DNA of 64,000 nucleotides from Candidatus Thorarchaeota archaeon. Lineage in GTDB: Archaea > Asgardarchaeota > Thorarchaeia > Thorarchaeales > Thorarchaeaceae. A program made the position numbers and the translations under genes. The stretch is from assembly GCA_048882325.1 (NCBI GenBank), contig JBHLRS010000003.1:1-64000 (forward strand), given 5' to 3'. The stretch's first letter is position 1, and the number at the start of each line of letters is the position of its first letter. Positions 1 through 64,000 of this stretch are shown here, in pieces. The notes beneath the pieces are model-generated. The model was given only the letters and a program-made list of their open reading frames with translations. It did no database searches and was not told the DNA's origin.

Positions 1-1089
1 AAGAAGAAGCCCTCTCTCAATGTTGAGGACCTAGATGGTTATTTGCAGCAGAACCAGATTCTGGAGTTTGCAGGTAGTGGTGATCCACATGAAGAGAAGG
101 GTAAGGTACGACTACTTCTAGAGAATCTAAATGACTGTCCACCAGATATCGTGATTTTTGATGGTGACTACTTGGCAGAACCTGCGTATATCAAAGCAGA
201 GGCTGATCTATCAATCATTGCAAATGAATCAGTTGAGAAATTGGTTGATCTCTTAAAGACCTTGGAGGACTCTCCAGCCCCAACAGTTTGTGTCGCTGGT
301 AACTATGAGATGTTTGGCACAACAGCAGATGCAATAGAAAAGATTGGTTTGGACAGCCTGCGTGATATCGGGTGCGACAAATCAACGAAGTCCCGTATTG
401 ATAATATTCATCCTGACGAAGTCTATATGGATCTTCAAAGCAAGAGGGAAACTTGGTCTGGAGGTATTCATAATGAGAGAGGATTTGCCTTTGTTGGAGT
501 AGAAGGGTCAAATCCTATCAATTACACTTTCCCGGGTGAAAGGTCTGAAGAGAATCTCAAATGGGCGGTTAGTGATGCAGCTTCCAGGGCTAATACAAAG
601 CCGGAAAATACAATCATTGCAACCCATAGCCCTCCTTTTGGAATGAGAGACAGACTTGGTAGATTTGGAGTTCCTCCTCATCTTTGGGGAGAGCCCAAAG
701 GAAGTACAGCTCTTAGAGAGTTCATAGATGAATATCGACCATTCCTCGTCCTTGTTGGTCACATTCATGAGGCATTTGGTGCATACATCAGTGTTAAACG
801 AACTGACGAGAATGGTCAGGTTGTTGAAGACACGCATGACATTGATTTTGGCAACCGTACAAAGATTTCAATTGGTTACGATACTTCTAAGACCTCAATA
901 TCAATCACTCTGAACAAGGGCACTCTAGAGTATTGGAATTGGTCTCGAGTACGGATTGCAGAAGAAGGAACCAAACGTATCATTGACATTGAGGGTGAAT
1001 GGTTGGAGCGAAAAGGAAAGAAAAAACAGTTCAAGAAGATCAATCAACTATTAGACTACGATGATGTCATTGGGTCTATGCTGGGTTAG
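1..1089 (+). CDS. Metallophosphoesterase (Icc/calcineurin-like), 5'-truncated by window edge
   Basis: Motifs GDPH, DGD, AGNYE, THSPP, VGHIHE; frame is open from position 1 (KKKPSLNVEDLDGY...) so the true start may lie upstream. Confidence 0.8.
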   Translation, partial: KKKPSLNVEDLDGYLQQNQILEFAGSGDPHEEKGKVRLLLENLNDCPPDIVIFDGDYLAEPAYIKAEADLSIIANESVEKLVDLLKTLEDSPAPTVCVAGNYEMFGTTADAIEKIGLDSLRDIGCDKSTKSRIDNIHPDEVYMDLQSKRETWSGGIHNERGFAFVGVEGSNPINYTFPGERSEENLKWAVSDAASRANTKPENTIIATHSPPFGMRDRLGRFGVPPHLWGEPKGSTALREFIDEYRPFLVLVGHIHEAFGAYISVKRTDENGQVVEDTHDIDFGNRTKISIGYDTSKTSISITLNKGTLEYWNWSRVRIAEEGTKRIIDIEGEWLERKGKKKQFKKINQLLDYDDVIGSMLG

Positions 1090-1108
1090 ATCTTCCTATC
1101 CCAGCTCT

Positions 1109-1525
1109 TTATTCACTCTTGCCCCGACGCAATTCAGGGAAGACCCATCGATTAGTCTGTTCGCGTTTCTCTGCCATCTTTTGTTTTACCATCCAATCAA
1201 GCAGCTGTTCTACCTTTGCTTCTGGTAGTCCCGTTTCTTGACGAACAGTACTAACCTTTAATGTGCCTCCATGATTAGATGCAATGATTATGATTGCCTC
1301 TGCACGTCTCATATCGCGAGTTGGCACCAAGAACAATAGCAACAAAGCGAATGTGAGAAACAGGCTGGATTGAATGCTTGCCCAACCTTGTTCAGATGCA
1401 CCATATATCACGAATCCCACAATTCCAGCAAGAGCAAGTGCAATTGTTGTGATTATCGCGAAAGCATAGTATCTATACCTTCGACGTCGAACCTTTCCTG
1501 TGAGCAATTCCAATCCTTGTGTCAT
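1109..1525 (-). CDS. Two-TM membrane protein with C-terminal winged-helix-like domain
   Basis: Two hydrophobic helices then HGGTLKVSTVRQETGLPEAKVEQLLDWMV...RWVFP. Confidence 0.6.
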   Translation of the reverse strand: MTQGLELLTGKVRRRRYRYYAFAIITTIALALAGIVGFVIYGASEQGWASIQSSLFLTFALLLLFLVPTRDMRRAEAIIIIASNHGGTLKVSTVRQETGLPEAKVEQLLDWMVKQKMAEKREQTNRWVFPELRRGKSE

Positions 1526-1576
1526 ATGTTTTCAAACATCCTAGCTCCTAAAAAAAAGGGGGGTATGTGGTAAATG

Positions 1577-1801
1577 TCACTTGGGACGACGATACCACAT
1601 AATGTACAGGAACATGAATAGTACGCCATATGTGAGAGTAAGGTCTAGAACGAATGAAACCGCAGCTCCCATTTGGGCACCGATGGCAATCATCACAGCA
1701 GCAAAGATTCCACCGACTATCGCTACGATAATCAAGATGATGAAACCACCTCTCATTCCAAACCGTTCCCATGGGCCGAATAAGATGTCCATAAGTCCCA
1801 T
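1577..1801 (-). CDS. Small two-TM protein, probable accessory subunit of the NSS transporter
   Basis: 74 aa, hydrophobic, starts 2 nt after the transporter stop codon. Confidence 0.6.
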   Translation of the reverse strand: MGLMDILFGPWERFGMRGGFIILIIVAIVGGIFAAVMIAIGAQMGAAVSFVLDLTLTYGVLFMFLYIMWYRRPK

Positions 1802-1803
1802 TC

Positions 1804-3288
1804 TTAGTCAACCCCCTTCATACGCCATAATATAGCCGCAAATACTACACAGACTGCAATCCATATCAAGGGTGCCGCTAATTCCAAGAGACTTCCGACA
1901 GCATAGAACCCGTTGAGTATGATGAATGCAAGTGCAATAATGATACCTATGGGTGAGATTACCTTGACCACCCACTGGTACCAGCTAGGTAGTTTAATGT
2001 CCCCAGCCTCATTTGCTGCATCCAAAATCTTTGATCCGCCCCAGACCCAACCCATGATTATCATCATGAATAGAGCGACTAGAACAAGACCGAAGTTCTC
2101 AACATAATAGTCGAAGATATCAAGGAGGAATAGACCCCACGTGACATCACCTAATCCTCCATCTGCTGTTCCAACGTCCATCCACAATGTGAATGGAACT
2201 CCACCAAGAAATAGGAGGATGGTGATTGCAATCACAGTCTTCGATCGTGGCCATCCAAACTTGTCCATCACCGCTGTGACTATAGCCTCTACTAAGGATA
2301 TAGCACTCGTTACACCAAGGAATACCATCATTAAGAAGAAAACAAAACCCAAGATGTTTCCTCCTGGTATTATCATTCCTCCAGGCCAATTAACAAATGC
2401 AAAGCCTACACCGCCTCCGCCGAGAAAACCGGCAGTGGCTGCAATTGTGAAGACTGCCATTCCTGCAGTGAATGCGAATGTGGTATCAAGTAGGCTTGTT
2501 GTAATTGCGCTGTTGGTAAGTTCGCCACGTCGCGGAAGGTAGCTCGCATAAGCGGTTAATGCTCCCATTCCTGCACTTAGTTTGAAGAAGCTCAATGAAA
2601 CCGCAGTTGACCACATATCTGGATTTAAGAACTGCTCTACATCTGGGTTCAGGTAGAAGTCTAAACCTGCTGACGCATTTGGCTGAGCCAGACCCCAGAA
2701 CGCCATGAAGATGATGATTATCCACATTAATGGGAACAAAATCATCACTGAGCGTTCGATACCTCTTGTTCCAAAGTAGTCGATGATGAAAACAACCAAC
2801 CATACCACTATGAGCCCAACAAGGACTATTGGAGACATCAACATGTTCACGAAGAAACCAGGTTGATCAGTGAACGCTGATGGTCCCATTGGACCAGCGA
2901 GTTGTAGTCCAGTGATGGCATATCCAGCATAGACCGCTGCATATCCAATCAACACGGTATAGAAGGCTGTGAGAATTGCTGTATTAACCAGGCAGAACCA
3001 GCCAAGGAATTCACCCAACGGATGAATTCGTTTGAGCGCGCCTGGGAATCCTCTTCTAAAGGTTGAACCCAGAACGAACTCTGTCAGCACAACAGGAATA
3101 CCTACCAAAGCTAGCATAATAAGGTAGATGAACACGAATGGACCGCCACCTAAGACAGACACCTTAAACGGCCAGTTCCATACGTTGCCCAATCCTGTCA
3201 TGGAACCCCAGACCGCGAAAACGAAACCCATACGGGTTACCCAGGTTTCACGGGCTACTTCCATCTCTACAGAAGTTTCTTCTCCCAT
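1804..3288 (-). CDS. Sodium-dependent transporter, neurotransmitter:sodium symporter (SNF/NSS) family
   Basis: RETW..RMGF...GLGNVWNWP...GGGPF motif, SFFKLSAGMG, AYASY; ~12 TM. Confidence 0.92.
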   Translation of the reverse strand: MGEETSVEMEVARETWVTRMGFVFAVWGSMTGLGNVWNWPFKVSVLGGGPFVFIYLIMLALVGIPVVLTEFVLGSTFRRGFPGALKRIHPLGEFLGWFCLVNTAILTAFYTVLIGYAAVYAGYAITGLQLAGPMGPSAFTDQPGFFVNMLMSPIVLVGLIVVWLVVFIIDYFGTRGIERSVMILFPLMWIIIIFMAFWGLAQPNASAGLDFYLNPDVEQFLNPDMWSTAVSLSFFKLSAGMGALTAYASYLPRRGELTNSAITTSLLDTTFAFTAGMAVFTIAATAGFLGGGGVGFAFVNWPGGMIIPGGNILGFVFFLMMVFLGVTSAISLVEAIVTAVMDKFGWPRSKTVIAITILLFLGGVPFTLWMDVGTADGGLGDVTWGLFLLDIFDYYVENFGLVLVALFMMIIMGWVWGGSKILDAANEAGDIKLPSWYQWVVKVISPIGIIIALAFIILNGFYAVGSLLELAAPLIWIAVCVVFAAILWRMKGVD

Positions 3289-3601
3289 CACGTTTACCTC
3301 ACGCGGATGTGAAAATTAAAGAAAAGTGTGGATACGGCGCTATAAGTCGTTTTTGGTCCATTTTCTTGTTATTTCAATCATCAAAATTCCATGTTTTTTG
3401 AGAAATTGTTAATATTTCGGGTGATATTCAACTTCTCTGGTTCATCTGTTTTTCAAGTGTATTGATGAGATATTCGATCTTCTCACTACGAACAAGTGAT
3501 TTCTTCGACACACCTTTCAAATTCTATCTTGATTCCAATTTATTCGTCCTTTGTCTCGATAGATTTATTCACTCTAATCGATTCTACGAAACTGTATAGG
3601 A

Positions 3602-4348
3602 TTGGATCAATTGAGTCGTAATGAGTTCAATTCACGATGGGAAAATGATGAGGTTCTCGTAGACATACCCTTCAGTGCTGCTGGCGTAGCTACCACAATT
3701 ATCCTGACGTCGAAATTCACAGGGAAAATGATGTTGCTTGATGTTGGAGACGGTGTTCTAAGAGACCTCTTGCTTTCTGGAAATACCGATTTTGTACATG
3801 CCATCGATCCTATTGCAATCTCGCACGGTCATTTCGACCATGTAGGTGGTCTTCATTCATTATTCGGATTCATGCGAATGCTGAATAGAACCGCACCTCT
3901 CAATGTTCTAATTCCTGCCGGATGTGAGGAAGCAATTAGCATCATCAAGGGGTATCGGGACCTCTATCATACTACTCTTCCCTTCAAGATATGGTATCAC
4001 GAGCTCTCACAAGGTTCAGGCTTTGATACTGATTTCTTCAAGGTAAAAGCATACGAGGTTGAACATTTCTCCCTCGAGTTTGACCCAGGTTCAGGAGTTC
4101 TTGAACCAGCTCTTGGATTCAGAGTGCAGATTGGTGGTTCCTTAGTTGCATATTCAGGCGACACAAGGCTCTGTTCGGGTGTTGAAACAGTTGTTAGAGA
4201 TGCTGATTTGGCAATTATTGAAGCCACAAAGAAAGAAACGCCTGCAAGTGGAAATCGTGTTCATTTGTCAATTCAAGAGGCTGAAAAGTTAGGAAAACTT
4301 GCTAAGGACTATATCTTAATCCACAAGATACCAGAACTTCCAACTTGA
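3602..4348 (+). CDS. MBL-fold metallo-hydrolase, RNase Z/BN-like
   Basis: LLDVGDG, SHGHFDHVGG, YSGDT, IIEAT, HL, LIH motifs. Confidence 0.8.
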   Translation: MDQLSRNEFNSRWENDEVLVDIPFSAAGVATTIILTSKFTGKMMLLDVGDGVLRDLLLSGNTDFVHAIDPIAISHGHFDHVGGLHSLFGFMRMLNRTAPLNVLIPAGCEEAISIIKGYRDLYHTTLPFKIWYHELSQGSGFDTDFFKVKAYEVEHFSLEFDPGSGVLEPALGFRVQIGGSLVAYSGDTRLCSGVETVVRDADLAIIEATKKETPASGNRVHLSIQEAEKLGKLAKDYILIHKIPELPT

Positions 4349-4352
4349 ACGC

Positions 4353-5399
4353 TTATAGTACAGGGACAAGATATTGAATCAATGCATAGACTGGAAACGT
4401 GACGACGAGTGAGATTGGAACTGTAATAATCCAAGAGATGATGATATCCCTTACCTGTTTCATACGTACTGGTGCGTTTGCTACATATCCCACTGCGATT
4501 AGAGCCGCAACAAGCACATGTGTGCCACTGAGAGGGAGCCCAAAATACGTACCGACGAACATGATTAGCGAAACCGAAACGCTAGCTGAGAGCGCAGAGG
4601 AAGGTGACAAAGTCACTACTTCTGTTGCTAGGACCTTGATGACTTTCCGACCTACAACTATCAATCCACATCCCATTCCTAGACCACCCACAAGCAATGG
4701 GACATAAAAACCAGGAATCAAGACAGGTCCGAGAGCTACTGGTGTACTAAACAATGGCAGACTCACAAGAGGCGCTACAGCGTTTGCTACATCATTTCCA
4801 CCACGGCTCAATCCTGTTAGTATTAGAAATGCGGCTAGTCCGTATGCTGCTATCTGCTCCTGCCTCTCCCTTCCAGAAAGTCCTTCAGCTCTTTTCTGCA
4901 CACGTCGGACCAAGGAGAAAACAGCAGCTGCGATGAAGAACCCAATGAGAGGGGATATTATCCAACCTGCAAAGATCTGAATGAGCACTCCAATGTTTAT
5001 TGCATCAGCTCCCCACTCGGAGGCACCAACAAAAGGTGCTACAATAGCCACACCAATCACTGAGCCAACGATGCATTGTGTAGTGCTTATCGGAAGACCC
5101 TTAGTAGCAGAGGCAATCAATAACCAGATTGTCATTGAGATGAGAATGGCAAAAACCATTTGTAGGGAAAGCTCATTTCCAGTCACCAGATCGGATCCTA
5201 CCTTTTCAGAAACACTTCCACCGAGAGATATTGCCCCTACCAGATTGATGGTTGCACCAATGAGTACTGCTAATCTCAGACTGAAGACCCGAGCTCCAAC
5301 AGCAGGACTCATGGTTTCATCATTACTTCCAATCGCAAATGCAACAACGAAGGCGACTGCTAAAAGTATGAGGGCCACTGGTTCCAAGAGGATATACAC
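4353..5399 (-). CDS. pit: Inorganic phosphate transporter, PiT family
   Basis: GSND and GGNDVANA signatures, GLPISTTQ, GLPLSGTH. Confidence 0.9.
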   Translation of the reverse strand: MYILLEPVALILLAVAFVVAFAIGSNDETMSPAVGARVFSLRLAVLIGATINLVGAISLGGSVSEKVGSDLVTGNELSLQMVFAILISMTIWLLIASATKGLPISTTQCIVGSVIGVAIVAPFVGASEWGADAINIGVLIQIFAGWIISPLIGFFIAAAVFSLVRRVQKRAEGLSGRERQEQIAAYGLAAFLILTGLSRGGNDVANAVAPLVSLPLFSTPVALGPVLIPGFYVPLLVGGLGMGCGLIVVGRKVIKVLATEVVTLSPSSALSASVSVSLIMFVGTYFGLPLSGTHVLVAALIAVGYVANAPVRMKQVRDIIISWIITVPISLVVTFPVYALIQYLVPVL

Positions 5400-5404
5400 T
5401 CCAG

Positions 5405-6067
5405 CTATGAGTATTTGATTGCTAACTCTCTGATGTAGTCTCCAGCAAGCTCTGCCTTGATAGCGACGTCCAGCACCCTTTCTGAAACACTCTTGAAAAA
5501 GTGCACATCAGGTGCTTTGAACTCAGAGGTCCTGAAGAGTTTCTTGAGAAGGTCAAATTGAAGGTCCCGAGCTTCTTCTCTCACGAGGTCAAGCTTACGA
5601 GTCATTTCTACCGATTTTTTGAAGTCCTTGAAGAGATATTTCACTGCATCTTGAAGGAGGTCTGTGCATATCCAGCATTTCTTAGCTATATCTTCAATCT
5701 CTTTCGGAGGTGTCATTCCCCTCCCAACTGCTATCATTCGGATCGCATCCTCTGCTGCGTCTATAACTCCATCCAAGTGACTCGAAAGTATATGACGTTC
5801 TTGAGCTTGCTGCGGTAGGAATGCACGTTCAGTAAGTATCTTCTCAACTAGATTCTCCTTCATCCTGTCAGCTTCTCTCTCGAGTTCGATAATCTCCTTC
5901 TCAAGCTCATCTAAAGTGTCGTTCTTACCTTCAACCCAAGATTCAGCTGCAACGTGCATCTTAGCACTGGCTGACTGTAGAGCTTTACTGAGCTTAAGTA
6001 GACATTCCTCTGCCTGCTCCTGAAGTTTCTTGTCTCCTGATCCTAAGATCTTCGAGAATGTTCCCAT
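5405..6067 (-). CDS. DUF47/PhoU-like phosphate transport regulator
   Basis: ELEREADRMK motif, helical; immediately upstream of PiT. Confidence 0.85.
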   Translation of the reverse strand: MGTFSKILGSGDKKLQEQAEECLLKLSKALQSASAKMHVAAESWVEGKNDTLDELEKEIIELEREADRMKENLVEKILTERAFLPQQAQERHILSSHLDGVIDAAEDAIRMIAVGRGMTPPKEIEDIAKKCWICTDLLQDAVKYLFKDFKKSVEMTRKLDLVREEARDLQFDLLKKLFRTSEFKAPDVHFFKSVSERVLDVAIKAELAGDYIRELAIKYS

Positions 6068-6155
6068 TATCGTTAACTCCTGAAGAAACCAATATGCTAT
6101 CGCTTTGCAATTGCTACTTCAGGGCACCAAATAGACCTTGTGTCTGAGATAGAAA

Positions 6156-7937
6156 CTAGGAGGTATCTTCGACTGTTGCTCTAATACGTACAATTCCTGC
6201 TCCAATCTTCTTCTGTTGGCCAATCTTAAACCTTCCAAGATTTCCAGTACGCTCAACATGTGGTCCACCACATAGTTCCATACTGAAATCACCAACAGAG
6301 TACACTGACACAGTTTCTCCATAGTTCTCTTTGAAGAATGCTAGTGCTCCTTTCTTGATTGCCTCATCATATGGAAGGAACTCTTGAGTGACCTCAAGGT
6401 CTTGATTGATGATGTCATTCACGATTTTCTCGACTTCTTCTATCTCTTCAGGAGTCAATTTCCTCGAGAAGGTGAAATCAAAACGTAGCCGCTCTTCTGT
6501 GATGTTACTACCGTTCTGAGTAACTTCATCTCCGAGTACTCTTCTCAACGCTTCTTGCAAAAGGTGTGTGGCTGTGTGAAGTTTCACAATCTTCTCACTG
6601 TGTTCAGCTAAACCTCCCTTGAATTTGCCTTGAGTTGCTGTTCTTGATATCTCCCTATGTTCCTCGAACTGCTTGGTGAACTCATCAATGTCGATTTTGA
6701 TTCCTTTCTCTTCTGCTAGGTCTCTTGTCATTTCTAATGGTAAGCCAAAACTTGTGAAGAGGAGGAACGCGTCAGCTCCAGTTATGGTTCCTGTTTCACT
6801 GTAGATTCTTTCGAATCTCCGTATCGCTTTACTGAGTGTCTTTCTGAACTTGGCTTCCTCAGAAGTGAGATTGGTCATGATGAATTCCTTGTTTCGCTCA
6901 ACTTCTCCGTAAAGATTCCTGAACATGTCAATGACAATCTCAGCAAGAGAGTTCATGAATCCTTGACCAATACCAAGGCTGTCAGCGCTATGAATTGCTT
7001 TTCTTAGCAGTCTCCGCACAATGTATCCCTGCTCTACATTAGAAGGGCCAATCCTTCTGTCGTCAGCCATAATCATGACTGCTGATCTAACATGGTCAAC
7101 TATAATCCGAATGAGACGCTCATTCTCAGATGTGAAGTCTTCTTTGTCAGCCAGTTCTTTGACATGGCTGATCAGAGGCTCGAAAAGCTCAGTATCAAAT
7201 ACCGAAGGAACACCTTGAAGCATCGCTGTTGTCCTTTCAACACCCATACCAGTGTCTATACTCTTCATTGGCAGAGGTTCATATGTCCCATCATCCAACT
7301 TGCGATAACTCATGAAGACATCGTTCCAGACCTCCACAAAATGTCCACATTCACAACCAGGTCTACAATCAGGACCGCACTTTGGAATCTCATCGACTTC
7401 AATGAACATCTCTGAACAGGGACCACATGGACCACTGTTTCCTGCAATCCACCAATTGTCCTCTTTATCTAGGAAGTAAATTCTCTCATCAGGAATCCCA
7501 ACACTACGCCATGCATCTGCAGCTTCGTCATCTCTCGGGGAGTCCTCATCTCCTGCAAATACAGTGACTGACAGCTTCTCCGGATTGAAACCAAGATACT
7601 TCTTTGATGTGAGGAACTCATAACTCCAAAGAATCGCTTCCTTTTTCCAGTAGTCACCTAGGCTCCAGTTACCAAGCATTTCAAAGAAAGTAAGGTGTGT
7701 AGTGTCACCAACCCCTTCAATATCCGTAGTACGGACACACTTCTGGACATTTGTCAGACGTTTCCCCTCAGGATGGGGTTGCCCCAACAGATAAGGCACC
7801 AAGGGATGCATACCTGCAGAAGTGAATAATACTGTCGGATCATCTTCTGGAAACAGTGATGCTGAAGCTATCACTGAGTGTTTTTTATCTTTGAAGTATT
7901 TCAAGTACATATCTCTCAGTTCTTTAGCCTGCATCAT
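6156..7937 (-). CDS. alaS: Alanine--tRNA ligase, short form (no C-Ala domain)
   Basis: DPTVLFTSAGMHP, HLTFFEMLGNWS, IDTGMGVER, HTATHLL, ELCGGPHV; ends after editing domain. Confidence 0.95.
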   Translation of the reverse strand: MMQAKELRDMYLKYFKDKKHSVIASASLFPEDDPTVLFTSAGMHPLVPYLLGQPHPEGKRLTNVQKCVRTTDIEGVGDTTHLTFFEMLGNWSLGDYWKKEAILWSYEFLTSKKYLGFNPEKLSVTVFAGDEDSPRDDEAADAWRSVGIPDERIYFLDKEDNWWIAGNSGPCGPCSEMFIEVDEIPKCGPDCRPGCECGHFVEVWNDVFMSYRKLDDGTYEPLPMKSIDTGMGVERTTAMLQGVPSVFDTELFEPLISHVKELADKEDFTSENERLIRIIVDHVRSAVMIMADDRRIGPSNVEQGYIVRRLLRKAIHSADSLGIGQGFMNSLAEIVIDMFRNLYGEVERNKEFIMTNLTSEEAKFRKTLSKAIRRFERIYSETGTITGADAFLLFTSFGLPLEMTRDLAEEKGIKIDIDEFTKQFEEHREISRTATQGKFKGGLAEHSEKIVKLHTATHLLQEALRRVLGDEVTQNGSNITEERLRFDFTFSRKLTPEEIEEVEKIVNDIINQDLEVTQEFLPYDEAIKKGALAFFKENYGETVSVYSVGDFSMELCGGPHVERTGNLGRFKIGQQKKIGAGIVRIRATVEDTS

Positions 7938-8017
7938 ACGTCACCTCATTATCTTACAAAAGGGCAATAACAGCCAAATCTTGATTGATTTTAATCGTTT
8001 CGAAGAATACCCATTGA

Positions 8018-8533
8018 CTAGACAAGAATCAGACCTGAAGGAGTCATTCTGTATTTCTTCAGCCGGGCTGTTATCCACGGATATTTTTGGACCCAATCTA
8101 AGAACCTATCATTAGAAACGATAGAAACATTGCGTTCTTTCGCAAGTTGTATGATTCTCAAATCGTCATTAGTACCTGTGGGTGCTCGCACCACTTCTGC
8201 ACTTAACATGAATTCATTCAGTACTGAGGGCTTGTCGATTTTATGTGGTAGTGCAGATGACACCACGAATAACGGTCTATAACCAGCACTTGTTAGACTC
8301 CGATATGCCAAAATGAGGTTCTGCGCACTTGGACGCCCTTTTGAGGTCATATGATATGCCACATTGTTTCCGTCCACAATAATGGCACGTTTTTGATCAT
8401 CCTTTGTGCGAACCCTTTGAACACGAAATTTGCATTTCTGAACATGGTGGTCAAGAGCATCACGACTGAACAATCGGTCACAATATGGACAACGAGCCCT
8501 CTTTGGCAAATCACGTACCTCTATTGACTTCAA
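8018..8533 (-). CDS. Zc3h12a/Regnase-like NYN (PIN) ribonuclease with N-terminal C2HC zinc finger
   Basis: IIVDGNNVAY, NDDLRIIQLA, IVSNDRFLD; CPYC...HHVQKC; TTTATA box on the minus strand at 8555-8560. Confidence 0.8.
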   Translation of the reverse strand: MKSIEVRDLPKRARCPYCDRLFSRDALDHHVQKCKFRVQRVRTKDDQKRAIIVDGNNVAYHMTSKGRPSAQNLILAYRSLTSAGYRPLFVVSSALPHKIDKPSVLNEFMLSAEVVRAPTGTNDDLRIIQLAKERNVSIVSNDRFLDWVQKYPWITARLKKYRMTPSGLILV

Positions 8534-8626
8534 TCGTTGAATTTTGAGTGAACGTATAAAGCTGAGGTTGTGACTCCCTACTGGCTGTAACTAAAGCTAT
8601 TTATTTGATTAAAGCGGAATGGATAT

Positions 8627-8693
8627 GGCGTCTCGTTTCCGCTGTGTCGTCCTCCCGGCGGCCGTAAGTCGGAGGCGGGCGCCTCCTACTTTT
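8627..8693 (+). ncRNA. Candidate small structured non-coding RNA
   Basis: GC-rich island; GGCGTCTCGTTTCCG (8627-8641) pairs with CGGAGGCGGGCGCC (8670-8683) using G-U pairs only on the + strand; TATTTATT box at 8598-8605; followed by TACTTTT. Confidence 0.45.
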
Positions 8694-9975
8694 AGATGAC
8701 AAAGCCTAGAAACAACAACCATCCAGTCCCGATTCCAAGCATAAGTAAGCCCAAAGGTGTAGCAACTCTCGCAAAATCCTTCATTAGAATCGGTTTCTTT
8801 TCTTTTTCTGCAAATACCAGAGCCAAAATATTCGCTGGAGCCCCAATTGGCAAAATGAACCCTCCCACATTAACAGCGAAAATCAATGCAACAGGTAGAA
8901 TGGGACTTACAGTTGCGAACTGCAGTGCAATGGGAGCTAGAACGGCTGAAACGGGTATGTTATCAATAACAGAAGAGAGTAGTGCTGGTACCCATGTCAT
9001 AAACACTATTCCAAGTAGGACATTGTTTCCAATTAGTTGACCAATTCCAACACCAAGTGCATCAATGACTCCTGTGAAATCAAGTGCCGCCACAAGACCA
9101 AACAATCCCACCAAGAAGAAGATTGTACCCCAGTTCACACGTTTTAAAATCTCATCCACCCATTCTCGAGCAAGTATGAGAAGTGCTGATGCTACAGTTA
9201 TCGCAATCAAAGATGGTTGTAGAGGGAATGGTTCTAATCCCGGACCCATTGTGAATCCAAGAATAAGAATTCCCATAGCTATGATGGACAAGTAAAAGTC
9301 CAATCGTGATCGAATCATATACTGAGGATTAATCAGCATCATCTGAGACACTAGGTCTTCTTCTGATGGGTGTAGTTGATCTTTGAACACACGCATAAAA
9401 ATTGGGATTGAAACAACAAACAGAATCAATGAGAGAGGTAAGAGCGTAACAAGCAGAAAGCCTGGATCTACGTGTGCTTTTTCAGCTATAAGCAGATTTG
9501 GGACAGCTCCTACAATAGAAGGAATTGACGCAAAGTTACAGGTGACAGCTTCTGAGATAAGAAATGGTCTGAAATCAATATCAAGTGCCTTACAGATTTC
9601 TACAGTAAGAGGTCCCATAATAAGCATTGTAGAAGTGGTATCAAAGAACAAGGAGATTACGAAAACAAATCCAAGTAATGACATGAACAGCTTCTCTGTC
9701 TGCCCCTGAGTCGGTCGAGTGAGACTGAGAGCGAGAAACTGAAACATTCCTGATGCTGCTGCAATTGTAACAATGATGAACATAGACGTGACAAACAGGA
9801 TTGTATTCCATTCAATACGGTCAATTATGACAGAGAATGCTCCTTGACCTGTCACCCAGAGAACAATCCCTGCAGCTCCCATCCCTAGAAGTGCAGTCGC
9901 TGTTCTGTTAACCTTCTCTGATGAAATTGCGATGTAAGTGGCTACGAATATTGCTATAATTAATTCTGCAGTCAA
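8692..9975 (-). CDS. ArsB/NhaD-CitMHS family (P-protein/SLC13-like) permease, paralogue 2
   Basis: SLFFDTTST, SIPSIVGAVPNLLI, SSVIDNIP, PIGAPANI; multi-TM. Confidence 0.85.
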   Translation of the reverse strand: MTAELIIAIFVATYIAISSEKVNRTATALLGMGAAGIVLWVTGQGAFSVIIDRIEWNTILFVTSMFIIVTIAAASGMFQFLALSLTRPTQGQTEKLFMSLLGFVFVISLFFDTTSTMLIMGPLTVEICKALDIDFRPFLISEAVTCNFASIPSIVGAVPNLLIAEKAHVDPGFLLVTLLPLSLILFVVSIPIFMRVFKDQLHPSEEDLVSQMMLINPQYMIRSRLDFYLSIIAMGILILGFTMGPGLEPFPLQPSLIAITVASALLILAREWVDEILKRVNWGTIFFLVGLFGLVAALDFTGVIDALGVGIGQLIGNNVLLGIVFMTWVPALLSSVIDNIPVSAVLAPIALQFATVSPILPVALIFAVNVGGFILPIGAPANILALVFAEKEKKPILMKDFARVATPLGLLMLGIGTGWLLFLGFVI

Positions 9976-9989
9976 TTCACATCATACCT

Positions 9990-11408
9990 CTAATTCTCAG
10001 ATCCATTTGCAGGTGTTATATCGTTACTCCGTCTGAGATGCGGCAATAGAACGAAAATGAATCCAACAGCTCCAAGGATTGATCCGCCAATTATTGTGAC
10101 ACTCAGTCCAATAAACTCCACCAGTAACAAATACACATTCCCTATAATTAGATGCGCCATACCTGCCTTTGTACCCGCTATTGCAAAGTCGCGATAGGAT
10201 ATTGGATCATGTTCTCTCTCAGAGAATCCAATAGCAACCATGTTTGAAGGTGATCCTAGTGGTGTAAACACATTTCCGCCAACCCCGACTGCAAACACAA
10301 GTACGAGAGGGAGTAATGTGCTAACGCTTGACAGCGTGACCGCGACTGGCGCAAGAACTGCAGATACTGGTAGATTGTCAAGGAATGCAGATAAGATGGC
10401 AGGTACCCAGAGCATGAAGACTATTCCAGCAACTGAGTTGTCGCCAATCAAACTCTGTAGGGATGCTCCAAGTTCATCAATCAATCCAGTGATGTTAAGT
10501 GCACCCACCAATCCAAAGAGACCTACAAGAAAGAAGACGGTGTCCCATCCAACTTCTGCCAGAAACTCCACTGCCCTATCATGGGCCAGAATTAACAGTG
10601 CTGAAGCGACTAGCAGAGCAACCATTACTGGGGGAATTTCAAATGAAGGTCCTAGAGCAAAACCTACAACCAAGAATGCAAATGCTATGACTGACGCATA
10701 GAAATCTCGTCTAGACTTTATCATTACTGTTGGGTCTATATCTAACAAAAACTCTACCTTGTGTGCATCACTTGATCCAAAGGAAGTGCTGTAATGTCTT
10801 CCAAGTATCATCCATGTAACTATCAACAAAATGAATGATAGAGGCATGAATGTGACAAAGAGAAGCCCTGCATCCAATCCTGTTTCATTTGCAATCACGA
10901 TATTAGGCACTGCTCCAACAATCGAGGGAATGGACCCAACATTGCAGACAATGGCTTCTGAAACAAGGAATGGTTTGAAGTCGATTTCTAGCGCTCTACA
11001 CACCTGGATTGTCAACGGTGCCATAATCAATGTCGTTGAAACATTATCAAGAAAAAGCGAGATGAAGAACACGAAGAGAAGGAACAAGGTGTACAAACTC
11101 TTGTGAATCCCTCCACTTGGCTTTGCGAGTGCTAATGCCAAATATTGAAACATACCTGATGCTCCCGCGACTGCTACTATTATCATCATGGCAGTTACAA
11201 AAAGGACTGTGTCCCATTCGATCTCCTCAATGAATTGGATAAAATCGTAAGTTTGGCCTAATGGATCCATAAGGTTCGTTGCCCAAAATACAACTCCCAC
11301 AATCGCCATTCCCAGTAGCGACATTCCTGTTCGATTCAGTTTCTCAGAACTAATCAATGCATAGGTGACAATAAACACAACAAGAACCGTTAATCCAAGG
11401 CCATCCAT
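9990..11408 (-). CDS. ArsB/NhaD-CitMHS family permease, paralogue 1
   Basis: SLFLDNVST, SAFLDNLP, TPLGSPSN; start placed at ATG 11408 by comparison with the paralogue. Confidence 0.85.
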   Translation of the reverse strand: MDGLGLTVLVVFIVTYALISSEKLNRTGMSLLGMAIVGVVFWATNLMDPLGQTYDFIQFIEEIEWDTVLFVTAMMIIVAVAGASGMFQYLALALAKPSGGIHKSLYTLFLLFVFFISLFLDNVSTTLIMAPLTIQVCRALEIDFKPFLVSEAIVCNVGSIPSIVGAVPNIVIANETGLDAGLLFVTFMPLSFILLIVTWMILGRHYSTSFGSSDAHKVEFLLDIDPTVMIKSRRDFYASVIAFAFLVVGFALGPSFEIPPVMVALLVASALLILAHDRAVEFLAEVGWDTVFFLVGLFGLVGALNITGLIDELGASLQSLIGDNSVAGIVFMLWVPAILSAFLDNLPVSAVLAPVAVTLSSVSTLLPLVLVFAVGVGGNVFTPLGSPSNMVAIGFSEREHDPISYRDFAIAGTKAGMAHLIIGNVYLLLVEFIGLSVTIIGGSILGAVGFIFVLLPHLRRSNDITPANGSEN

Positions 11409-11605
11409 TCTGTTATTATCACCATCCAACAATCTGGAAATTCTTTGCAGATACAATATCCACAAACACAGACCTAGGTTAGATTGCTGCCCCACTCATT
11501 AATCTGTCGTCAGTTTTCGATGGTACCAGGAGAAAATAACCAAACCAAATCCTTGATATTGTGGTGTCTTCGTAATCGCGAAAACAAGCTCACGGGACGA
11601 TTAAC

Positions 11606-13255
11606 ATGACAAATCGAATTGTTGCTCAAGCTTCAGAAGATGTTGACCTCTCTCATACAAAGACTGTCGTTGATCAGGAAGAGATTGCAGACACATATGC
11701 TCTGTATCTGGATGATGAGAGTCATTCTTTTGATGGCACAGCTGAGAAGATAATTTTCCCCACGACTGAGGCTGAGGTTGCTACAATAATAAAAGAGGCC
11801 TTTGCCAGTAGGACTCCAGTCACTATTCAAGGTGGTAGAACAGGTCTCACTGGTGCTGCTGTGCCTCTTGGCGGAATTGCTTTGAACCTCGAAAAAATGA
11901 CTCAGCTTCTATACATGAATTATGACGAGTCTGAAGAAATGTATTCAATCGCAGCTCAATGTGGCATGACTCTTGAAGACCTTGTCGAAACGGTGCAATC
12001 AAAGAAGCTCGACAAGTTATCAGGGAAGGGAACTCCCGAGCAACAAAAAGCACTGGAACGATTTCTTGGAGAAACAGACACATTCACTTTTCCAGTTGAC
12101 CCTACTGAAATGAGTGCATGGCTGGGTGGTATCGTGGCATGCAACGCATCAGGTGCAAGAACATTCAAGTATGGCGCTGTGAGATCATGGGTGTGCCATC
12201 TACGTGTGGTTCTGGCAAATGGCGATATTCTCGATATTGAACGCGGTCAGGTGAAGGCTGATAATGGCAAGTTTGTGATTGTTCTGAGTGATGGTTCAGA
12301 AATCGAAGTTACTGTCCCGTCTTATAAAATGCCAAGCACTAAGAACGCGGCTGGTCTCTATGCAAAACCAGACATGGATCTCATTGACCTATTTGTAGGT
12401 TCAGAAGGTATCCTTGGTGTAATAACAGAGGTTGAGCTTGGTCTAGTCAAACTTGAAGAGAACATCATGACTGTAATGGCCTTCTTCCCCAGCATTGAGG
12501 ATGCCGTCAATTTTACAATTGATGTTCGTGCTCCAGACTCACCTATCAAGATGGATTTCCTCGAGTACTTCGGGTCCAATGCAATTGAGATGATAAAGGA
12601 AAAGGCTGGTGCAGCAGGAATCAAGGTTCCTGCTATGAAGGATGATACGAAAGCCATCATCTTCTTTGAATTCTCGTTCACATCGGAAAACATGGAAGAG
12701 CTGGTCATGGGCCTTGAGGAGATCCTCGTGAAGAATAACACCTCCTCTGAATCAAGTTGGGCTGGAATGGATCGTTCTGAACTAGCTAAGATGAAGACAG
12801 TCAGGCACTTTGTCCCTGAAACCGTAAACGGTATCATCGCCCAGAGAAAAGCAGAGTATCCTGAGATACATAAAATTGGAACTGATATGGCAGTCCCAAA
12901 TGACGCTATCAAGGGATACCTGGAGTATTACATATCAACACTTGAGGAACAAGGAATGGAATATGTGATGTGGGGGCACATCGGTGATAACCATATACAT
13001 GTCAACATGCTCCCTCGCAATAATGAGGAAGTAGAACAGGGGATGTCCAACTACATGACCTTCGCAAAGAAAGCTATTGAACTTGAAGGAACAGTTGCTG
13101 CGGAGCATGGCATTGGGAAGTTAAAACGAGCGTTTCTAGAAGCCATGTATGGTGAACAAGGTATCTCTGAGATTCAGGCTGTAAAAAGATCTCTGGACTC
13201 AAAATGGTTAATCAACAGAGGTAATATGATAGCTGTCCCTGGTGATCTGAGCTAA
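11606..13255 (+). CDS. FAD-linked oxidoreductase, GlcD/D-lactate dehydrogenase family
   Basis: GGRTGLTGAAVP, GSEGILGVITE, GHIGDNHIHVN, AEHGIGK. Confidence 0.88.
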   Translation: MTNRIVAQASEDVDLSHTKTVVDQEEIADTYALYLDDESHSFDGTAEKIIFPTTEAEVATIIKEAFASRTPVTIQGGRTGLTGAAVPLGGIALNLEKMTQLLYMNYDESEEMYSIAAQCGMTLEDLVETVQSKKLDKLSGKGTPEQQKALERFLGETDTFTFPVDPTEMSAWLGGIVACNASGARTFKYGAVRSWVCHLRVVLANGDILDIERGQVKADNGKFVIVLSDGSEIEVTVPSYKMPSTKNAAGLYAKPDMDLIDLFVGSEGILGVITEVELGLVKLEENIMTVMAFFPSIEDAVNFTIDVRAPDSPIKMDFLEYFGSNAIEMIKEKAGAAGIKVPAMKDDTKAIIFFEFSFTSENMEELVMGLEEILVKNNTSSESSWAGMDRSELAKMKTVRHFVPETVNGIIAQRKAEYPEIHKIGTDMAVPNDAIKGYLEYYISTLEEQGMEYVMWGHIGDNHIHVNMLPRNNEEVEQGMSNYMTFAKKAIELEGTVAAEHGIGKLKRAFLEAMYGEQGISEIQAVKRSLDSKWLINRGNMIAVPGDLS

Positions 13256-13260
13256 TTCCA

Positions 13261-13536
13261 TCAGATTTGGGCTTGAACCTCAGCCTCAGTCATCTTGGCA
13301 CAGAGGTCCGGCTCCTCCTCACAGAGTCTCTTCATATCGTGAATCCCAAAAACGCGCCAGTACTCATGAAGGGCCACTTCAAGTGTCATCGCATCACTTC
13401 CTTGACATTTTGTAACAACACTTCTTATTCCAGCAGCCAACTCCTCCACTGAAGATTTTCTGATTTTCACTCTTCCCCAGTAGTCGCAATAAGCGCCACG
13501 ACATGGACCCTTGACCATAACACAATACAATGCCAT
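13261..13536 (-). CDS. Small Cys-rich hypothetical protein
   Basis: 91 aa ORF, CVMVKGPCRGAYCDYW motif, fills the intergenic gap. Confidence 0.6.
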   Translation of the reverse strand: MALYCVMVKGPCRGAYCDYWGRVKIRKSSVEELAAGIRSVVTKCQGSDAMTLEVALHEYWRVFGIHDMKRLCEEEPDLCAKMTEAEVQAQI

Positions 13537-13663
13537 GAAAAAGCCTCTAATGCATTGAGGTCTGCGACCTCTTGCTTATCTTAAGGATTGTCTCAGGGAT
13601 GTCACTACCCCATTCTTGAAATAGCCTAATATCTAACACTGCAGAATTCTCGGTGAACCTGAA

Positions 13664-14014
13664 ATGCAAGATGAATCCGAATCGTCCGATATTGGTCCCA
13701 AAATACAGAAAGAGAAAGAAACTGTGGGTAAGATGATTCGCTTGTACTGCGAGAAGAAACACAGCTCCACAGGAGGAACTCTCTGTACCGAGTGTCAGAG
13801 TCTGTTAGAGTACTCTCACAAGAGGTTGGAGGACTGTCGTTATCAAGAGGATAAACCAACCTGCAGGAAGTGTCCTGTCCATTGTTACAGACCTACGATG
13901 AGAGATGAGATTCGACGTGTCATGCGGTTCTCTGGCCCTCGTCTAGCATTACGTGCCCCTATGGACTGGATTAGACACCAGATTCATGATCGAGATGATG
14001 TTGATTCTGAATAA
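13664..14014 (+). CDS. YgbA / nitrous oxide-stimulated promoter family protein
   Basis: EKETVGKMIRLYC, LCTEC, KPTCRKCPVHCY, VMRFSGPR. Confidence 0.9.
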   Translation: MQDESESSDIGPKIQKEKETVGKMIRLYCEKKHSSTGGTLCTECQSLLEYSHKRLEDCRYQEDKPTCRKCPVHCYRPTMRDEIRRVMRFSGPRLALRAPMDWIRHQIHDRDDVDSE

Positions 14015-14133
14015 AGTGCATGAGCGGTCACAGATTTGACATGGATGTTCCATGACCAAACTAACACAGACACTATACAGTAGTTGATTGGTGAAGTGAA
14101 ATTTCCTTTAACACTGAGTTTAAATAGTGAATA

Positions 14134-14150
14134 ACGTAATACTATTACGT
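14134..14150. promoter_or_regulatory. Perfect palindrome ACGTAATA-C-TATTACGT, putative operator of the RHH gene
   Basis: 8-bp arms directly upstream of a BRE/TATA (AAAAGAAATATAAG 14153-14166). Confidence 0.55.
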
Positions 14151-14208
14151 GAAAAAGAAATATAAGCATCAATGTCCTATAATTACATGAAGATCTGAGG
14201 TGAAAGAG

Positions 14209-14547
14209 ATGTCAGAAAAGAAGAAACCAAGCACAGGTGGAGGCGTACAACTAAGCCTTCGAGAACAGCTCCTTGGTCGTTTATCCGATGAGGATCTTGC
14301 TTCAAAGAAGCGCGAAGTTTCAGTCATGACCAGAATGAGCGGCGACATTGTTGAGATTCTGGATGCACTGGTCGAACTTGAGATTTTTAAGAGCCGCTCA
14401 GAAGCTGTTTCAGCTTTTGTTGAACAAGCAATTTCTGCACGGATGAATCTCTTTGAAGAAATTAAAGCCCAAGCTGCAGATATCCGTCAACTACGTGACT
14501 CAGCAAAGAAGCACGCGTACGAAGCTTTTCAGGAAGATAACAAATAG
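14209..14547 (+). CDS. Ribbon-helix-helix (CopG/Arc/MetJ) transcriptional regulator
   Basis: VSVMTRMSGDIVEILDALVELEIFKSRSEAV pattern; GAGGTGA SD before ATG 14209. Confidence 0.78.
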   Translation: MSEKKKPSTGGGVQLSLREQLLGRLSDEDLASKKREVSVMTRMSGDIVEILDALVELEIFKSRSEAVSAFVEQAISARMNLFEEIKAQAADIRQLRDSAKKHAYEAFQEDNK

Positions 14548-14628
14548 TAAGTTCAATGCGAATTTTCCATAACTGATCAGCAGTGTAGATTATTCAATCA
14601 GAAAAAGGTAGGGAGAAAAAAGAGGGGT

Positions 14629-14648
14629 GGGGAGGAAATTGACTCCCC
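14629..14648 (-). terminator. Hairpin plus U-rich tract after the 14679-15005 gene
   Basis: GGGGAG-N8-CTCCCC preceded by A-rich runs on the + strand. Confidence 0.45.
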
Positions 14649-14678
14649 TGATTATTCCGTGGAACAATGATGTAATTC

Positions 14679-15005
14679 CTAGGAATCAAGCATAAACCCA
14701 ATCACACCTGGGTTCTCTCCAGGCCCAATATAGAGAGGGACCGGAATATATGCATCATCTCGATGATGCCTGATGGCATCCTCTGTTGGAGTCGCGAAAT
14801 ACGGCTTATCTTCGTATATTCTGACCTGGTCTTGGGTTGTGGTCTTATCATCCACAGCCTCTTCTATGAACACATCAGCTGATAGATCAGCTGTCGCGTT
14901 CATGCTCATCCAAGCAATGCCGATCAGTGTTCCAAAAACAGCAACTGATAAGACTAGCCAGATAGCTGCTGCGAACCCGAGTCTTGCAGACCTCTTGCTT
15001 TTCAT
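14679..15005 (-). CDS. Small N-terminally membrane-anchored/secreted hypothetical protein
   Basis: Basic N-terminus plus one hydrophobic helix, GAGGAG SD at 15011-15016. Confidence 0.7.
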   Translation of the reverse strand: MKSKRSARLGFAAAIWLVLSVAVFGTLIGIAWMSMNATADLSADVFIEEAVDDKTTTQDQVRIYEDKPYFATPTEDAIRHHRDDAYIPVPLYIGPGENPGVIGFMLDS

Positions 15006-15025
15006 TCTATCTCCTCGCTTAACTA

Positions 15026-15120
15026 GAGGTTTCTGGAATCGTAGGAAAACAAGAGCGGCGGTTGAGCCATTTTCAAATATTCATGACGCTCCTGTCTTCT
15101 CGAATCCATGCGAATACCTC
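15026..15120 (-). ncRNA. Long rod-like structured 5' leader (or sRNA)
   Basis: Minus-strand GAAGACAGGAGCG/CGCUCUUGUUUUC 13-bp stem with two G-U pairs, extended by UGGAUUCG/CGAUUCCA and GAGGU/ACCUC; begins about where the TTTATTAT box at 15142-15149 predicts a TSS. Confidence 0.55.
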
Positions 15121-15126
15121 ATAGAG

Positions 15127-15204
15127 TATTACATATTACATATAATAAAGTTTTTGCTTACATTCATATAACAGTAAGATATATTACATAATAGTGTAAT
15201 ATAT
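15127..15204. promoter_or_regulatory. Promoter with clustered TATTACA sites
   Basis: TATTACA x2 at 15127-15140; ATATATTACA-N6-TGTAATATAT palindrome at 15179-15204; minus-strand BRE/TATA at 15142-15156. Confidence 0.55.
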
Positions 15205-15299
15205 AATTTGAGACCCTCTATCCGGAAAATTCTCCTTCTATTTCTGTTCTCAACGGGTCGGATTGGAGGGTTTCATTTTATCACAAAATGAGTTTCTTC

Positions 15300-17102
15300 T
15301 CAGGAACTAAGAATCTCGGCTGCCTCTTTTGGTATCTCTCTGAAATCAGCGTCCTTGTCCTTTTCGTTGTAATAGACTACTATCTTCCTGTTTCTCTCAA
15401 TAATCCCTGAGTCATTCCATTCCATCCCTCTAAGGCGCGCCATCAAATCAATTGGATTGTACATCACATCAAGCAAAACATAGTGGTCTTCCTTCTCTCT
15501 GATTATTTCAGCTGCTGCTGATTCTGCTTTCAGGATGGCATCATACATCAGTTTTGGCTCACGATTCTGTTCAAACAGGGGTTCTATAATGCCTCGTGTA
15601 GATTCGATTGTGGCACCATAGTCGGTCAATGGCCAGAGTTTCTTTGGAAGTTCTATTTGTTCGATTTTGGCAGCCAAATGCTGAGTAACCTTCTCTCCAA
15701 GAATAGAATACGCAAACGCAAGGCTATGTGAAGCTGGACCACTCACTAAATGATTGAGATAGACATACCTAAGAAGAACGTGTCTAGGCGTTGGAATCCC
15801 TCCGTAATGGAAATATGCAGGGAAGATGAGTGGGTGCTTTTTGATTACCTCTCTGAGATCATTCCATTCTATAGGGGGAAAATTAGAATGACCTGGACTT
15901 CCCACATCATCATAGGCAAGGTCTTCATTTAACTCATCAAGAAGATTAGAACCAGGCTCAGGGACTAAGATATGGACCTGTGTTATCACATTTTTAAGAT
16001 CAAGAGACTTTGCTTTGAATAGACGTCGCCAAAGCATTTCAATATCGAAGAATTCCTCATCTGGAAATCCAACTATGAATGATAGGGTCACTGAAATTCC
16101 ATGATTAACAGCGTGACGCACACAATCAATCAATCTATCCAAATTGATTCGTTTGTTGATACTCTTTTGCATACGATCAGTAGCTGTTTCAATGCCCAAG
16201 AAAAGTCCAATACAACCGGCCTTACTCATTTTGGAGAGCAAGACCTCATCAATTGTATCAAGACGAGCGCTACAGCCCCATCTGACTGGTTTCTTTAGTT
16301 TCATCAGACGGTTGCATAACTCTTCCAAATACTCCCGATTGAATGTAAGGAGGTCGTGATTGAAATTGAAGGGACGATTTCCAAGCTCTTTCTGAACCAA
16401 CTCGACCTCTTCGATTACACGTTCAACAGATTTTATGCGAAATCTTCTGCTGAAATATTTTGAAGTTGAGCAGAATATACAACCATAGGGGCATCCTCGT
16501 CCTACCTCAAGAAGTACGGGCTGTTCCTCGTATTCCTTGTGTTTTGAGCATACGTTATAGGAGGGTATTGGCAACTCATCAAGATTCTCTATTGGATCAG
16601 GCCATCCATTATCTATTATCCGACCATTCTCTCGGAAAACCAGACCCTTAACTGAATGTTGTTTAACTCTACTGGTCAACTTGTTAATCCAGTCTGGTAA
16701 CGCTTGATCTGCCTCGCCTCGAATAATGGCATCAACTTGAGGGAACGCTTCAAGAACTTCTACAGCACAAAAGGATGTACCAGGTCCTCCAAGAACTGTG
16801 ATGATTTCTGGAAGCTCCGCTTTCACTCTCCGACACAACTCTAGTGCGATGATTAGATTGTTTGACATTGTCGAAAACCCTAGCACATCTGGATTCGATT
16901 CTACAATCACGTTTTTTATTGCATCAATTTGTTTTTCGAAATCTGGAGTGCAACCAAGATAATAGTTATACAGATTTATAATCTCGACATTGATTGAGTG
17001 TTCTCTTAGTGATGCAGCAAGAGCAAGAACTCCTAGACACTCCATCAGTGGGACTGGTTTTTCCATAGTGACCTGATGCGTCGCAACTAAACCTACTTTC
17101 AC
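15300..17102 (-). CDS. Cobalamin-binding radical SAM protein (class B methyltransferase-like), putative RiPP maturase
   Basis: N-terminal B12-binding fold (PDVLGFST...VLGGPG...DAIIRGEAD), GRGCPYGCIFC cluster motif, LGIETA, long C-terminal extension; GGAGGAGG SD. Confidence 0.9.
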   Translation of the reverse strand: MKVGLVATHQVTMEKPVPLMECLGVLALAASLREHSINVEIINLYNYYLGCTPDFEKQIDAIKNVIVESNPDVLGFSTMSNNLIIALELCRRVKAELPEIITVLGGPGTSFCAVEVLEAFPQVDAIIRGEADQALPDWINKLTSRVKQHSVKGLVFRENGRIIDNGWPDPIENLDELPIPSYNVCSKHKEYEEQPVLLEVGRGCPYGCIFCSTSKYFSRRFRIKSVERVIEEVELVQKELGNRPFNFNHDLLTFNREYLEELCNRLMKLKKPVRWGCSARLDTIDEVLLSKMSKAGCIGLFLGIETATDRMQKSINKRINLDRLIDCVRHAVNHGISVTLSFIVGFPDEEFFDIEMLWRRLFKAKSLDLKNVITQVHILVPEPGSNLLDELNEDLAYDDVGSPGHSNFPPIEWNDLREVIKKHPLIFPAYFHYGGIPTPRHVLLRYVYLNHLVSGPASHSLAFAYSILGEKVTQHLAAKIEQIELPKKLWPLTDYGATIESTRGIIEPLFEQNREPKLMYDAILKAESAAAEIIREKEDHYVLLDVMYNPIDLMARLRGMEWNDSGIIERNRKIVVYYNEKDKDADFREIPKEAAEILSS

Positions 17103-17145
17103 GTGAAAGCCCTCCTCCGAATAAACTTAGAATCCCTGGAACTGA

Positions 17146-17469
17146 TTAGGACAGTTTGCCAACAATATCTTTGAGGCCTGGGGGTCCAGGAGGTACCCAG
17201 TGTGGATGATCAGTTAAGAACTCGCCAATGGGGTCCCATGTCATAGCGACCCTCTTCCATTTTTGAGTATCAAAGAGATCGAATTGTTCCCAATCGATTT
17301 TTCCCAGTTTGGTAATTTCAGGTTGTTCCAGACGCTCCCAGATATCCAGTTGCTCTAACAAAGGCATTCCGTATTTAACAAGGGCTTTTCGAAAATCCTC
17401 ATCTCTTATCGCCGCCAGAATGATACCACGTGCAGCATCCTCTGAGCTTAATTTAGCTACATCACTCAA
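17146..17469 (-). CDS. NHLP/Os1348-clan leader-containing small protein, putative RiPP precursor
   Basis: AARGIILAAIRDEDFRKALV...LEQPEITKL resembles the nitrile-hydratase-like leader consensus; C-terminal tail TWDPIGEFLTDHPHWVPPGPPG; 43 bp upstream of the rSAM gene. Confidence 0.65.
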   Translation of the reverse strand: MSDVAKLSSEDAARGIILAAIRDEDFRKALVKYGMPLLEQLDIWERLEQPEITKLGKIDWEQFDLFDTQKWKRVAMTWDPIGEFLTDHPHWVPPGPPGLKDIVGKLS

Positions 17470-17651
17470 TAATCGTCCCTCTTCGTTTTCGTTGGCATGC
17501 TAGCCAAACCTGAAAGGGTCCTACTTATTATATCCTATCAAACTGTGCATAATCCCACAATTGTTTTTGAGCTGAAGGTCGTAATTCGAAAGACTCTTTT
17601 CCAAGGAAAGCGGTAGGTTACGGTTAGACACAACTAGGTAGGGTACAAGAC

Positions 17652-19139
17652 TTGAAAGCTCTAGGTACAGTCACAATGTATTATAGATTTCTTGACAGTG
17701 ACTCAAGAGATACACTTGATTTGGTGATGGACAAGTCAGTGAATTTCAGAGAGTTTGTTGTAAGTCTTGGGAAACATGTGGATTCCGCAGAAGTATCCCT
17801 ATCTCTTGCCCACATTGCTGCCGTTTTTGCTTGGGAACTTAGAGAGGTCGAAACCATCGAAAGAATTGCAGGTTGTAGTTTTGGAAGCGAGCCTGTGGTT
17901 AGACCTTGGACTTTCCCATTTAGGACAAGAAGCGATAGAATATCAACAGCTCATCTAATTGATGACGCAGTCGAATTCTCCCTTTCTACTAATCCCGAGG
18001 AGTGGATAAAGGCGGAACTTCTCCTTCTGAAGTCATATGTACTCCTTGAAACTCCTCAAGGTTCCTTGGCGTTAGAAGACGTAAAGCAACTTGTTGCATC
18101 GAATCCTGATCTATCATGTTTTAATTCCTATATCCATCATATTGATGCTCGAATCAGATATAGTGAAGGAAACTTAGCTAATGCCTTGCCCATATGCGAA
18201 ACTGGGTTAGACCTCGCGACAAAAACAGGGAATCTCTACCAGGCAGTCTGGCTCCATCGCTGGCTTGGGATGATGACAATGAATACCGAACCCAAGCTGG
18301 CAATTGCACAATTTGAACAGGCATATCAGATTGCCAAAGGTCTTGGTTCTCAATTTCATACTGAAGCTGTACTGACAGAAATGGGTTGGGTTTCTATTAT
18401 TCTAGGTGAGTACGACCTTGCGATTGCATTTTATGATGAAGCTCGTCAACTTGCATCTTCTCAAGATAGCCTGAGTGACCGTCATTCACTTGTCTTATCC
18501 AACGTTTGTAGTGACCTAGGGGATGGTCCACAAGCTCTAGATTGGGCAGAGTGGGCTCTTGAGTGGCACCTAATACATGGATCTGAAGGAGATTCATGGA
18601 CTCATTTGGCACTTGCAAGGGCACTGATTCTACTTGACCGATTGGAAGAGGCTTCTAAGCATCTTGATGCTGCTCGAGAGATGGCTTTTCGGAGTGGGCA
18701 GGAGAGAGAAATTGCCTTCTACTATCTTGTTTCTGGTCTGTATGAAACAGCTTCTGGCAATCCTCGAGAATCAATCAACATTCTTCAGAACGCTTTGGAA
18801 ATTTGTGAGCGGACAAACACTCAGATGTACCTTAATCGCTGTGTATTTGCGTTAGCATGCGCAGAGATGGAGTTGTTTAAACTGGAGGGAGGGGACGAAA
18901 CCAATGATTCTACAGGTCATTGGATGGAATACCTTGAAGAACTTGCACATAGTAGAAACCTCCCGGGACTTCTAATACAACACTCCTTGCTGAAGGCTGA
19001 ACTCCAAAAGTATCAGAACAGGTATGAAGATGCACGATCCACATTGATTGATGCCTTGACAATATATGACTCTCCTGGAGTAAAATCACTTCAAAATCAG
19101 GTTCTTGAGAAGATCAGAGAAATTGACACACGATTGTAG
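17652..19139 (+). CDS. Tetratricopeptide-repeat protein
   Basis: Repeated helical units (LAIAQFEQAYQIA, GEYDLAIAFYDEA, ESINILQNALEIC); N-terminus MKALGTVTMYYRF. Confidence 0.8.
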   Translation: MKALGTVTMYYRFLDSDSRDTLDLVMDKSVNFREFVVSLGKHVDSAEVSLSLAHIAAVFAWELREVETIERIAGCSFGSEPVVRPWTFPFRTRSDRISTAHLIDDAVEFSLSTNPEEWIKAELLLLKSYVLLETPQGSLALEDVKQLVASNPDLSCFNSYIHHIDARIRYSEGNLANALPICETGLDLATKTGNLYQAVWLHRWLGMMTMNTEPKLAIAQFEQAYQIAKGLGSQFHTEAVLTEMGWVSIILGEYDLAIAFYDEARQLASSQDSLSDRHSLVLSNVCSDLGDGPQALDWAEWALEWHLIHGSEGDSWTHLALARALILLDRLEEASKHLDAAREMAFRSGQEREIAFYYLVSGLYETASGNPRESINILQNALEICERTNTQMYLNRCVFALACAEMELFKLEGGDETNDSTGHWMEYLEELAHSRNLPGLLIQHSLLKAELQKYQNRYEDARSTLIDALTIYDSPGVKSLQNQVLEKIREIDTRL

Positions 19140-19460
19140 AACGAACTTCAAGAGCTTAGTATCTATACAGATATCTGGCCGCATGTGAGAGAGAAAACAA
19201 ACGATGGTTTACTGAACGAATCCCCAATACTATATCTTTCATTTTAGACTAAATTCAGGGGGTTGCTAAATGACCGTACTTGACTAGTCTGGTCTGTCTT
19301 CTATTGATTCTGATTGAGTCAATTGACAATAATCGAGTTCCTCTCGTGGTGAGAATGCCTTCCGTCTTTTTTCCTAGCAGTCATCATCATTCTGGTACGA
19401 CGCTTCAATGTTCAAGCAACTTATATGATTCAGTCTTCAGAATCATCCTGGGATTATGCA

Positions 19461-19979
19461 ATGCCTTTCACCCCGTACCACTTTGGTCCTGCACTTCTAA
19501 TCGGAGTTCTGCTGTTTCCCTTCATCGATTTAGCGACAGTGATGATTGCGAGTGTCATATTAGATCTTGAACCTCTGGCTGTGATTCTCTTTGACTTGCA
19601 TATGCCTCTACATGCGTTCTTCCATACATACCTTGGTGCATCCATTGTCGCTGTTGCTCTATCAATCTGTATTTACCCACTCAGGAAGTACCTCAATGAG
19701 TTAGTTGCATTCTTTGGCATGAGACAGGAGTCTTCGCTTCGACATATCATTCCTGCCAGCTTCATTGGTACGTACTCACATGTGCTACTTGACTCATTTC
19801 TCTACGCACAAATGAATCCGCTCTTTCCTCTCACTGGGAATCCGTTTGTTGGTCTTCTAACTCTTGGCCTTGTTTACAACCTGTGCCTAGGTCTTGGAAT
19901 TATCGGATTCTTTGTATATTTGATACGAGTTCTCCTCAATATCAGGATTAATCGCACAGTGGGTGATGCGTTTGAATAG
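19461..19979 (+). CDS. DUF4184-like membrane metal-dependent hydrolase
   Basis: MPFTPYH, ILDLEP, LHAFFHT, SHVLLDS, MNPLFP. Confidence 0.75.
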   Translation: MPFTPYHFGPALLIGVLLFPFIDLATVMIASVILDLEPLAVILFDLHMPLHAFFHTYLGASIVAVALSICIYPLRKYLNELVAFFGMRQESSLRHIIPASFIGTYSHVLLDSFLYAQMNPLFPLTGNPFVGLLTLGLVYNLCLGLGIIGFFVYLIRVLLNIRINRTVGDAFE

Positions 19980-19980
19980 T

Positions 19981-20427
19981 CTAGGGGAATGGACTTCTTG
20001 GGGAACTCTCTCCCCTTCCATGTTCTGGAGGTGGTTCCCAGCCTTCAGTCAACCTGAGATATTCTGCTCGCTCCGCTGCATCATGTAGTTCCATAACCGT
20101 TGCGAGATGGTTCCCACTATCATCGCGGATTGCATAGATGTACTCGTAGAAGTATCTACCAATAAAATGAACCCATCCCTCATACTTCTCTAATGCCCCA
20201 CTCTTCAAATCGCCTATCATCTTGAGAACACCGGGTTCTGCACGTTCCGGATGACAGCGAAGAATAGATGAATTCACTCTATCTTTGTCTTGCTGCAGTT
20301 GCTCAGTGACCTTACTGTTAAAGACTACAATCTTGTCATCTTGGTCTAGGACACAAATTCCCACATTAAGGTCCTCGACTAATCTTCGCATTAGGTCAAA
20401 ATCGAGAGTCATGGTTTCAATTATCAA
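19981..20427 (-). CDS. Stand-alone PAS domain protein
   Basis: GICVLDQDDKIVVFN, SILRCHP, AIRDDSGNHLATVMELHD. Confidence 0.75.
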   Translation of the reverse strand: MIIETMTLDFDLMRRLVEDLNVGICVLDQDDKIVVFNSKVTEQLQQDKDRVNSSILRCHPERAEPGVLKMIGDLKSGALEKYEGWVHFIGRYFYEYIYAIRDDSGNHLATVMELHDAAERAEYLRLTEGWEPPPEHGRGESSPRSPFP

Positions 20428-20509
20428 CAGACCATGTGATATTCTTACCGTAATGATCTTGTTTTTCCTCTATCCTGTACTTGATTAATGTTAAAGTGAA
20501 TCGTTAGAT

Positions 20510-21037
20510 ATGGAAACGGCAACATTCGGATCAGGATGCTTTTGGTGTACTGAAGCTGTCTTTCAACAGCTGAAAGGTGTTGAATCTGTAGTTTCAGGAT
20601 ACTCTGGAGGTCATGTTGAGAACCCATCATATCGCCAAGTGACTACAGGTCGGACAGGACATGCAGAGGTCTGTCAGGTTCAATATGATCCTGAACAGAT
20701 TTCCTTCGAGGATTTGCTTGAAGTCTTCTTCAACACCCATGATCCAACCACTTTGAACCGTCAAGGTCATGATGTTGGGACACAATACAGGTCTGTAATC
20801 TTCTATCACTCTGAAGAACAAAGGAAAACCGCTGAAAGGGTAAAAGCTGAACTTGATAGTAGTGGAACATGGGAGAATCCTATAGTCACAGAGATTGTTC
20901 CCTTTGAAAAATTCTATCAAGCAGAAGACTATCATCAGAACTACTATCGGAACAATCCAACCGAGGGATATTGCCGAGTGGTGATAGCACCCAAATTGAA
21001 TAAATTCGAGAAGGTCTTCAAACTTAAAATCAACTAG
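20510..21037 (+). CDS. msrA: Peptide methionine sulfoxide reductase A
   Basis: GCFWC, GYSGG, TGHAEV, HDPTTLNRQG, AEDYHQNYY. Confidence 0.97.
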   Translation: METATFGSGCFWCTEAVFQQLKGVESVVSGYSGGHVENPSYRQVTTGRTGHAEVCQVQYDPEQISFEDLLEVFFNTHDPTTLNRQGHDVGTQYRSVIFYHSEEQRKTAERVKAELDSSGTWENPIVTEIVPFEKFYQAEDYHQNYYRNNPTEGYCRVVIAPKLNKFEKVFKLKIN

Positions 21038-21150
21038 TAGTCTTGTCAAAACTCGATTTCAGTTAGTTTTCTCACGTTATGAGAAATACTAGATTCGTTG
21101 ATAACGCACGTTTAGAAAAAGAATCTATGAACTATTCGAGTTGTTGAACT

Positions 21151-21954
21151 TTGACAGATGAAGAATCCTCTGAAGTGTACGCTTTCTGTAACATTTGCAA
21201 AGAAAACGTACCATTAGATATCACAGAGGATGAAATGGAAAAGGCAAAGACTGGCCTAATCTCTGTCATATCCGTACATGGAACCCCACAGCATGCAATC
21301 CTTGTGTATCTAGACATGAACCTCAAGGCTCGAGGCGTTGAATATCCTTCACTGCTACAAGTTACTGAAGGCACATCGGGTGGAGAAACAGCAACTGTCA
21401 AGGAAGACGTAATCGATCTTAACTCAATAATCAGTTCATTTGGTGAGAAACAAGAACAAGCAATCAAAGCGTTTGCTCATATCTCAGCTCAACTCATTGC
21501 TGGAAACTCTCTCTATCTCATTCACAAGAACAAAAGCATAGGAAGAGTAGTGAAAGACCAGATTGACTCTCTATTTACTGATGAGAAACCCGCATCATTC
21601 GTGATTACCATGGATGAGATTGAATATGTGACAGGAATGAGACCTACAATCTATGATCTTCAATTTGGCTCTTTCATTTCTGAAGGTATTGCAATTGATA
21701 CATCGTATTTCGAACAAATCATCAAAGATGCTCTCGGAAGCCCAAATGGGTTTAGCATGTTGAAGAACGACTACCACAAATTGAAGTATTCTTACCGTCG
21801 TCTCTGGGAGTTATTGTCGAGTGGTGCGCGAACATACACTCACAAGAAACTAGCCTACCTAGTATCAATCGATCTCTCCCTCATACCTCTTCTTCTTAGA
21901 ATGGCTGAGAATGATGGCGTAGATGTTGCATCTCGAGTAAAGAAATCCAAATAG
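21151..21954 (+). CDS. Hypothetical protein with N-terminal putative Zn-binding domain
   Basis: CNIC...VHGTPQHAILVYLDMNLKARG; possible C-terminal HTH. Confidence 0.7.
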   Translation: MTDEESSEVYAFCNICKENVPLDITEDEMEKAKTGLISVISVHGTPQHAILVYLDMNLKARGVEYPSLLQVTEGTSGGETATVKEDVIDLNSIISSFGEKQEQAIKAFAHISAQLIAGNSLYLIHKNKSIGRVVKDQIDSLFTDEKPASFVITMDEIEYVTGMRPTIYDLQFGSFISEGIAIDTSYFEQIIKDALGSPNGFSMLKNDYHKLKYSYRRLWELLSSGARTYTHKKLAYLVSIDLSLIPLLLRMAENDGVDVASRVKKSK

Positions 21955-22041
21955 GAAAAGAAGTGACCGAAATTCCATTATTGAAAAGATAGATAGGGTG
22001 AATTGACCTAAATAATCCTAGTTACATTTGGAGGAGACACA

Positions 22042-22932
22042 TTGACAGAGATACCATATAGTGGAGAAAAGATTGCAAAGTTTGGTGAAATGGAGATTGC
22101 CTATGACACGTTTGGAGAACCGTCATCACCCCCCATGCTTCTCATAATGGGGTTGGGTGGACAAATGATTAGGTGGGATGAGGTATTTTGTCAAGCAATC
22201 GCAGCACAAGGACGTTGGGTGATTCGTTTCGACAATCGTGATGTGGGACTGTCGACGAAGTTTGATGAGGGCGGTGTACCTGATGTCATGGCGCTTCTGC
22301 AGGGAAACCCGGGCGATGCACCATACAAACTGAAGGACATGGCTGCTGATGCAGTAGGTCTACTTGATGTTCTTGGAATCAAGGCTGCTGACGTTGTTGG
22401 GGTTTCAATGGGTGGGATGATTGCTCAGACCATGGCAATTCACTACCCTGACCGGGTTAGGACCCTTACATCAATCATGTCCTCAACGGGCAACCCTGAC
22501 CTTCCACGACCAACTCCTGAGGCGACAGCAGTGTTGGTGACACCCCCCGTGTCGACTATGACTGAGTACGTTACTAACTCTCTCAATTCTGCAAGAGTAC
22601 TGCATGGACCTAAATACAAACTAGACGAGGACTATGTTAGGAGCTGGGCGGAACGTTCGTATAATAGGTGTTATCATCCTCAAGGATTTGCCAGACAACT
22701 AGGAGCTATTCTAACCTCTGAGAGCCGAAGTGAGTCACTTGCAAACCTAAAGATACCAACTCTGGTGATTCACGGAGATGCAGATCCACTGGTCCCAGTC
22801 GATGCTGGAAAAGACACAGCTAACAGCATTCCTGGTGCAAAACTGATCATCTACGAGGGAATGGGACACAGCTTTCCAACTGAGCTTGCACCTAAGATTA
22901 TTGGGGAAATCCTGCAACACACCGCTCCATAG
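22042..22932 (+). CDS. Alpha/beta fold hydrolase
   Basis: RFDNRDVGLS, GVSMGG nucleophile elbow, HGDADPLVP, GMGH. Confidence 0.92.
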   Translation: MTEIPYSGEKIAKFGEMEIAYDTFGEPSSPPMLLIMGLGGQMIRWDEVFCQAIAAQGRWVIRFDNRDVGLSTKFDEGGVPDVMALLQGNPGDAPYKLKDMAADAVGLLDVLGIKAADVVGVSMGGMIAQTMAIHYPDRVRTLTSIMSSTGNPDLPRPTPEATAVLVTPPVSTMTEYVTNSLNSARVLHGPKYKLDEDYVRSWAERSYNRCYHPQGFARQLGAILTSESRSESLANLKIPTLVIHGDADPLVPVDAGKDTANSIPGAKLIIYEGMGHSFPTELAPKIIGEILQHTAP

Positions 22933-22946
22933 ACAAGAAATTGAGT

Positions 22947-22968
22947 GAGTGGGATATGACTCCCACTC
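22947..22968. terminator. Hairpin between convergent genes
   Basis: GAGTGGGA-TATGAC-TCCCACTC. Confidence 0.5.
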
Positions 22969-22975
22969 GAATAGA

Positions 22976-24235
22976 TTAGGTTCCTTCAGCATAGGCTCGT
23001 GCATAGCGCTCTTGCTCCTCTGTCCATTGGTCAATGCTGATTCCCATTGTTTCGAGTTTAGCAAGTGCTGTTTCGTTATCAAGATTCTTTGGGAACTCGT
23101 ATACTGCCGGTTTGAGGTCTTTGCCATTCTTGGTCATCCAAATCATGGCATTCAATTGCGAAGCAAATGAGAGATCCATGACTTCAGAGGGATGACCTTC
23201 CGCGGCTGTAAGATTAACCAATCGGCCCTCACCTAAGAGGTAGAGTCGTCGACCATCTTTCAGCTCGTACTCATCGAGGGCATGACGTACCCTTCTCTTC
23301 GGACCTTTACTTTGTGCGATGAGGTCAGGTTCATTGATCTCAACATTATAGTGTCCAGCATTTCCAAACATCGCTCCGTCCTTCATGACCTTGAAGTGTT
23401 CTCCAGTAATGACATCCTTCATCCCTGTAGCTGTGAGAAACAGATCTCCTTCCGGAGCAGCATCACTCATCTTCATCACTCTGAAACCATCCATTCTAGC
23501 CTGTAGTCCACGAACGGGATCAACTTCAGTGACAATCACATTGGCTCCGAGTCCTCTGGCTCGTTCAGCCATTCCACGACCACAGTAACCATAACCTCCT
23601 ATGACCACTGTCTTACCAGCAATCAGGATTGCAGAGGCTCTCATTACACCATCAAAGACACTCTGACCGGTTCCGTATACATTATCGAACAGGTGTTTAG
23701 TGTCTGCATCATTGACTGCCATGATTGGATACTTGAGAGCTCCATCTTCAGCCATGGCTCTGACACGGATTACACCAGTGGTTGTTTCTTCAGATCCACC
23801 ATAGAGGTTGGGAATGAGTTCTTGGTGTTTATTATGCAGGGTAAAAATGAGGTCAGCGCCATCATCAAGTGTTAGTGTTGGCTCAGACTTTAGGGTCTGT
23901 TCAATACACCAGTAGTACTCCTCGTTATTCAGATTGTGCCATGCATAGATTGGGATGTCATTTGCAGCAAGTCCAGCTGCTACCTTGTCATTTGTGGAAA
24001 GCGGATTACAGCCAGACCATGCGACATCAGCTCCAGCAGCACGAAGGGTTTCAACTAGGACTGCTGTTTCCTTTGTTACATGGAGACAACCTGCAATTCT
24101 CATTCCCTTAAGGGGTTGAGTCTTGGCAAACTTCTTTCGCAAATGCATTAGAACAGGCATATGCTTCTCAGCGTATTCAATCAACATCCTGCCTTCTTCA
24201 GCAAGACCAATGTCTTTGACTTTGTAATCAGTCAT
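22976..24235 (-). CDS. ahcY: Adenosylhomocysteinase
   Basis: GCLHVTKET, GCNPLST, EETTTG, KHLFDNVYGTGQS, GRLVNL, EGHPSEVMD. Confidence 0.97.
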   Translation of the reverse strand: MTDYKVKDIGLAEEGRMLIEYAEKHMPVLMHLRKKFAKTQPLKGMRIAGCLHVTKETAVLVETLRAAGADVAWSGCNPLSTNDKVAAGLAANDIPIYAWHNLNNEEYYWCIEQTLKSEPTLTLDDGADLIFTLHNKHQELIPNLYGGSEETTTGVIRVRAMAEDGALKYPIMAVNDADTKHLFDNVYGTGQSVFDGVMRASAILIAGKTVVIGGYGYCGRGMAERARGLGANVIVTEVDPVRGLQARMDGFRVMKMSDAAPEGDLFLTATGMKDVITGEHFKVMKDGAMFGNAGHYNVEINEPDLIAQSKGPKRRVRHALDEYELKDGRRLYLLGEGRLVNLTAAEGHPSEVMDLSFASQLNAMIWMTKNGKDLKPAVYEFPKNLDNETALAKLETMGISIDQWTEEQERYARAYAEGT

Positions 24236-24322
24236 CTAAATCACGTGCCTCGCTGAAACCATAATGTATATGAATACTCCATAGCAATTTGGAATAAAAT
24301 GCATCAAAGATGAGAAATAATT

Positions 24323-25261
24323 ATGCAATTAATAACTTCTGAAGCAGAAAGGATGTTACTGAGATTACTAGTACAAAACTGCAGATATAATCCAGGAATA
24401 ATCGGGAAAGCAATTGGCAGGAGCCGAAACTGGGTTTCGCGAACAATCAAGAATCTTGTGTCAAAGGGCGCTATTAGAAGCTACACAACCATCTTGAATC
24501 CTGTTCTTGTCAAAGCAGCAAGAGATACAATTCTCTTCATGAAAAGTAATCCTCGAGAGCAGGATGTGAGTAAGAAAGTACTACTGATGGAAGAGCTCGA
24601 AATATTGGATGGAATTGCTGGTGAGTTCTCATTGGTCGGATTCTTCAGATTCGACAGTCAAGGAGCGTTTGAAGATCTGCTTGATCGAGTGGACAGTGTG
24701 GTCGCAAGTTCAGGATCTGGGAAGTACAATCTAGTCCAGGTTTTGACCACATACAAGAAAACTGGATTCAAGATTGTCCAGAACGAATCCGTTGAATCAC
24801 ATCTATCATCAAAGGAGGTCGAACTTCTTAGGATAGTGCGACGTCAGAAACCAACACCTGAAAACCCCTTCCCGCTCACGCAGGAAGCAATTGGAAAACG
24901 GATGAATCCTCCAATGCGGCAGCCTGCTGTTTCTAAGGCAATCGAGAAGCTCTTAATCAAGAAAGCAATCGTCGGATATTCGATTGATATCGATTTTCGA
25001 CTCATAGGACTACCTGTAAAGTTCTTCGTTAGAATGAAAGTTTCACCAGGCAAAGCCAGCGAAGTAGCTCAAAGACTCGCTGAAATGGAGGACGTGTGGG
25101 ATCTGTATCGAACCAGTGAAGACTACACTCTATTTGCGACTGTCCGGACAGATAGCATTGAGTCATTCAACAGGTTTCTACGAAGGCTTTACGAAGATGA
25201 GAGTGTGCTTGATACGCATTCTTACATCTCTCTAGAGGAATGGTTTATCCCAATTCATTGA
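24323..25261 (+). CDS. Lrp/AsnC family regulator with two tandem HTH-RAM units
   Basis: Two HTH segments each followed by a RAM-like domain (GEFSLV, VWDLYRTSEDYTLF); divergent from ahcY. Confidence 0.8.
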   Translation: MQLITSEAERMLLRLLVQNCRYNPGIIGKAIGRSRNWVSRTIKNLVSKGAIRSYTTILNPVLVKAARDTILFMKSNPREQDVSKKVLLMEELEILDGIAGEFSLVGFFRFDSQGAFEDLLDRVDSVVASSGSGKYNLVQVLTTYKKTGFKIVQNESVESHLSSKEVELLRIVRRQKPTPENPFPLTQEAIGKRMNPPMRQPAVSKAIEKLLIKKAIVGYSIDIDFRLIGLPVKFFVRMKVSPGKASEVAQRLAEMEDVWDLYRTSEDYTLFATVRTDSIESFNRFLRRLYEDESVLDTHSYISLEEWFIPIH

Positions 25262-25842
25262 ACTTCTTTTGAACTGGACCTGCCAAGCCAATGATTGCTC
25301 CAGAGATTGTTGGCAGAATATCGAACCAGTATAGGAAGCCAGGCAATCATCATTACTGCATTTGTGAGAATGTTTGCCATCCAGTATGCTGTACCATTGA
25401 TGGGTCCATAGGGAGAAAAGAACAGTACAAGTGGCCCCACAACATCAAATGGGTTCACCCAGGGCCATAATATGGGGTTAAACCAGTGCATAGGATAGTC
25501 CAGTAGGAGATGTGAGAGAACTCCGATAAAGCAGGACGCAACAAGCATTCCCGATAGACTGCAAGCTTCTTTCAAGTCGTTTTTGTTCACGTTAAAAAAA
25601 GTGGAGATAATAGGTGGGTACAACAACCACGTGACGAGAGCCGCTAGGAGTGTACCTACTGCAACAGCTCCTACTAGACTATGGAGGAAAAGATGGTCTG
25701 GTAAATCACTGAAGAATATCCACATCAATGGCACCTCAATGTCCGGAATTACCGAGCCAACCACCACTCCTGGTAGTAGGAGTTTCCTATTCATCTTAGA
25801 CAGACCAAATGCAAGAGGATAGTGGAGTGGTGTGATTGGCAT
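25255..25842 (-). CDS. DUF4184-like membrane metal-dependent hydrolase
   Basis: MPITPLH, IPDIE, HLFLHS, SHLLLD, NPILWP. Confidence 0.75.
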   Translation of the reverse strand: MPITPLHYPLAFGLSKMNRKLLLPGVVVGSVIPDIEVPLMWIFFSDLPDHLFLHSLVGAVAVGTLLAALVTWLLYPPIISTFFNVNKNDLKEACSLSGMLVASCFIGVLSHLLLDYPMHWFNPILWPWVNPFDVVGPLVLFFSPYGPINGTAYWMANILTNAVMMIAWLPILVRYSANNLWSNHWLGRSSSKEVQ

Positions 25843-25930
25843 CTAAACCATCTCTTGATTCCCTAATTCTAGTTCATATTTAGATACTCTTAAAGAAGAA
25901 ACATTGTACTCCTCCGCTAAGGTGCAATAA

Positions 25931-26458
25931 ATGGGACTATACGAGTTCGATGGAAAAACACCAAATGTTGATCCTGATGCGTACGTATCGCCTCGTGCCT
26001 CTCTAATCGGGAATGTCGAGATCGGAGCTGATTCGAGCGTGTGGGAGTCTGCAGTGATTCGAGCTGATTTGAACTTCATCCGTATTGGAAAAGGGACGTC
26101 AATTCAAGATAACTGCTCAGTCCATACTACTTTCATGAATCCTACCACTATTGGAGACTACGTCACTTGTGGACATAATAGCGTCATTCATGCCTGCGAG
26201 ATTGGAAACCGAACCGTTGTAGGAATGGGTGCCATAGTCTTGGATGGTGCAAAGGTCGGGAACGATTGCGTTATCGGAGCTGGAACTGTTGTGACTGAAC
26301 GAACCGTCATTCCAGATGGAAGCTTAGTACTTGGTATTCCAGGAAAGGTGGTCAAGGAAGTTACTGACTCGATGAAAGAGGCTTTCATGGCAGGTGCCCA
26401 ACTGTATGTAGAACTTGGGAAACAGCACAAGCAATCTGGTTCTGGAAAACCACAATGA
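25931..26458 (+). CDS. Gamma carbonic anhydrase family (YrdA/PaaY-like) protein
   Basis: IRAD, IQDNCSVH, GHNSVIHAC, hexapeptide repeats. Confidence 0.92.
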   Translation: MGLYEFDGKTPNVDPDAYVSPRASLIGNVEIGADSSVWESAVIRADLNFIRIGKGTSIQDNCSVHTTFMNPTTIGDYVTCGHNSVIHACEIGNRTVVGMGAIVLDGAKVGNDCVIGAGTVVTERTVIPDGSLVLGIPGKVVKEVTDSMKEAFMAGAQLYVELGKQHKQSGSGKPQ

Positions 26459-26517
26459 GCCTGTGCTGACAAATCTAATATCTAGCATTGCAAAGACTTA
26501 GTTGAGGTTGACGACCA

Positions 26518-27276
26518 ATGCATCGACGACAATCATTCCTGCTGGTTTCGTTCACAGTATCACTATTCATTCTACTAGGGACTGTATCCGCTCAGTCCAA
26601 TCTTGTGGCAAACATCACCCGAGATGATGAACATCTTTCCAGTTTCAGTCCAAACAACTACGTTGCTGACTTGGACTCCGGGCACTGGACCGTAGTCGTC
26701 AACTCAGACTCGTTCTGGGAGTTAGAAGTGAAGATTACAGTTGCTTATGATAGTGCATACACTAACGTGATTACGGAGAGTGGCACGGACTATGGGAATT
26801 ACCCTCGTGTTGATTTTGACCTCGCTTCAAACAGCACAGTCTACATTCAGGTTTCAGAGAACTCGGTGTACTCTGACACGACTGGATTCTATCGTATTGG
26901 AGTGTATGATGATGCACATATCCCAGGTTTCTTCCAATCACTATCATTCTTCGAGATAATGATGCTAATCGCTATTCTGGCTTTCCTGCTTCCCGTTATT
27001 ATCTGCGTAGTGGCGTTTCGAAGATCGCGACGTGCAACAGCCCCCTTACGAAGAACAGAGAGTATTCTTGTTGATGCCCCATTGCATGTTATCCCTGAAG
27101 AGCATCAGGGGAGTATACAGACGCATGGCAGTAGAACCACAACAGTCCGTCTTCCTGTTGAGTGTCCATCATGCGGCGCACAGGTTTCACACGAGAGTGT
27201 TGATTGGACTGGACCACTGGAGGCTCAATGCGGCTATTGTGGTGCAACGATGCGTGCATCCTTTGAAAACATCTAA
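26518..27276 (+). CDS. Single-pass membrane protein: signal peptide, beta-rich ectodomain, TM, cytoplasmic zinc ribbon
   Basis: N-terminal signal, TM at IMMLIAILAFLLPVIICVVAF, CPSCGA...CGYCGA. Confidence 0.7.
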   Translation: MHRRQSFLLVSFTVSLFILLGTVSAQSNLVANITRDDEHLSSFSPNNYVADLDSGHWTVVVNSDSFWELEVKITVAYDSAYTNVITESGTDYGNYPRVDFDLASNSTVYIQVSENSVYSDTTGFYRIGVYDDAHIPGFFQSLSFFEIMMLIAILAFLLPVIICVVAFRRSRRATAPLRRTESILVDAPLHVIPEEHQGSIQTHGSRTTTVRLPVECPSCGAQVSHESVDWTGPLEAQCGYCGATMRASFENI

Positions 27277-27324
27277 AGGATTTTAGAGGAGGGAGAGAGG
27301 CCCCTCCCCAGATTCTTAGTTTGT

Positions 27325-27966
27325 TTATTCGAAAACCTTCAAGAGCTTGTAGCTCTGGAAGACGGACCATAGCACTAATGCATAAACTGACACCTTCTGC
27401 CAAAGAGATGATCCGATTATATCCCTCATGACTCCAAAAAGCCCAGCGATATAAAGAACGCAGATTACCACGACAATAAATCCAATCAGCGCATAGATGT
27501 TCTCATACTCACTCTTCTTGAGTATTGCAACTGAGTAACAAAGAATACCTAGCATAATAAGAATAAAGAAAATCCGAGTTGTGGTCCCGTGTATCTCTTC
27601 AAAGAGATTCCCTGCGAAAATTGATAGAGCTGAAAGGTTAATTGCTGCGCCTACACCCAAGATTGTACCCATCCAACTTAGGACTTTGAAACTTGTTGTT
27701 TCCGTGAAGTATGTTCGCAGTGCGAACAAGGCTGGTACTAGACATACAGCTGCGCCTGTACAGGCAATCACGAACAAGTAGTAGTTTAGTAGAGATGGTG
27801 TACCATCAATCTCCGTCTGTCCAAGTGCACTGAAGGAGTCATCTATGAATGAATATCCGCCTGGATATGTCAACATAGCAATGAAAGTGACAATGACGAA
27901 GATGATTCCACCAAGTATTCCCAAATAAGCTCCAATTCTTTTCCATGAGAGTGACAATCTAACCAC
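27325..27966 (-). CDS. DUF998-like membrane protein
   Basis: YPGGYSF..DSFSALG motif, 6 TM, WQK. Confidence 0.65.
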   Translation of the reverse strand: MVRLSLSWKRIGAYLGILGGIIFVIVTFIAMLTYPGGYSFIDDSFSALGQTEIDGTPSLLNYYLFVIACTGAAVCLVPALFALRTYFTETTSFKVLSWMGTILGVGAAINLSALSIFAGNLFEEIHGTTTRIFFILIMLGILCYSVAILKKSEYENIYALIGFIVVVICVLYIAGLFGVMRDIIGSSLWQKVSVYALVLWSVFQSYKLLKVFE

Positions 27967-28032
27967 CTCAAAATGAATGTGTATAGGAATCCAATCTTCT
28001 GCCAGTACTCCCTAATAAAACAATCAGGATAT

Positions 28033-29781
28033 CTATTTCCCTCTCTTTTCCAGCTCTTCCTCCAGAAGAACGCGTCTCAAAACCTTTCCGACATTACTCA
28101 TTGGAAGTGAATCTCTAAATTCGACCTCTCGCGGTCTCTTGTATCCTGCCATTCTTTCCCTTGCCCACTCGATGAATTCTTCTTCAGTAGCAGTTTCCCC
28201 ATCTTTCAGAACGATGTATGCCTTAACAAACTCGTTGCTCGGGTCATCTCTTCTAGGTATACCAACAGCAGCAGCCAGTTGGACCTTTGGATGTGTGAAC
28301 AGAATGTCCTCAATCTCTCGTGGGTACGCTTTCATACCACCAACATTGATCATCTGTTTCTTTCTATCACTGATGTAGGTGTATCCCAGTTCATCCATGT
28401 AGCCTAGATCGCCAGTGAGGAAGAACTGCTTTCCATTAATCTCGCGCATGACATTCTCAGTTTCTTCCGGCTTTCTCCAATAACCCTTGAACACCTGAGG
28501 TCCATGGATAGCAATCTCTCCAATCTCACCAAGTGACATCTCCTTTGTCCCCGTGTCTATATCCACAATCTTACAATCAGTATCCGGGAGTGGAAGTCCA
28601 ATTGAACCGAATTTTCTGAATTTCTTATTGGTTGGATTGATGTGAGTCGTAGGAGATGTTTCTGTGAGACCATACCCTTCAAACACCAATGCGCCAGTTA
28701 CCGCTTCGAATGCCTTTGCTACTTCTGGTGGTAAGGGAGCTGCTCCTGAACCACAGATGCTGATCTCAGACAAATCATACTTGCCAACATCTGGGTGACA
28801 AGCGAGTCCTGAATAGAGTGCAGGCACGCAATTGAAAACAGTGCACTTTGTCTTCTCAAGCTCCTTCAACAGGTCTGTTAGTGGTGGATTTCCAGACCGT
28901 GGATCTGGAATTGCTACGAGCTGTCCTGCATACCAGGTGGCAGAAAGCATGCTGAGTGTCATACCATAGCTGTGGTACCATGGTATAGCTCCGACATACA
29001 CCTCATCGCCGTACCTAACGCCCCCATCTCTTCCAACATCCTCTTCTTTCATGTACACCCACTCAGCTATCTGAAGAATGTTTGATGTAAGGTTATAATG
29101 AGTGAGCTCTGCACCCTTCGGCGTCCCAGTTGTTCCGCCTGTATAGATCACTACTGCAGTGTCTCTTGGATCAATGTCAACCTCTGGCGGTTTCGGTTCA
29201 TACTGCGCAAGAATATCCTCATAGAATAATGTTTTGTCCTCTTCATAGTAAGGGCTCTTGGGTACCTTTCCCAGTAGTCCACCAATGACTGCCTTTGCTT
29301 TAGAGAGAAAGGGTTTGATGCTACACACAACTATAGTATGGGCCTCCGTACCCTTGATGGCTTCATATGCAGTTGGCGTAAAGGTTGGATGATCAAGCGC
29401 AAAGACAATCTTTGCTTCAGTGTCCTTCAACTGGAAGTTTAGTTCAGGCGCTTTATACATCGGATTACAAGTTACAACTTTCGCTCCTGTCCTCAGAATC
29501 CCGAAATAGATAGCAGGAAAGTGAGGAACATTTGGCAAGAAGATTGCAACACTATCTCCTTTCTTGATGCCTTTGCTGATCAAGAAGTTGGCTATTCTGT
29601 CTGAGTGCTCCTTGACCTCTTTGAATGTCTGTGTCTTTCCCATGAACACAGTATATGGAAGGTCTCCACTCTTCTCTGCTGACCTGTCCAGCATAGCGAA
29701 CAACGGTTCTTCCGGATAATCTATTGTAGTAGGTGCAGTTTCAGGCCAAGCCTCTTTCTTTTGCCAATATAATTCATCCAT
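28033..29781 (-). CDS. Long-chain-fatty-acid--CoA ligase (AMP-binding), paralogue 2
   Basis: YTGGTTGTPKG, EGYGLTETSP, FLTGDLG, GKVLRR. Confidence 0.92.
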   Translation of the reverse strand: MDELYWQKKEAWPETAPTTIDYPEEPLFAMLDRSAEKSGDLPYTVFMGKTQTFKEVKEHSDRIANFLISKGIKKGDSVAIFLPNVPHFPAIYFGILRTGAKVVTCNPMYKAPELNFQLKDTEAKIVFALDHPTFTPTAYEAIKGTEAHTIVVCSIKPFLSKAKAVIGGLLGKVPKSPYYEEDKTLFYEDILAQYEPKPPEVDIDPRDTAVVIYTGGTTGTPKGAELTHYNLTSNILQIAEWVYMKEEDVGRDGGVRYGDEVYVGAIPWYHSYGMTLSMLSATWYAGQLVAIPDPRSGNPPLTDLLKELEKTKCTVFNCVPALYSGLACHPDVGKYDLSEISICGSGAAPLPPEVAKAFEAVTGALVFEGYGLTETSPTTHINPTNKKFRKFGSIGLPLPDTDCKIVDIDTGTKEMSLGEIGEIAIHGPQVFKGYWRKPEETENVMREINGKQFFLTGDLGYMDELGYTYISDRKKQMINVGGMKAYPREIEDILFTHPKVQLAAAVGIPRRDDPSNEFVKAYIVLKDGETATEEEFIEWARERMAGYKRPREVEFRDSLPMSNVGKVLRRVLLEEELEKRGK

Positions 29782-29903
29782 CTCTGAAATCTCCTTGAAC
29801 TAGCAAACTATAGTATCAAACATTAGCTGTCCAGTATAACATAGCTCACTGATATTTGTTGAGGATAGTTTTGAAAAACAACAAAATGAATGAAAAAGAA
29901 AGA

Positions 29904-29928
29904 AGAGGGATGGGCGGACCCATCCTCT
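29904..29928 (-). terminator. Hairpin plus U-rich tract after the ligase gene
   Basis: GGATGGG-CGGA-CCCATCC with A-rich run upstream on the + strand. Confidence 0.5.
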
Positions 29929-29935
29929 GTCTTCA

Positions 29936-31678
29936 CTATTTCTTCTTAGCTAGTTCAGCCTCGCGCAATTCTCTTCTGAGAACCTTCCCAACTTGGGTCA
30001 TAGGCAGAGAATCTACAAATACAACCTCTTTTGGTCGCTTGTAGCCTGCCATCTTCTCTTTTGCCCAAGCAATGAACTCTTTCTCGGTTGCTGTTTCCCC
30101 ATCTTTTAGTACGATGTACGCCTTGACATACTCATTACTCGGGTCGTCCTCTCGAGGTAGTCCAATGACAGCCGCCATAGCAACCTTCGGGTGTTCAAAG
30201 AAAATATCCTCAATCTCTCGTGGATATGCTTTTAGACCACCGACATTTATCATGTCCTTCTTCCTGTCTGAAATCACAAAGAAACCATCCTCATCGATAT
30301 GTCCGATGTCACCAGTCAGGAAGAATCGTTTACCTCCGATATCTCGCATGACCTCGGCTGTTTCGTCAGGTTTGTTCCAATAACCTTTCATAACTTGAGG
30401 TCCACTAATGGCAATCTCACCAGTCTCTCCTTGCTTCATTTCCTTCTTTCCAGATTCGATGTCCAAGATAGTGGCATATGTGTCAGGAAGAGGAACTCCG
30501 ATTGAACCAAATTTACGCAGGGATTTGATTGACGGGTTTGCGTGCGTCATAGGTGATGTTTCCGTCAGTCCATAGCCTTCAAAGAGTGTAGCTCCACTCA
30601 CATCCTCGAATTGCTTACAGAGCTCTGGAGGTAATGGTGCAGCTCCAGATCCACAGGCTTTGAGACTGGATAGGTCATACTTTCCAACGTTTGGATTGTT
30701 TATCATCCCTGCATACAGTGCGGGGACACAATGCATGATGGTTCCCTTGTACTTCTGAATATCAGCTAGCAAGTCAGTCAATGGAGGTTTGCCAGCTCTT
30801 GGATCTGGTATACATATCAGTGAGCTTCCCATGGCAAAAGAGGCAACCATTGTTAGTGTCAGTCCATAGCTGTGATACCAAGGCAAGGCTCCAACAAAAA
30901 CTTCTTCTCCAGGCTTTAGTTTTTCAGGGGTCCCTCCTCCTTTAGGTTCAAGCTGCACCCATTCATCAAACTGCATTACATTACTGTACAGATTGTGATG
31001 AGTCAACATGGCGCCCTTAGGAGTCCCTGTGGTACCACCAGTATAGAGAATGAGTGCAAGATCCTCCTTTGGTTTGATTGTCACATCAGGTGCCTTGGGT
31101 TCATATTGCTCAACGATATCATCATAGAAATCTGTGAAATCCTCGTAATAGTCACCTTTGGGAATCTTTCCGATGAGACTCCCCAGAACTGCTTTCACTT
31201 TTGGCAGGTATCTTTTGATACTACAAATCACGTGAACCTTTACATCAGTTCCCTTGATGGCCTCATAAGAAGTAGGTGTGAAGGAAGGATGGTCAAACAC
31301 GAATACAGCCTTCGCCCCGGAGTCTTTTAGTTGGAAATTCAATTCGTTCATTTTGTATGAGGGGTTACAGGTGACTGCTGTTGCTCCACTCTTTAATATG
31401 CCAAAGAAAACGGGTGGATAGTGAGGTGTATTTGGTAAGAATATCGCGACTTTGTCGCCCTTCCCAATACCTTTGCTTGCCAAGTAATTGGCTATCTTAT
31501 CAGCATGGTCTTTAACCTCGGCAAATGAATGTGCTATCCCATCATACAGCGTTGATGGTGAATCCGGATGTTTAGTAGCAATCTTATCAAGAATAGCAAA
31601 AAGTGGCTCTTCAGGATACTCCAGTGACTTCTTGACGGTCTCTGGCCATCTTGATTTATGCCATAACATTTCTTCCAT
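29936..31678 (-). CDS. Long-chain-fatty-acid--CoA ligase (AMP-binding), paralogue 1
   Basis: YTGGTTGTPKG, EGYGLTETSP, FLTGDIG, GKVLRR. Confidence 0.92.
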   Translation of the reverse strand: MEEMLWHKSRWPETVKKSLEYPEEPLFAILDKIATKHPDSPSTLYDGIAHSFAEVKDHADKIANYLASKGIGKGDKVAIFLPNTPHYPPVFFGILKSGATAVTCNPSYKMNELNFQLKDSGAKAVFVFDHPSFTPTSYEAIKGTDVKVHVICSIKRYLPKVKAVLGSLIGKIPKGDYYEDFTDFYDDIVEQYEPKAPDVTIKPKEDLALILYTGGTTGTPKGAMLTHHNLYSNVMQFDEWVQLEPKGGGTPEKLKPGEEVFVGALPWYHSYGLTLTMVASFAMGSSLICIPDPRAGKPPLTDLLADIQKYKGTIMHCVPALYAGMINNPNVGKYDLSSLKACGSGAAPLPPELCKQFEDVSGATLFEGYGLTETSPMTHANPSIKSLRKFGSIGVPLPDTYATILDIESGKKEMKQGETGEIAISGPQVMKGYWNKPDETAEVMRDIGGKRFFLTGDIGHIDEDGFFVISDRKKDMINVGGLKAYPREIEDIFFEHPKVAMAAVIGLPREDDPSNEYVKAYIVLKDGETATEKEFIAWAKEKMAGYKRPKEVVFVDSLPMTQVGKVLRRELREAELAKKK

Positions 31679-31854
31679 ATTGTTTGTTCTCCATATCTCT
31701 CGTCTATTATCTTAGTCAGAATTTTGACCAGAGGATATCAACTACGACAACAAATGCTATTGATAATGATTTCCACCGGCTGATTTTCACTTGAAACCTT
31801 GAAAATTCATCAAGCTGTGTGGTTCAACCGAACAATTAAGATACTGATTGTAGA

Positions 31855-33096
31855 ATGGACAGTAATACTGGCAATCTGAGAGAGGAATCCAACTTGAACT
31901 ATGAAGGAGTCATCGAGCAATCATCAGTGGGCCTGAAAGAATTGGTGGATTCAGGTGAAGAGATAATTGGATACATCTACCCCCATGCACCACTGGAGCT
32001 CTTTATGGCACACGGGTTCACACCTTCCCTCATCAGAGCACTCCCTGGTACTGCGAGTGGGTTTGAAGAGAGTCTGCAGACTTTTGCATGTTCATACATC
32101 AGGAACCTCTATAGTCAGCGTGCAAACGGTCAGTTTCTGACCCTCGCTGGATTACTATTTCCTGGAAACACATGCGACGCTCTTCAGAATCTTGGAGATG
32201 TCTGGAAGGTTCGTTTTCCTGAAGATAGAGTGTTCCGACTCACATACCCTGTGACAAGGTATAGCCCTGATGATTCTACAACTAGGTTTCTTAGTGAAGA
32301 GCTAAGACTTCTTAGCGAAGGAATCTCTTCTACATTCAACAGACCATTCCTCTCTGAGAGCTATAATCGCGCAGTCGAGCTTGTTCAAGAGTTTCGTAAC
32401 AGTGCCCAATTTCTCTATTCCGCAAGAATAGTCAACCCAATGCTAATATCGTATAGCGATGTTGTCCGTTTTGTTAGATCTTTTCTGACAGCTCCAACCA
32501 CCTCATCAGTATCTGCCGCAAGGGATGCCGCAGCAATGGTTCGAAATACTGCGGATGAGCTGGGACTGTTGAGTATCATCGAATCTGTGAAAACAGCAAT
32601 TCTTAGTGGTGACTATTCAGGCACCGAGCTTCCTGCAGACCTAGAAACTCCACGCATCGTAGTTGCTGGGGGAATGGTTGAACCTCAAGCCATTGCTACA
32701 CTGTTTCATGACATGCCTGAGGTTTCTGATTCAGTGATTGTTCTAGACCTTCTCTCTTTTGGATTCAAAACTGTGTTTACACGGTCTCCTGTCAAATCTG
32801 ATGATCCGTTTACTGCAATGGCAGAATCTGTCCTGACTGCACCTGGTGAACCGACTCATGAAGGTCTCTCAGTTCGCATGGAGGCATTGAAGGGACTTCT
32901 CTCGAATCTATCGATTCAAGGAGTCATTGTTTGTGAGCAGTCATTCTGCGACCCTGATGAATTTGAGGCGCCATCAATCGAAAGAGCCGCTACTGATTTA
33001 GGTATCAAAACAGTGCGATTGCCGCTAGATCCTGAACTTAGTGATCGCGCTAGAATAGAAACACGGATACAGACCTTTGTGGAAACATTGGAGTGA
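31855..33096 (+). CDS. 2-hydroxyacyl-CoA dehydratase family subunit (HadC/BcrC-like)
   Basis: LQTFACS, NTCD, SFCDPDEFE, TRIQTFVE. Confidence 0.8.
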   Translation: MDSNTGNLREESNLNYEGVIEQSSVGLKELVDSGEEIIGYIYPHAPLELFMAHGFTPSLIRALPGTASGFEESLQTFACSYIRNLYSQRANGQFLTLAGLLFPGNTCDALQNLGDVWKVRFPEDRVFRLTYPVTRYSPDDSTTRFLSEELRLLSEGISSTFNRPFLSESYNRAVELVQEFRNSAQFLYSARIVNPMLISYSDVVRFVRSFLTAPTTSSVSAARDAAAMVRNTADELGLLSIIESVKTAILSGDYSGTELPADLETPRIVVAGGMVEPQAIATLFHDMPEVSDSVIVLDLLSFGFKTVFTRSPVKSDDPFTAMAESVLTAPGEPTHEGLSVRMEALKGLLSNLSIQGVIVCEQSFCDPDEFEAPSIERAATDLGIKTVRLPLDPELSDRARIETRIQTFVETLE

Positions 33097-34331
33097 GTAG
33101 AAAGATGACTCAAGAAAGAGCAGCTGAGGAGAAACCTTACCGACGCCTCGAAACACAGGCACTTTTACAGCAGATTGCACTTCGCCACGGATTAGAAGCA
33201 ATGGATGCAAGTGAGACCGGTAATCTGGCCTGGGTGACTTCAGGGTTCCCCGTGGAGATTCCGATTGCGATGAATCTTGGTGTGGTCTATCCTGAGCAAG
33301 CAGGGGCTATCATCGGAGCTCAGAAAATAGGTCCTGAGGTTTCTACTATTGCAGAAAACCTTGGGTATTCACAGGAACTTTGCTCTTACGCGCGTGTGAG
33401 TATCGGCTCTACCGAAAAGCCTGAAGAAGTTCCAATGGGATCACTCCCAACACCTCAGATACTTCTTGCATGCAATAATATCTGCGGGACCGTCTTGAAA
33501 TGGTATGATGCTATATCAGAGATGACTGGTGCACCTGTCTATCTTCTGGATACACCTCCTATAGACAAAGTACAGCTCCCTCACAATCAGGAGTATGTCC
33601 GTCGAGGAGTCGAACGTCTGATTGAGTTCATCGGGTCGCACTTCAATCGAACACTTGAGGAGAACCGGATTCGCGAAGTAGCTGAACTATCGAGTAAAGC
33701 TACAAGACTTTGGATACGTGCCCTTGAGGCATGCAAGACCAAGCCGAGTCCATTGAACTGTGCCGATAGATTCCTGACAATGGCTCCTGTTGTGTCAAGT
33801 CGGGGGACTGAGCATTGTGTTGAGTTTTACGAATCCTTTGTGGAGGAGGTTGAGGAACGTGTTAAGAACGGTATTGGAGCGATTCGAGAAGAAAAAGTCC
33901 GCTTACTCTGGGACAATATTCCACCTTGGCACACTCTTAGGTTCTTCAACATACTTGCGAGCAGAGGAGTAGTCTTTCCTGCAGATACATACACCCATGC
34001 GTGGACTGGAAATATGGTAGGTGTTGATACATCTTCGATTATTGACCAAGTTGTTGGAACATATTCCAAAGTTTATCTGAACATGGGACTAGATGCAAAG
34101 GTTGACAAAATGTGCCAACTCATCAAAGATTATGACCTAGATGGATTCGTCATGTTTTCTGTCCGTTCATGTAAACGGTACTCGCTGGGGCAACTTGTGT
34201 CTAAGGAAATAGTTACTGAAAGGACAGGCGTGCCTGGAGTCATAATTGAAGGTGATATGGTAGACTCTAGAGTGTATAACGCAGCTCAAATCGAAACACG
34301 AGTAGACGCACTCCTTGAGATGCTGCTATGA
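33093..34331 (+). CDS. 2-hydroxyacyl-CoA dehydratase family subunit (HadB/BcrB-like)
   Basis: ELCSYAR, NNICGTVLKWY, RSCK, EGDMVD, ETRVDA. Confidence 0.85.
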   Translation: MSRKMTQERAAEEKPYRRLETQALLQQIALRHGLEAMDASETGNLAWVTSGFPVEIPIAMNLGVVYPEQAGAIIGAQKIGPEVSTIAENLGYSQELCSYARVSIGSTEKPEEVPMGSLPTPQILLACNNICGTVLKWYDAISEMTGAPVYLLDTPPIDKVQLPHNQEYVRRGVERLIEFIGSHFNRTLEENRIREVAELSSKATRLWIRALEACKTKPSPLNCADRFLTMAPVVSSRGTEHCVEFYESFVEEVEERVKNGIGAIREEKVRLLWDNIPPWHTLRFFNILASRGVVFPADTYTHAWTGNMVGVDTSSIIDQVVGTYSKVYLNMGLDAKVDKMCQLIKDYDLDGFVMFSVRSCKRYSLGQLVSKEIVTERTGVPGVIIEGDMVDSRVYNAAQIETRVDALLEMLL

Positions 34332-34350
34332 GGAGAGAATATTCTTGGAT

Positions 34351-35130
34351 ATGGGTGTTGGTATTGACGTCGGTTCAACGACCACCAAAGGGGTCTTGCT
34401 AGATAGTAATGATACAGTCATAGCAAAATCACTGATGCTGACTGGTGCCTCAGCGGTTCAATCCATTGAGAAGACGTTACAAAACATCTCATCAGCATCA
34501 AAAATTGACCTCAATGGAGTTCCAGTAATCAGTACAGGGTATGGACGCGCACGTGTAGAGCTGGCCGAAAAATCAGTCACTGAGATTACTTGTCACAGTG
34601 TAGGAGTACATCACATAAATCCAGACATTCGATTACTCATAGATGTTGGTGGGCAGGACTCTAAGGTTATTCGTATTGGCAAGTCTGGACGACCTGAGGA
34701 CTTCGAGTTAAATGACAAGTGTTCTGCTGGGACTGGTCGGTTTCTTGAGGTTATGGCACGAGTTCTAGAGGTCTCCTTGGATGAACTGGGACCTCTCGCG
34801 TTACAATCAAAGAAACCCTGTTCGATTAGCAGTACATGTACAGTATTTGCAGAGAGTGAGGTAATTGGTCACATCGGTGCTGGGGAATCAGCCGCAGACA
34901 TAGCAGCTGGAGTTCATATTTCCATAGTCTCCAAGATCAGTGCACTCTCGAAACGAGTTGGAGTCAAAGAACCAGTATGTGTTACTGGTGGAGTAGCTCT
35001 CAACCCTGCATTCAGGCACTATCTGTCAGATCAACTCGGAGTAGACCTCTGGGTTCCTGAAGATCCTCAGCTCACAGGCGCTCTCGGTGCAGCTGTTCTG
35101 GCTCTGAATCGAGATGGTGGTGGGAAGTGA
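34351..35130 (+). CDS. Acyl-CoA dehydratase activase (HgdC/HadI; ASKHA ATPase)
   Basis: GIDVGSTTTK, TGYGR, EITCH, DVGGQDSK, NDKCSAGTGRF, STCTVFAESE. Confidence 0.93.
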   Translation: MGVGIDVGSTTTKGVLLDSNDTVIAKSLMLTGASAVQSIEKTLQNISSASKIDLNGVPVISTGYGRARVELAEKSVTEITCHSVGVHHINPDIRLLIDVGGQDSKVIRIGKSGRPEDFELNDKCSAGTGRFLEVMARVLEVSLDELGPLALQSKKPCSISSTCTVFAESEVIGHIGAGESAADIAAGVHISIVSKISALSKRVGVKEPVCVTGGVALNPAFRHYLSDQLGVDLWVPEDPQLTGALGAAVLALNRDGGGK

Positions 35131-35477
35131 CCAATAGAGCGAGGGAAGAACTTCACAGAATTCTTGAAAATCATTTGGAAGGTGTTGACTATAAATCTCG
35201 AAAGATGTTTGGCGGTTTGGCATTCTTCATCAACAGGAACATGTTCACGGGAACGCACCAATCAGATCTCTTTGTTAGACTCTCAGCAGAAGACCGTGAA
35301 AAAGCCCTTTCACATGATGGTATCACAGTCTTTGAGCCACGAAAGGGAATGGTGATGAGTGAATACGTGGTTCTTGCTGATGCAGTCATCGATACTAAAT
35401 TGAAGGATTTGATTCAGAAGTCAATTTCCTATGTATCGAGTCTTCCTCCAAAAGAATCCAAGAAAAGGAAGAAATGA
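35127..35477 (+). CDS. TfoX/Sxy N-terminal domain protein
   Basis: RKMFGGLAFFINRNMF, MSEYV, LPPK. Confidence 0.85.
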   Translation: MTNRAREELHRILENHLEGVDYKSRKMFGGLAFFINRNMFTGTHQSDLFVRLSAEDREKALSHDGITVFEPRKGMVMSEYVVLADAVIDTKLKDLIQKSISYVSSLPPKESKKRKK

Positions 35478-35480
35478 GAA

Positions 35481-35945
35481 TCACTTGACCTTCTTTGACA
35501 CATTGTCTGCATAGATGGTGAAGTCCTCTTCACCCTTAGCTACTTCTAGACCCTCGCGAATCTCAGTTTCTGAAATCTTCTTGATATATGACTTCCATCT
35601 TGTGCCATCGAAGGCCTGAGGGCTTGGTTCCATTTCGATATCGAATCTAACAACATCGTTGGTTCTCTCAAACTCTACCTCATTGTTCACAAAGCCATAC
35701 GAATATGCGGATTTTCGTCGCAGCTTTTTGTTACGTTTATCGTAGTACATCAGACTGAAGGCTTCATGTACGATATTTCCGTCTTTGACAGCCTTGTGTC
35801 TTCCCATGATGTAGACTCCACTCAACTCTAGAGTGTATACATCCGAGGTTTCGATTATGCCTTCTTCGCTTTCCGGATCTTTAGACTGTCCTTGCCATTC
35901 TCCAATGAGAAAGTGCCAATCCTCAAGCGGATTACTAGAACTCAT
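35481..35945 (-). CDS. DUF1579/nitrobindin-like beta-barrel hypothetical protein
   Basis: LEDWHFLIGEWQG motif and alternating beta pattern. Confidence 0.55.
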   Translation of the reverse strand: MSSSNPLEDWHFLIGEWQGQSKDPESEEGIIETSDVYTLELSGVYIMGRHKAVKDGNIVHEAFSLMYYDKRNKKLRRKSAYSYGFVNNEVEFERTNDVVRFDIEMEPSPQAFDGTRWKSYIKKISETEIREGLEVAKGEEDFTIYADNVSKKVK

Positions 35946-35986
35946 ACTCAACGATTGAATACTCTTTCACATAAAGATGGTGACTT

Positions 35987-36544
35987 TTATGCACTGAACG
36001 GAACTGCCTCTTTCCCGGCCTTCAAGCCAAGTTCTAGTGCTTTCAGGTTTGTTTCTTTGAATCTTGGCCAGCGATCGATTATCTGCTGTTTCAGTCCCTC
36101 AGGTGATACTATGCCAGTGATTGCTGTGAGCGCACCCAACATCACCACATTGGTGGCCTGTTTCACTCCAACATCAACATCTGCGATTCTTGTTGCTGGA
36201 ATCTTGTAGATCCTGATTCCGTCTGGCAAATCACCCTCTACATCTACCAGATCTTCATCAATAATCAGAATTCCATCTTCCTTGAGTCCGTCAATATACT
36301 CCAAGTATGCAGCTCTGCTCATTGCCACAAATACATCAGGTTCCTGAACCTTTGGATAATCCACTTCTACGTCATCTATCACTAGTTCGCTCTTTGTGGC
36401 ACCACCTCTAGCCTCAGGGCCATAGCTCTGGGTCTGAACGCACTCTTTCTTCTCAACTAGTGAAACAGCCTCGCCCAAGACAACAGCCATAGTGACAATG
36501 CCCTGCCCTCCAAAGCCACCGAAACGAACTTCATAGCGAGTCAT
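35987..36544 (-). CDS. korC: 2-oxoacid:ferredoxin oxidoreductase gamma subunit
   Basis: RFGGFGGQG, QTQSYGPEARGG, NVVMLGA; start at ATG 36544. Confidence 0.9.
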   Translation of the reverse strand: MTRYEVRFGGFGGQGIVTMAVVLGEAVSLVEKKECVQTQSYGPEARGGATKSELVIDDVEVDYPKVQEPDVFVAMSRAAYLEYIDGLKEDGILIIDEDLVDVEGDLPDGIRIYKIPATRIADVDVGVKQATNVVMLGALTAITGIVSPEGLKQQIIDRWPRFKETNLKALELGLKAGKEAVPFSA

Positions 36545-36549
36545 TAGAA

Positions 36550-37392
36550 TCACCTTTTGAGTTTCTGTTGCATCTCTCGAAGAACCTTCGTGTACTCTGG
36601 CTTTTCTATGTCTACAAACTCTCCACACACAATCCTGGTTTGGTAATCGAGTTCAGCTTCATGCGGCGAAAGTCCGTTTTGTATTTCAGCCACTTCAAGT
36701 AGATGCTTGTGCATGGTGACACCATCACCTAAACGGTTCAATCTGCCATACTCGGTGGGGCACGCGCCTACAACCTCAATAAAAGAGAAGCCCTCTTTAT
36801 TGATAGCTTTTTCAATCGATTGGGTTGCTCTCCGAGCCTGTACTGCAGTCCATCTGGCAACAAAAGTGGCTCCAGATGATGCAGCTAGTTTGACTAGGTT
36901 AAATGGATGTTCGATGTTTCCAACTGGTCTCGGACTCGTTTGTGAATACTTTCCATGCTCAGTCGTTGGGCCAAACTGACCCCCGGTCATTCCATATGTC
37001 CAGTTATTGATACACACAACGGTCATGTTGATGTTTCTTCGTGCAGCATGAATTAGGTGGTTTCCACCGATTGCAGCGATATCGCCATCCCCACTGACTA
37101 CAATGACCTCAAGTTCAGGATTGGCAATCTTGACACCTTCAGCAAAAGCTATGGCTCTTCCATGAGTCGTGTGATATGTACCAGTCTTGAAATATCCAGA
37201 AGTTCGACCAGTGCAACCAATACCTGAAACAACCACGGTCTTGTGAATGTCAAGGCCGATATTGTCAATCGCCCTCGCAATCATTCCCGTGACCACCCCG
37301 ATGGAACAACCAGAACAGTAGATCCAGGGCTGACGGTCTTCCCGTATGTATTTGGCCATTGGATGCTTTAAGACAGGTGTCGACTCGGTCAT
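36550..37392 (-). CDS. korB: 2-oxoacid:ferredoxin oxidoreductase beta subunit
   Basis: CSGC, SGIGC, HTTHGR, GDGD, NNWTYGMTGGQ, CPT. Confidence 0.92.
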   Translation of the reverse strand: MTESTPVLKHPMAKYIREDRQPWIYCSGCSIGVVTGMIARAIDNIGLDIHKTVVVSGIGCTGRTSGYFKTGTYHTTHGRAIAFAEGVKIANPELEVIVVSGDGDIAAIGGNHLIHAARRNINMTVVCINNWTYGMTGGQFGPTTEHGKYSQTSPRPVGNIEHPFNLVKLAASSGATFVARWTAVQARRATQSIEKAINKEGFSFIEVVGACPTEYGRLNRLGDGVTMHKHLLEVAEIQNGLSPHEAELDYQTRIVCGEFVDIEKPEYTKVLREMQQKLKR

Positions 37393-37490
37393 GGAGAAAA
37401 TCTCCTATTCACAATCCGCCACAAATGCAAAGTGGATAAAAGACTTGTTGATGTAGCCCTCCATTTTGTTAACGGAGTTAACGAAATCTA

Positions 37491-38459
37491 CTACTCTTTC
37501 CGATAATATGGAGATGCCTCAAGCAATCGTTTTTGAGCTTGACCTCTGAGCAGCTTAGCTAAGTACCTCTTAATCCCAAGTTGAGCCTTCAACTCTTCCA
37601 TATAGTCCACAAAACTTCGAGTTTGATACTGTAAGAGTCGCTGTGACTCTTCTGTGTCAAGCCAATCTGTATAGAAGTACTCTTCTGGTTTTGTGGCAAC
37701 TCTGAATGCTGAATCAGGTAGCATTCCTATTCCCATGTTTTCGAATAATTGTGAAATAAAATCGCGTTGAATCATCTGATTTGCTTTTCCTCCACCAATA
37801 AGCAACGTCTTTCCTATCGTATCTGCATCTACTGCATTAGCACAAGCCAATCCAACATCTCGTGAGTGTACGAACTCGATACGCTGATTTAGAGGCAAAT
37901 CAAAGAATATTGTATCAATCTCTGAACCGATTTCAGAAGGTGGAGCTGCCGCAAAGCGCAGGATTGTCCATGGAATACCTGACTCTTTGATTATCCGCTC
38001 GCACTCGATTTTAGTTTCAGTATAGACATCGGTAGCAATTATTGGATCTTGAGCAGTTCGAGGAGGTGGAAGATGCATCGTTGGCCCGAACACAGAAACA
38101 GAACTCGCGAAGACTAGTTTTGGTTTAACTTTCCGATTTTCTGAGGCTCCGACTACATTCTTCGTACCCTCAATATTGACTGCTCTAGTCAAATCTGGCT
38201 TTGATTCAGACAATGGAGGGATTATTCCGGCCAAGTGAATGATACAATCCATTTCTTCAATCACAGATTCAACAAGCGGGAAATCAAGAATATCTCCCCA
38301 AATAGTTTCGAACTTGCCTTTCTTATGTAATCTCTTAGCTATCTTTGCATTTCTCTCGCTCTTGAGGTCAAAGCAACTGATATTGTAATTTTTCTCAAAA
38401 AGAGCCAGTAAGGTACTCTCGCCAATGTTGCCGAAAGCGCCAGTCAGGAGGACATTCAT
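37491..38459 (-). CDS. NAD-dependent epimerase/dehydratase (extended SDR)
   Basis: TGAFGNIG, IHLAG, SSVSVFG, YTETK. Confidence 0.88.
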   Translation of the reverse strand: MNVLLTGAFGNIGESTLLALFEKNYNISCFDLKSERNAKIAKRLHKKGKFETIWGDILDFPLVESVIEEMDCIIHLAGIIPPLSESKPDLTRAVNIEGTKNVVGASENRKVKPKLVFASSVSVFGPTMHLPPPRTAQDPIIATDVYTETKIECERIIKESGIPWTILRFAAAPPSEIGSEIDTIFFDLPLNQRIEFVHSRDVGLACANAVDADTIGKTLLIGGGKANQMIQRDFISQLFENMGIGMLPDSAFRVATKPEEYFYTDWLDTEESQRLLQYQTRSFVDYMEELKAQLGIKRYLAKLLRGQAQKRLLEASPYYRKE

Positions 38460-38611
38460 GACAAATTTCGATTTTGTGGATTATCTAAATCTTCTTGTGT
38501 GTCCAATACAAGAATCGGACTACTTTATGTCCTCGAACACTCTAATTTTGTCAAGAGTCTCGCTCAGGAACGAAGGCAAACATGCTGTTTGGGTCATCAA
38601 ATACACGGTAG

Positions 38612-40567
38612 CTAACTCAATAATCCGACTCTCTTGAACAGATATCTGACCAACCAGATAGGAAACGCTAACAGTACTAGAATAAGTCCAATTGATGGTT
38701 GACAGCCTGTTGAGGACGTATAGTCGAGAGCAGATAGAACAGCAAGGTAGGGGAGGAGAAGCGAGATAACAAATCCACGTTCTAGTTTGTCACTTTCTGG
38801 TCTAGAAATGACAAACCACCCATAGATAATTGGAATCAAAAGAAAGGTGACTGAATAAACAAATGATGAAAACCATGGATTACTTGCCACACTAATTTGT
38901 CCTGAAAAGCCATTATACCACCTTATCATTAGCGGCGTTACCCACCATACAACCCGTCCTCCTCCATTGTACAATGCATCCGGGTATGGATTCAGCTTTA
39001 CCATCCATGGAATAAACACGCTGATGGTCAGCAAAGTCACAGGAATCAACCTAGTGTCATTAAGTCGATGTCTAAGGTTGGAATAACGATAAACCCCGCG
39101 GAAGGCAAAGACTGAGGAACATACCAAAACTATCGCCATAATCAGCATCAGAATTTCGCCAACCCCTAATGCCACTCCCAAAACTGACAAGTATGGGTGG
39201 TTGATATGGATCATCAGATTCCTAGAGCTATTGGTTTCATCAATCGTGATGATTGTTTCAACTTTGCTACTTGAAGGTGGATTGAATGTTGTCCCAGTTT
39301 GTGGTGCATACGGTGACCACGAAAAGTATTCGAACCTAAGTGTTCCAGTACCTCCTGGAATGAAAAGTGAAGTGGGAAGAGGATTTTCTAGTGTAGTGTC
39401 AAGAATGAATTGCTCGAAATTGTAAATGCGTTCTTCCATGAAATCGACTGAAAGATACTTGAACATTATTTTTGGTGTAAATTCTAAATCAATCCGTATT
39501 GTGTACATTATAATTGAAACATGTAATGCAGTTCCAGATTGAACCTCGAAGAACACATTTGATGACCAATTAAGCGGATTTGGAGTAGCATAGTCGAACC
39601 TCCAATATGCGACTCCTTCATAGGTTCCAAGTGGAAGGTATACAGTTTTATTTACATCATCAGGAGTGAACAGTGAGAGTGTTTCCGAATCGTTGTCAAC
39701 TGTAAGGTAGAGTTGAGGATTGGTTCTAATGTTCAACATGTTGGGGTTTTGGTACAAGCTCTCTCCGTCCCCATCTTGGAAATCAAAGATAACTGGATAT
39801 AGGTCAATCTCGAAAAAGGCCTGGATCGTCACACTTCGAATGACGATATGAGTTCCCTCTTCAAGTTCCAATCCTACCTTGAAAATCAGTGGACACAACC
39901 AGCTCCCGAGACCTAGCTTTGCCACCACCTTTGCTTGAACAATTGGTAAATGAAGTGTGGTTTCAGAAACCATACCTGCATCGATCTCAGCTTCTTGCCA
40001 GATTGATTTGTCAGAAGCAAAGCCCTCGAGATACAATCCAGCTTTTCCCTCAATGCCCTCTATAACAACGTGAATTGACACATCGCTACAGTTCAATATA
40101 GGGACATATTCTCTATGATGGAAGGACACCCCCGACCACTCACTGAAGGGGTCATACTCCAAATGGTAACCATCGCTTGCATTCCACGCATTTTTGTTAA
40201 AATCATAATAGCTGAATGAATCCATCTCCCGACCTGGATTGAATGGTGTACTATTGAACAGTACTGTGGTATTTACACCACTCTGGGGATATGACAACAT
40301 TTCGCTGTAGGTGCTGTCATTGGTCTCTGACTCAAGAGTGACACTTGTGGCTGGTGTGAAACGATATGAAAAAGTCAGGAAGGATGGTAACAAAGTGGTA
40401 AACAGAATGATAAGAATAAAAGCTTTGTAAGGTAAATGGTCACTCGACAGTTTTGGTTTGATGTGTTTTTTATATGCTTCTTCAGAAATCTCTCCCATTC
40501 TAATAGCTGCTTTTTTAGGGATGCGACAGGCTCTTATGATAATCTCAGAAATCTTGTCTTTTACCAT
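38612..40567 (-). CDS. Large membrane protein: N-terminal TM, big ectodomain, C-terminal multi-TM
   Basis: Hydropathy pattern; many N-x-S/T sequons; overlaps the stop of the upstream HTH gene; start uncertain (40567 or 40591). Confidence 0.65.
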   Translation of the reverse strand: MVKDKISEIIIRACRIPKKAAIRMGEISEEAYKKHIKPKLSSDHLPYKAFILIILFTTLLPSFLTFSYRFTPATSVTLESETNDSTYSEMLSYPQSGVNTTVLFNSTPFNPGREMDSFSYYDFNKNAWNASDGYHLEYDPFSEWSGVSFHHREYVPILNCSDVSIHVVIEGIEGKAGLYLEGFASDKSIWQEAEIDAGMVSETTLHLPIVQAKVVAKLGLGSWLCPLIFKVGLELEEGTHIVIRSVTIQAFFEIDLYPVIFDFQDGDGESLYQNPNMLNIRTNPQLYLTVDNDSETLSLFTPDDVNKTVYLPLGTYEGVAYWRFDYATPNPLNWSSNVFFEVQSGTALHVSIIMYTIRIDLEFTPKIMFKYLSVDFMEERIYNFEQFILDTTLENPLPTSLFIPGGTGTLRFEYFSWSPYAPQTGTTFNPPSSSKVETIITIDETNSSRNLMIHINHPYLSVLGVALGVGEILMLIMAIVLVCSSVFAFRGVYRYSNLRHRLNDTRLIPVTLLTISVFIPWMVKLNPYPDALYNGGGRVVWWVTPLMIRWYNGFSGQISVASNPWFSSFVYSVTFLLIPIIYGWFVISRPESDKLERGFVISLLLPYLAVLSALDYTSSTGCQPSIGLILVLLAFPIWLVRYLFKRVGLLS

Positions 40568-41036
40568 TCCTATCCCATCCCAGACGCTCAACTATTGTGT
40601 CAAAAAGTGTCTTTGCGATTTTGGTTGGTGGCAAGTCTTTCGATATTCCTATCTTCCACTCCTCTGCCAGTCCTCTTAGAATCCTGACACAATCTGACTG
40701 CTCTGCACAACTAGCGCAATCACCCTCATGATCAAACCATACTTGAATCCTATATTCTGGAGAGTATGTGATGTAAGTCTGAGATTTATTGGAATGACAG
40801 TATCCTATAGCAAAGCCATATTGCGAACTCACATTCTGGATTTTGATTCTATTCACTTGTGCAGCATTCAACATGAGTTTCTTTATTCTCTGTTCTGCTA
40901 TTCTCTGTGCTTGACTTACAAATGGCCTTGACACTCCAAGCTCTTTCGCAATTATCGAGGGAGGTGTTTTCTGTCGTCTCTTTAACCAGATATGATTCTG
41001 TTTTTTTGTAGGATATCTAAAACTCACAAACATCAA
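40545..41036 (-). CDS. HTH transcriptional regulator with C-terminal H..C..C....C metal site
   Basis: PSIIAKELGVSRPFVSQ; HEGDCASCAEQSDC. Confidence 0.75.
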   Translation of the reverse strand: MMFVSFRYPTKKQNHIWLKRRQKTPPSIIAKELGVSRPFVSQAQRIAEQRIKKLMLNAAQVNRIKIQNVSSQYGFAIGYCHSNKSQTYITYSPEYRIQVWFDHEGDCASCAEQSDCVRILRGLAEEWKIGISKDLPPTKIAKTLFDTIVERLGWDRNGKRQDF

Positions 41037-41053
41037 ACCACACTCAGACGGAG

Positions 41054-41114
41054 TTAACCTACTTTATGCAACTCCTCACTCTAGCAATATAAATTAACCT
41101 ATTTTATGCAACTC
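41054..41114. repeat. Pair of 21-bp direct repeats flanking a TATA box (putative operators)
   Basis: TTAACCTACTTTATGCAACTC (41054-41074) and TTAACCTATTTTATGCAACTC (41094-41114); minus-strand TTTATA at 41088-41093 between them. Confidence 0.8.
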
Positions 41115-41191
41115 ATACCTAAATCTCTCGAATAATCTATCAATGTCTACTCAAAGACATTTGGAGCGGTCATACTCCGAATTGAATCAAA

Positions 41192-42334
41192 TTATGACTT
41201 GAGTGATTTGACATCTCTGATTTTCTCAAGAATCTCGTTTGGTAGCTGTGGCATCCCTGCTGGTTTTGTCATAAGATGGACCGGAGTTGGTGCAGCAAAA
41301 GCCCTCACCATGTAATAGACCTGTCCTAAATTCTGTTCAGCCACTATAATGTGGTCCACCTCAGAGGCAAGTTGGGCTACCTGTTCTTCTGGGAATGGCC
41401 AGACCGTCTTGAGCCTGAGCATTCCTACCTTAATGCCTTCCTCCCGTGCATCCCTGATTGCCCTCTTCGCACTTCTTGAGGGGGTGCCGTACGAAATGAC
41501 TGCAATCTTCGCATCGTCAAGCATGAATCGCTCAAGATCTATGATCTTATCCGCGTTCTTCACAATTTTGTCATTCAGTCGTGTGATTAGCTCGATTTGG
41601 ACATGTTCCTTGTCACTAGGATATCCGCGCTCGTCATGAGTAAGGCCTGTTGCATAGAACTGATACTTGGAACCAAAGAGTGCCATAGGAGGTACAAGAT
41701 CATCATCAGCTTTGAAGGGGAGATACTCAGATGGATCAACGGTTGGTGTTTTGCGATTCACGAGTTTCAGGTCTTTCTCATCGGGAATCACTAAACGTTC
41801 CCTCATATGACCCACAGTTTCATCAGCTAAAACAAAGACAGGAGTTCTGAACTGTTCAGACAGATTGAAAGCTTGAACGGTCTGGTCAAACATCTCTTGA
41901 ACTGAAGCTGGAGTCAATGCTATTATCTGATAGTCTCCGTGACTTCCCCACTTTGCTTGCATTACATCTCCTTGTTGACCCTTTGTAGGTTGGCCAGTAC
42001 TAGGCCCACCTCGCATGATATTAACCAGAACAAGTGGGGTTTCTGTCATCACAGCTAACCCAATCGCCTCGAGCATCAGACTGACACCTGGTCCGGATGT
42101 TGCTGTCATTGATTTCACACCGGTCCAAGACGCGCCGATAACGCTAGTGATTGATGCTATCTCATCTTCATACTGGACATAAGCTCCTCCAAGCTCAGGC
42201 ATTCTTTGTGCCATCCACTCCGCAATCTCTGTTGCTGGTGTAATCGGATATCCTCCGAAATATCGGCATCCTGCGCTCAGAGCACCTTCTGCGCTGGCAA
42301 TATCACCCATTGTGAACATGATACGTTTAGGCAT
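41192..42334 (-). CDS. korA: 2-oxoacid:ferredoxin oxidoreductase alpha subunit
   Basis: GYPITPATE, EDEIAS, TATSGPG, RGGPSTG, HGDY, EQNLGQ. Confidence 0.93.
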   Translation of the reverse strand: MPKRIMFTMGDIASAEGALSAGCRYFGGYPITPATEIAEWMAQRMPELGGAYVQYEDEIASITSVIGASWTGVKSMTATSGPGVSLMLEAIGLAVMTETPLVLVNIMRGGPSTGQPTKGQQGDVMQAKWGSHGDYQIIALTPASVQEMFDQTVQAFNLSEQFRTPVFVLADETVGHMRERLVIPDEKDLKLVNRKTPTVDPSEYLPFKADDDLVPPMALFGSKYQFYATGLTHDERGYPSDKEHVQIELITRLNDKIVKNADKIIDLERFMLDDAKIAVISYGTPSRSAKRAIRDAREEGIKVGMLRLKTVWPFPEEQVAQLASEVDHIIVAEQNLGQVYYMVRAFAAPTPVHLMTKPAGMPQLPNEILEKIRDVKSLKS

Positions 42335-42682
42335 CTAATGCTCCTCCTCGTCGGGCATATCTCTCTCAAATTCAGGAATGCTAGTACCATTTTCAAGCGC
42401 ACCTGCCTTGTAGGCTTTCTCAGCCTCCTTTCGATCAGCAAGAAAGATAGCCATATCTGGACATATTCTCTCGCAAAACTCACAGTTTACACAGGCGTCT
42501 ATATCACACGCTGTCACCGGGTGGTAGCCTTTCCTATTGTAAATATCAGTGAGACACAACACATTCTTTGGACAGAACTCTATGCAGAGCATGCACTGTT
42601 TACACTGCTCTCGGAGGATGACAAGCACCTTCTCTCTTGTCCTCGGGGGTTTCGGTGTTATCGGTTTTCGAACCACTGACAT
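42335..42682 (-). CDS. korD: 2-oxoacid:ferredoxin oxidoreductase delta (2x[4Fe-4S] ferredoxin) subunit
   Basis: CKQCMLCIEFCP, CVNCEFCERICPDMAI; abuts korA. Confidence 0.88.
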   Translation of the reverse strand: MSVVRKPITPKPPRTREKVLVILREQCKQCMLCIEFCPKNVLCLTDIYNRKGYHPVTACDIDACVNCEFCERICPDMAIFLADRKEAEKAYKAGALENGTSIPEFERDMPDEEEH

Positions 42683-42882
42683 CGATGTCTTTTCTCCTTG
42701 AACCCTCTAACAAGAGTCCACTATGTGCTCACCGTGACAGATACCTGTTCAGGCGTGACCTTTGGCGCACGCTCAAGCTATTTTAGCCTTACCTTGGGGG
42801 ACCTAGCTTTTGAGAGCACAATCAGCAGATTTTAAGAGTCCAACATCATTATCTTGGCTTCAGAAAACTGGAGTCGTAGGTC

Positions 42883-43353
42883 TTGACTAAGGAGAATCCA
42901 ACCGATGAAGAGTTGGCAGAACTTGTCAAAGGCAAGACTCTAAGTGTCTACTGGTATATGCTTCGGCATCCAGAACCATTGACAGCACGTGAAATACAAC
43001 GTGGTGCTGAACTTTCAAGCCCCTCTCTTTCTATGCATCATCTTGAACGTCTAAGGCAATTTGGTCTTGTTGACAAGGATGTCCACGGCCAATACACAGT
43101 CACACGCGATGTGAGAATGGGTATCCTGAATCAGTTCATGGGACGAGGTCGAATAATGGTTCCCCGTTTCCTCTTCTATGCCACATTCTATACATCTCTC
43201 ACAGCAGCTCTTGGGTCTCTGTTGTTTTGGCTAACTACTGATTGGTACTCGATGGTTCTAATGGCTCTGCTAGTATCAGCTTGCATCGTATTATGGTATG
43301 AAGCACTCAAGGTCTGGAGAGAACAACCTTTTCCTGAGGGTGAACGAGAGTGA
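42883..43353 (+). CDS. ArsR-like winged-helix regulator with two C-terminal TM helices
   Basis: REIQRGAELSSPSLSMHHLERL..GLV; PRFLFYATF followed by two TM. Confidence 0.78.
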   Translation: MTKENPTDEELAELVKGKTLSVYWYMLRHPEPLTAREIQRGAELSSPSLSMHHLERLRQFGLVDKDVHGQYTVTRDVRMGILNQFMGRGRIMVPRFLFYATFYTSLTAALGSLLFWLTTDWYSMVLMALLVSACIVLWYEALKVWREQPFPEGERE

Positions 43354-44285
43354 AGTCTAAAATGAGATCATCAAATAAACCTGAAAGAATCCGAATGACT
43401 AGAACAGGAGTAGCCATGCTTCTGATATTGGTGTTATCCGCTACTCTTCCCTTAACGAGTATCACCTCAGACAATTCTGTTCGTGTGCAATCTTCAATAA
43501 CTCACTATGTCCTCTCCGCAGGATCGCCTGAACTTAATCTAAGTTACACAACTCGTACTAAATTATTCGATACACCTGTGAAATCTGGCGATAGGATAGG
43601 TGGAGATCATATTGTACTAAAGGCTGAATGGACTCCTTCGCTTGTTAACAGGACTAGGTTGGAAATATATGCTCCTGCTATTCCTGCGACCTTGGCGGTT
43701 GAAGAAAATGAAGACACGCTGGAGATTGATACTCGTGCTCTTGGGAACAATGCAACCTGTGTCATCACATCAACAGCATGGCTCACAAATGGGTCGATAG
43801 CGACCATCGAGTTCACTGATGTCTACATAGGCAATTACTTCATGCCCCATGTTAGAGTCCTTGAGCCAAATGGTGGTGAGAATTGGACAGGCACTCACAA
43901 TATCACCTGGACCGCATTTGATTCGAATGCAGATGACACTTTTCTCTTTGATGTAGCGTTCTCATCAAATGGAGGTCAGACATTTGAATCCTTGATTATT
44001 TCCACCAATCTTACATGGTTTGAGTGGGACTGCACTGGTTTAAACCCGACAAGTATGTATCTAGTCCAAGTGCGGGTCACTGATGGAATCTACTATTCCA
44101 TTGACCTGTCAGATGATACCTTCACAGCAGGAGGAGGAGCCGGTACAACTTCATCATCAACAACTACGCCAACAACACCAATCCCAGGACCAGATTTTAG
44201 AATCATTGCATTCGTCGCGATTCTCCTTTTCTCAAGTAGTGTAATGGCTCTTGTTGTTTATTATGCTGCCAGAAAGTGGTTCTAA
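43350..44285 (+). CDS. Surface protein with Ig-like (PNGGE..W) domain, Thr-rich linker and C-terminal TM
   Basis: VLEPNGGENWTGTHNITW, TTSSSTTTPTTP, C-terminal hydrophobic helix. Confidence 0.72.
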   Translation: MKSKMRSSNKPERIRMTRTGVAMLLILVLSATLPLTSITSDNSVRVQSSITHYVLSAGSPELNLSYTTRTKLFDTPVKSGDRIGGDHIVLKAEWTPSLVNRTRLEIYAPAIPATLAVEENEDTLEIDTRALGNNATCVITSTAWLTNGSIATIEFTDVYIGNYFMPHVRVLEPNGGENWTGTHNITWTAFDSNADDTFLFDVAFSSNGGQTFESLIISTNLTWFEWDCTGLNPTSMYLVQVRVTDGIYYSIDLSDDTFTAGGGAGTTSSSTTTPTTPIPGPDFRIIAFVAILLFSSSVMALVVYYAARKWF

Positions 44286-45178
44286 CTCAGTATCTTGTCT
44301 AGCAGAGGTTGTGTGCTGATAATATGTTTATCAAGGCCCAACTGAGATGAATCCAGCTCCATTGCTAAACCAAGTAGTTGTGTGTAATAGAGGACTGGTA
44401 TCTGATACTTCTTCTCTCCAAGTTCCTTGTTCAACTGGTCCTGTGAAGTTTCGTATTGTAAATGACAGAATGAACAGACGTTTACTATACAGTCTACATC
44501 AGCGTCAAGTAGATTGTCGAGTTTCTCTTTAGCAATATCAACACTCAAAATGACTTGTGAGCCCCGAACTCCACCGCCTGCTCCACAACATAAGTCCTTG
44601 TCCTTGTACTTTGTACTCTCTGCTCCGGTCGCCTCAACGAGTTCATCGAGAAATGTATGTCTCTGTGTCTTCTCCCAAGGTCGGTTTTTGCTTGGCCTCA
44701 GAAGATGACATCCATAATGGACTCCTACTTTGATTCCATTAAGTGGTCGAGTGACCTTTTCTTTGATGACGTCAGGTCCCATCTCTGCTATAACCTCAAT
44801 AACATGTTTAGCCTCTACCTTGCCAGCATATTTGAGTCCCATTCCTTTGAAGACTTTCTGAACCTCCTTCAAGCGATTTGGGTGTTCACGAACTTCAGTA
44901 AGTGCTTCTTTGAAAGTACTATAACAGCCATTGCATCCAGTGATGATGTCGTGTCCAGTCATCTCCGCCAGTGCGAGGTTCCTTGATGCGAGTGCCAGCC
45001 ATGTGGGTTCATCAAAGGACCGGATGACTCCCGGTGCAGGACAACAACTTGCTCCTTCAAGGTCCTCTAGCAGAATCCCCAATTTCGGGAGTACTAATCG
45101 TATACTCGCCTCCAAATTCGGGAAGCGATTGGGCATAACGCAACCGAGAAAGAATGAATAGGTCTGGGCTTCAGTCAA
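44282..45178 (-). CDS. hdrB: Heterodisulfide reductase subunit B
   Basis: FLGC, SCCPAPG, GCNGC, HYGCH, CCGAGGG, CSFC. Confidence 0.92.
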   Translation of the reverse strand: MTEAQTYSFFLGCVMPNRFPNLEASIRLVLPKLGILLEDLEGASCCPAPGVIRSFDEPTWLALASRNLALAEMTGHDIITGCNGCYSTFKEALTEVREHPNRLKEVQKVFKGMGLKYAGKVEAKHVIEVIAEMGPDVIKEKVTRPLNGIKVGVHYGCHLLRPSKNRPWEKTQRHTFLDELVEATGAESTKYKDKDLCCGAGGGVRGSQVILSVDIAKEKLDNLLDADVDCIVNVCSFCHLQYETSQDQLNKELGEKKYQIPVLYYTQLLGLAMELDSSQLGLDKHIISTQPLLDKILS

Positions 45179-45179
45179 C

Positions 45180-45728
45180 TCAGCTGCCCTCCGTCTTCTG
45201 GCTCTTAATGAGCTCTCTGAATCCCGTCCTCTTTATTATCTCCTGCACTTGTTTGAGAGCCTTTTTGTTTGAGTGAGTTGTAGGAGGCAACTCCTGAAGT
45301 CCCAGGTCCTTTCGTATCTCTCTGTTTGCCTCATCGATCGGAACAGCATGACCAGTAGAGATTAGCTTCAGAGAGGCTTTCTTATGTTCAGGTAGCATGA
45401 ATCCATGGTCTACAGCCATATTTCTCATAATGATTATTGCATCAGTGATCTTGATCTGTCTTGGACATCTCTCTAGACATGTATAACAAGTTGAACATAG
45501 CCAAAGGTCCGAGCTGGATAACACTTCATCTTTGAGACCCAACAATGCTTTTCTGATGAGTTCACGAGTTCTGAATGCTGTCCTTCGTCCACTAGGACAG
45601 ACACTCGAACAGGTGCCGCACTGGATACAGCTTCGAATCCTGTCAGCTCCAGCTTTTACAATCTTGTCAACGAATTCATTATCTATGTCCTCGTTGTCAA
45701 TGATGTCCCAGGAGTCGCTATTTGTCAT
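45180..45728 (-). CDS. hdrC: Heterodisulfide reductase subunit C
   Basis: CIQCGTCSSVCPSG, WLCSTCYTCLERCPR, TGHAVP. Confidence 0.92.
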   Translation of the reverse strand: MTNSDSWDIIDNEDIDNEFVDKIVKAGADRIRSCIQCGTCSSVCPSGRRTAFRTRELIRKALLGLKDEVLSSSDLWLCSTCYTCLERCPRQIKITDAIIIMRNMAVDHGFMLPEHKKASLKLISTGHAVPIDEANREIRKDLGLQELPPTTHSNKKALKQVQEIIKRTGFRELIKSQKTEGS

Positions 45729-45811
45729 TATTGGACCTCTGTCTTCGATGTGTCGGTCGCACTACATGCGGAATATAAGAATTGAGTTATTGTGGCTTTG
45801 CATGTAGACAT

Positions 45812-46888
45812 CTAATCGAAGTTGTAATTATCCCGTCCTAATAGACCTAAGTTTCCAATCCTGACATTAGTCAAGCCTTCATCACTTGCGACAGTCAGTG
45901 CGGCTTGAGCATGTTCCGTACTAGTTCTTGGGAGGTCACTCATAGCATGATGCGGGTAAAAACCTAGTAGGGCTGTTGGAATGGTTGGGTCATTCTCTGC
46001 AATGAAAGCGCAGATCTTCCTGACTTCTTTGATATCCACATAGCCCGGTACAAGAAGGACACTGGCGACCAGAAACTCCTCCTCACGTTCTCTCTTTGCA
46101 ACTGATAGCTCTTTGAAGTTTCGTAGCATGACTGTATTTGCTATTCCCGTCAGAGCTCGATAAAGCTCTGGTGACACTGCTTTGATATCAAACTTGATTG
46201 TGCCTCTAGTATCACTAACAACAGTCGCGATTTTGTCAAGCCATTTCTTTGAGATGTTGCCATTAGTTTCGTAACAGACTCTCACACTTTTTTCTTCATT
46301 CAGCATCTTTGATGTTTCCAATGAATGTTCAGGATTGCATGCTGGATCCCCTCCAAAGTAGCATACACATGCTGTATAGTCATCTGCTGCATTTGCTAAC
46401 TCTCGTGGAGTTAGAAGAGGTCTGCCTTTGGCCATCATCGTTCGATAGCTCGTATTCTGGCAAAACAAACAATCCGAGTTGCAGGAACCATAGAAGACAG
46501 CTAAATTCTTCAGTCGTTTCTTTCCTATTCCTAACTCTTGTTCTGAAGTCACTGGACAAACCCAATCCGCGACACAATTTGTGGGAAGGGGATCAAAGTA
46601 CCAAGAAGCAACTGCTTTGCTTCCATACCTATCAGCAATTTTCCCCTCCCTGACAATCCTAATGCCACAAAACCCGACATCTCCTTCATCCATTCTGCAA
46701 TGGTTACCGCATTCACCACAAGTCACTACACCATGAGTCGGAACAGAGGGTACGAGTCGATCACGATTTCTAAGTTGTTCGTGTATGTGTTGTGCCAATG
46801 ATTGTTCACCGTTTTTGATACAGTCTGAACAAGCACCAATTGATTGAGAGATGACTCTCTCTACATCATCATGATTCGGACATAACAT
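45812..46888 (-). CDS. Radical SAM protein, PFL-activase/AmmeMemoRadiSAM-like
   Basis: CNSDCLFCQN, FGGDP, ETNG, FDIKA; Cys-rich N-terminus. Confidence 0.85.
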   Translation of the reverse strand: MLCPNHDDVERVISQSIGACSDCIKNGEQSLAQHIHEQLRNRDRLVPSVPTHGVVTCGECGNHCRMDEGDVGFCGIRIVREGKIADRYGSKAVASWYFDPLPTNCVADWVCPVTSEQELGIGKKRLKNLAVFYGSCNSDCLFCQNTSYRTMMAKGRPLLTPRELANAADDYTACVCYFGGDPACNPEHSLETSKMLNEEKSVRVCYETNGNISKKWLDKIATVVSDTRGTIKFDIKAVSPELYRALTGIANTVMLRNFKELSVAKREREEEFLVASVLLVPGYVDIKEVRKICAFIAENDPTIPTALLGFYPHHAMSDLPRTSTEHAQAALTVASDEGLTNVRIGNLGLLGRDNYNFD

Positions 46889-46976
46889 TGTTAATTATCA
46901 ATACTTTTGTGTGAATGAACTTTACGACCTTTCGGTAACGTATTTTAGCATGAATTCTAACATCCCACTATAGCTG

Positions 46977-47540
46977 GTGTCAATCTTGACTAGTACCGAG
47001 GAAAAATCCGCGATTGTCATCGATACGCCAGATGACTCATTCATCCAATTGATCAAGAAGACAGGTGGTCCCAACATTCAGAACTGCTACCAGTGTGGTA
47101 CTTGTAGTGGGAGTTGTCCTGCTGGGGCTCGAACCAATTATCTTGTCCGTGGAATCATCCGTAAAGCCCTTCTCGGATTAAAGGAACAGTGTATCTCATC
47201 ACCAGAACTCTGGTACTGCACTACATGCTATACGTGCACAGATAGATGCCCACAGGATGTGAGGCCAACGGATGTTATCAAAGCCATTAGGAATATTGCT
47301 GTCGCTGAAGGCTATATGCTCACACCTCATCAAAAGACAGCCTTGAAAGTCTTGGAGGCTGGACATGCAGTTCCACTTGACAAAGAGATGTGGGAAACCC
47401 TTAGAGAAAAAGTGGGATTAGAGCGAGTTCCTCCTAATGCTAGTCGATATCCTGAAGCAATCGAAGAAATAATGAAGATTGCCAAGAAGACTGGTTTCGA
47501 CAAGCTGGTAGAAGAGAAGGAGGAAACGAAGGAGGAATAA
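46977..47540 (+). CDS. hdrC: Heterodisulfide reductase subunit C
   Basis: CYQCGTCSGSCP, WYCTTCYTCTDRCPQ, GHAVP. Confidence 0.92.
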   Translation: MSILTSTEEKSAIVIDTPDDSFIQLIKKTGGPNIQNCYQCGTCSGSCPAGARTNYLVRGIIRKALLGLKEQCISSPELWYCTTCYTCTDRCPQDVRPTDVIKAIRNIAVAEGYMLTPHQKTALKVLEAGHAVPLDKEMWETLREKVGLERVPPNASRYPEAIEEIMKIAKKTGFDKLVEEKEETKEE

Positions 47541-47542
47541 TC

Positions 47543-48463
47543 ATGGCAAAACAGTCATTCTATCATTTCTTGGGCTGCATTATCCCACACAGATATCCAA
47601 GTATCGAGTCTGCTGCAAAACTAATTTTCAAGGACTTGGATGTGGGTCTCCTTGACATGGAGGGGGCAACATGTTGTCCAGCTCCTGGTGTGTTTGGTTC
47701 GTTTGACCGAGTTACCTGGGCAACGATTGCAGCACGAAATTTGACCATTGCTGAGGCGGGAGGACACCCCATAACAACAGGATGCAACGGATGCTTTGCA
47801 AGTCTCTGGGATGCAAATCATGAGTTGAAACATGATGACGAGCTCAGAGACCAGGTGAATGAGAACCTGGCTGAGATTGATCGAGAGTTTAAGGGTACCA
47901 TCGAGGTCTGGCACTATGTTGATGCGCTCTATTCTAAAATTGGTCTAGAGAAAATTAGGAAGCAGGTGACTCGTCCATTCACTGATGTTCGAATGGCTCT
48001 GCATCCAGGATGTCACTGGATGCGACCGAAGTTAATCAAGAAGAAAGATGACTCAGAACGGCCTCACATCTTTCGAGACCTATGTGAAACCTCTGGCGCT
48101 GAGTATATTCCCTACAAGGATGAACTAATCTGTTGCGGAGCTGGAGGTGCAGTTAGAACCGCAGATGTCGAAATTGCTTTAGACTTCACCAAACAGAAGT
48201 TTGATAGTCTCATGGAGGTGGGTGGAGCAGACATTGTTGTCACACCCTGTCCTTTCTGTGAACTCCAGCTTGACATGGGGCAAGTAGAGATTCAGAAATA
48301 CTTTGATGCAGAGTACCATTTTGATATCCTACATGTGGTAGAGCTGCTTGCATTAGCTTTCGGTCACGAACCTGACGAATTTGGTCTTACCACTCATCTA
48401 CAATATATGCAGCGTAAGAACCAACCCAATTGGGAACGACTTGGTATTGAGGTTAAGACGTAG
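47543..48463 (+). CDS. hdrB: Heterodisulfide reductase subunit B
   Basis: FLGC, TCCPAPG, GCNGC, HPGCH, CCGAGG, CPFC. Confidence 0.92.
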   Translation: MAKQSFYHFLGCIIPHRYPSIESAAKLIFKDLDVGLLDMEGATCCPAPGVFGSFDRVTWATIAARNLTIAEAGGHPITTGCNGCFASLWDANHELKHDDELRDQVNENLAEIDREFKGTIEVWHYVDALYSKIGLEKIRKQVTRPFTDVRMALHPGCHWMRPKLIKKKDDSERPHIFRDLCETSGAEYIPYKDELICCGAGGAVRTADVEIALDFTKQKFDSLMEVGGADIVVTPCPFCELQLDMGQVEIQKYFDAEYHFDILHVVELLALAFGHEPDEFGLTTHLQYMQRKNQPNWERLGIEVKT

Positions 48464-49484
48464 GTGTCACATCACTTTCTTCCATGATATGGACCATATT
48501 TTCCCTACCCTCTCTGAATCGTCTAATCAGCTTCCTCTCTTCCAGAGCTGTCAGTATTGTACTGGCAAGAGATTGCGACATGTCAAGTTCTTCATAGATC
48601 TCCCGTTGTGGACAAGATCCGCCTTTCTTTGTAAGAAAGTTGAGGACCTGTTCCTCTTGTTTCGAGAGTCTGACTGGTGTGATGATCTTTCTGGTTTGAA
48701 GTCTTTGTAGAATCAGAGGGATTCTCTCTACGACGACTGCAACAACTGCACCGATGATAAGGAATACTGCTCCGAAGAGTATTGCGTTGATTGGTGATGG
48801 TTGAGGTTCTACAATCGCTGCTGGTAGCTGATATTTGACAATATAGGCCACCTCCTGACCCGGGAGCAGTGAGGCTCTATACCAGACATAGATTGGTCGA
48901 AATCCATCGGTGAAGTTCAATGTTGGATTAGGAAACAAAGGAGCAGCTGCATCTGTTTGAAGGATAGCATGAGTTGGAAGGATTGCTGTAAATGTTAGGT
49001 TTTGGATTTGGTAGAGAGGTCTGATGTAGTATATCAGATGATTCACATACATAGTTTCATCATCATTAAGCCCTATTTGCTCTTGAAGACAATCTGTGCT
49101 GATATTGAGATTCATGTGGATTGTTGAATTCACAGGTATTGGAAATGATGATGTTATTCGAATGAGGTTGTAATTACTCTCGGGGATAATTCTGGTCGAA
49201 GCAGTTGATCCGTTTAGCCTAGCACTTGAAACATTAAGACTTCTGACATCTACTCTTAGATCAAAATAATCTAGTACCGCTGAACCAACATTAGTGACAT
49301 CCGAATCTATGTAAAGTGATGCTGCGCATTCGTTTTCCATTATCGCAGTCACAGTCATGTTTGACATAATAAGGTCCAGCGAGGCCGCTTGAGCACTAAC
49401 CTGTGTGATTCCTACAGACACCAATATTGGCATTAGGAACACAACAATAAGGAACGCGTGCTTTCTCTCGACCATTGAAACCAA
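48453..49484 (-). CDS. Membrane-tethered regulator: ectodomain, TM, cytoplasmic winged helix
   Basis: Signal peptide; TM; LSKQEEQVLNFL..KGGSCPQREIYEELDMSQS...LEERKLIRRFREGREN. Confidence 0.78.
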   Translation of the reverse strand: MVSMVERKHAFLIVVFLMPILVSVGITQVSAQAASLDLIMSNMTVTAIMENECAASLYIDSDVTNVGSAVLDYFDLRVDVRSLNVSSARLNGSTASTRIIPESNYNLIRITSSFPIPVNSTIHMNLNISTDCLQEQIGLNDDETMYVNHLIYYIRPLYQIQNLTFTAILPTHAILQTDAAAPLFPNPTLNFTDGFRPIYVWYRASLLPGQEVAYIVKYQLPAAIVEPQPSPINAILFGAVFLIIGAVVAVVVERIPLILQRLQTRKIITPVRLSKQEEQVLNFLTKKGGSCPQREIYEELDMSQSLASTILTALEERKLIRRFREGRENMVHIMEESDVTPTS

Positions 49485-49541
49485 TTCCTCGTTATAATTC
49501 AGTCTCTATGAATACTTCGGTTTCCAATATAGAGAAATGGT

Positions 49542-49561
49542 GGAGGGAGACTTCTCCCTCC
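49542..49561. terminator. GC-rich hairpin just after the 49566-50816 gene
   Basis: GGAGGGAG-ACTT-CTCCCTCC. Confidence 0.5.
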
Positions 49562-49565
49562 GGTG

Positions 49566-50816
49566 TTATGGGCGACGCTTTAGTGTCAGTCCAGCAGCTG
49601 CAAGAATGACGACTGAGGACCCAATTGCAACTACTACGACTGGGATATCTAGTGGCGTGTCCGGAACATATGGTGAGGCGCTTTCAATTAGGCGTACAGA
49701 AGGATCATGGGTTAGTGATCCACCATCGAAGTTTGGATATGACAGAAACAAGAGCAGGCCCTCTCCATCTGTCCAATATGAAGCATGAACATCAACCGCT
49801 TCTTTTGCACCCTCTAGATTATTCACAATAGCTTTGTCAACCCACCGATAGAATCCTTGTGTTTCGTCGGATGCATCATCGACAAAGGATATCTCTTGGA
49901 CATCATCATCAAGAACATCCTCGAACTCGACTCCGAGATCTTCCATCGCATCTTCAGACTCATGATCATCATCACCTGACTCTTCATGAAGTTTGAAATA
50001 GTGATTCACATCTTCATCTGATGCAACGTCTTCTCTAAGATAGTTCAGGATTGCTACCTTGGATGTTTCAGATATGAACGGAAAATTGCCAATCTCAATG
50101 TCTACTTTGAGTTCAGCACCTCCTGCAACAGTGTATTCTGCTTGGACACCTACATCGTCGGTCACAGTACCGTTGTAATCATTGGAGTAGATGTGCGCAT
50201 AGAATTGCAGGGTTAGTTCTGCGAAATGATCAAAGGTATGATTATCAGAACCGCCAGAGGCAAGAATCAGTGGAGAATCTTCCTCTTCCCATCCAGGCAT
50301 CCAGTCTTTGAACCAATCATCTTCCCAATCTTCACTAAGACCACCCTTAGTGTAGGATGCATAGACCTCCTCGGTGTTGCCATCTATATCAGTGATAGCA
50401 CCTGTCTTTAGTATCCACTCAAACGCGTCAAGCGGAGCAAAAGCCAAGGTTTCGGAAGGCTGGTAAACACCATCCTCATTGTTATCTTCGAACTCGACAA
50501 TCATCATAAAGTTGATCATGAATCTAGCAAGACTTCCGTTTTCATCAGGAGAGAACCAGTATTGATAGGATGGCAATTCGGGATCCAGCAATACTGTGAC
50601 TATGTCAGTTTCAATCCATCCCGCGCCATTAGCGTCTCTATGTTCGTCTATCTCATGGGAGTCATCATCTGCATCATGAGGAGACTCGGTCTCAGTCTCT
50701 GTAGGCGTGCTATCATCATTAGCTGGTGTAGATGCATTCACTGTTGTAATCGATGAAAGAATCAAGAAAAACATTGCAAAGAGCAGAGCTTTTCCAAACA
50801 AAGCTTTCTTCTTCAA
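49566..50816 (-). CDS. Acidic secreted protein with C-terminal membrane anchor
   Basis: Signal peptide, IVEFEDNNEDGVY, LKVDIEI, THDP, C-terminal TM plus KRR. Confidence 0.72.
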   Translation of the reverse strand: MKKKALFGKALLFAMFFLILSSITTVNASTPANDDSTPTETETESPHDADDDSHEIDEHRDANGAGWIETDIVTVLLDPELPSYQYWFSPDENGSLARFMINFMMIVEFEDNNEDGVYQPSETLAFAPLDAFEWILKTGAITDIDGNTEEVYASYTKGGLSEDWEDDWFKDWMPGWEEEDSPLILASGGSDNHTFDHFAELTLQFYAHIYSNDYNGTVTDDVGVQAEYTVAGGAELKVDIEIGNFPFISETSKVAILNYLREDVASDEDVNHYFKLHEESGDDDHESEDAMEDLGVEFEDVLDDDVQEISFVDDASDETQGFYRWVDKAIVNNLEGAKEAVDVHASYWTDGEGLLLFLSYPNFDGGSLTHDPSVRLIESASPYVPDTPLDIPVVVVAIGSSVVILAAAGLTLKRRP

Positions 50817-51215
50817 CTAATAGTTCACCAAATTATCATATTCTATTTCTATTTATAATCACCATTGAGCAACCTGCAGACCTCTGGATTGAATAAGCAG
50901 TCATAACGCTGTTTTTGGATGATTAGGCTTTATGACACTTCAAAACACTTCACTACAATTATTGACACTCATTCAAAGTCGGAGGAAACCAAGAAGATAG
51001 GAAGATTAACTTGAGTGAGCTTTTGGAGGCCTTTGAAAATTAACAATCTCGATCTTACTTAGGTCCTCGACCAGGTGTCCCTCCCCGCGGTACTTGATTC
51101 GTGTGAGGTAAGCTCGAGTATAGAGCCTAGTTGCCTTCATAATAGTCGGACGTTATCTGCGTAATATTAAGTGCATGGGTTAGAAATTGTTAACTCTCAA
51201 GCTTTGGCGCCAATC

Positions 51216-51749
51216 CTATGAATCCCGAAAAAGTTCCAGATAGTCTGTGTCTACAAATTGCCCATCAATATAGTACTTTTCGTGAGCTGTGCCATAATGT
51301 TTGAACCCAATTTTCTCATAGACATGTAAAGCTCGAGGATTATGGGAATGCACAGCTAGCTCAAGTCGTCTCAAATTTAGGTGAGTCCAAGCGAAATCAA
51401 TTAACAATCTCATTGCTTCGCTCCCATACCCCTTGTTCCAATTCTTTTCCTCATAAACTGCAATTGCGAGTTCCCCTGATCTTGAAAGCCAATCAATCTC
51501 ATACACGACTAAAGACCCAATCATTATTGCCTCAGGAATTTTCTCGATAGCAAGATGGAATCCTTGTCTTTTCTTGATCAATTCACTTACAGAACCGATC
51601 CACTCCTTTTGCATACTTCTAGTGGTTGGCATGAAGCTTCCTAGCAGAACTCTCATCTCGACATTATTGACATGCTCCATCATGTAATCGAGATGGCGCT
51701 CCTCAATTGGTACTAACTGAACTTCGGAACCTACAAGCATATTATACAC
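51216..51749 (-). CDS. GNAT family N-acetyltransferase (RimJ/RimL-like)
   Basis: WNKGYGSEAM, NLRRLEL, NPRALHVYEKIGF. Confidence 0.9.
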   Translation of the reverse strand: MYNMLVGSEVQLVPIEERHLDYMMEHVNNVEMRVLLGSFMPTTRSMQKEWIGSVSELIKKRQGFHLAIEKIPEAIMIGSLVVYEIDWLSRSGELAIAVYEEKNWNKGYGSEAMRLLIDFAWTHLNLRRLELAVHSHNPRALHVYEKIGFKHYGTAHEKYYIDGQFVDTDYLELFRDS

Positions 51750-52004
51750 CTCTCTGTAAACTTGGGCTTAGTATGTTTCAATAAGAGTTGGCTAGATTAG
51801 GAACTTTCGATAAGCTCGTTTATCTTTTGATTATCCTAACCACGGAATCGGACCAAACTCATGGTCCAAATATGTTAACGGTTCATTTGATTTACAGTGT
51901 TAATTTCTCTGAATTAGCTATGAGTCATTATTGACGTTTAGAAGGCAAACATTTTATCCCCCAATTTGATTTGCCATTGATATCTCCATCGGAGTGACAG
52001 AACA

Positions 52005-55000
52005 ATGGCAGAGTCCATATCGAAGCCGGCTGTCGTAATCGGTGCCGGTATCTCAGGAATGCGTGCCGCGCTTGACCTCGCTGAAATGGGAGTCAAGGTG
52101 TTCCTAGTTGAAAAACAGCCATCGATTGGGGGTCACATGTCGCAGTTGGACAAGACTTTCCCTACTCTTGACTGTAGTATGTGTATTCAAGGGCCTTGGA
52201 TGGTCGATTGTTCACGGCACCCGAACATTGAGATTCTTGCATATTCAGAAGTTACTGAAGTAACTGGTAAGCAGGGCGATTTTACAGTCAAAGTCCTGAA
52301 ACACACCCGCAGAGTAGATTCTGAGAAATGCACAGGATGTGGAGATTGCCAAAGAGTCTGTCCTATTGAGGTGCCAAATGAGTATGACCTTGGTCTCAAG
52401 ATGAGAAAGGCTGCATACATTCCTTTTCCACAAGCAGTTCCAAACATTGCCACAATTGACAAAGAGAACTGCATCGAGTGTATGGTCTGTGAAAAAACAT
52501 GCAAAGCTGAAGCTATAGTCTTCGATATCGCTGACGAAACTATGATAATAAATGCAGGGTCAATTATTGTAGCCACCGGATACGATCTCCTAGACCCCTC
52601 CACTGTTCCAGAGTATGGCTATGGTCGTTTTCCTAATGTTGTCAGTGCTTTGGAGTATGAGCGAATGGTTTCAGCCAGTGGTCCAACTGAAGGGGTTGTC
52701 ATGCGACCCTCTGATGGTCGCGAGCCCCACCGAATAGCATTCATACAATGTGTGGGCTCAAGAGACGTCAACCATTGCTCCTACTGTTCAAAGATATGTT
52801 GTACATACGCTACTAAGGAAGCAATTATCACAAAGGAACATACTCCTGAAGTACACATTGACATTCTCTATAATGACCTGCGGGTTTTTGGTAAGGGCTT
52901 TGAAGAGTTCTTGGTCAGAGGCGAAACTGAATATGCGATTAACTACATGAAAGGAATTCCAAGTGAGATTCAGGAGGAATATGGCACAAAGGATCTCATT
53001 GTCCGTCATAGTGATGCAAAGGGTCACAGTGTCCTCGTTGACAAGTATGACCTCGTGGTTCTCTGTCCTGCGATGGTTCCTTCTTCAGACACAAAGCTGT
53101 TTGAACAGCTTGGTATCCAAACAGATGAGTCTGGATTTGTTCAACCAGATATGAAGTCTCTAATGATTTCTGAAACGGGTGTGCCAGGGATTCATATGTG
53201 TGGGTCCGTTCAAATGCCTAAAGATATCCCCGACTCTGTCGCTCAAGGTAGCGCTGCAGCAGCTCTAGCTGCATTGGACATATCTATTCCTCAAGGTGAA
53301 GAAACAGAGGCCCTCACAGAAGAAGATCTCGAACTCATTGCCGCTGAACCACGTATTGGTGTAGTCATCTGTTCATGTGGAATCAATATTGCAGGGACGG
53401 TTGATGTTGCAGAAGTCACCCAGTATGCTAGCACATTACCAAATGTAGTCTACTCGGAGAACCTACTCTATTCTTGTTCATCAGATGCTCAAGACGTAAT
53501 TAAAGATGCAATACATGAACACAAACTAAATCGTTTGGTCGTAGCCTCGTGCACACCAAGAACCCACGAACCACTGTTCAGAGCTACTATTGAAGAAGCT
53601 GGACTGAATAAGTATCTATTTGAACTTGCTAACATTCGGGAACATTGTTCCTGGGTTCATCAATCTGACAAAGACGAAGCAACCGCAAAAGCTATGGATC
53701 TGGTACGGATGTCGGTTGCTAGAGCAAAGCTTCTAGAGGCTCAGGAGGAGGCAGTAACACAAATCGAACCCACGGTTCTTGTCATTGGAGCTGGAGTTGC
53801 TGGCATGGCTGCCGCTGAGGTGATAGCTAAGAAGGGCTTCAATGTCTATCTTGTTGAGAAGCAAGACAGAGTCGGAGGTTTTCTAAATGAACTAGCAACA
53901 GTCAACTTCGATAATAGACCTGCTTCGGAGATTGTTGCTGACTATGAAGATAGGATCACAGGTAGGGACAACGTCACGGTCATGTTGAATTCAGAGGTTG
54001 TTGAAGCGAAGGGATCAATTGGAGAGTTCGAGGTTGTTGTCAAGACTGGTGGAAAGAAAGAAACACTTACCGTTGGTATTGTAATTGTTGCCACTGGTGC
54101 TGTTGCGTTGGAGGAGAAGGGTCTCTATGGTCTCCAGAAGCTCCCTGAGGTCTTGACTGAGGTTGAGTTCAATCAACGAGTTGAGAGTGGAGAAGGTATT
54201 GAAGACGGTGAGACCTTTGCTATGATTCATTGCGCTGGTTCTCGTGAGGATGCATCGCTTGAGGGATCTCGCACTTGGTGTTCCAGTATTTGCTGTACGG
54301 TCGCTATTGAACACACGCTTGAGCTGCTAGAGAAGTATCCTAATTCGAGGGTGTTTCACTTCTACCGAGACCTTCGAGTTTTCTACGATGCTGAAGACAA
54401 GTATCGAGAGGCACGAAAGAAGGGGGTTGTGTTTGTCAGATTCGATGCTGATTCACCGCCTAAAGTCAAGAAAGGCTCTGAGAAATCTCTGAGTGTCACT
54501 GTCATGGATCAGGTACTCGGAGCTGAACTTACAATTGATGTTGATCATGCAGTGCTTGCCACTGCTATGGTACCTCGACCAAACAAGGAACTCTCTGAGT
54601 TGTTCAAAGTCCCCTTGAACCTGTCAGGATTCTTCATGGAGGCACATCCAAAACTCAGACCCGTTGACTTTCAGACTGATGGTGTATTTGTCGCTGGTAC
54701 TGCCACAGCTCCCAAGAACATTGCAGAGTCTATTGCTGAGGGTCAGGCTGCAGCCTCAAGAGCACTCATTCCACTCATCAGAGGAATCAGGAAGGCTGAA
54801 GCCATCGTTTCGGTCGTTGACCCAGAAATCTGTGTTGGCTGCGGAACCTGTGAGATCAACTGTGCCTACAACGCTATCGAAGTTGTTCCAGGTGATGGTA
54901 GTCATGACTATGCAGTGACCAACCCTGTTCTCTGTCAGGGTTGCGGAAAATGTGGCGCAGGGTGTCCTGCTGGTGCTATCACCATGAAGCACTTCACGGA

Positions 55001-55460
55001 TGACCAAATCATAACCCAGATTCGTACAGCCTTGGAGGACATGCCTGCCAACGACTCAAGGATTCTGACAGTCCTCTGTAATTGGTGTTCATATGCTGGG
55101 GCTGACAGTGCAGGCGTTTCACGTTTCCAACAACCGCCAAATGTGAGGGACATAAGGGTGATGTGTACAGGAAGAGTGAGTGTTCAGCATATTCTGGAGG
55201 CATTCAGGCTTGGTGCTGACATGGTATGGATTTCCGGGTGCCACATTGGGGATTGCCATTATGTTGACGGTAACATCTCATTCGAAAGACGATTTGCCAT
55301 TGCAAAGAAAATCATTGAGAAAGCCGGGCTTGAACCTGACCGACTCCAGTTCACTCACATCAGTGCAAGTGAGGGGTCGATATGGGCAGACACTGTTAGA
55401 AAGTTTGCTGACCTTGCCGACAAGCTCGGACCTAGTCCATTGAAATCTGGGAGGCGATAA
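52005..55460 (+). CDS. hdrA: Heterodisulfide reductase subunit A, double FAD module, fused to C-terminal MvhD
   Basis: LDKTFPTLDC, two GAGxxG FAD motifs, NIREHCSWVH, EAHPKLRP, ferredoxin motifs; MvhD motifs CNWCSYAGAD, VMCTGR, GCHIGDCHY. Confidence 0.93.
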   Translation: MAESISKPAVVIGAGISGMRAALDLAEMGVKVFLVEKQPSIGGHMSQLDKTFPTLDCSMCIQGPWMVDCSRHPNIEILAYSEVTEVTGKQGDFTVKVLKHTRRVDSEKCTGCGDCQRVCPIEVPNEYDLGLKMRKAAYIPFPQAVPNIATIDKENCIECMVCEKTCKAEAIVFDIADETMIINAGSIIVATGYDLLDPSTVPEYGYGRFPNVVSALEYERMVSASGPTEGVVMRPSDGREPHRIAFIQCVGSRDVNHCSYCSKICCTYATKEAIITKEHTPEVHIDILYNDLRVFGKGFEEFLVRGETEYAINYMKGIPSEIQEEYGTKDLIVRHSDAKGHSVLVDKYDLVVLCPAMVPSSDTKLFEQLGIQTDESGFVQPDMKSLMISETGVPGIHMCGSVQMPKDIPDSVAQGSAAAALAALDISIPQGEETEALTEEDLELIAAEPRIGVVICSCGINIAGTVDVAEVTQYASTLPNVVYSENLLYSCSSDAQDVIKDAIHEHKLNRLVVASCTPRTHEPLFRATIEEAGLNKYLFELANIREHCSWVHQSDKDEATAKAMDLVRMSVARAKLLEAQEEAVTQIEPTVLVIGAGVAGMAAAEVIAKKGFNVYLVEKQDRVGGFLNELATVNFDNRPASEIVADYEDRITGRDNVTVMLNSEVVEAKGSIGEFEVVVKTGGKKETLTVGIVIVATGAVALEEKGLYGLQKLPEVLTEVEFNQRVESGEGIEDGETFAMIHCAGSREDASLEGSRTWCSSICCTVAIEHTLELLEKYPNSRVFHFYRDLRVFYDAEDKYREARKKGVVFVRFDADSPPKVKKGSEKSLSVTVMDQVLGAELTIDVDHAVLATAMVPRPNKELSELFKVPLNLSGFFMEAHPKLRPVDFQTDGVFVAGTATAPKNIAESIAEGQAAASRALIPLIRGIRKAEAIVSVVDPEICVGCGTCEINCAYNAIEVVPGDGSHDYAVTNPVLCQGCGKCGAGCPAGAITMKHFTDDQIITQIRTALEDMPANDSRILTVLCNWCSYAGADSAGVSRFQQPPNVRDIRVMCTGRVSVQHILEAFRLGADMVWISGCHIGDCHYVDGNISFERRFAIAKKIIEKAGLEPDRLQFTHISASEGSIWADTVRKFADLADKLGPSPLKSGRR

Positions 55461-55461
55461 G

Positions 55462-55980
55462 ATGACAGAGTCCTGGGGTCAATTCAAATCATTCGAGGGA
55501 AAGAAGTTCAAAGGACTGGATGCTGAGTTCACAAATGAAGTATCCAAATTGATTGGAGGCCAAGACCTAAGTGCCTGTTTCCAGTGCGCTAAATGCAGTG
55601 CAGGGTGTCCTGTTTCAGATAAGGTAAATATCCAGATTCATGAGGTCATGCGTATGCTCCTCTTTGGTTTCAGAGAGGTGCTTGATACCGACATGGTCTG
55701 GTTGTGCACAACCTGTTACACATGTCAGGAGCGCTGCCCTCAGGGGATTGACATAACTGATATCCTGTTTGGTCTGAAGAACATGGCTTTCAAGAAGAAG
55801 ATAACACCTGCGGGATATCTAGGTGCCCGACAGTCACTCTACGACACAGGACGACTCTACGAACCCACAGAATGGGAGCGTGATGACCTTGAGCTCGACC
55901 CAGTCCCTGAACTGAATGTTGCGGACACAAGGAAAGTGCTAGACAAAATGAATCTCATGAAGCTAGAGGAGGACGAGTAA
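55462..55980 (+). CDS. hdrC: Heterodisulfide reductase subunit C
   Basis: CFQCAKCSAGCP, WLCTTCYTCQERCPQ. Confidence 0.9.
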   Translation: MTESWGQFKSFEGKKFKGLDAEFTNEVSKLIGGQDLSACFQCAKCSAGCPVSDKVNIQIHEVMRMLLFGFREVLDTDMVWLCTTCYTCQERCPQGIDITDILFGLKNMAFKKKITPAGYLGARQSLYDTGRLYEPTEWERDDLELDPVPELNVADTRKVLDKMNLMKLEEDE

Positions 55981-55981
55981 G

Positions 55982-56857
55982 ATGACCCAGAGCTACGAAG
56001 TCTTTCTCGGTTGTGCAATCCCATCGAGATTCAACAATTATGAGTCATCAATGCGTGCTGTCGCGGAAGAGCTAGGCATTAAGCTGATAGACTTTGATGG
56101 AGCATCCTGTTGCGGTACAGTTGTACTCAAGTCGATTGATGAGAAAAGCTGGCTGTCAATGTCAGGTAGGAACATTGCACTCGCTGAAAAACGAGGACAT
56201 GACATAATTACGCCTTGCAATGGTTGCTTTGGATCTCTCAAGGATACCGACCATGTGCTTCATGATGACGAGGCCTACAGAAAGAAGGTCAATGCAGCTC
56301 TCAAGCCACTGGGTCTGGAGTATACAGGAAAGGTAAAGATTCGACACTTTGTCGAGGTTCTCTACGACTTAAAGGAGGAGATTGAGAAGAAGATTGTCAA
56401 ACGGCTAGATGGCCTCAAGGTTGCATTTCATCCAGGTTGCCACCTTATCCGACCCTCCAATGTCGCAGGATTTGATGATCCTGAGCTCCCAAGAAAGGTA
56501 GACGAGCTGATTGAGCTGACTGGAGCCAAGAGTGTGCATTGGGACATGAAACTTCGTTGTTGTGGCTCTCCCCTACTTATCGCAAGTGAGGAAGTGGCAA
56601 CAAGGATACTCCGAGAGAAGATGGTTTCTGCAAATGGTGCGGGTGCAAACTGCGTTGTCACAAACTGCCCTGCATGTCACACTCAATTCGATATCCAGCA
56701 GTTAGGTCTTCAGGATGATGACGGAAACTCGCTTGAGCTGCCTGCACTGTTCGTAACTCAAGTCCTGGGTGTTGCAATGGGAATTGGTCCTGAAATATTG
56801 GGATTTGAGCTAAACAGGGTATCACTAGACCCAATCAATGAAATACTTGGAATCTAG
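55982..56857 (+). CDS. hdrB: Heterodisulfide reductase subunit B (divergent CCG motifs)
   Basis: FLGC, SCCG, PCNGC, HPGCH, CCGSP, NCPAC. Confidence 0.9.
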   Translation: MTQSYEVFLGCAIPSRFNNYESSMRAVAEELGIKLIDFDGASCCGTVVLKSIDEKSWLSMSGRNIALAEKRGHDIITPCNGCFGSLKDTDHVLHDDEAYRKKVNAALKPLGLEYTGKVKIRHFVEVLYDLKEEIEKKIVKRLDGLKVAFHPGCHLIRPSNVAGFDDPELPRKVDELIELTGAKSVHWDMKLRCCGSPLLIASEEVATRILREKMVSANGAGANCVVTNCPACHTQFDIQQLGLQDDDGNSLELPALFVTQVLGVAMGIGPEILGFELNRVSLDPINEILGI

Positions 56858-56858
56858 G

Positions 56859-57431
56859 TCACTTCATCTTGCTGTCACCATAGAACAGCTGTCCTAGTTT
56901 CTTCATGGCATCTCGGACACATTCTCGCTTGCCGCTGACCTGAAGGTGTCGTTCTCCATCAAGGGAAATGTTTACCATGCAGTGTTCCGCAATTTCAGAT
57001 ATTATCTCCACAGGGATATCTTCAGGCAATTTAATCCGGAAGAACCCAACTTGTTTATCTCTAGGAATGTCTGAGATGTGCACCTCTGGTTCTGGCTTAT
57101 ACTCATCGCTCTCTCCTTTGAGGGCCTTGTCAAATCGGGTTTCCCACGAGTTCCTGTACTCGACGCCTTCTTTCTCCTCAGCCCAAGTCATGAGAGCATC
57201 TCGAAGTCTTTGGATTTGGACCTCCATCTCCATTTGAAGTCGATCATCTTCCTCACATTGTGACTGTGATCTAATCTCACTCTCAAAGGAGCGCAGATAC
57301 TCCAGACTCATCTTGGAGTTTCGGAGGTCTGCATAGGTCAGGTCGGGGATGAATACATCTAACTCTTTCAAAGCCCCAAGCAGGTCATTTAGGACCCTCC
57401 AGCCTGCTAGAAGTCCATCCAGTGAAACCAC
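56859..57431 (-). CDS. DUF2096 family protein
   Basis: WRVLNDLL...IP...DLRNSK, IPRD...FFRIKLP; directly downstream of hdrA. Confidence 0.7.
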   Translation of the reverse strand: MVSLDGLLAGWRVLNDLLGALKELDVFIPDLTYADLRNSKMSLEYLRSFESEIRSQSQCEEDDRLQMEMEVQIQRLRDALMTWAEEKEGVEYRNSWETRFDKALKGESDEYKPEPEVHISDIPRDKQVGFFRIKLPEDIPVEIISEIAEHCMVNISLDGERHLQVSGKRECVRDAMKKLGQLFYGDSKMK

Positions 57432-57434
57432 TGT

Positions 57435-60400
57435 TTACTCCCTCAGCATTTCTTCAGTTTCTTCTAGGATGCTCTTCTCACGCCACCAGCGAAGGTCACG
57501 AGCTCCTGTTGGACATATAGCACAACACGCACCACACCCCTCACAGCGCATCTCATCAGTGACACTCTTCTTCACACCAGGTTCAACTTCCATCATTGAA
57601 ACTGCGTCATAGGGACAGATATCTGAATATCGGCATAGGTCGCATCCCACACATAGTTCCTGGTCAACTTCTGCTGTGAGTAGCTCAATCTCCACAGTAC
57701 CCAAGTTCAATGGTATACATGCTTCGCTTGCTGCCCCTCTTGCCTGATTGATTGAGTCACCAATATTCTTGGCATAAGTAACACCAAGAAATACACCTGG
57801 GACAGTGGTCTCTACAGGTTTGTACTTCATATGCATCTCAGCCAAGAATCCGTCCTGACCACGGTTGATTCCCATAGCCTTCACAAATTCATCAACATCG
57901 TGGGGTGCCTCAAGTCCAAGTGCCAGCACGACTAGTTCTGACTTGATCTTGAATGTTTCTTGAGCGAGTGTGTCATAGACAGTTACTATGGCTAAATCAC
58001 TATCTGGATCTTTCTCGACAGTTACAGGCTTCTCACGGTCCCATCTCAGGTAACCAACACCATTCTGCCTGTTTTCACGCCACATCTCTTCCATTCCCTT
58101 GGCGAATGGTCGAATGTGTTCCTTGTATGCTGAGAAGATTTTGATGTCTGGGAACATCTCCTTGAGCTCATGCTGCATTGCCAATGTAGCAGAACAGCAT
58201 ACTCTAGAACAATACCTATTACCTTCTCCTGGATTCTGTCTTGAACCTACACAATGAATGAACACCGGGTTCTTTGGTGGTTTCTTTATCTCTCCATTTC
58301 TCAATCGTCGTTCTAGCTCAAGAGTTGATATCACACCTGGAACTTCGCCCCATCCATATTCTCCTTGCTTTGGTTCATAGACATCTGACCCTATAGTGAT
58401 CACCATTGAACCAATTCGATGAACTGTTCGTTCACTGGTTTCAGTGTTCTGTACAGTGATATCATAATTCCCGTAAGAACCATCTCTCCTAACTACCTTT
58501 GAGTTAAGGAGGACTTTGATTCGTTTGTTTTTCTCGATTTTTGCCACAAGGTCTTCCACAATATTCTGCGCAGACTCCAGAGCAGGGAAGACATGATATA
58601 GCTCATTGAGTCTTCCACCAAGTTTGTCTGTTTTTTCTACTAGAACCACATTGAAACCTTTCCGAGCAATGTCTAGTGATGCTGTCATCCCTGAAACGCC
58701 ACCACCAACCACCATGGAAACAGGAGTGACCTCGACTCTCTTCAATGGGACCTCCTCGTTGTTGATTGCCTTTGCAACAGCGCTTCTAATCATGTCCTGT
58801 GCTTTTTCTTGCCTGACCTCTGGGTCCTCATTCACATGAACTAGTGCTAGATGCTCACGTAGACCCACTGGTCCCACCAAGTAGTATCCGGATAGACCTG
58901 CAGCCTCCAGAGCCCTTCTGAATGTTGATTCATGTTGTAGAGGTGAGCAAGACCCAACAACCACACGATTGAGTTTGTGCTCTTTTATGGCGTCAGTTAC
59001 AAGTTGCTGACCAGGGTCACTACACATGAAAATATAGTCCGTAGCATACACCACATTTGGTAGGTCCTTTGCCCACTCAGCGAGACCTGGTGAACTTATT
59101 TCATTACCAATAATCCCGCCGCAATGACACACAAAGACTCCCACTCGAGGTTCATCACCAAGATCTGCAGGTGGTATCTCAGGTACAGGTTCTGGTGTGG
59201 GAACGGGCAGGATAGAATGTGCTGCCATTGCAGCTCCTTTCCCCTCATTCACACTATCCGTTCCATCTCTTGGTCCATGAGCACAACCAGCGACGAAAAT
59301 ACCAGGCCGGTTTGTTTCAAGCGCAGAAGCATTGGGATGCTTTTCCTTCACCCATCCTGCTTCATCAAGGTCAATTTTGAGAATCTTTGCCAGCTCAGCG
59401 GCACCTTCACTAGGTCTAAAACTGGCATTGAGTACAACCATGGAGATATTGTCAATCTGGATTATTTCACCAGTGTCTGTGTTCTCCATCTTCACAAAGA
59501 GGTCGTGAGTATCTGGGTTTTCCTGAATCTCTGAAACTCTACCTCTTACGAAATTGATTCCTCTATTCTTCTGAGTGTCCCAGAGAAACTCCTCTAATGC
59601 CTTGCCAGCAGTCCTCATGTCCATGTATGTGTAGATAATCTCGCAGTGATCTTCTGGGTAGTGCATCCTTGTCACCTGTGCCAGTTTGAGGCCAAATGAA
59701 CAACACACCCTGTTGCAGTGTTGACTATATCCACTGATATTCTCTCGGACGTCTCTACTTCCAACACAGTTCACAAACAGAATCTTCTCAGGTTCCTTAC
59801 CATCCGACGGTCTCACCATATGCGAATCAGTTGGGCCAGTTGGATGACTTTGTCTATCGTACTCCATTGTAGTAACGACATTTGGGAATATTCCGTAACC
59901 ATACTCACTGTAATCCAGTGGTCTGTATTCCTGAAATCCAGTAGCCATGATGATCGAGCCAACATTGAGATCAAACACATTGTCCTCATCATCATACATG
60001 ATACAGTCCTGTGGACACACGGACGCACAAGTTCCACAACCGATGCATGAATCCCTATCGATCGTGGCTATCAATGGAATTTGCTGTGGAAAGTTCATGT
60101 AGATAGCTTTTCGAAGTGAAAGTCCCTTGTCATATTCATTTGGCACTTCAACAGGACATGAACGAATGCATAGTTGACAGCCTGTACATTTTTTCTCATT
60201 GACATAACGAGCTTTCTTCCTTATTGTTACAGTGAAGTCTCCTTCCTTTCCAGTCACCTTTTCTACAGTTGACAACGGATGGACCGTGATGTTCGGATGT
60301 TTGCCCACAAATGACGTGAGTGGGGTCATGACGCAAGCTGAACATTCCAGCGCTGGAAAAATCTTGTAGATAGCCACATAGTTTCCACCAATATTGACTG

Positions 60401-60539
60401 ACTTCTCAATCATATGGGCATGATGACCGCCATTTGCTAGTCCTAGTGAAGCATTGATTCCAGCCATGCCTCCTCCAATGACAAGGACATCTGTTGGCTT
60501 GGCTTTATGTTCTGGTTTCTTGGCTGACTCGCTGACCAT
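57435..60539 (-). CDS. hdrA: Heterodisulfide reductase subunit A-like protein, double FAD module, no MvhD
   Basis: KIFPALECSAC, two GGGxxG motifs, CVGSR twice, VGVFVCHCG, C-terminal ferredoxin; start at ATG 60539 with GGAG SD. Confidence 0.9.
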   Translation of the reverse strand: MVSESAKKPEHKAKPTDVLVIGGGMAGINASLGLANGGHHAHMIEKSVNIGGNYVAIYKIFPALECSACVMTPLTSFVGKHPNITVHPLSTVEKVTGKEGDFTVTIRKKARYVNEKKCTGCQLCIRSCPVEVPNEYDKGLSLRKAIYMNFPQQIPLIATIDRDSCIGCGTCASVCPQDCIMYDDEDNVFDLNVGSIIMATGFQEYRPLDYSEYGYGIFPNVVTTMEYDRQSHPTGPTDSHMVRPSDGKEPEKILFVNCVGSRDVRENISGYSQHCNRVCCSFGLKLAQVTRMHYPEDHCEIIYTYMDMRTAGKALEEFLWDTQKNRGINFVRGRVSEIQENPDTHDLFVKMENTDTGEIIQIDNISMVVLNASFRPSEGAAELAKILKIDLDEAGWVKEKHPNASALETNRPGIFVAGCAHGPRDGTDSVNEGKGAAMAAHSILPVPTPEPVPEIPPADLGDEPRVGVFVCHCGGIIGNEISSPGLAEWAKDLPNVVYATDYIFMCSDPGQQLVTDAIKEHKLNRVVVGSCSPLQHESTFRRALEAAGLSGYYLVGPVGLREHLALVHVNEDPEVRQEKAQDMIRSAVAKAINNEEVPLKRVEVTPVSMVVGGGVSGMTASLDIARKGFNVVLVEKTDKLGGRLNELYHVFPALESAQNIVEDLVAKIEKNKRIKVLLNSKVVRRDGSYGNYDITVQNTETSERTVHRIGSMVITIGSDVYEPKQGEYGWGEVPGVISTLELERRLRNGEIKKPPKNPVFIHCVGSRQNPGEGNRYCSRVCCSATLAMQHELKEMFPDIKIFSAYKEHIRPFAKGMEEMWRENRQNGVGYLRWDREKPVTVEKDPDSDLAIVTVYDTLAQETFKIKSELVVLALGLEAPHDVDEFVKAMGINRGQDGFLAEMHMKYKPVETTVPGVFLGVTYAKNIGDSINQARGAASEACIPLNLGTVEIELLTAEVDQELCVGCDLCRYSDICPYDAVSMMEVEPGVKKSVTDEMRCEGCGACCAICPTGARDLRWWREKSILEETEEMLRE

Positions 60540-60725
60540 GGGAACAATCTCCAAGGTGACGTAGTTACTGAAGCTCCAGCGGGGCGAGAGATATAATCTT
60601 TCTGTCAGGGCCTTCACAGCGTTAATTCGAATGTTTAGAACACGTGTTCCAATATCAACACGGAATACAATCTAGGGATAATCAAAAAGAAAGGCAAAAG
60701 GAGGATTCTATTCGTCTTCCCTCTT

Positions 60726-61832
60726 TCATTGTGTTGTTCTAGACCTTCTCAGTTTAAGATAACCAAATGTAATCGCTGAGAAGACAATCGCTAACAAGTA
60801 AAGTATGATTGGTATCCACAGAGGTTCAAGCATGAGTAATCTTGAGATATCTCTAAGAGGATACCCACCAATTTCACTTGGAAGTATGTATATCCATACT
60901 ATTGCAGCGATATATCCTAGGATCACACCCCATTTGATTTCCCTTCGAACATTGAAGATGAACATGTAGGTGAATGCGAACATGAATGCAAAACCGGTTG
61001 TAAACATCACCCAGATCCCTGTTTCAGCTTGGGACACTGTGGTCGTTGCTACAATGAAGGCGTGAATGCCAACGAAGCTCTCAAGAAAGACAATCCACCC
61101 TTTGCTGACATGCACAACTGTGTATGCCAGTGAAATCTGAGTGAAGAGGAGGAACATGTAGAAGAATCCACTCAGCAGTTGAGGGTCGTATGCCATCGGA
61201 TGGAACCAGAATGTGTAGATAATCGCCCACGCAAAGATGTATCCATGGTTCCTCCGGAAGAATCCAGAAACTTGAGCAGTCATAGGCTTACCCATCTTCC
61301 TCCCTAGGAAGAAACCTCGACGTGGATTCTCGATGACTAAGATGATGACCAACATCACGATGACAGAACCTTGACTGGTCCAAATCGGGACATCTTGTGC
61401 AAGTCCATCAAACCAGATATGTGTCTGGATGAGATGAAGAAAAATGAAGGCCAAGTTAATGCCTATCGCTGCCCAGTTGAACCTGGTAAGACCAGAGGTT
61501 GGTTTCGCACGAAGATGAGTCAGATTCTTTTGAGCCCAATATATTGCTCCCCAGATTGCGAACTGATGAGCGAGATAGAAGCTCCACACAATAAACATCG
61601 TCGTGAACTCACGTACTGGTAATTGCCAAAAATACCATGCAGGTCCTTTATCCTCTACGAGAATTCCAAGAAAATGATCAAGATATGGTCCCACGATCCA
61701 AATCAAGAGCGTGAACAGAACTGTAAATACAAGACCGCCAGCCCAAGCATAGTATGCCTTTCTTGAGGTGGTTTCACTGACCTCTTCAGTTTCAACTCTA
61801 GATATACTTTCATTTTCACTTGTCAAGAACAT
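60726..61832 (-). CDS. Polytopic membrane protein with conserved-looking His motifs
   Basis: YLAHQ, HLIQTHIWFDGLAQDV, ENPRRG, HGYIFAWA, FWFHP; ~9-10 TM. Confidence 0.7.
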   Translation of the reverse strand: MFLTSENESISRVETEEVSETTSRKAYYAWAGGLVFTVLFTLLIWIVGPYLDHFLGILVEDKGPAWYFWQLPVREFTTMFIVWSFYLAHQFAIWGAIYWAQKNLTHLRAKPTSGLTRFNWAAIGINLAFIFLHLIQTHIWFDGLAQDVPIWTSQGSVIVMLVIILVIENPRRGFFLGRKMGKPMTAQVSGFFRRNHGYIFAWAIIYTFWFHPMAYDPQLLSGFFYMFLLFTQISLAYTVVHVSKGWIVFLESFVGIHAFIVATTTVSQAETGIWVMFTTGFAFMFAFTYMFIFNVRREIKWGVILGYIAAIVWIYILPSEIGGYPLRDISRLLMLEPLWIPIILYLLAIVFSAITFGYLKLRRSRTTQ

Positions 61833-61940
61833 CCTCTCGCTAAAACAAGTGCGCGTTTGTATAAACAATTGTTAATAAATAATCAGTTGGCTGCAACAAA
61901 ATATAACTCGGGCTTTGTGACCGCCAGAGGTGGTGCCTAC

Positions 61941-62273
61941 ATGACCAAAGAAAAGATACTGGGAATGCTTCAGACTCTGGGAGCAAAATTCGAGGATCCA
62001 AAAATCAAGCGTAGATTCAAAGAATACAACAAGACCATTCAGTTCATCTTTCCAGATGTTGATGCCAAGATGTACATGAGGATTGGAGATGCGGAACTCC
62101 TTGAAGTAGCTGAGGGTGAAATTGATGCTGAGCTCCAAGTAACAATGGACTCACTTGTCTTCTTCTCAATAATTGAAAGGACAGAAAGTCCCATGGCTGC
62201 ATACTCTGCAGGGAAACTCAAGACCAAGGGTGAAGTACCAGACTTGTTGAAGCTGCAGAAGTTACTCATCTGA
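61941..62273 (+). CDS. SCP2 sterol/lipid-binding domain protein
   Basis: TIQF, SPMAAYSAGKLKTKGEVPDLLKLQKL. Confidence 0.85.
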   Translation: MTKEKILGMLQTLGAKFEDPKIKRRFKEYNKTIQFIFPDVDAKMYMRIGDAELLEVAEGEIDAELQVTMDSLVFFSIIERTESPMAAYSAGKLKTKGEVPDLLKLQKLLI

Positions 62274-62612
62274 TTTGGACCCTTTGTCGACTACCATCGA
62301 TACTAACTCACGCATACGAACCATCTGACTCCTGACACGTTCAGCTCCATCCTTGGTCAAGACTGCAAATGTTGTGGGTTTGAGATCAACAAAACGTTTT
62401 GATATCCGAATCAGACCCAACTCTTCCAGTTTTCTTAGATGACTTGACAGATTTCCTGAAGTAAGACCAAGTTTCTTCTGAAGAACAGGAAATGTTGCAT
62501 TTTGTGTGAAATAGAGATAGACCAGAATTGAAAGTCGTGTGGGGACCATCGTTTCACGGTCCTCTTCCATGAGGCCTACCAATGCTGACAGGAGGTCCCC
62601 ATCAAGACTCAC
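62262..62612 (-). CDS. Winged-helix transcriptional regulator (ArsR/HTH_34-like)
   Basis: PTRLSIL...LGLTSGNLSSHLRKLEELG...KPTT...LTKDG. Confidence 0.88.
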   Translation of the reverse strand: MSLDGDLLSALVGLMEEDRETMVPTRLSILVYLYFTQNATFPVLQKKLGLTSGNLSSHLRKLEELGLIRISKRFVDLKPTTFAVLTKDGAERVRSQMVRMRELVSMVVDKGSKSDE

Positions 62613-62614
62613 GT

Positions 62615-63313
62615 CTATCCCTGTCCTTTGCTCTCGAGAAGTAGTCGTTCAGCTGTTGCCAACATATAGATGCCCATCACGTAAACGCCACCCATGTCTA
62701 CTACTATCAGCATAACATAAGCAAGAGTAGGTATTGGCGGGGGTTGAGATATGGCTACCAACATGGGAATTATACTTAGAAAGACAGCTAGTGCAAAGTA
62801 GAGATGTTCGCGAGTGAGGAGGTCCTCCCCTGAACTTCTCCTTCCCAACAAATAGTTGCCAAGAAAACCAGTTCCCATAATGGCTTGTAGTGCTGGTGGG
62901 AACAGATCAAAGTTTCCTGATGGAAACAGAATAAGTGATACACCTACAATTGCCGCTCCTAGAATAGCCCAGATTGCAAACGAATATCTTCCTCCCTCAG
63001 CCACAACAGGCTGTTGAGGGTAGGAACGAGTCAGTGGTACTATCAGTCTAAATGCTACAATCCAAGAAAAGAACAAGCTGAGGAGTACGAATCCCAGATT
63101 GGCTAATAATGGATCTCCAGGTCCCAGAACTTGTTGCAGAAACATGAATATCAAAGTCGTAAATGAAATACCTCCAGCAATAATCAGATAGACTAGACCA
63201 GAAACTCTACGGCCTACAACTGCGGGATACTTATCGATTAGGTCCGTGAGTAATAGGAGCTGTCTTGCCTTTTGGACCAAGTCGTCGTCTTGTTCAACAC
63301 CTTCTGGATTCAT
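62615..63313 (-). CDS. Six-TM hypothetical membrane protein, operon with the regulator
   Basis: Hydropathy; 2 nt from the regulator start. Confidence 0.65.
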   Translation of the reverse strand: MNPEGVEQDDDLVQKARQLLLLTDLIDKYPAVVGRRVSGLVYLIIAGGISFTTLIFMFLQQVLGPGDPLLANLGFVLLSLFFSWIVAFRLIVPLTRSYPQQPVVAEGGRYSFAIWAILGAAIVGVSLILFPSGNFDLFPPALQAIMGTGFLGNYLLGRRSSGEDLLTREHLYFALAVFLSIIPMLVAISQPPPIPTLAYVMLIVVDMGGVYVMGIYMLATAERLLLESKGQG

Positions 63314-63384
63314 ATACTCACCTCAGTATTATACAGTAACCTCATTTTCATAAACCTCCATTATAACTCTACTTGAAAAAAAGA

Positions 63385-63406
63385 AGGAGTCCACAATGGG
63401 ACTCCT
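63385..63406 (-). terminator. Hairpin plus U-tract after the ABC permease
   Basis: AGGAGTCC-ACAATG-GGACTCCT with A7 at 63376-63382. Confidence 0.55.
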
Positions 63407-64000
63407 AGCGAGAACCGAACTTCTCGAACAGAATGATTCCCACGACCACGAGTAGGAGACCGACAATCGATACAATGGCTAGATTAGTCCAGATTATTGG
63501 AGTTGTAATGGGAGCACCTCTGAGGAAGAGGGTCGTCAACGCGTCGGTGACATACTTGCTTGGGATATACTTGGAAAGCATTTCAGTCGGACCACCAAGC
63601 GGCATGAATGTTCCAAGGAACATTTGCGGCATGATGAAGATGAAGCTTATTCCAGTGGAAGCTTCTGCAGACTTGGAAATCGCTGCTGAAATCAGGCCAA
63701 ATCCCACAGCAACCAGGGAGAATGCTAATGCAATCACAAAGGTGAATGCAATACCAGCAATCCCACTTGCAGGTCTGTAACCAATCACGTACGAAGATGC
63801 AAGGACAATTGCTACCTGCACTACTGCGATTATCATATAGGAGAGCGTTTGGCTGATCATATAATCCGCTGATGAGGCTGGAGTTGTTCGAAGCCTCTTT
63901 AGTAAGCCCTCATCTCTCTCAGCAGTCATTGTTTGAGCAACGATCATCGTCATGAATATGGCTGCAAAAGCGAAAATGCCTGGTGCCATGAAATCCCATT
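63405..64000 (-). CDS. ABC-2 type transporter permease, 5'-truncated by window edge
   Basis: PGI..., ERDEGLLKRLRTTP, PQMFLGTFMP; frame open to the window end. Confidence 0.88.
   Translation of the reverse strand, partial: WDFMAPGIFAFAAIFMTMIVAQTMTAERDEGLLKRLRTTPASSADYMISQTLSYMIIAVVQVAIVLASSYVIGYRPASGIAGIAFTFVIALAFSLVAVGFGLISAAISKSAEASTGISFIFIMPQMFLGTFMPLGGPTEMLSKYIPSKYVTDALTTLFLRGAPITTPIIWTNLAIVSIVGLLLVVVGIILFEKFGSR

Follow-up and report, generated by a model that had tools for sequence, protein, structure and literature searches.

The window, the 64,000-nucleotide stretch of a Candidatus Thorarchaeota contig (JBHLRS010000003.1, positions 1 to 64,000) analyzed here, contains a gene for a small precursor-like protein adjacent to genes for an ApyD-like cobalamin-dependent radical SAM enzyme and a TPR protein (Table 1). 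We favor, with a probability of roughly 0.7, the reading that these three genes form a peptide-modification module with the 107-residue product as its precursor or substrate. An earlier note, made from the sequence alone, had proposed a RiPP-type system at this locus, and our results largely support it. NCBI names the orthologues Candidatus Thorarchaeota, in agreement with the note's placement of the genome in Thorarchaeia.

Table 1. Features of the locus, in window coordinates.
Feature	Position	Strand	Basis or remark
Precursor-like small protein gene, 107 aa	17146..17469	-	TTG start; stop included
Helical, NHLP/Os1348-like recognition ("leader") domain, residues 9-77	17239..17445	-	AF2 helices, pLDDT ~85
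Candidate modification site ("core"), residues 82-95, GEFLTDHPHWVPPG	17185..17226	-	Conserved; predicted disordered, pLDDT ~42
Spacer between peptide and enzyme genes, 43 nt	17103..17145	-	
GGAGGAGG	17111-17118	-	8 nt 5' of the enzyme's GTG start
ApyD-like class-B (cobalamin-dependent) radical SAM enzyme, 600 aa	15300..17102	-	Pfam and NCBIfam matches; AF2 pLDDT 87.7
B12-binding domain, residues 20-136	16695..17045	-	PF02310, 65.8 bits (cutoff 32.1)
Radical-SAM cluster motif C204-x3-C208-x2-C211	16470..16493	-	Invariant in 7 orthologues
C-terminal alpha/beta extension, residues ~440-600	15303..15785	-	Predicted docking site; conserved through all orthologues; confident AF2 model
Divergent intergenic region	17470..17651	.	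Putative promoter region, from reading of the sequence
TATA-like ATATAATAA	17525-17533	-	Before the peptide's TTG; putative promoter element
TPR/MalT-like protein, all-helical, 495 aa	17652..19139	+	TPR_12 and TPR_MalT matches; N-terminal 165 residues TPR-like (Atlas structure)

The small protein and its family

The 107-residue ORF lies 43 nt upstream of the 600-residue enzyme ORF and in the same orientation, as had been read before. No terminator-like element is seen in the spacer sequence, which makes a bicistronic operon of the two genes likely. A GAGGG ribosome-binding site at 17477-17481 stands 7 nt 5' of the peptide's TTG start. Public gene callers record only a 73-residue form starting at an internal ATG (M35), and a word-indexed homologue search with the 107-residue peptide matched itself alone, in that shorter form. 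The longer TTG form is backed by the GAGGG element and by the two closest orthologues, P0010 and L115:103-426 (51% identity overall), both of which begin upstream and retain the N-terminal motif. The gene is present once in its own genome.

One or two small co-oriented ORFs lie directly upstream of every full-length enzyme orthologue examined, in 8 related genomes, 6 metagenomic contigs (L113, L114, L115, L120, L121, and L123), and 4 bacterial-type loci (L116, L117, L118, and L122). A ninth orthologue contig, G064, breaks off inside the small ORF. The earlier expectation that homologues of the enzyme carry an adjacent conserved-leader ORF thus held in all loci examined. These ORFs share N-terminal helix, mid, and C-proximal motifs in our alignments A1 and A3, the latter a 16-sequence family that includes the window peptide, and the small ORFs of newly added loci also score with the A3 profile. 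The homology emerged only once the ORFs upstream of enzyme orthologues had been gathered. A single-sequence search with the peptide over the 87 genomes of the order gave no significant match, and the peptide profile across the same genomes matches solely beside the enzyme and nowhere else. The linkage of peptide and enzyme is therefore strict in this set.

These comparative data effectively refute the idea that the small ORF is a chance, non-functional one beside an enzyme of unrelated function. It could draw on the gene callers' record of the 73-residue ATG form only and on the failure of the single-sequence search to find a homologue in the order. Against it, the reading frame, the region of the start, and both motifs are retained in the 51%-identity orthologues, and a family profile, a conserved position, ribosome-binding sites, and strict co-occurrence with the enzyme all mark a real gene. 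The small protein also passed the complex-prediction test described below, as far as a model can tell.

The leader domain carries two motifs, I16-V31, in which D23 and F26 are nearly invariant in the family, and a mid motif, W44..L47..E51. The pattern that had been noticed in the first ~60 residues is thus present as quoted. Near the C-terminus, and often at the very C-terminus, the small ORFs commonly carry the motif [FYI]-h-T-D-[WH], to which G82-G95 of the window peptide (GEFLTDHPHWVPPG) corresponds. The three tryptophans, HPHW, and PPGPPG noted in the tail are indeed there. The suggestion of a variable tail fared less well: the tails sort into a small number of conserved motif types, and G82-G95 is conserved in P0010 and L115. 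In the AF2 model, a confident helical domain is followed by this disordered yet conserved segment, a substrate-like layout that we count in favor of a modification module. Counted against it, the peptide has no Gly-Gly-type cleavage site before G82-G95, no C39 peptidase was found in the genome, and an exporter is missing from the module.

With respect to family, the earlier note had proposed an NHLP-clan precursor. The window peptide scores 14.1 bits against NF038399 (cutoff 40, residues 17-66 aligned) and 12.2 bits against TIGR03793 (cutoff 50.9). Of 10 family members, 7 have NF038399 as their best NCBIfam match; the strongest of these reaches an E value of 5.6e-5, and it too stays below the cutoff. 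No family member reaches the curated NHLP cutoff of either TIGR03793 or NF038399, and this also counts against the module reading. The A1 profile, searched against 1.84 billion proteins, returned just 14 matches. Among these, three proteins pass the curated clan cutoffs and are genuine NHLP/Os1348-clan precursors: P0008 and P0014 (TIGR03793, 245 and 112 bits) and P0012 (NF038399, 78 bits). When the A3 profile was searched against PDB sequences, nitrile hydratase alpha came first, Os1348 (6LK7) second, and an NHLP chain (9CJX) fourth; the alignment to Os1348 spans positions 10-74, about 65 residues. Two bacterial neighbours have precomputed Pfam Frankia_peptide matches. Clan affinity thus holds as profile-level homology to genuine clan proteins and falls short of both curated cutoffs; since no member attains them, the small ORFs are, on these profile comparisons, a new sub-threshold family of the NHLP clan.

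Among known systems, one of the closest is Os1348 of Pseudomonas sp. Os17 (PDB 6LK7, NF038399, Pfam Frankia_peptide PF14407). This NHLP-clan protein of ~85 residues is helical, its C-terminus is flexible, and it has been proposed as a precursor on which the products of neighbouring genes act (PMC7726476). The window peptide is likewise small, predicted to be helical, and predicted to be disordered toward its C-terminus.

The enzyme and its predicted contact with the small protein

Domain matches support the assignment of the enzyme to class-B radical SAM proteins of a RiPP-associated lineage. In addition to the B12-binding domain, a Radical_SAM domain (PF04055) covers residues 199-355 with 73.2 bits. 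Orthologues share 44-71% identity, and in the "NHD" of the enzyme H249 and D250 are invariant among the 7 compared. NF050148 (ApyD) matches residues 22-453 with 314 bits; its equivalog cutoff is 750, so the function of ApyD is not transferable to the enzyme, a point that we count against the module reading. The enzyme's subfamily has 49 members, and each of the 8 tested has ApyD as its best family (276-335 bits, next family at most 134). Foldseek places CysS, MgmA, TokK, OxsB, AprD4, and TsrM at the top, with E values from 3e-19 to 6e-17. The proposal of a B12-dependent radical SAM maturase therefore stands in its domains and its CxxxCxxC motif, with ApyD, rather than the PoyC named at the time, as the closest characterized enzyme.

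Most characterized class-B enzymes, ApyD included, are C-methylases. The fold neighbours OxsB and AprD4 catalyze non-methylation chemistry, which we count against the module reading. The host genome, 93% complete, yielded no CobS, and this is counted against it as well; cobalamin would therefore need to be scavenged.

ApyD (NCBIfam NF050148) acts on ApyA in the aminopyruvatide pathway of Burkholderia thailandensis, where it is a RiPP Tyr Cβ-methylase that methylates the aromatic residue next to a C-terminal Asp, in YLYD (PMC10635010). The enzyme described here has the same layout, in which B12-binding domain and radical-SAM core are joined by a C-terminal extension, and the small protein, like ApyA, has an aromatic/Asp motif near its C-terminus, [FYI]-h-T-D-[WH]. 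The systems differ in their surroundings, as the MNIO (ApyHI), the P450 (ApyO), and the methyltransferase ApyS have no counterpart nearby and the host is an archaeon with a TPR partner. They also differ in the precursor: ApyA is described as sequence-unique, whereas the precursors here are NHLP-like helical proteins of 77-139 residues. ApyD has recently yielded new chemistry; the enzyme described here is in a sister clade and so may catalyze a new reaction.

A classical proteusin-type RiPP, heavily modified, cleaved at a double glycine, and exported as a toxin by a C39-peptidase ABC transporter, is a very improbable description of this locus. There are real likenesses. As in proteusins (PoyA-type precursors with PoyB/PoyC), a long structured nitrile-hydratase-like leader is paired with a cobalamin radical SAM enzyme related to RiPP C-methyltransferases (TIGR03975, 129 bits; cutoff 282), and bacterial relatives of the module have several tandem B12 enzymes per peptide. 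However, the leader lies below both curated NHLP cutoffs, TIGR03793 among them, and lacks the canonical strand segment, the Gly-Gly end, and any Gly-Ala site before the conserved segment. The enzyme also matches ApyD far better than it matches the PoyB/C-type model (314 vs 129 bits). No PoyD-type epimerase or N-methyltransferase occurs in the module or among its conserved neighbours, and the module contains no transporter. Finally, C39 peptidase (PF03412) was not found in the 93%-complete genome, and 7 control genomes were positive.

To the C-terminal side of the radical-SAM core, no Pfam family matches residues 430-600. When the C-terminal domains of 7 subfamily members were compared with Pfam at lenient thresholds, nothing relevant and no PqqD/RRE model came up, and in some members the ApyD model aligns into the extension. 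A RiPP recognition element (RRE) consists of three helices and a three-stranded sheet and takes up the precursor as an additional strand. The AF2 model shows helices together with strands at 541-546, 572-579, and 584-590. The earlier note had suggested that this extension could bind the leader, and structure co-prediction agrees: the enzyme-peptide complex reaches an ipSAE of 0.68, with 0.00 for the best of 3 controls. The 0.68 mark was attained in 58 of 80 cases for solved complexes and in 2 of 110 for mismatched pairs; these counts apply only roughly here, since the prediction used our own alignments. At least 36% of contacts agree between runs, with a partner pLDDT of at least 67. The modeled interface comprises enzyme residues 454-459, 530-563, and 575-600 and peptide residues 10-22 and 51-78, with enzyme 585-588 contacting peptide 71-68 in antiparallel register. 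The model thus supports binding of the peptide's helical domain to the C-terminal extension. The core segment makes no confident active-site contact in it, which is counted against the module reading.

An interface of this kind, extensive and between two folded domains, also suits a different arrangement, in which the small protein serves the enzyme as a stable accessory or recognition subunit, like the LigA-like or NHase-alpha-like domains in TglI, and the true substrate lies elsewhere. We consider this unlikely, though it has several points in its favor. In ECOD, the LigA-like domain of TglI, a recognition subunit, shares a group with NHase_alpha, Frankia_peptide, and Nif11 (PMC12353581). 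Just downstream of the locus, a membrane-anchored protein with hypervariable repeats of D-[FY]-[KR]-D flavor would be one candidate substrate, and a small molecule another. Against such an arrangement, the C-proximal motif resembles that of a substrate: it is conserved, predicted to be disordered, and often placed at the extreme C-terminus. Two different small ORFs accompany one enzyme in G048 and G037, and one to two accompany three tandem enzymes in the bacterial loci, which is typical of precursors and maturases. The membrane protein is also missing beside the G060 and G019 modules.

In the modification module that we prefer, the folded N-terminal domain of the small protein (~9-77), as a distant member of the NHLP/Os1348/Frankia_peptide clan, would serve as the recognition handle. 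It would dock on the C-terminal alpha/beta extension of the enzyme, as the complex model suggests, and this docking would offer the disordered G82-G95 segment to the active site. We infer that the enzyme then makes a radical modification within this segment, most likely at least one C-methylation at the T-D-[H/W] aromatic motif or adjacent to it. As the module has no leader peptidase or exporter, the product would probably be an intact modified small protein or be processed by a general protease. The TPR protein would act as a co-evolving partner, most likely a peptide-binding one.

The TPR protein and the neighbourhood

The earlier note had described a minimal two-gene system, and this did not hold in the archaea: a TPR protein of ~495 residues is always present alongside, so the archaeal unit comprises three genes, with the TPR protein as its conserved third member. 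Its gene adjoins that of the enzyme in L105-L108, L110-L114, L120, L121, and L123. We regard the TPR protein as a candidate peptide-binding scaffold or receptor. The idea that it is a cut-down version of the large kinase/AAA_16/TPR regulators found beside the bacterial loci was dropped because comparison revealed no specific homology to such regulators.

The neighbours scanned were the TPR protein, the membrane-anchored protein, a 115-residue protein, and YgbA_NO, and the only conserved partners of the enzyme are the TPR protein and the peptide. As had been noted from the sequence, no protease or exporter is adjacent. A recurrent neighbour of ~300 residues in the g12 and g9 loci is a multi-copy double-wHTH AsnC-type regulator, neither a protease nor an exporter, and is absent from the window.

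Divergence and relation to other systems

Among relatives of the same genus, the flanks of the locus are mostly 79-89% identical, the TPR protein 55-61%, the enzyme 46%, and the peptide ~20%, a gradient that we count for the module reading. This steep divergence of three genes within conserved flanks suggests selection for changing specificity. In a quick, midpoint-rooted tree, the window enzyme and that of L115 are sister to the other same-genus enzymes with a support of 99. This placement does not support explaining the divergence by ancient alleles shared across genera or by import from outside.

By analogy, the module can be compared with polymorphic cassettes for peptide signals, of which ComQXP of Bacillus is one, and with TPR-type (RRNPP) peptide receptors: its precursor, modifying enzyme, and candidate peptide-binding partner diverge together and much faster than their conserved flanks. 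Unlike ComQXP and RRNPP systems, the archaeal module has no exporter, DNA-binding domain, or kinase, and a receptor role of the TPR protein is pure conjecture. ComX falls in the same ECOD homology group as NHase_alpha, Nif11, and Frankia_peptide (PMC12353581). It is a doubtful but conceivable extension that peptide, radical-SAM modifier, and TPR protein form a co-diversifying specificity triad in which the TPR protein recognizes the modified product. If so, the matched alleles at a single chromosomal site would differ between strains of one genus, and the system would be one of kin recognition or signaling ("pherotype"-like), or an intracellular regulatory switch, rather than an antibiotic.

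Ribosomal peptide modification in archaea is barely explored, and the literature that could be searched describes no radical-SAM RiPP system of Asgard archaea. The module offers a compact case, with one peptide, one B12 radical SAM enzyme, one TPR partner, a clear candidate target motif, and a predicted docking surface that is amenable to mutation. Its divergence is of interest for the interactions of these relatives of eukaryotes among themselves or with neighbours, and if the product stays intact inside the cell, RiPPs and post-translationally modified small proteins would be less sharply separated. The module is rare and fast-evolving, and peptide modification is of a broadly known kind. 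No RNA run is listed among the sequencing runs that match the module; those containing its DNA are sediment metagenomes from two studies.

Peptide gene, enzyme gene and their recurrence

The locus holds a genuine peptide-modification module that is rare and uncharacterised. In Thorarchaeota it combines a sub-threshold branch of the NHLP clan with an ApyD-like B12 radical SAM and, as partner, a TPR protein. Our literature search found no paper describing it. We put the probability that the small protein is the substrate and the radical-SAM enzyme its maturase at about 0.7.

Features of the module and the adjoining gene
Feature	Position	Strand	Remark
Small ORF (peptide), 107 aa	17146-17469	minus	ORF listing
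B12 radical-SAM ORF (enzyme), 600 aa	15300-17102	minus, same as small ORF	ORF listing
B12-binding domain	enzyme residues 20-136		above Pfam cutoff
Radical_SAM domain	enzyme residues 199-355		above Pfam cutoff
TPR/MalT-like protein, 495 aa	17652-19139	divergent from pair	TPR-like over whole length
Membrane-anchored protein, 108 aa	14679-15005	minus	gene after radical-SAM gene

The pair read from the sequence, a 107-aa ORF 43 nt upstream of a co-oriented cobalamin-binding CxxxCxxC enzyme, is present as described, with both enzyme domains recognized. The small ORF starts at a TTG, 7 nt downstream of a GAGGG element; the GTG start of the enzyme follows GGAGGAGG at a distance of 8 nt. Public gene callers record solely a 73-aa product, from an internal ATG at M35. 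We accepted the 107-aa form because the two closest orthologues, the database protein P0010 and the metagenomic ORF L115:103-426 (51% identity overall), begin further upstream and retain the N-terminal motif, and because Shine-Dalgarno-like elements are similar in sister loci, one of which also has a TTG start. The two genes probably form a bicistronic operon; 3' of the enzyme stop, a T-run and an AT-rich stretch of ~200 nt precede the next gene. The peptide gene is single-copy in its own genome.

Used as a single query, the peptide retrieved no homologue that shares words with it from 5.8 billion proteins, and a search of the 87 genomes of its order gave no match of significance. Full-length orthologues of the enzyme (44-47% identity) occur in eight related genomes from three genera. 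Every locus that includes upstream sequence has one or two small ORFs of the same orientation immediately before the enzyme gene, so the adjacent conserved-leader ORF that the earlier note proposed looking for was found. Independent metagenomic contigs (L113, L114, L115, L120, L121 and L123) show the arrangement too, as do the bacterial-type loci L116 (Leptospirales), L117 (Lernaella), L118 and L122. In the bacterial-type loci the small ORFs have 79-95 aa and score with the archaeal profile, and behind them lie tandem enzymes from this subfamily, one to three per locus; L116:5274-10842, L118:6145-11823 and L122:1926-5911 each carry three tandem paralogous B12 radical-SAM genes. L122 alone among them has an S8/S53-type peptidase, encoded between peptide and enzyme, and it adjoins a giant NRPS/PKS gene.

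Within the order, the peptide profile has matches nowhere but beside this enzyme. For the source genomes these matches are circular, and it is the absence elsewhere that informs: the profile search found no stray copy in the 78 genomes with neither a peptide match nor an orthologous enzyme. The module is present in 9 of the 87 genomes and is therefore accessory.

Relationships of the leader and the enzyme

Alignments of the small-ORF family (A1 and A3) show three common features: an N-terminal helix motif, h-x2-[LM]-[LI]-x-D-x2-F-[RL]-x2-[LV], in which D23 and F26 are nearly invariant; a mid motif, W..L(T).EE; and a motif at or near the C-terminus. AlphaFold2 with A3 predicts confident helices for residues 9-77 of the window peptide (pLDDT about 85), disorder for residues 79-95 (pLDDT about 42) and then a short C-terminal helix. 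The disordered stretch is the best-conserved part of the tail, with GEFLTD[HW]PHWVPPG common to the window peptide, P0010 and L115. The family tails are of few types. In the commonest, [FYI]-h-T-D-[WH] stands at the C-terminus or beside it, as in FFITD, YYFTDW, SSITDW and HFVTDH; tails of a second type finish with P-[AQ]-W-I, PASW or PQW. This layout, a folded recognition domain and then a segment that is both conserved and exposed, resembles that of a substrate.

The NHLP-clan assignment of the leader stands at the level of profile comparison and not by curated thresholds, as the window peptide scores 14.1 bits with NF038399 (cutoff 40) and 12.2 bits with TIGR03793 (cutoff 50.9). NF038399 was matched independently by 7 of 10 family members among 18,950 models (best E 5.6e-5). 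When 1.84 billion representatives were searched exhaustively with an HMM of A1, only 14 proteins came back at E <= 0.001, three of them genuine clan members: P0008 (TIGR03793, 245 bits), P0014 (TIGR03793, 112 bits) and P0012 (NF038399, 78 bits). Against PDB sequences, the A3 profile ranked nitrile hydratase alpha first (E 0.027), Os1348 second (6LK7, E 0.075, aligned positions 10-74) and an NHLP-leader chain fourth (9CJX), and 9 of the 12 listed matches came from this clan. Two bacterial neighbours match Pfam Frankia_peptide, a model that also matches Os1348 (PMC7726476). The peptide family is a new sub-threshold branch of the clan. P0012 (769 aa) is itself a surface protein anchored in the membrane. 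It has an OmpL47-type barrel and four C-terminal repeats, in each of which an Os1348-like leader module precedes an identical ELLCANGGPCG segment; the layout suggests an NHLP-clan precursor with several cores, joined to a surface protein.

The enzyme carries the cluster motif C204-x3-C208-x2-C211. Its domains bear out the proposed B12 radical-SAM identity. The closest NCBIfam model is ApyD, with 314 bits over residues 22-453, and not, as the comparison with PoyC would have it, the PoyB/C-type TIGR03975; the latter (129 bits) and BchE (143 bits) trail far behind. In ApyA, the penultimate Tyr is methylated at C-beta by ApyD, a B12 radical SAM that contains an RRE (PMC10635010). ApyD is also the closest model for seven other archaeal and bacterial subfamily members (276-335 bits), reaching their C-terminal region in some (up to profile position 587 of 645). 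All these scores are far below the 750-bit cutoff, and the subfamily is therefore a sister clade, not ApyD. It comprises about 50 full-length cluster representatives, several of them named Candidatus Thorarchaeota by NCBI, in agreement with the Thorarchaeia-type genome proposed earlier. In a quick, midpoint-rooted tree it is monophyletic relative to more distant B12 enzymes, and the TPR-context loci group in a single clade that excludes the bacterial kinase-context enzymes.

Predicted enzyme-peptide binding

The AF2 model of the enzyme is confident (pLDDT 87.7, pTM 0.86), including an alpha/beta C-terminal extension (about residues 440-600) that is kept in all orthologues and has no matching family in Pfam. 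Among solved structures, class-B enzymes come closest: the methylases CysS, MgmA, TokK and TsrM, and OxsB and AprD4, which are not methylases.

Complex prediction with the enzyme (A2 alignment) and the peptide (A3) scored 0.68, against 0.00 for the best of three controls. Of 80 solved complexes, 58 reach this mark, as do 2 of 110 mismatched pairs; these counts apply here only roughly, because our prediction used our own alignments. At least 36% of contacts agree between runs, and the partner has a pLDDT of 67 or more. On the enzyme side, nearly all of the confident interface falls in the C-terminal extension (residues 454-459, 530-563 and 575-600), which had been suggested as the leader-binding site; on the peptide side it involves residues 10-22 and 51-78, and the core segment makes no confident contact. 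Enzyme residues 585-588, a strand in the AF2 model, contact peptide residues 71-68 in antiparallel register, a predicted mode that recalls RRE binding, the extension being at most a candidate member of that fold. The modeled complex supports enzyme-peptide binding but is no demonstration of it. The inferred chemistry would be C-methylation near the T-D-[H/W] motif.

Third gene, divergence and genomic surroundings

The pair had been proposed as a minimal two-gene system. This does not hold, as the TPR protein accompanies the enzyme in all archaeal-type loci with enough sequence. Its gene is divergent upstream in most of them, convergent in the related genome G019 and present in two copies in L123. 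No DNA-binding or catalytic domain was detected in the 495-aa protein. Bacterial loci carry large Pkinase-AAA_16-GAF-SpoIIE proteins in its place (encoded divergently in L116, L118 and L122, ~1750 aa), with no specific homology to it.

Within the genus, identity is mostly 79-89% for flanking genes, 55-61% for the TPR protein, 46% for the enzyme and about 20% for the peptide; for the closest locus, the values are 79-87% (flanks), 71% (enzyme) and 51% (peptide). In the quick, midpoint-rooted tree, the window enzyme sits on a long branch as sister to the remaining same-genus enzymes. This pattern looks like fast co-divergence in place.

Neither a C39 peptidase nor CobS (PF02654) was found in the 93%-complete own genome, which encodes several B12-binding radical-SAM proteins despite no CobS being found. 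The organism may depend on scavenged corrinoids. Among the sequencing runs listed as containing this DNA there is no RNA data set.

In sister loci (L115:3497-7481, L106:~1900-6240), a YgbA_NO gene and a 115-aa gene are separated by DUF2769 and a [NiFe]-hydrogenase-like cluster of four genes (Fer4, FAD/NAD-binding, Oxidored_q6, NiFeSe_Hases); in the window (14015-14199) these two genes directly adjoin and the cluster is absent. Multi-copy double winged-helix (AsnC/HTH_24) regulators of ~300 aa adjoin the module in two other genera, not in the window (L108:9795-10709, L110:11390-12400 and 13001-13924, L111:3437-4351, L123:8452-9435).

The 108-aa protein has a conserved N-terminal membrane anchor, with counterparts at L105:5881-6438, L106:6679-7167, L107:6328-7122, L115:2507-2659 (a 51-aa stump) and L123:8036-8341, the last, in a distant locus, being a similar anchored protein with a YRVITTD end. 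Sister genomes combine the same anchor with wholly different tandem repeats, such as four copies of ~27 aa (DAVRVIDFKD...) or many copies of VDRLVYFENA, and these repeats faintly resemble the peptide tails.
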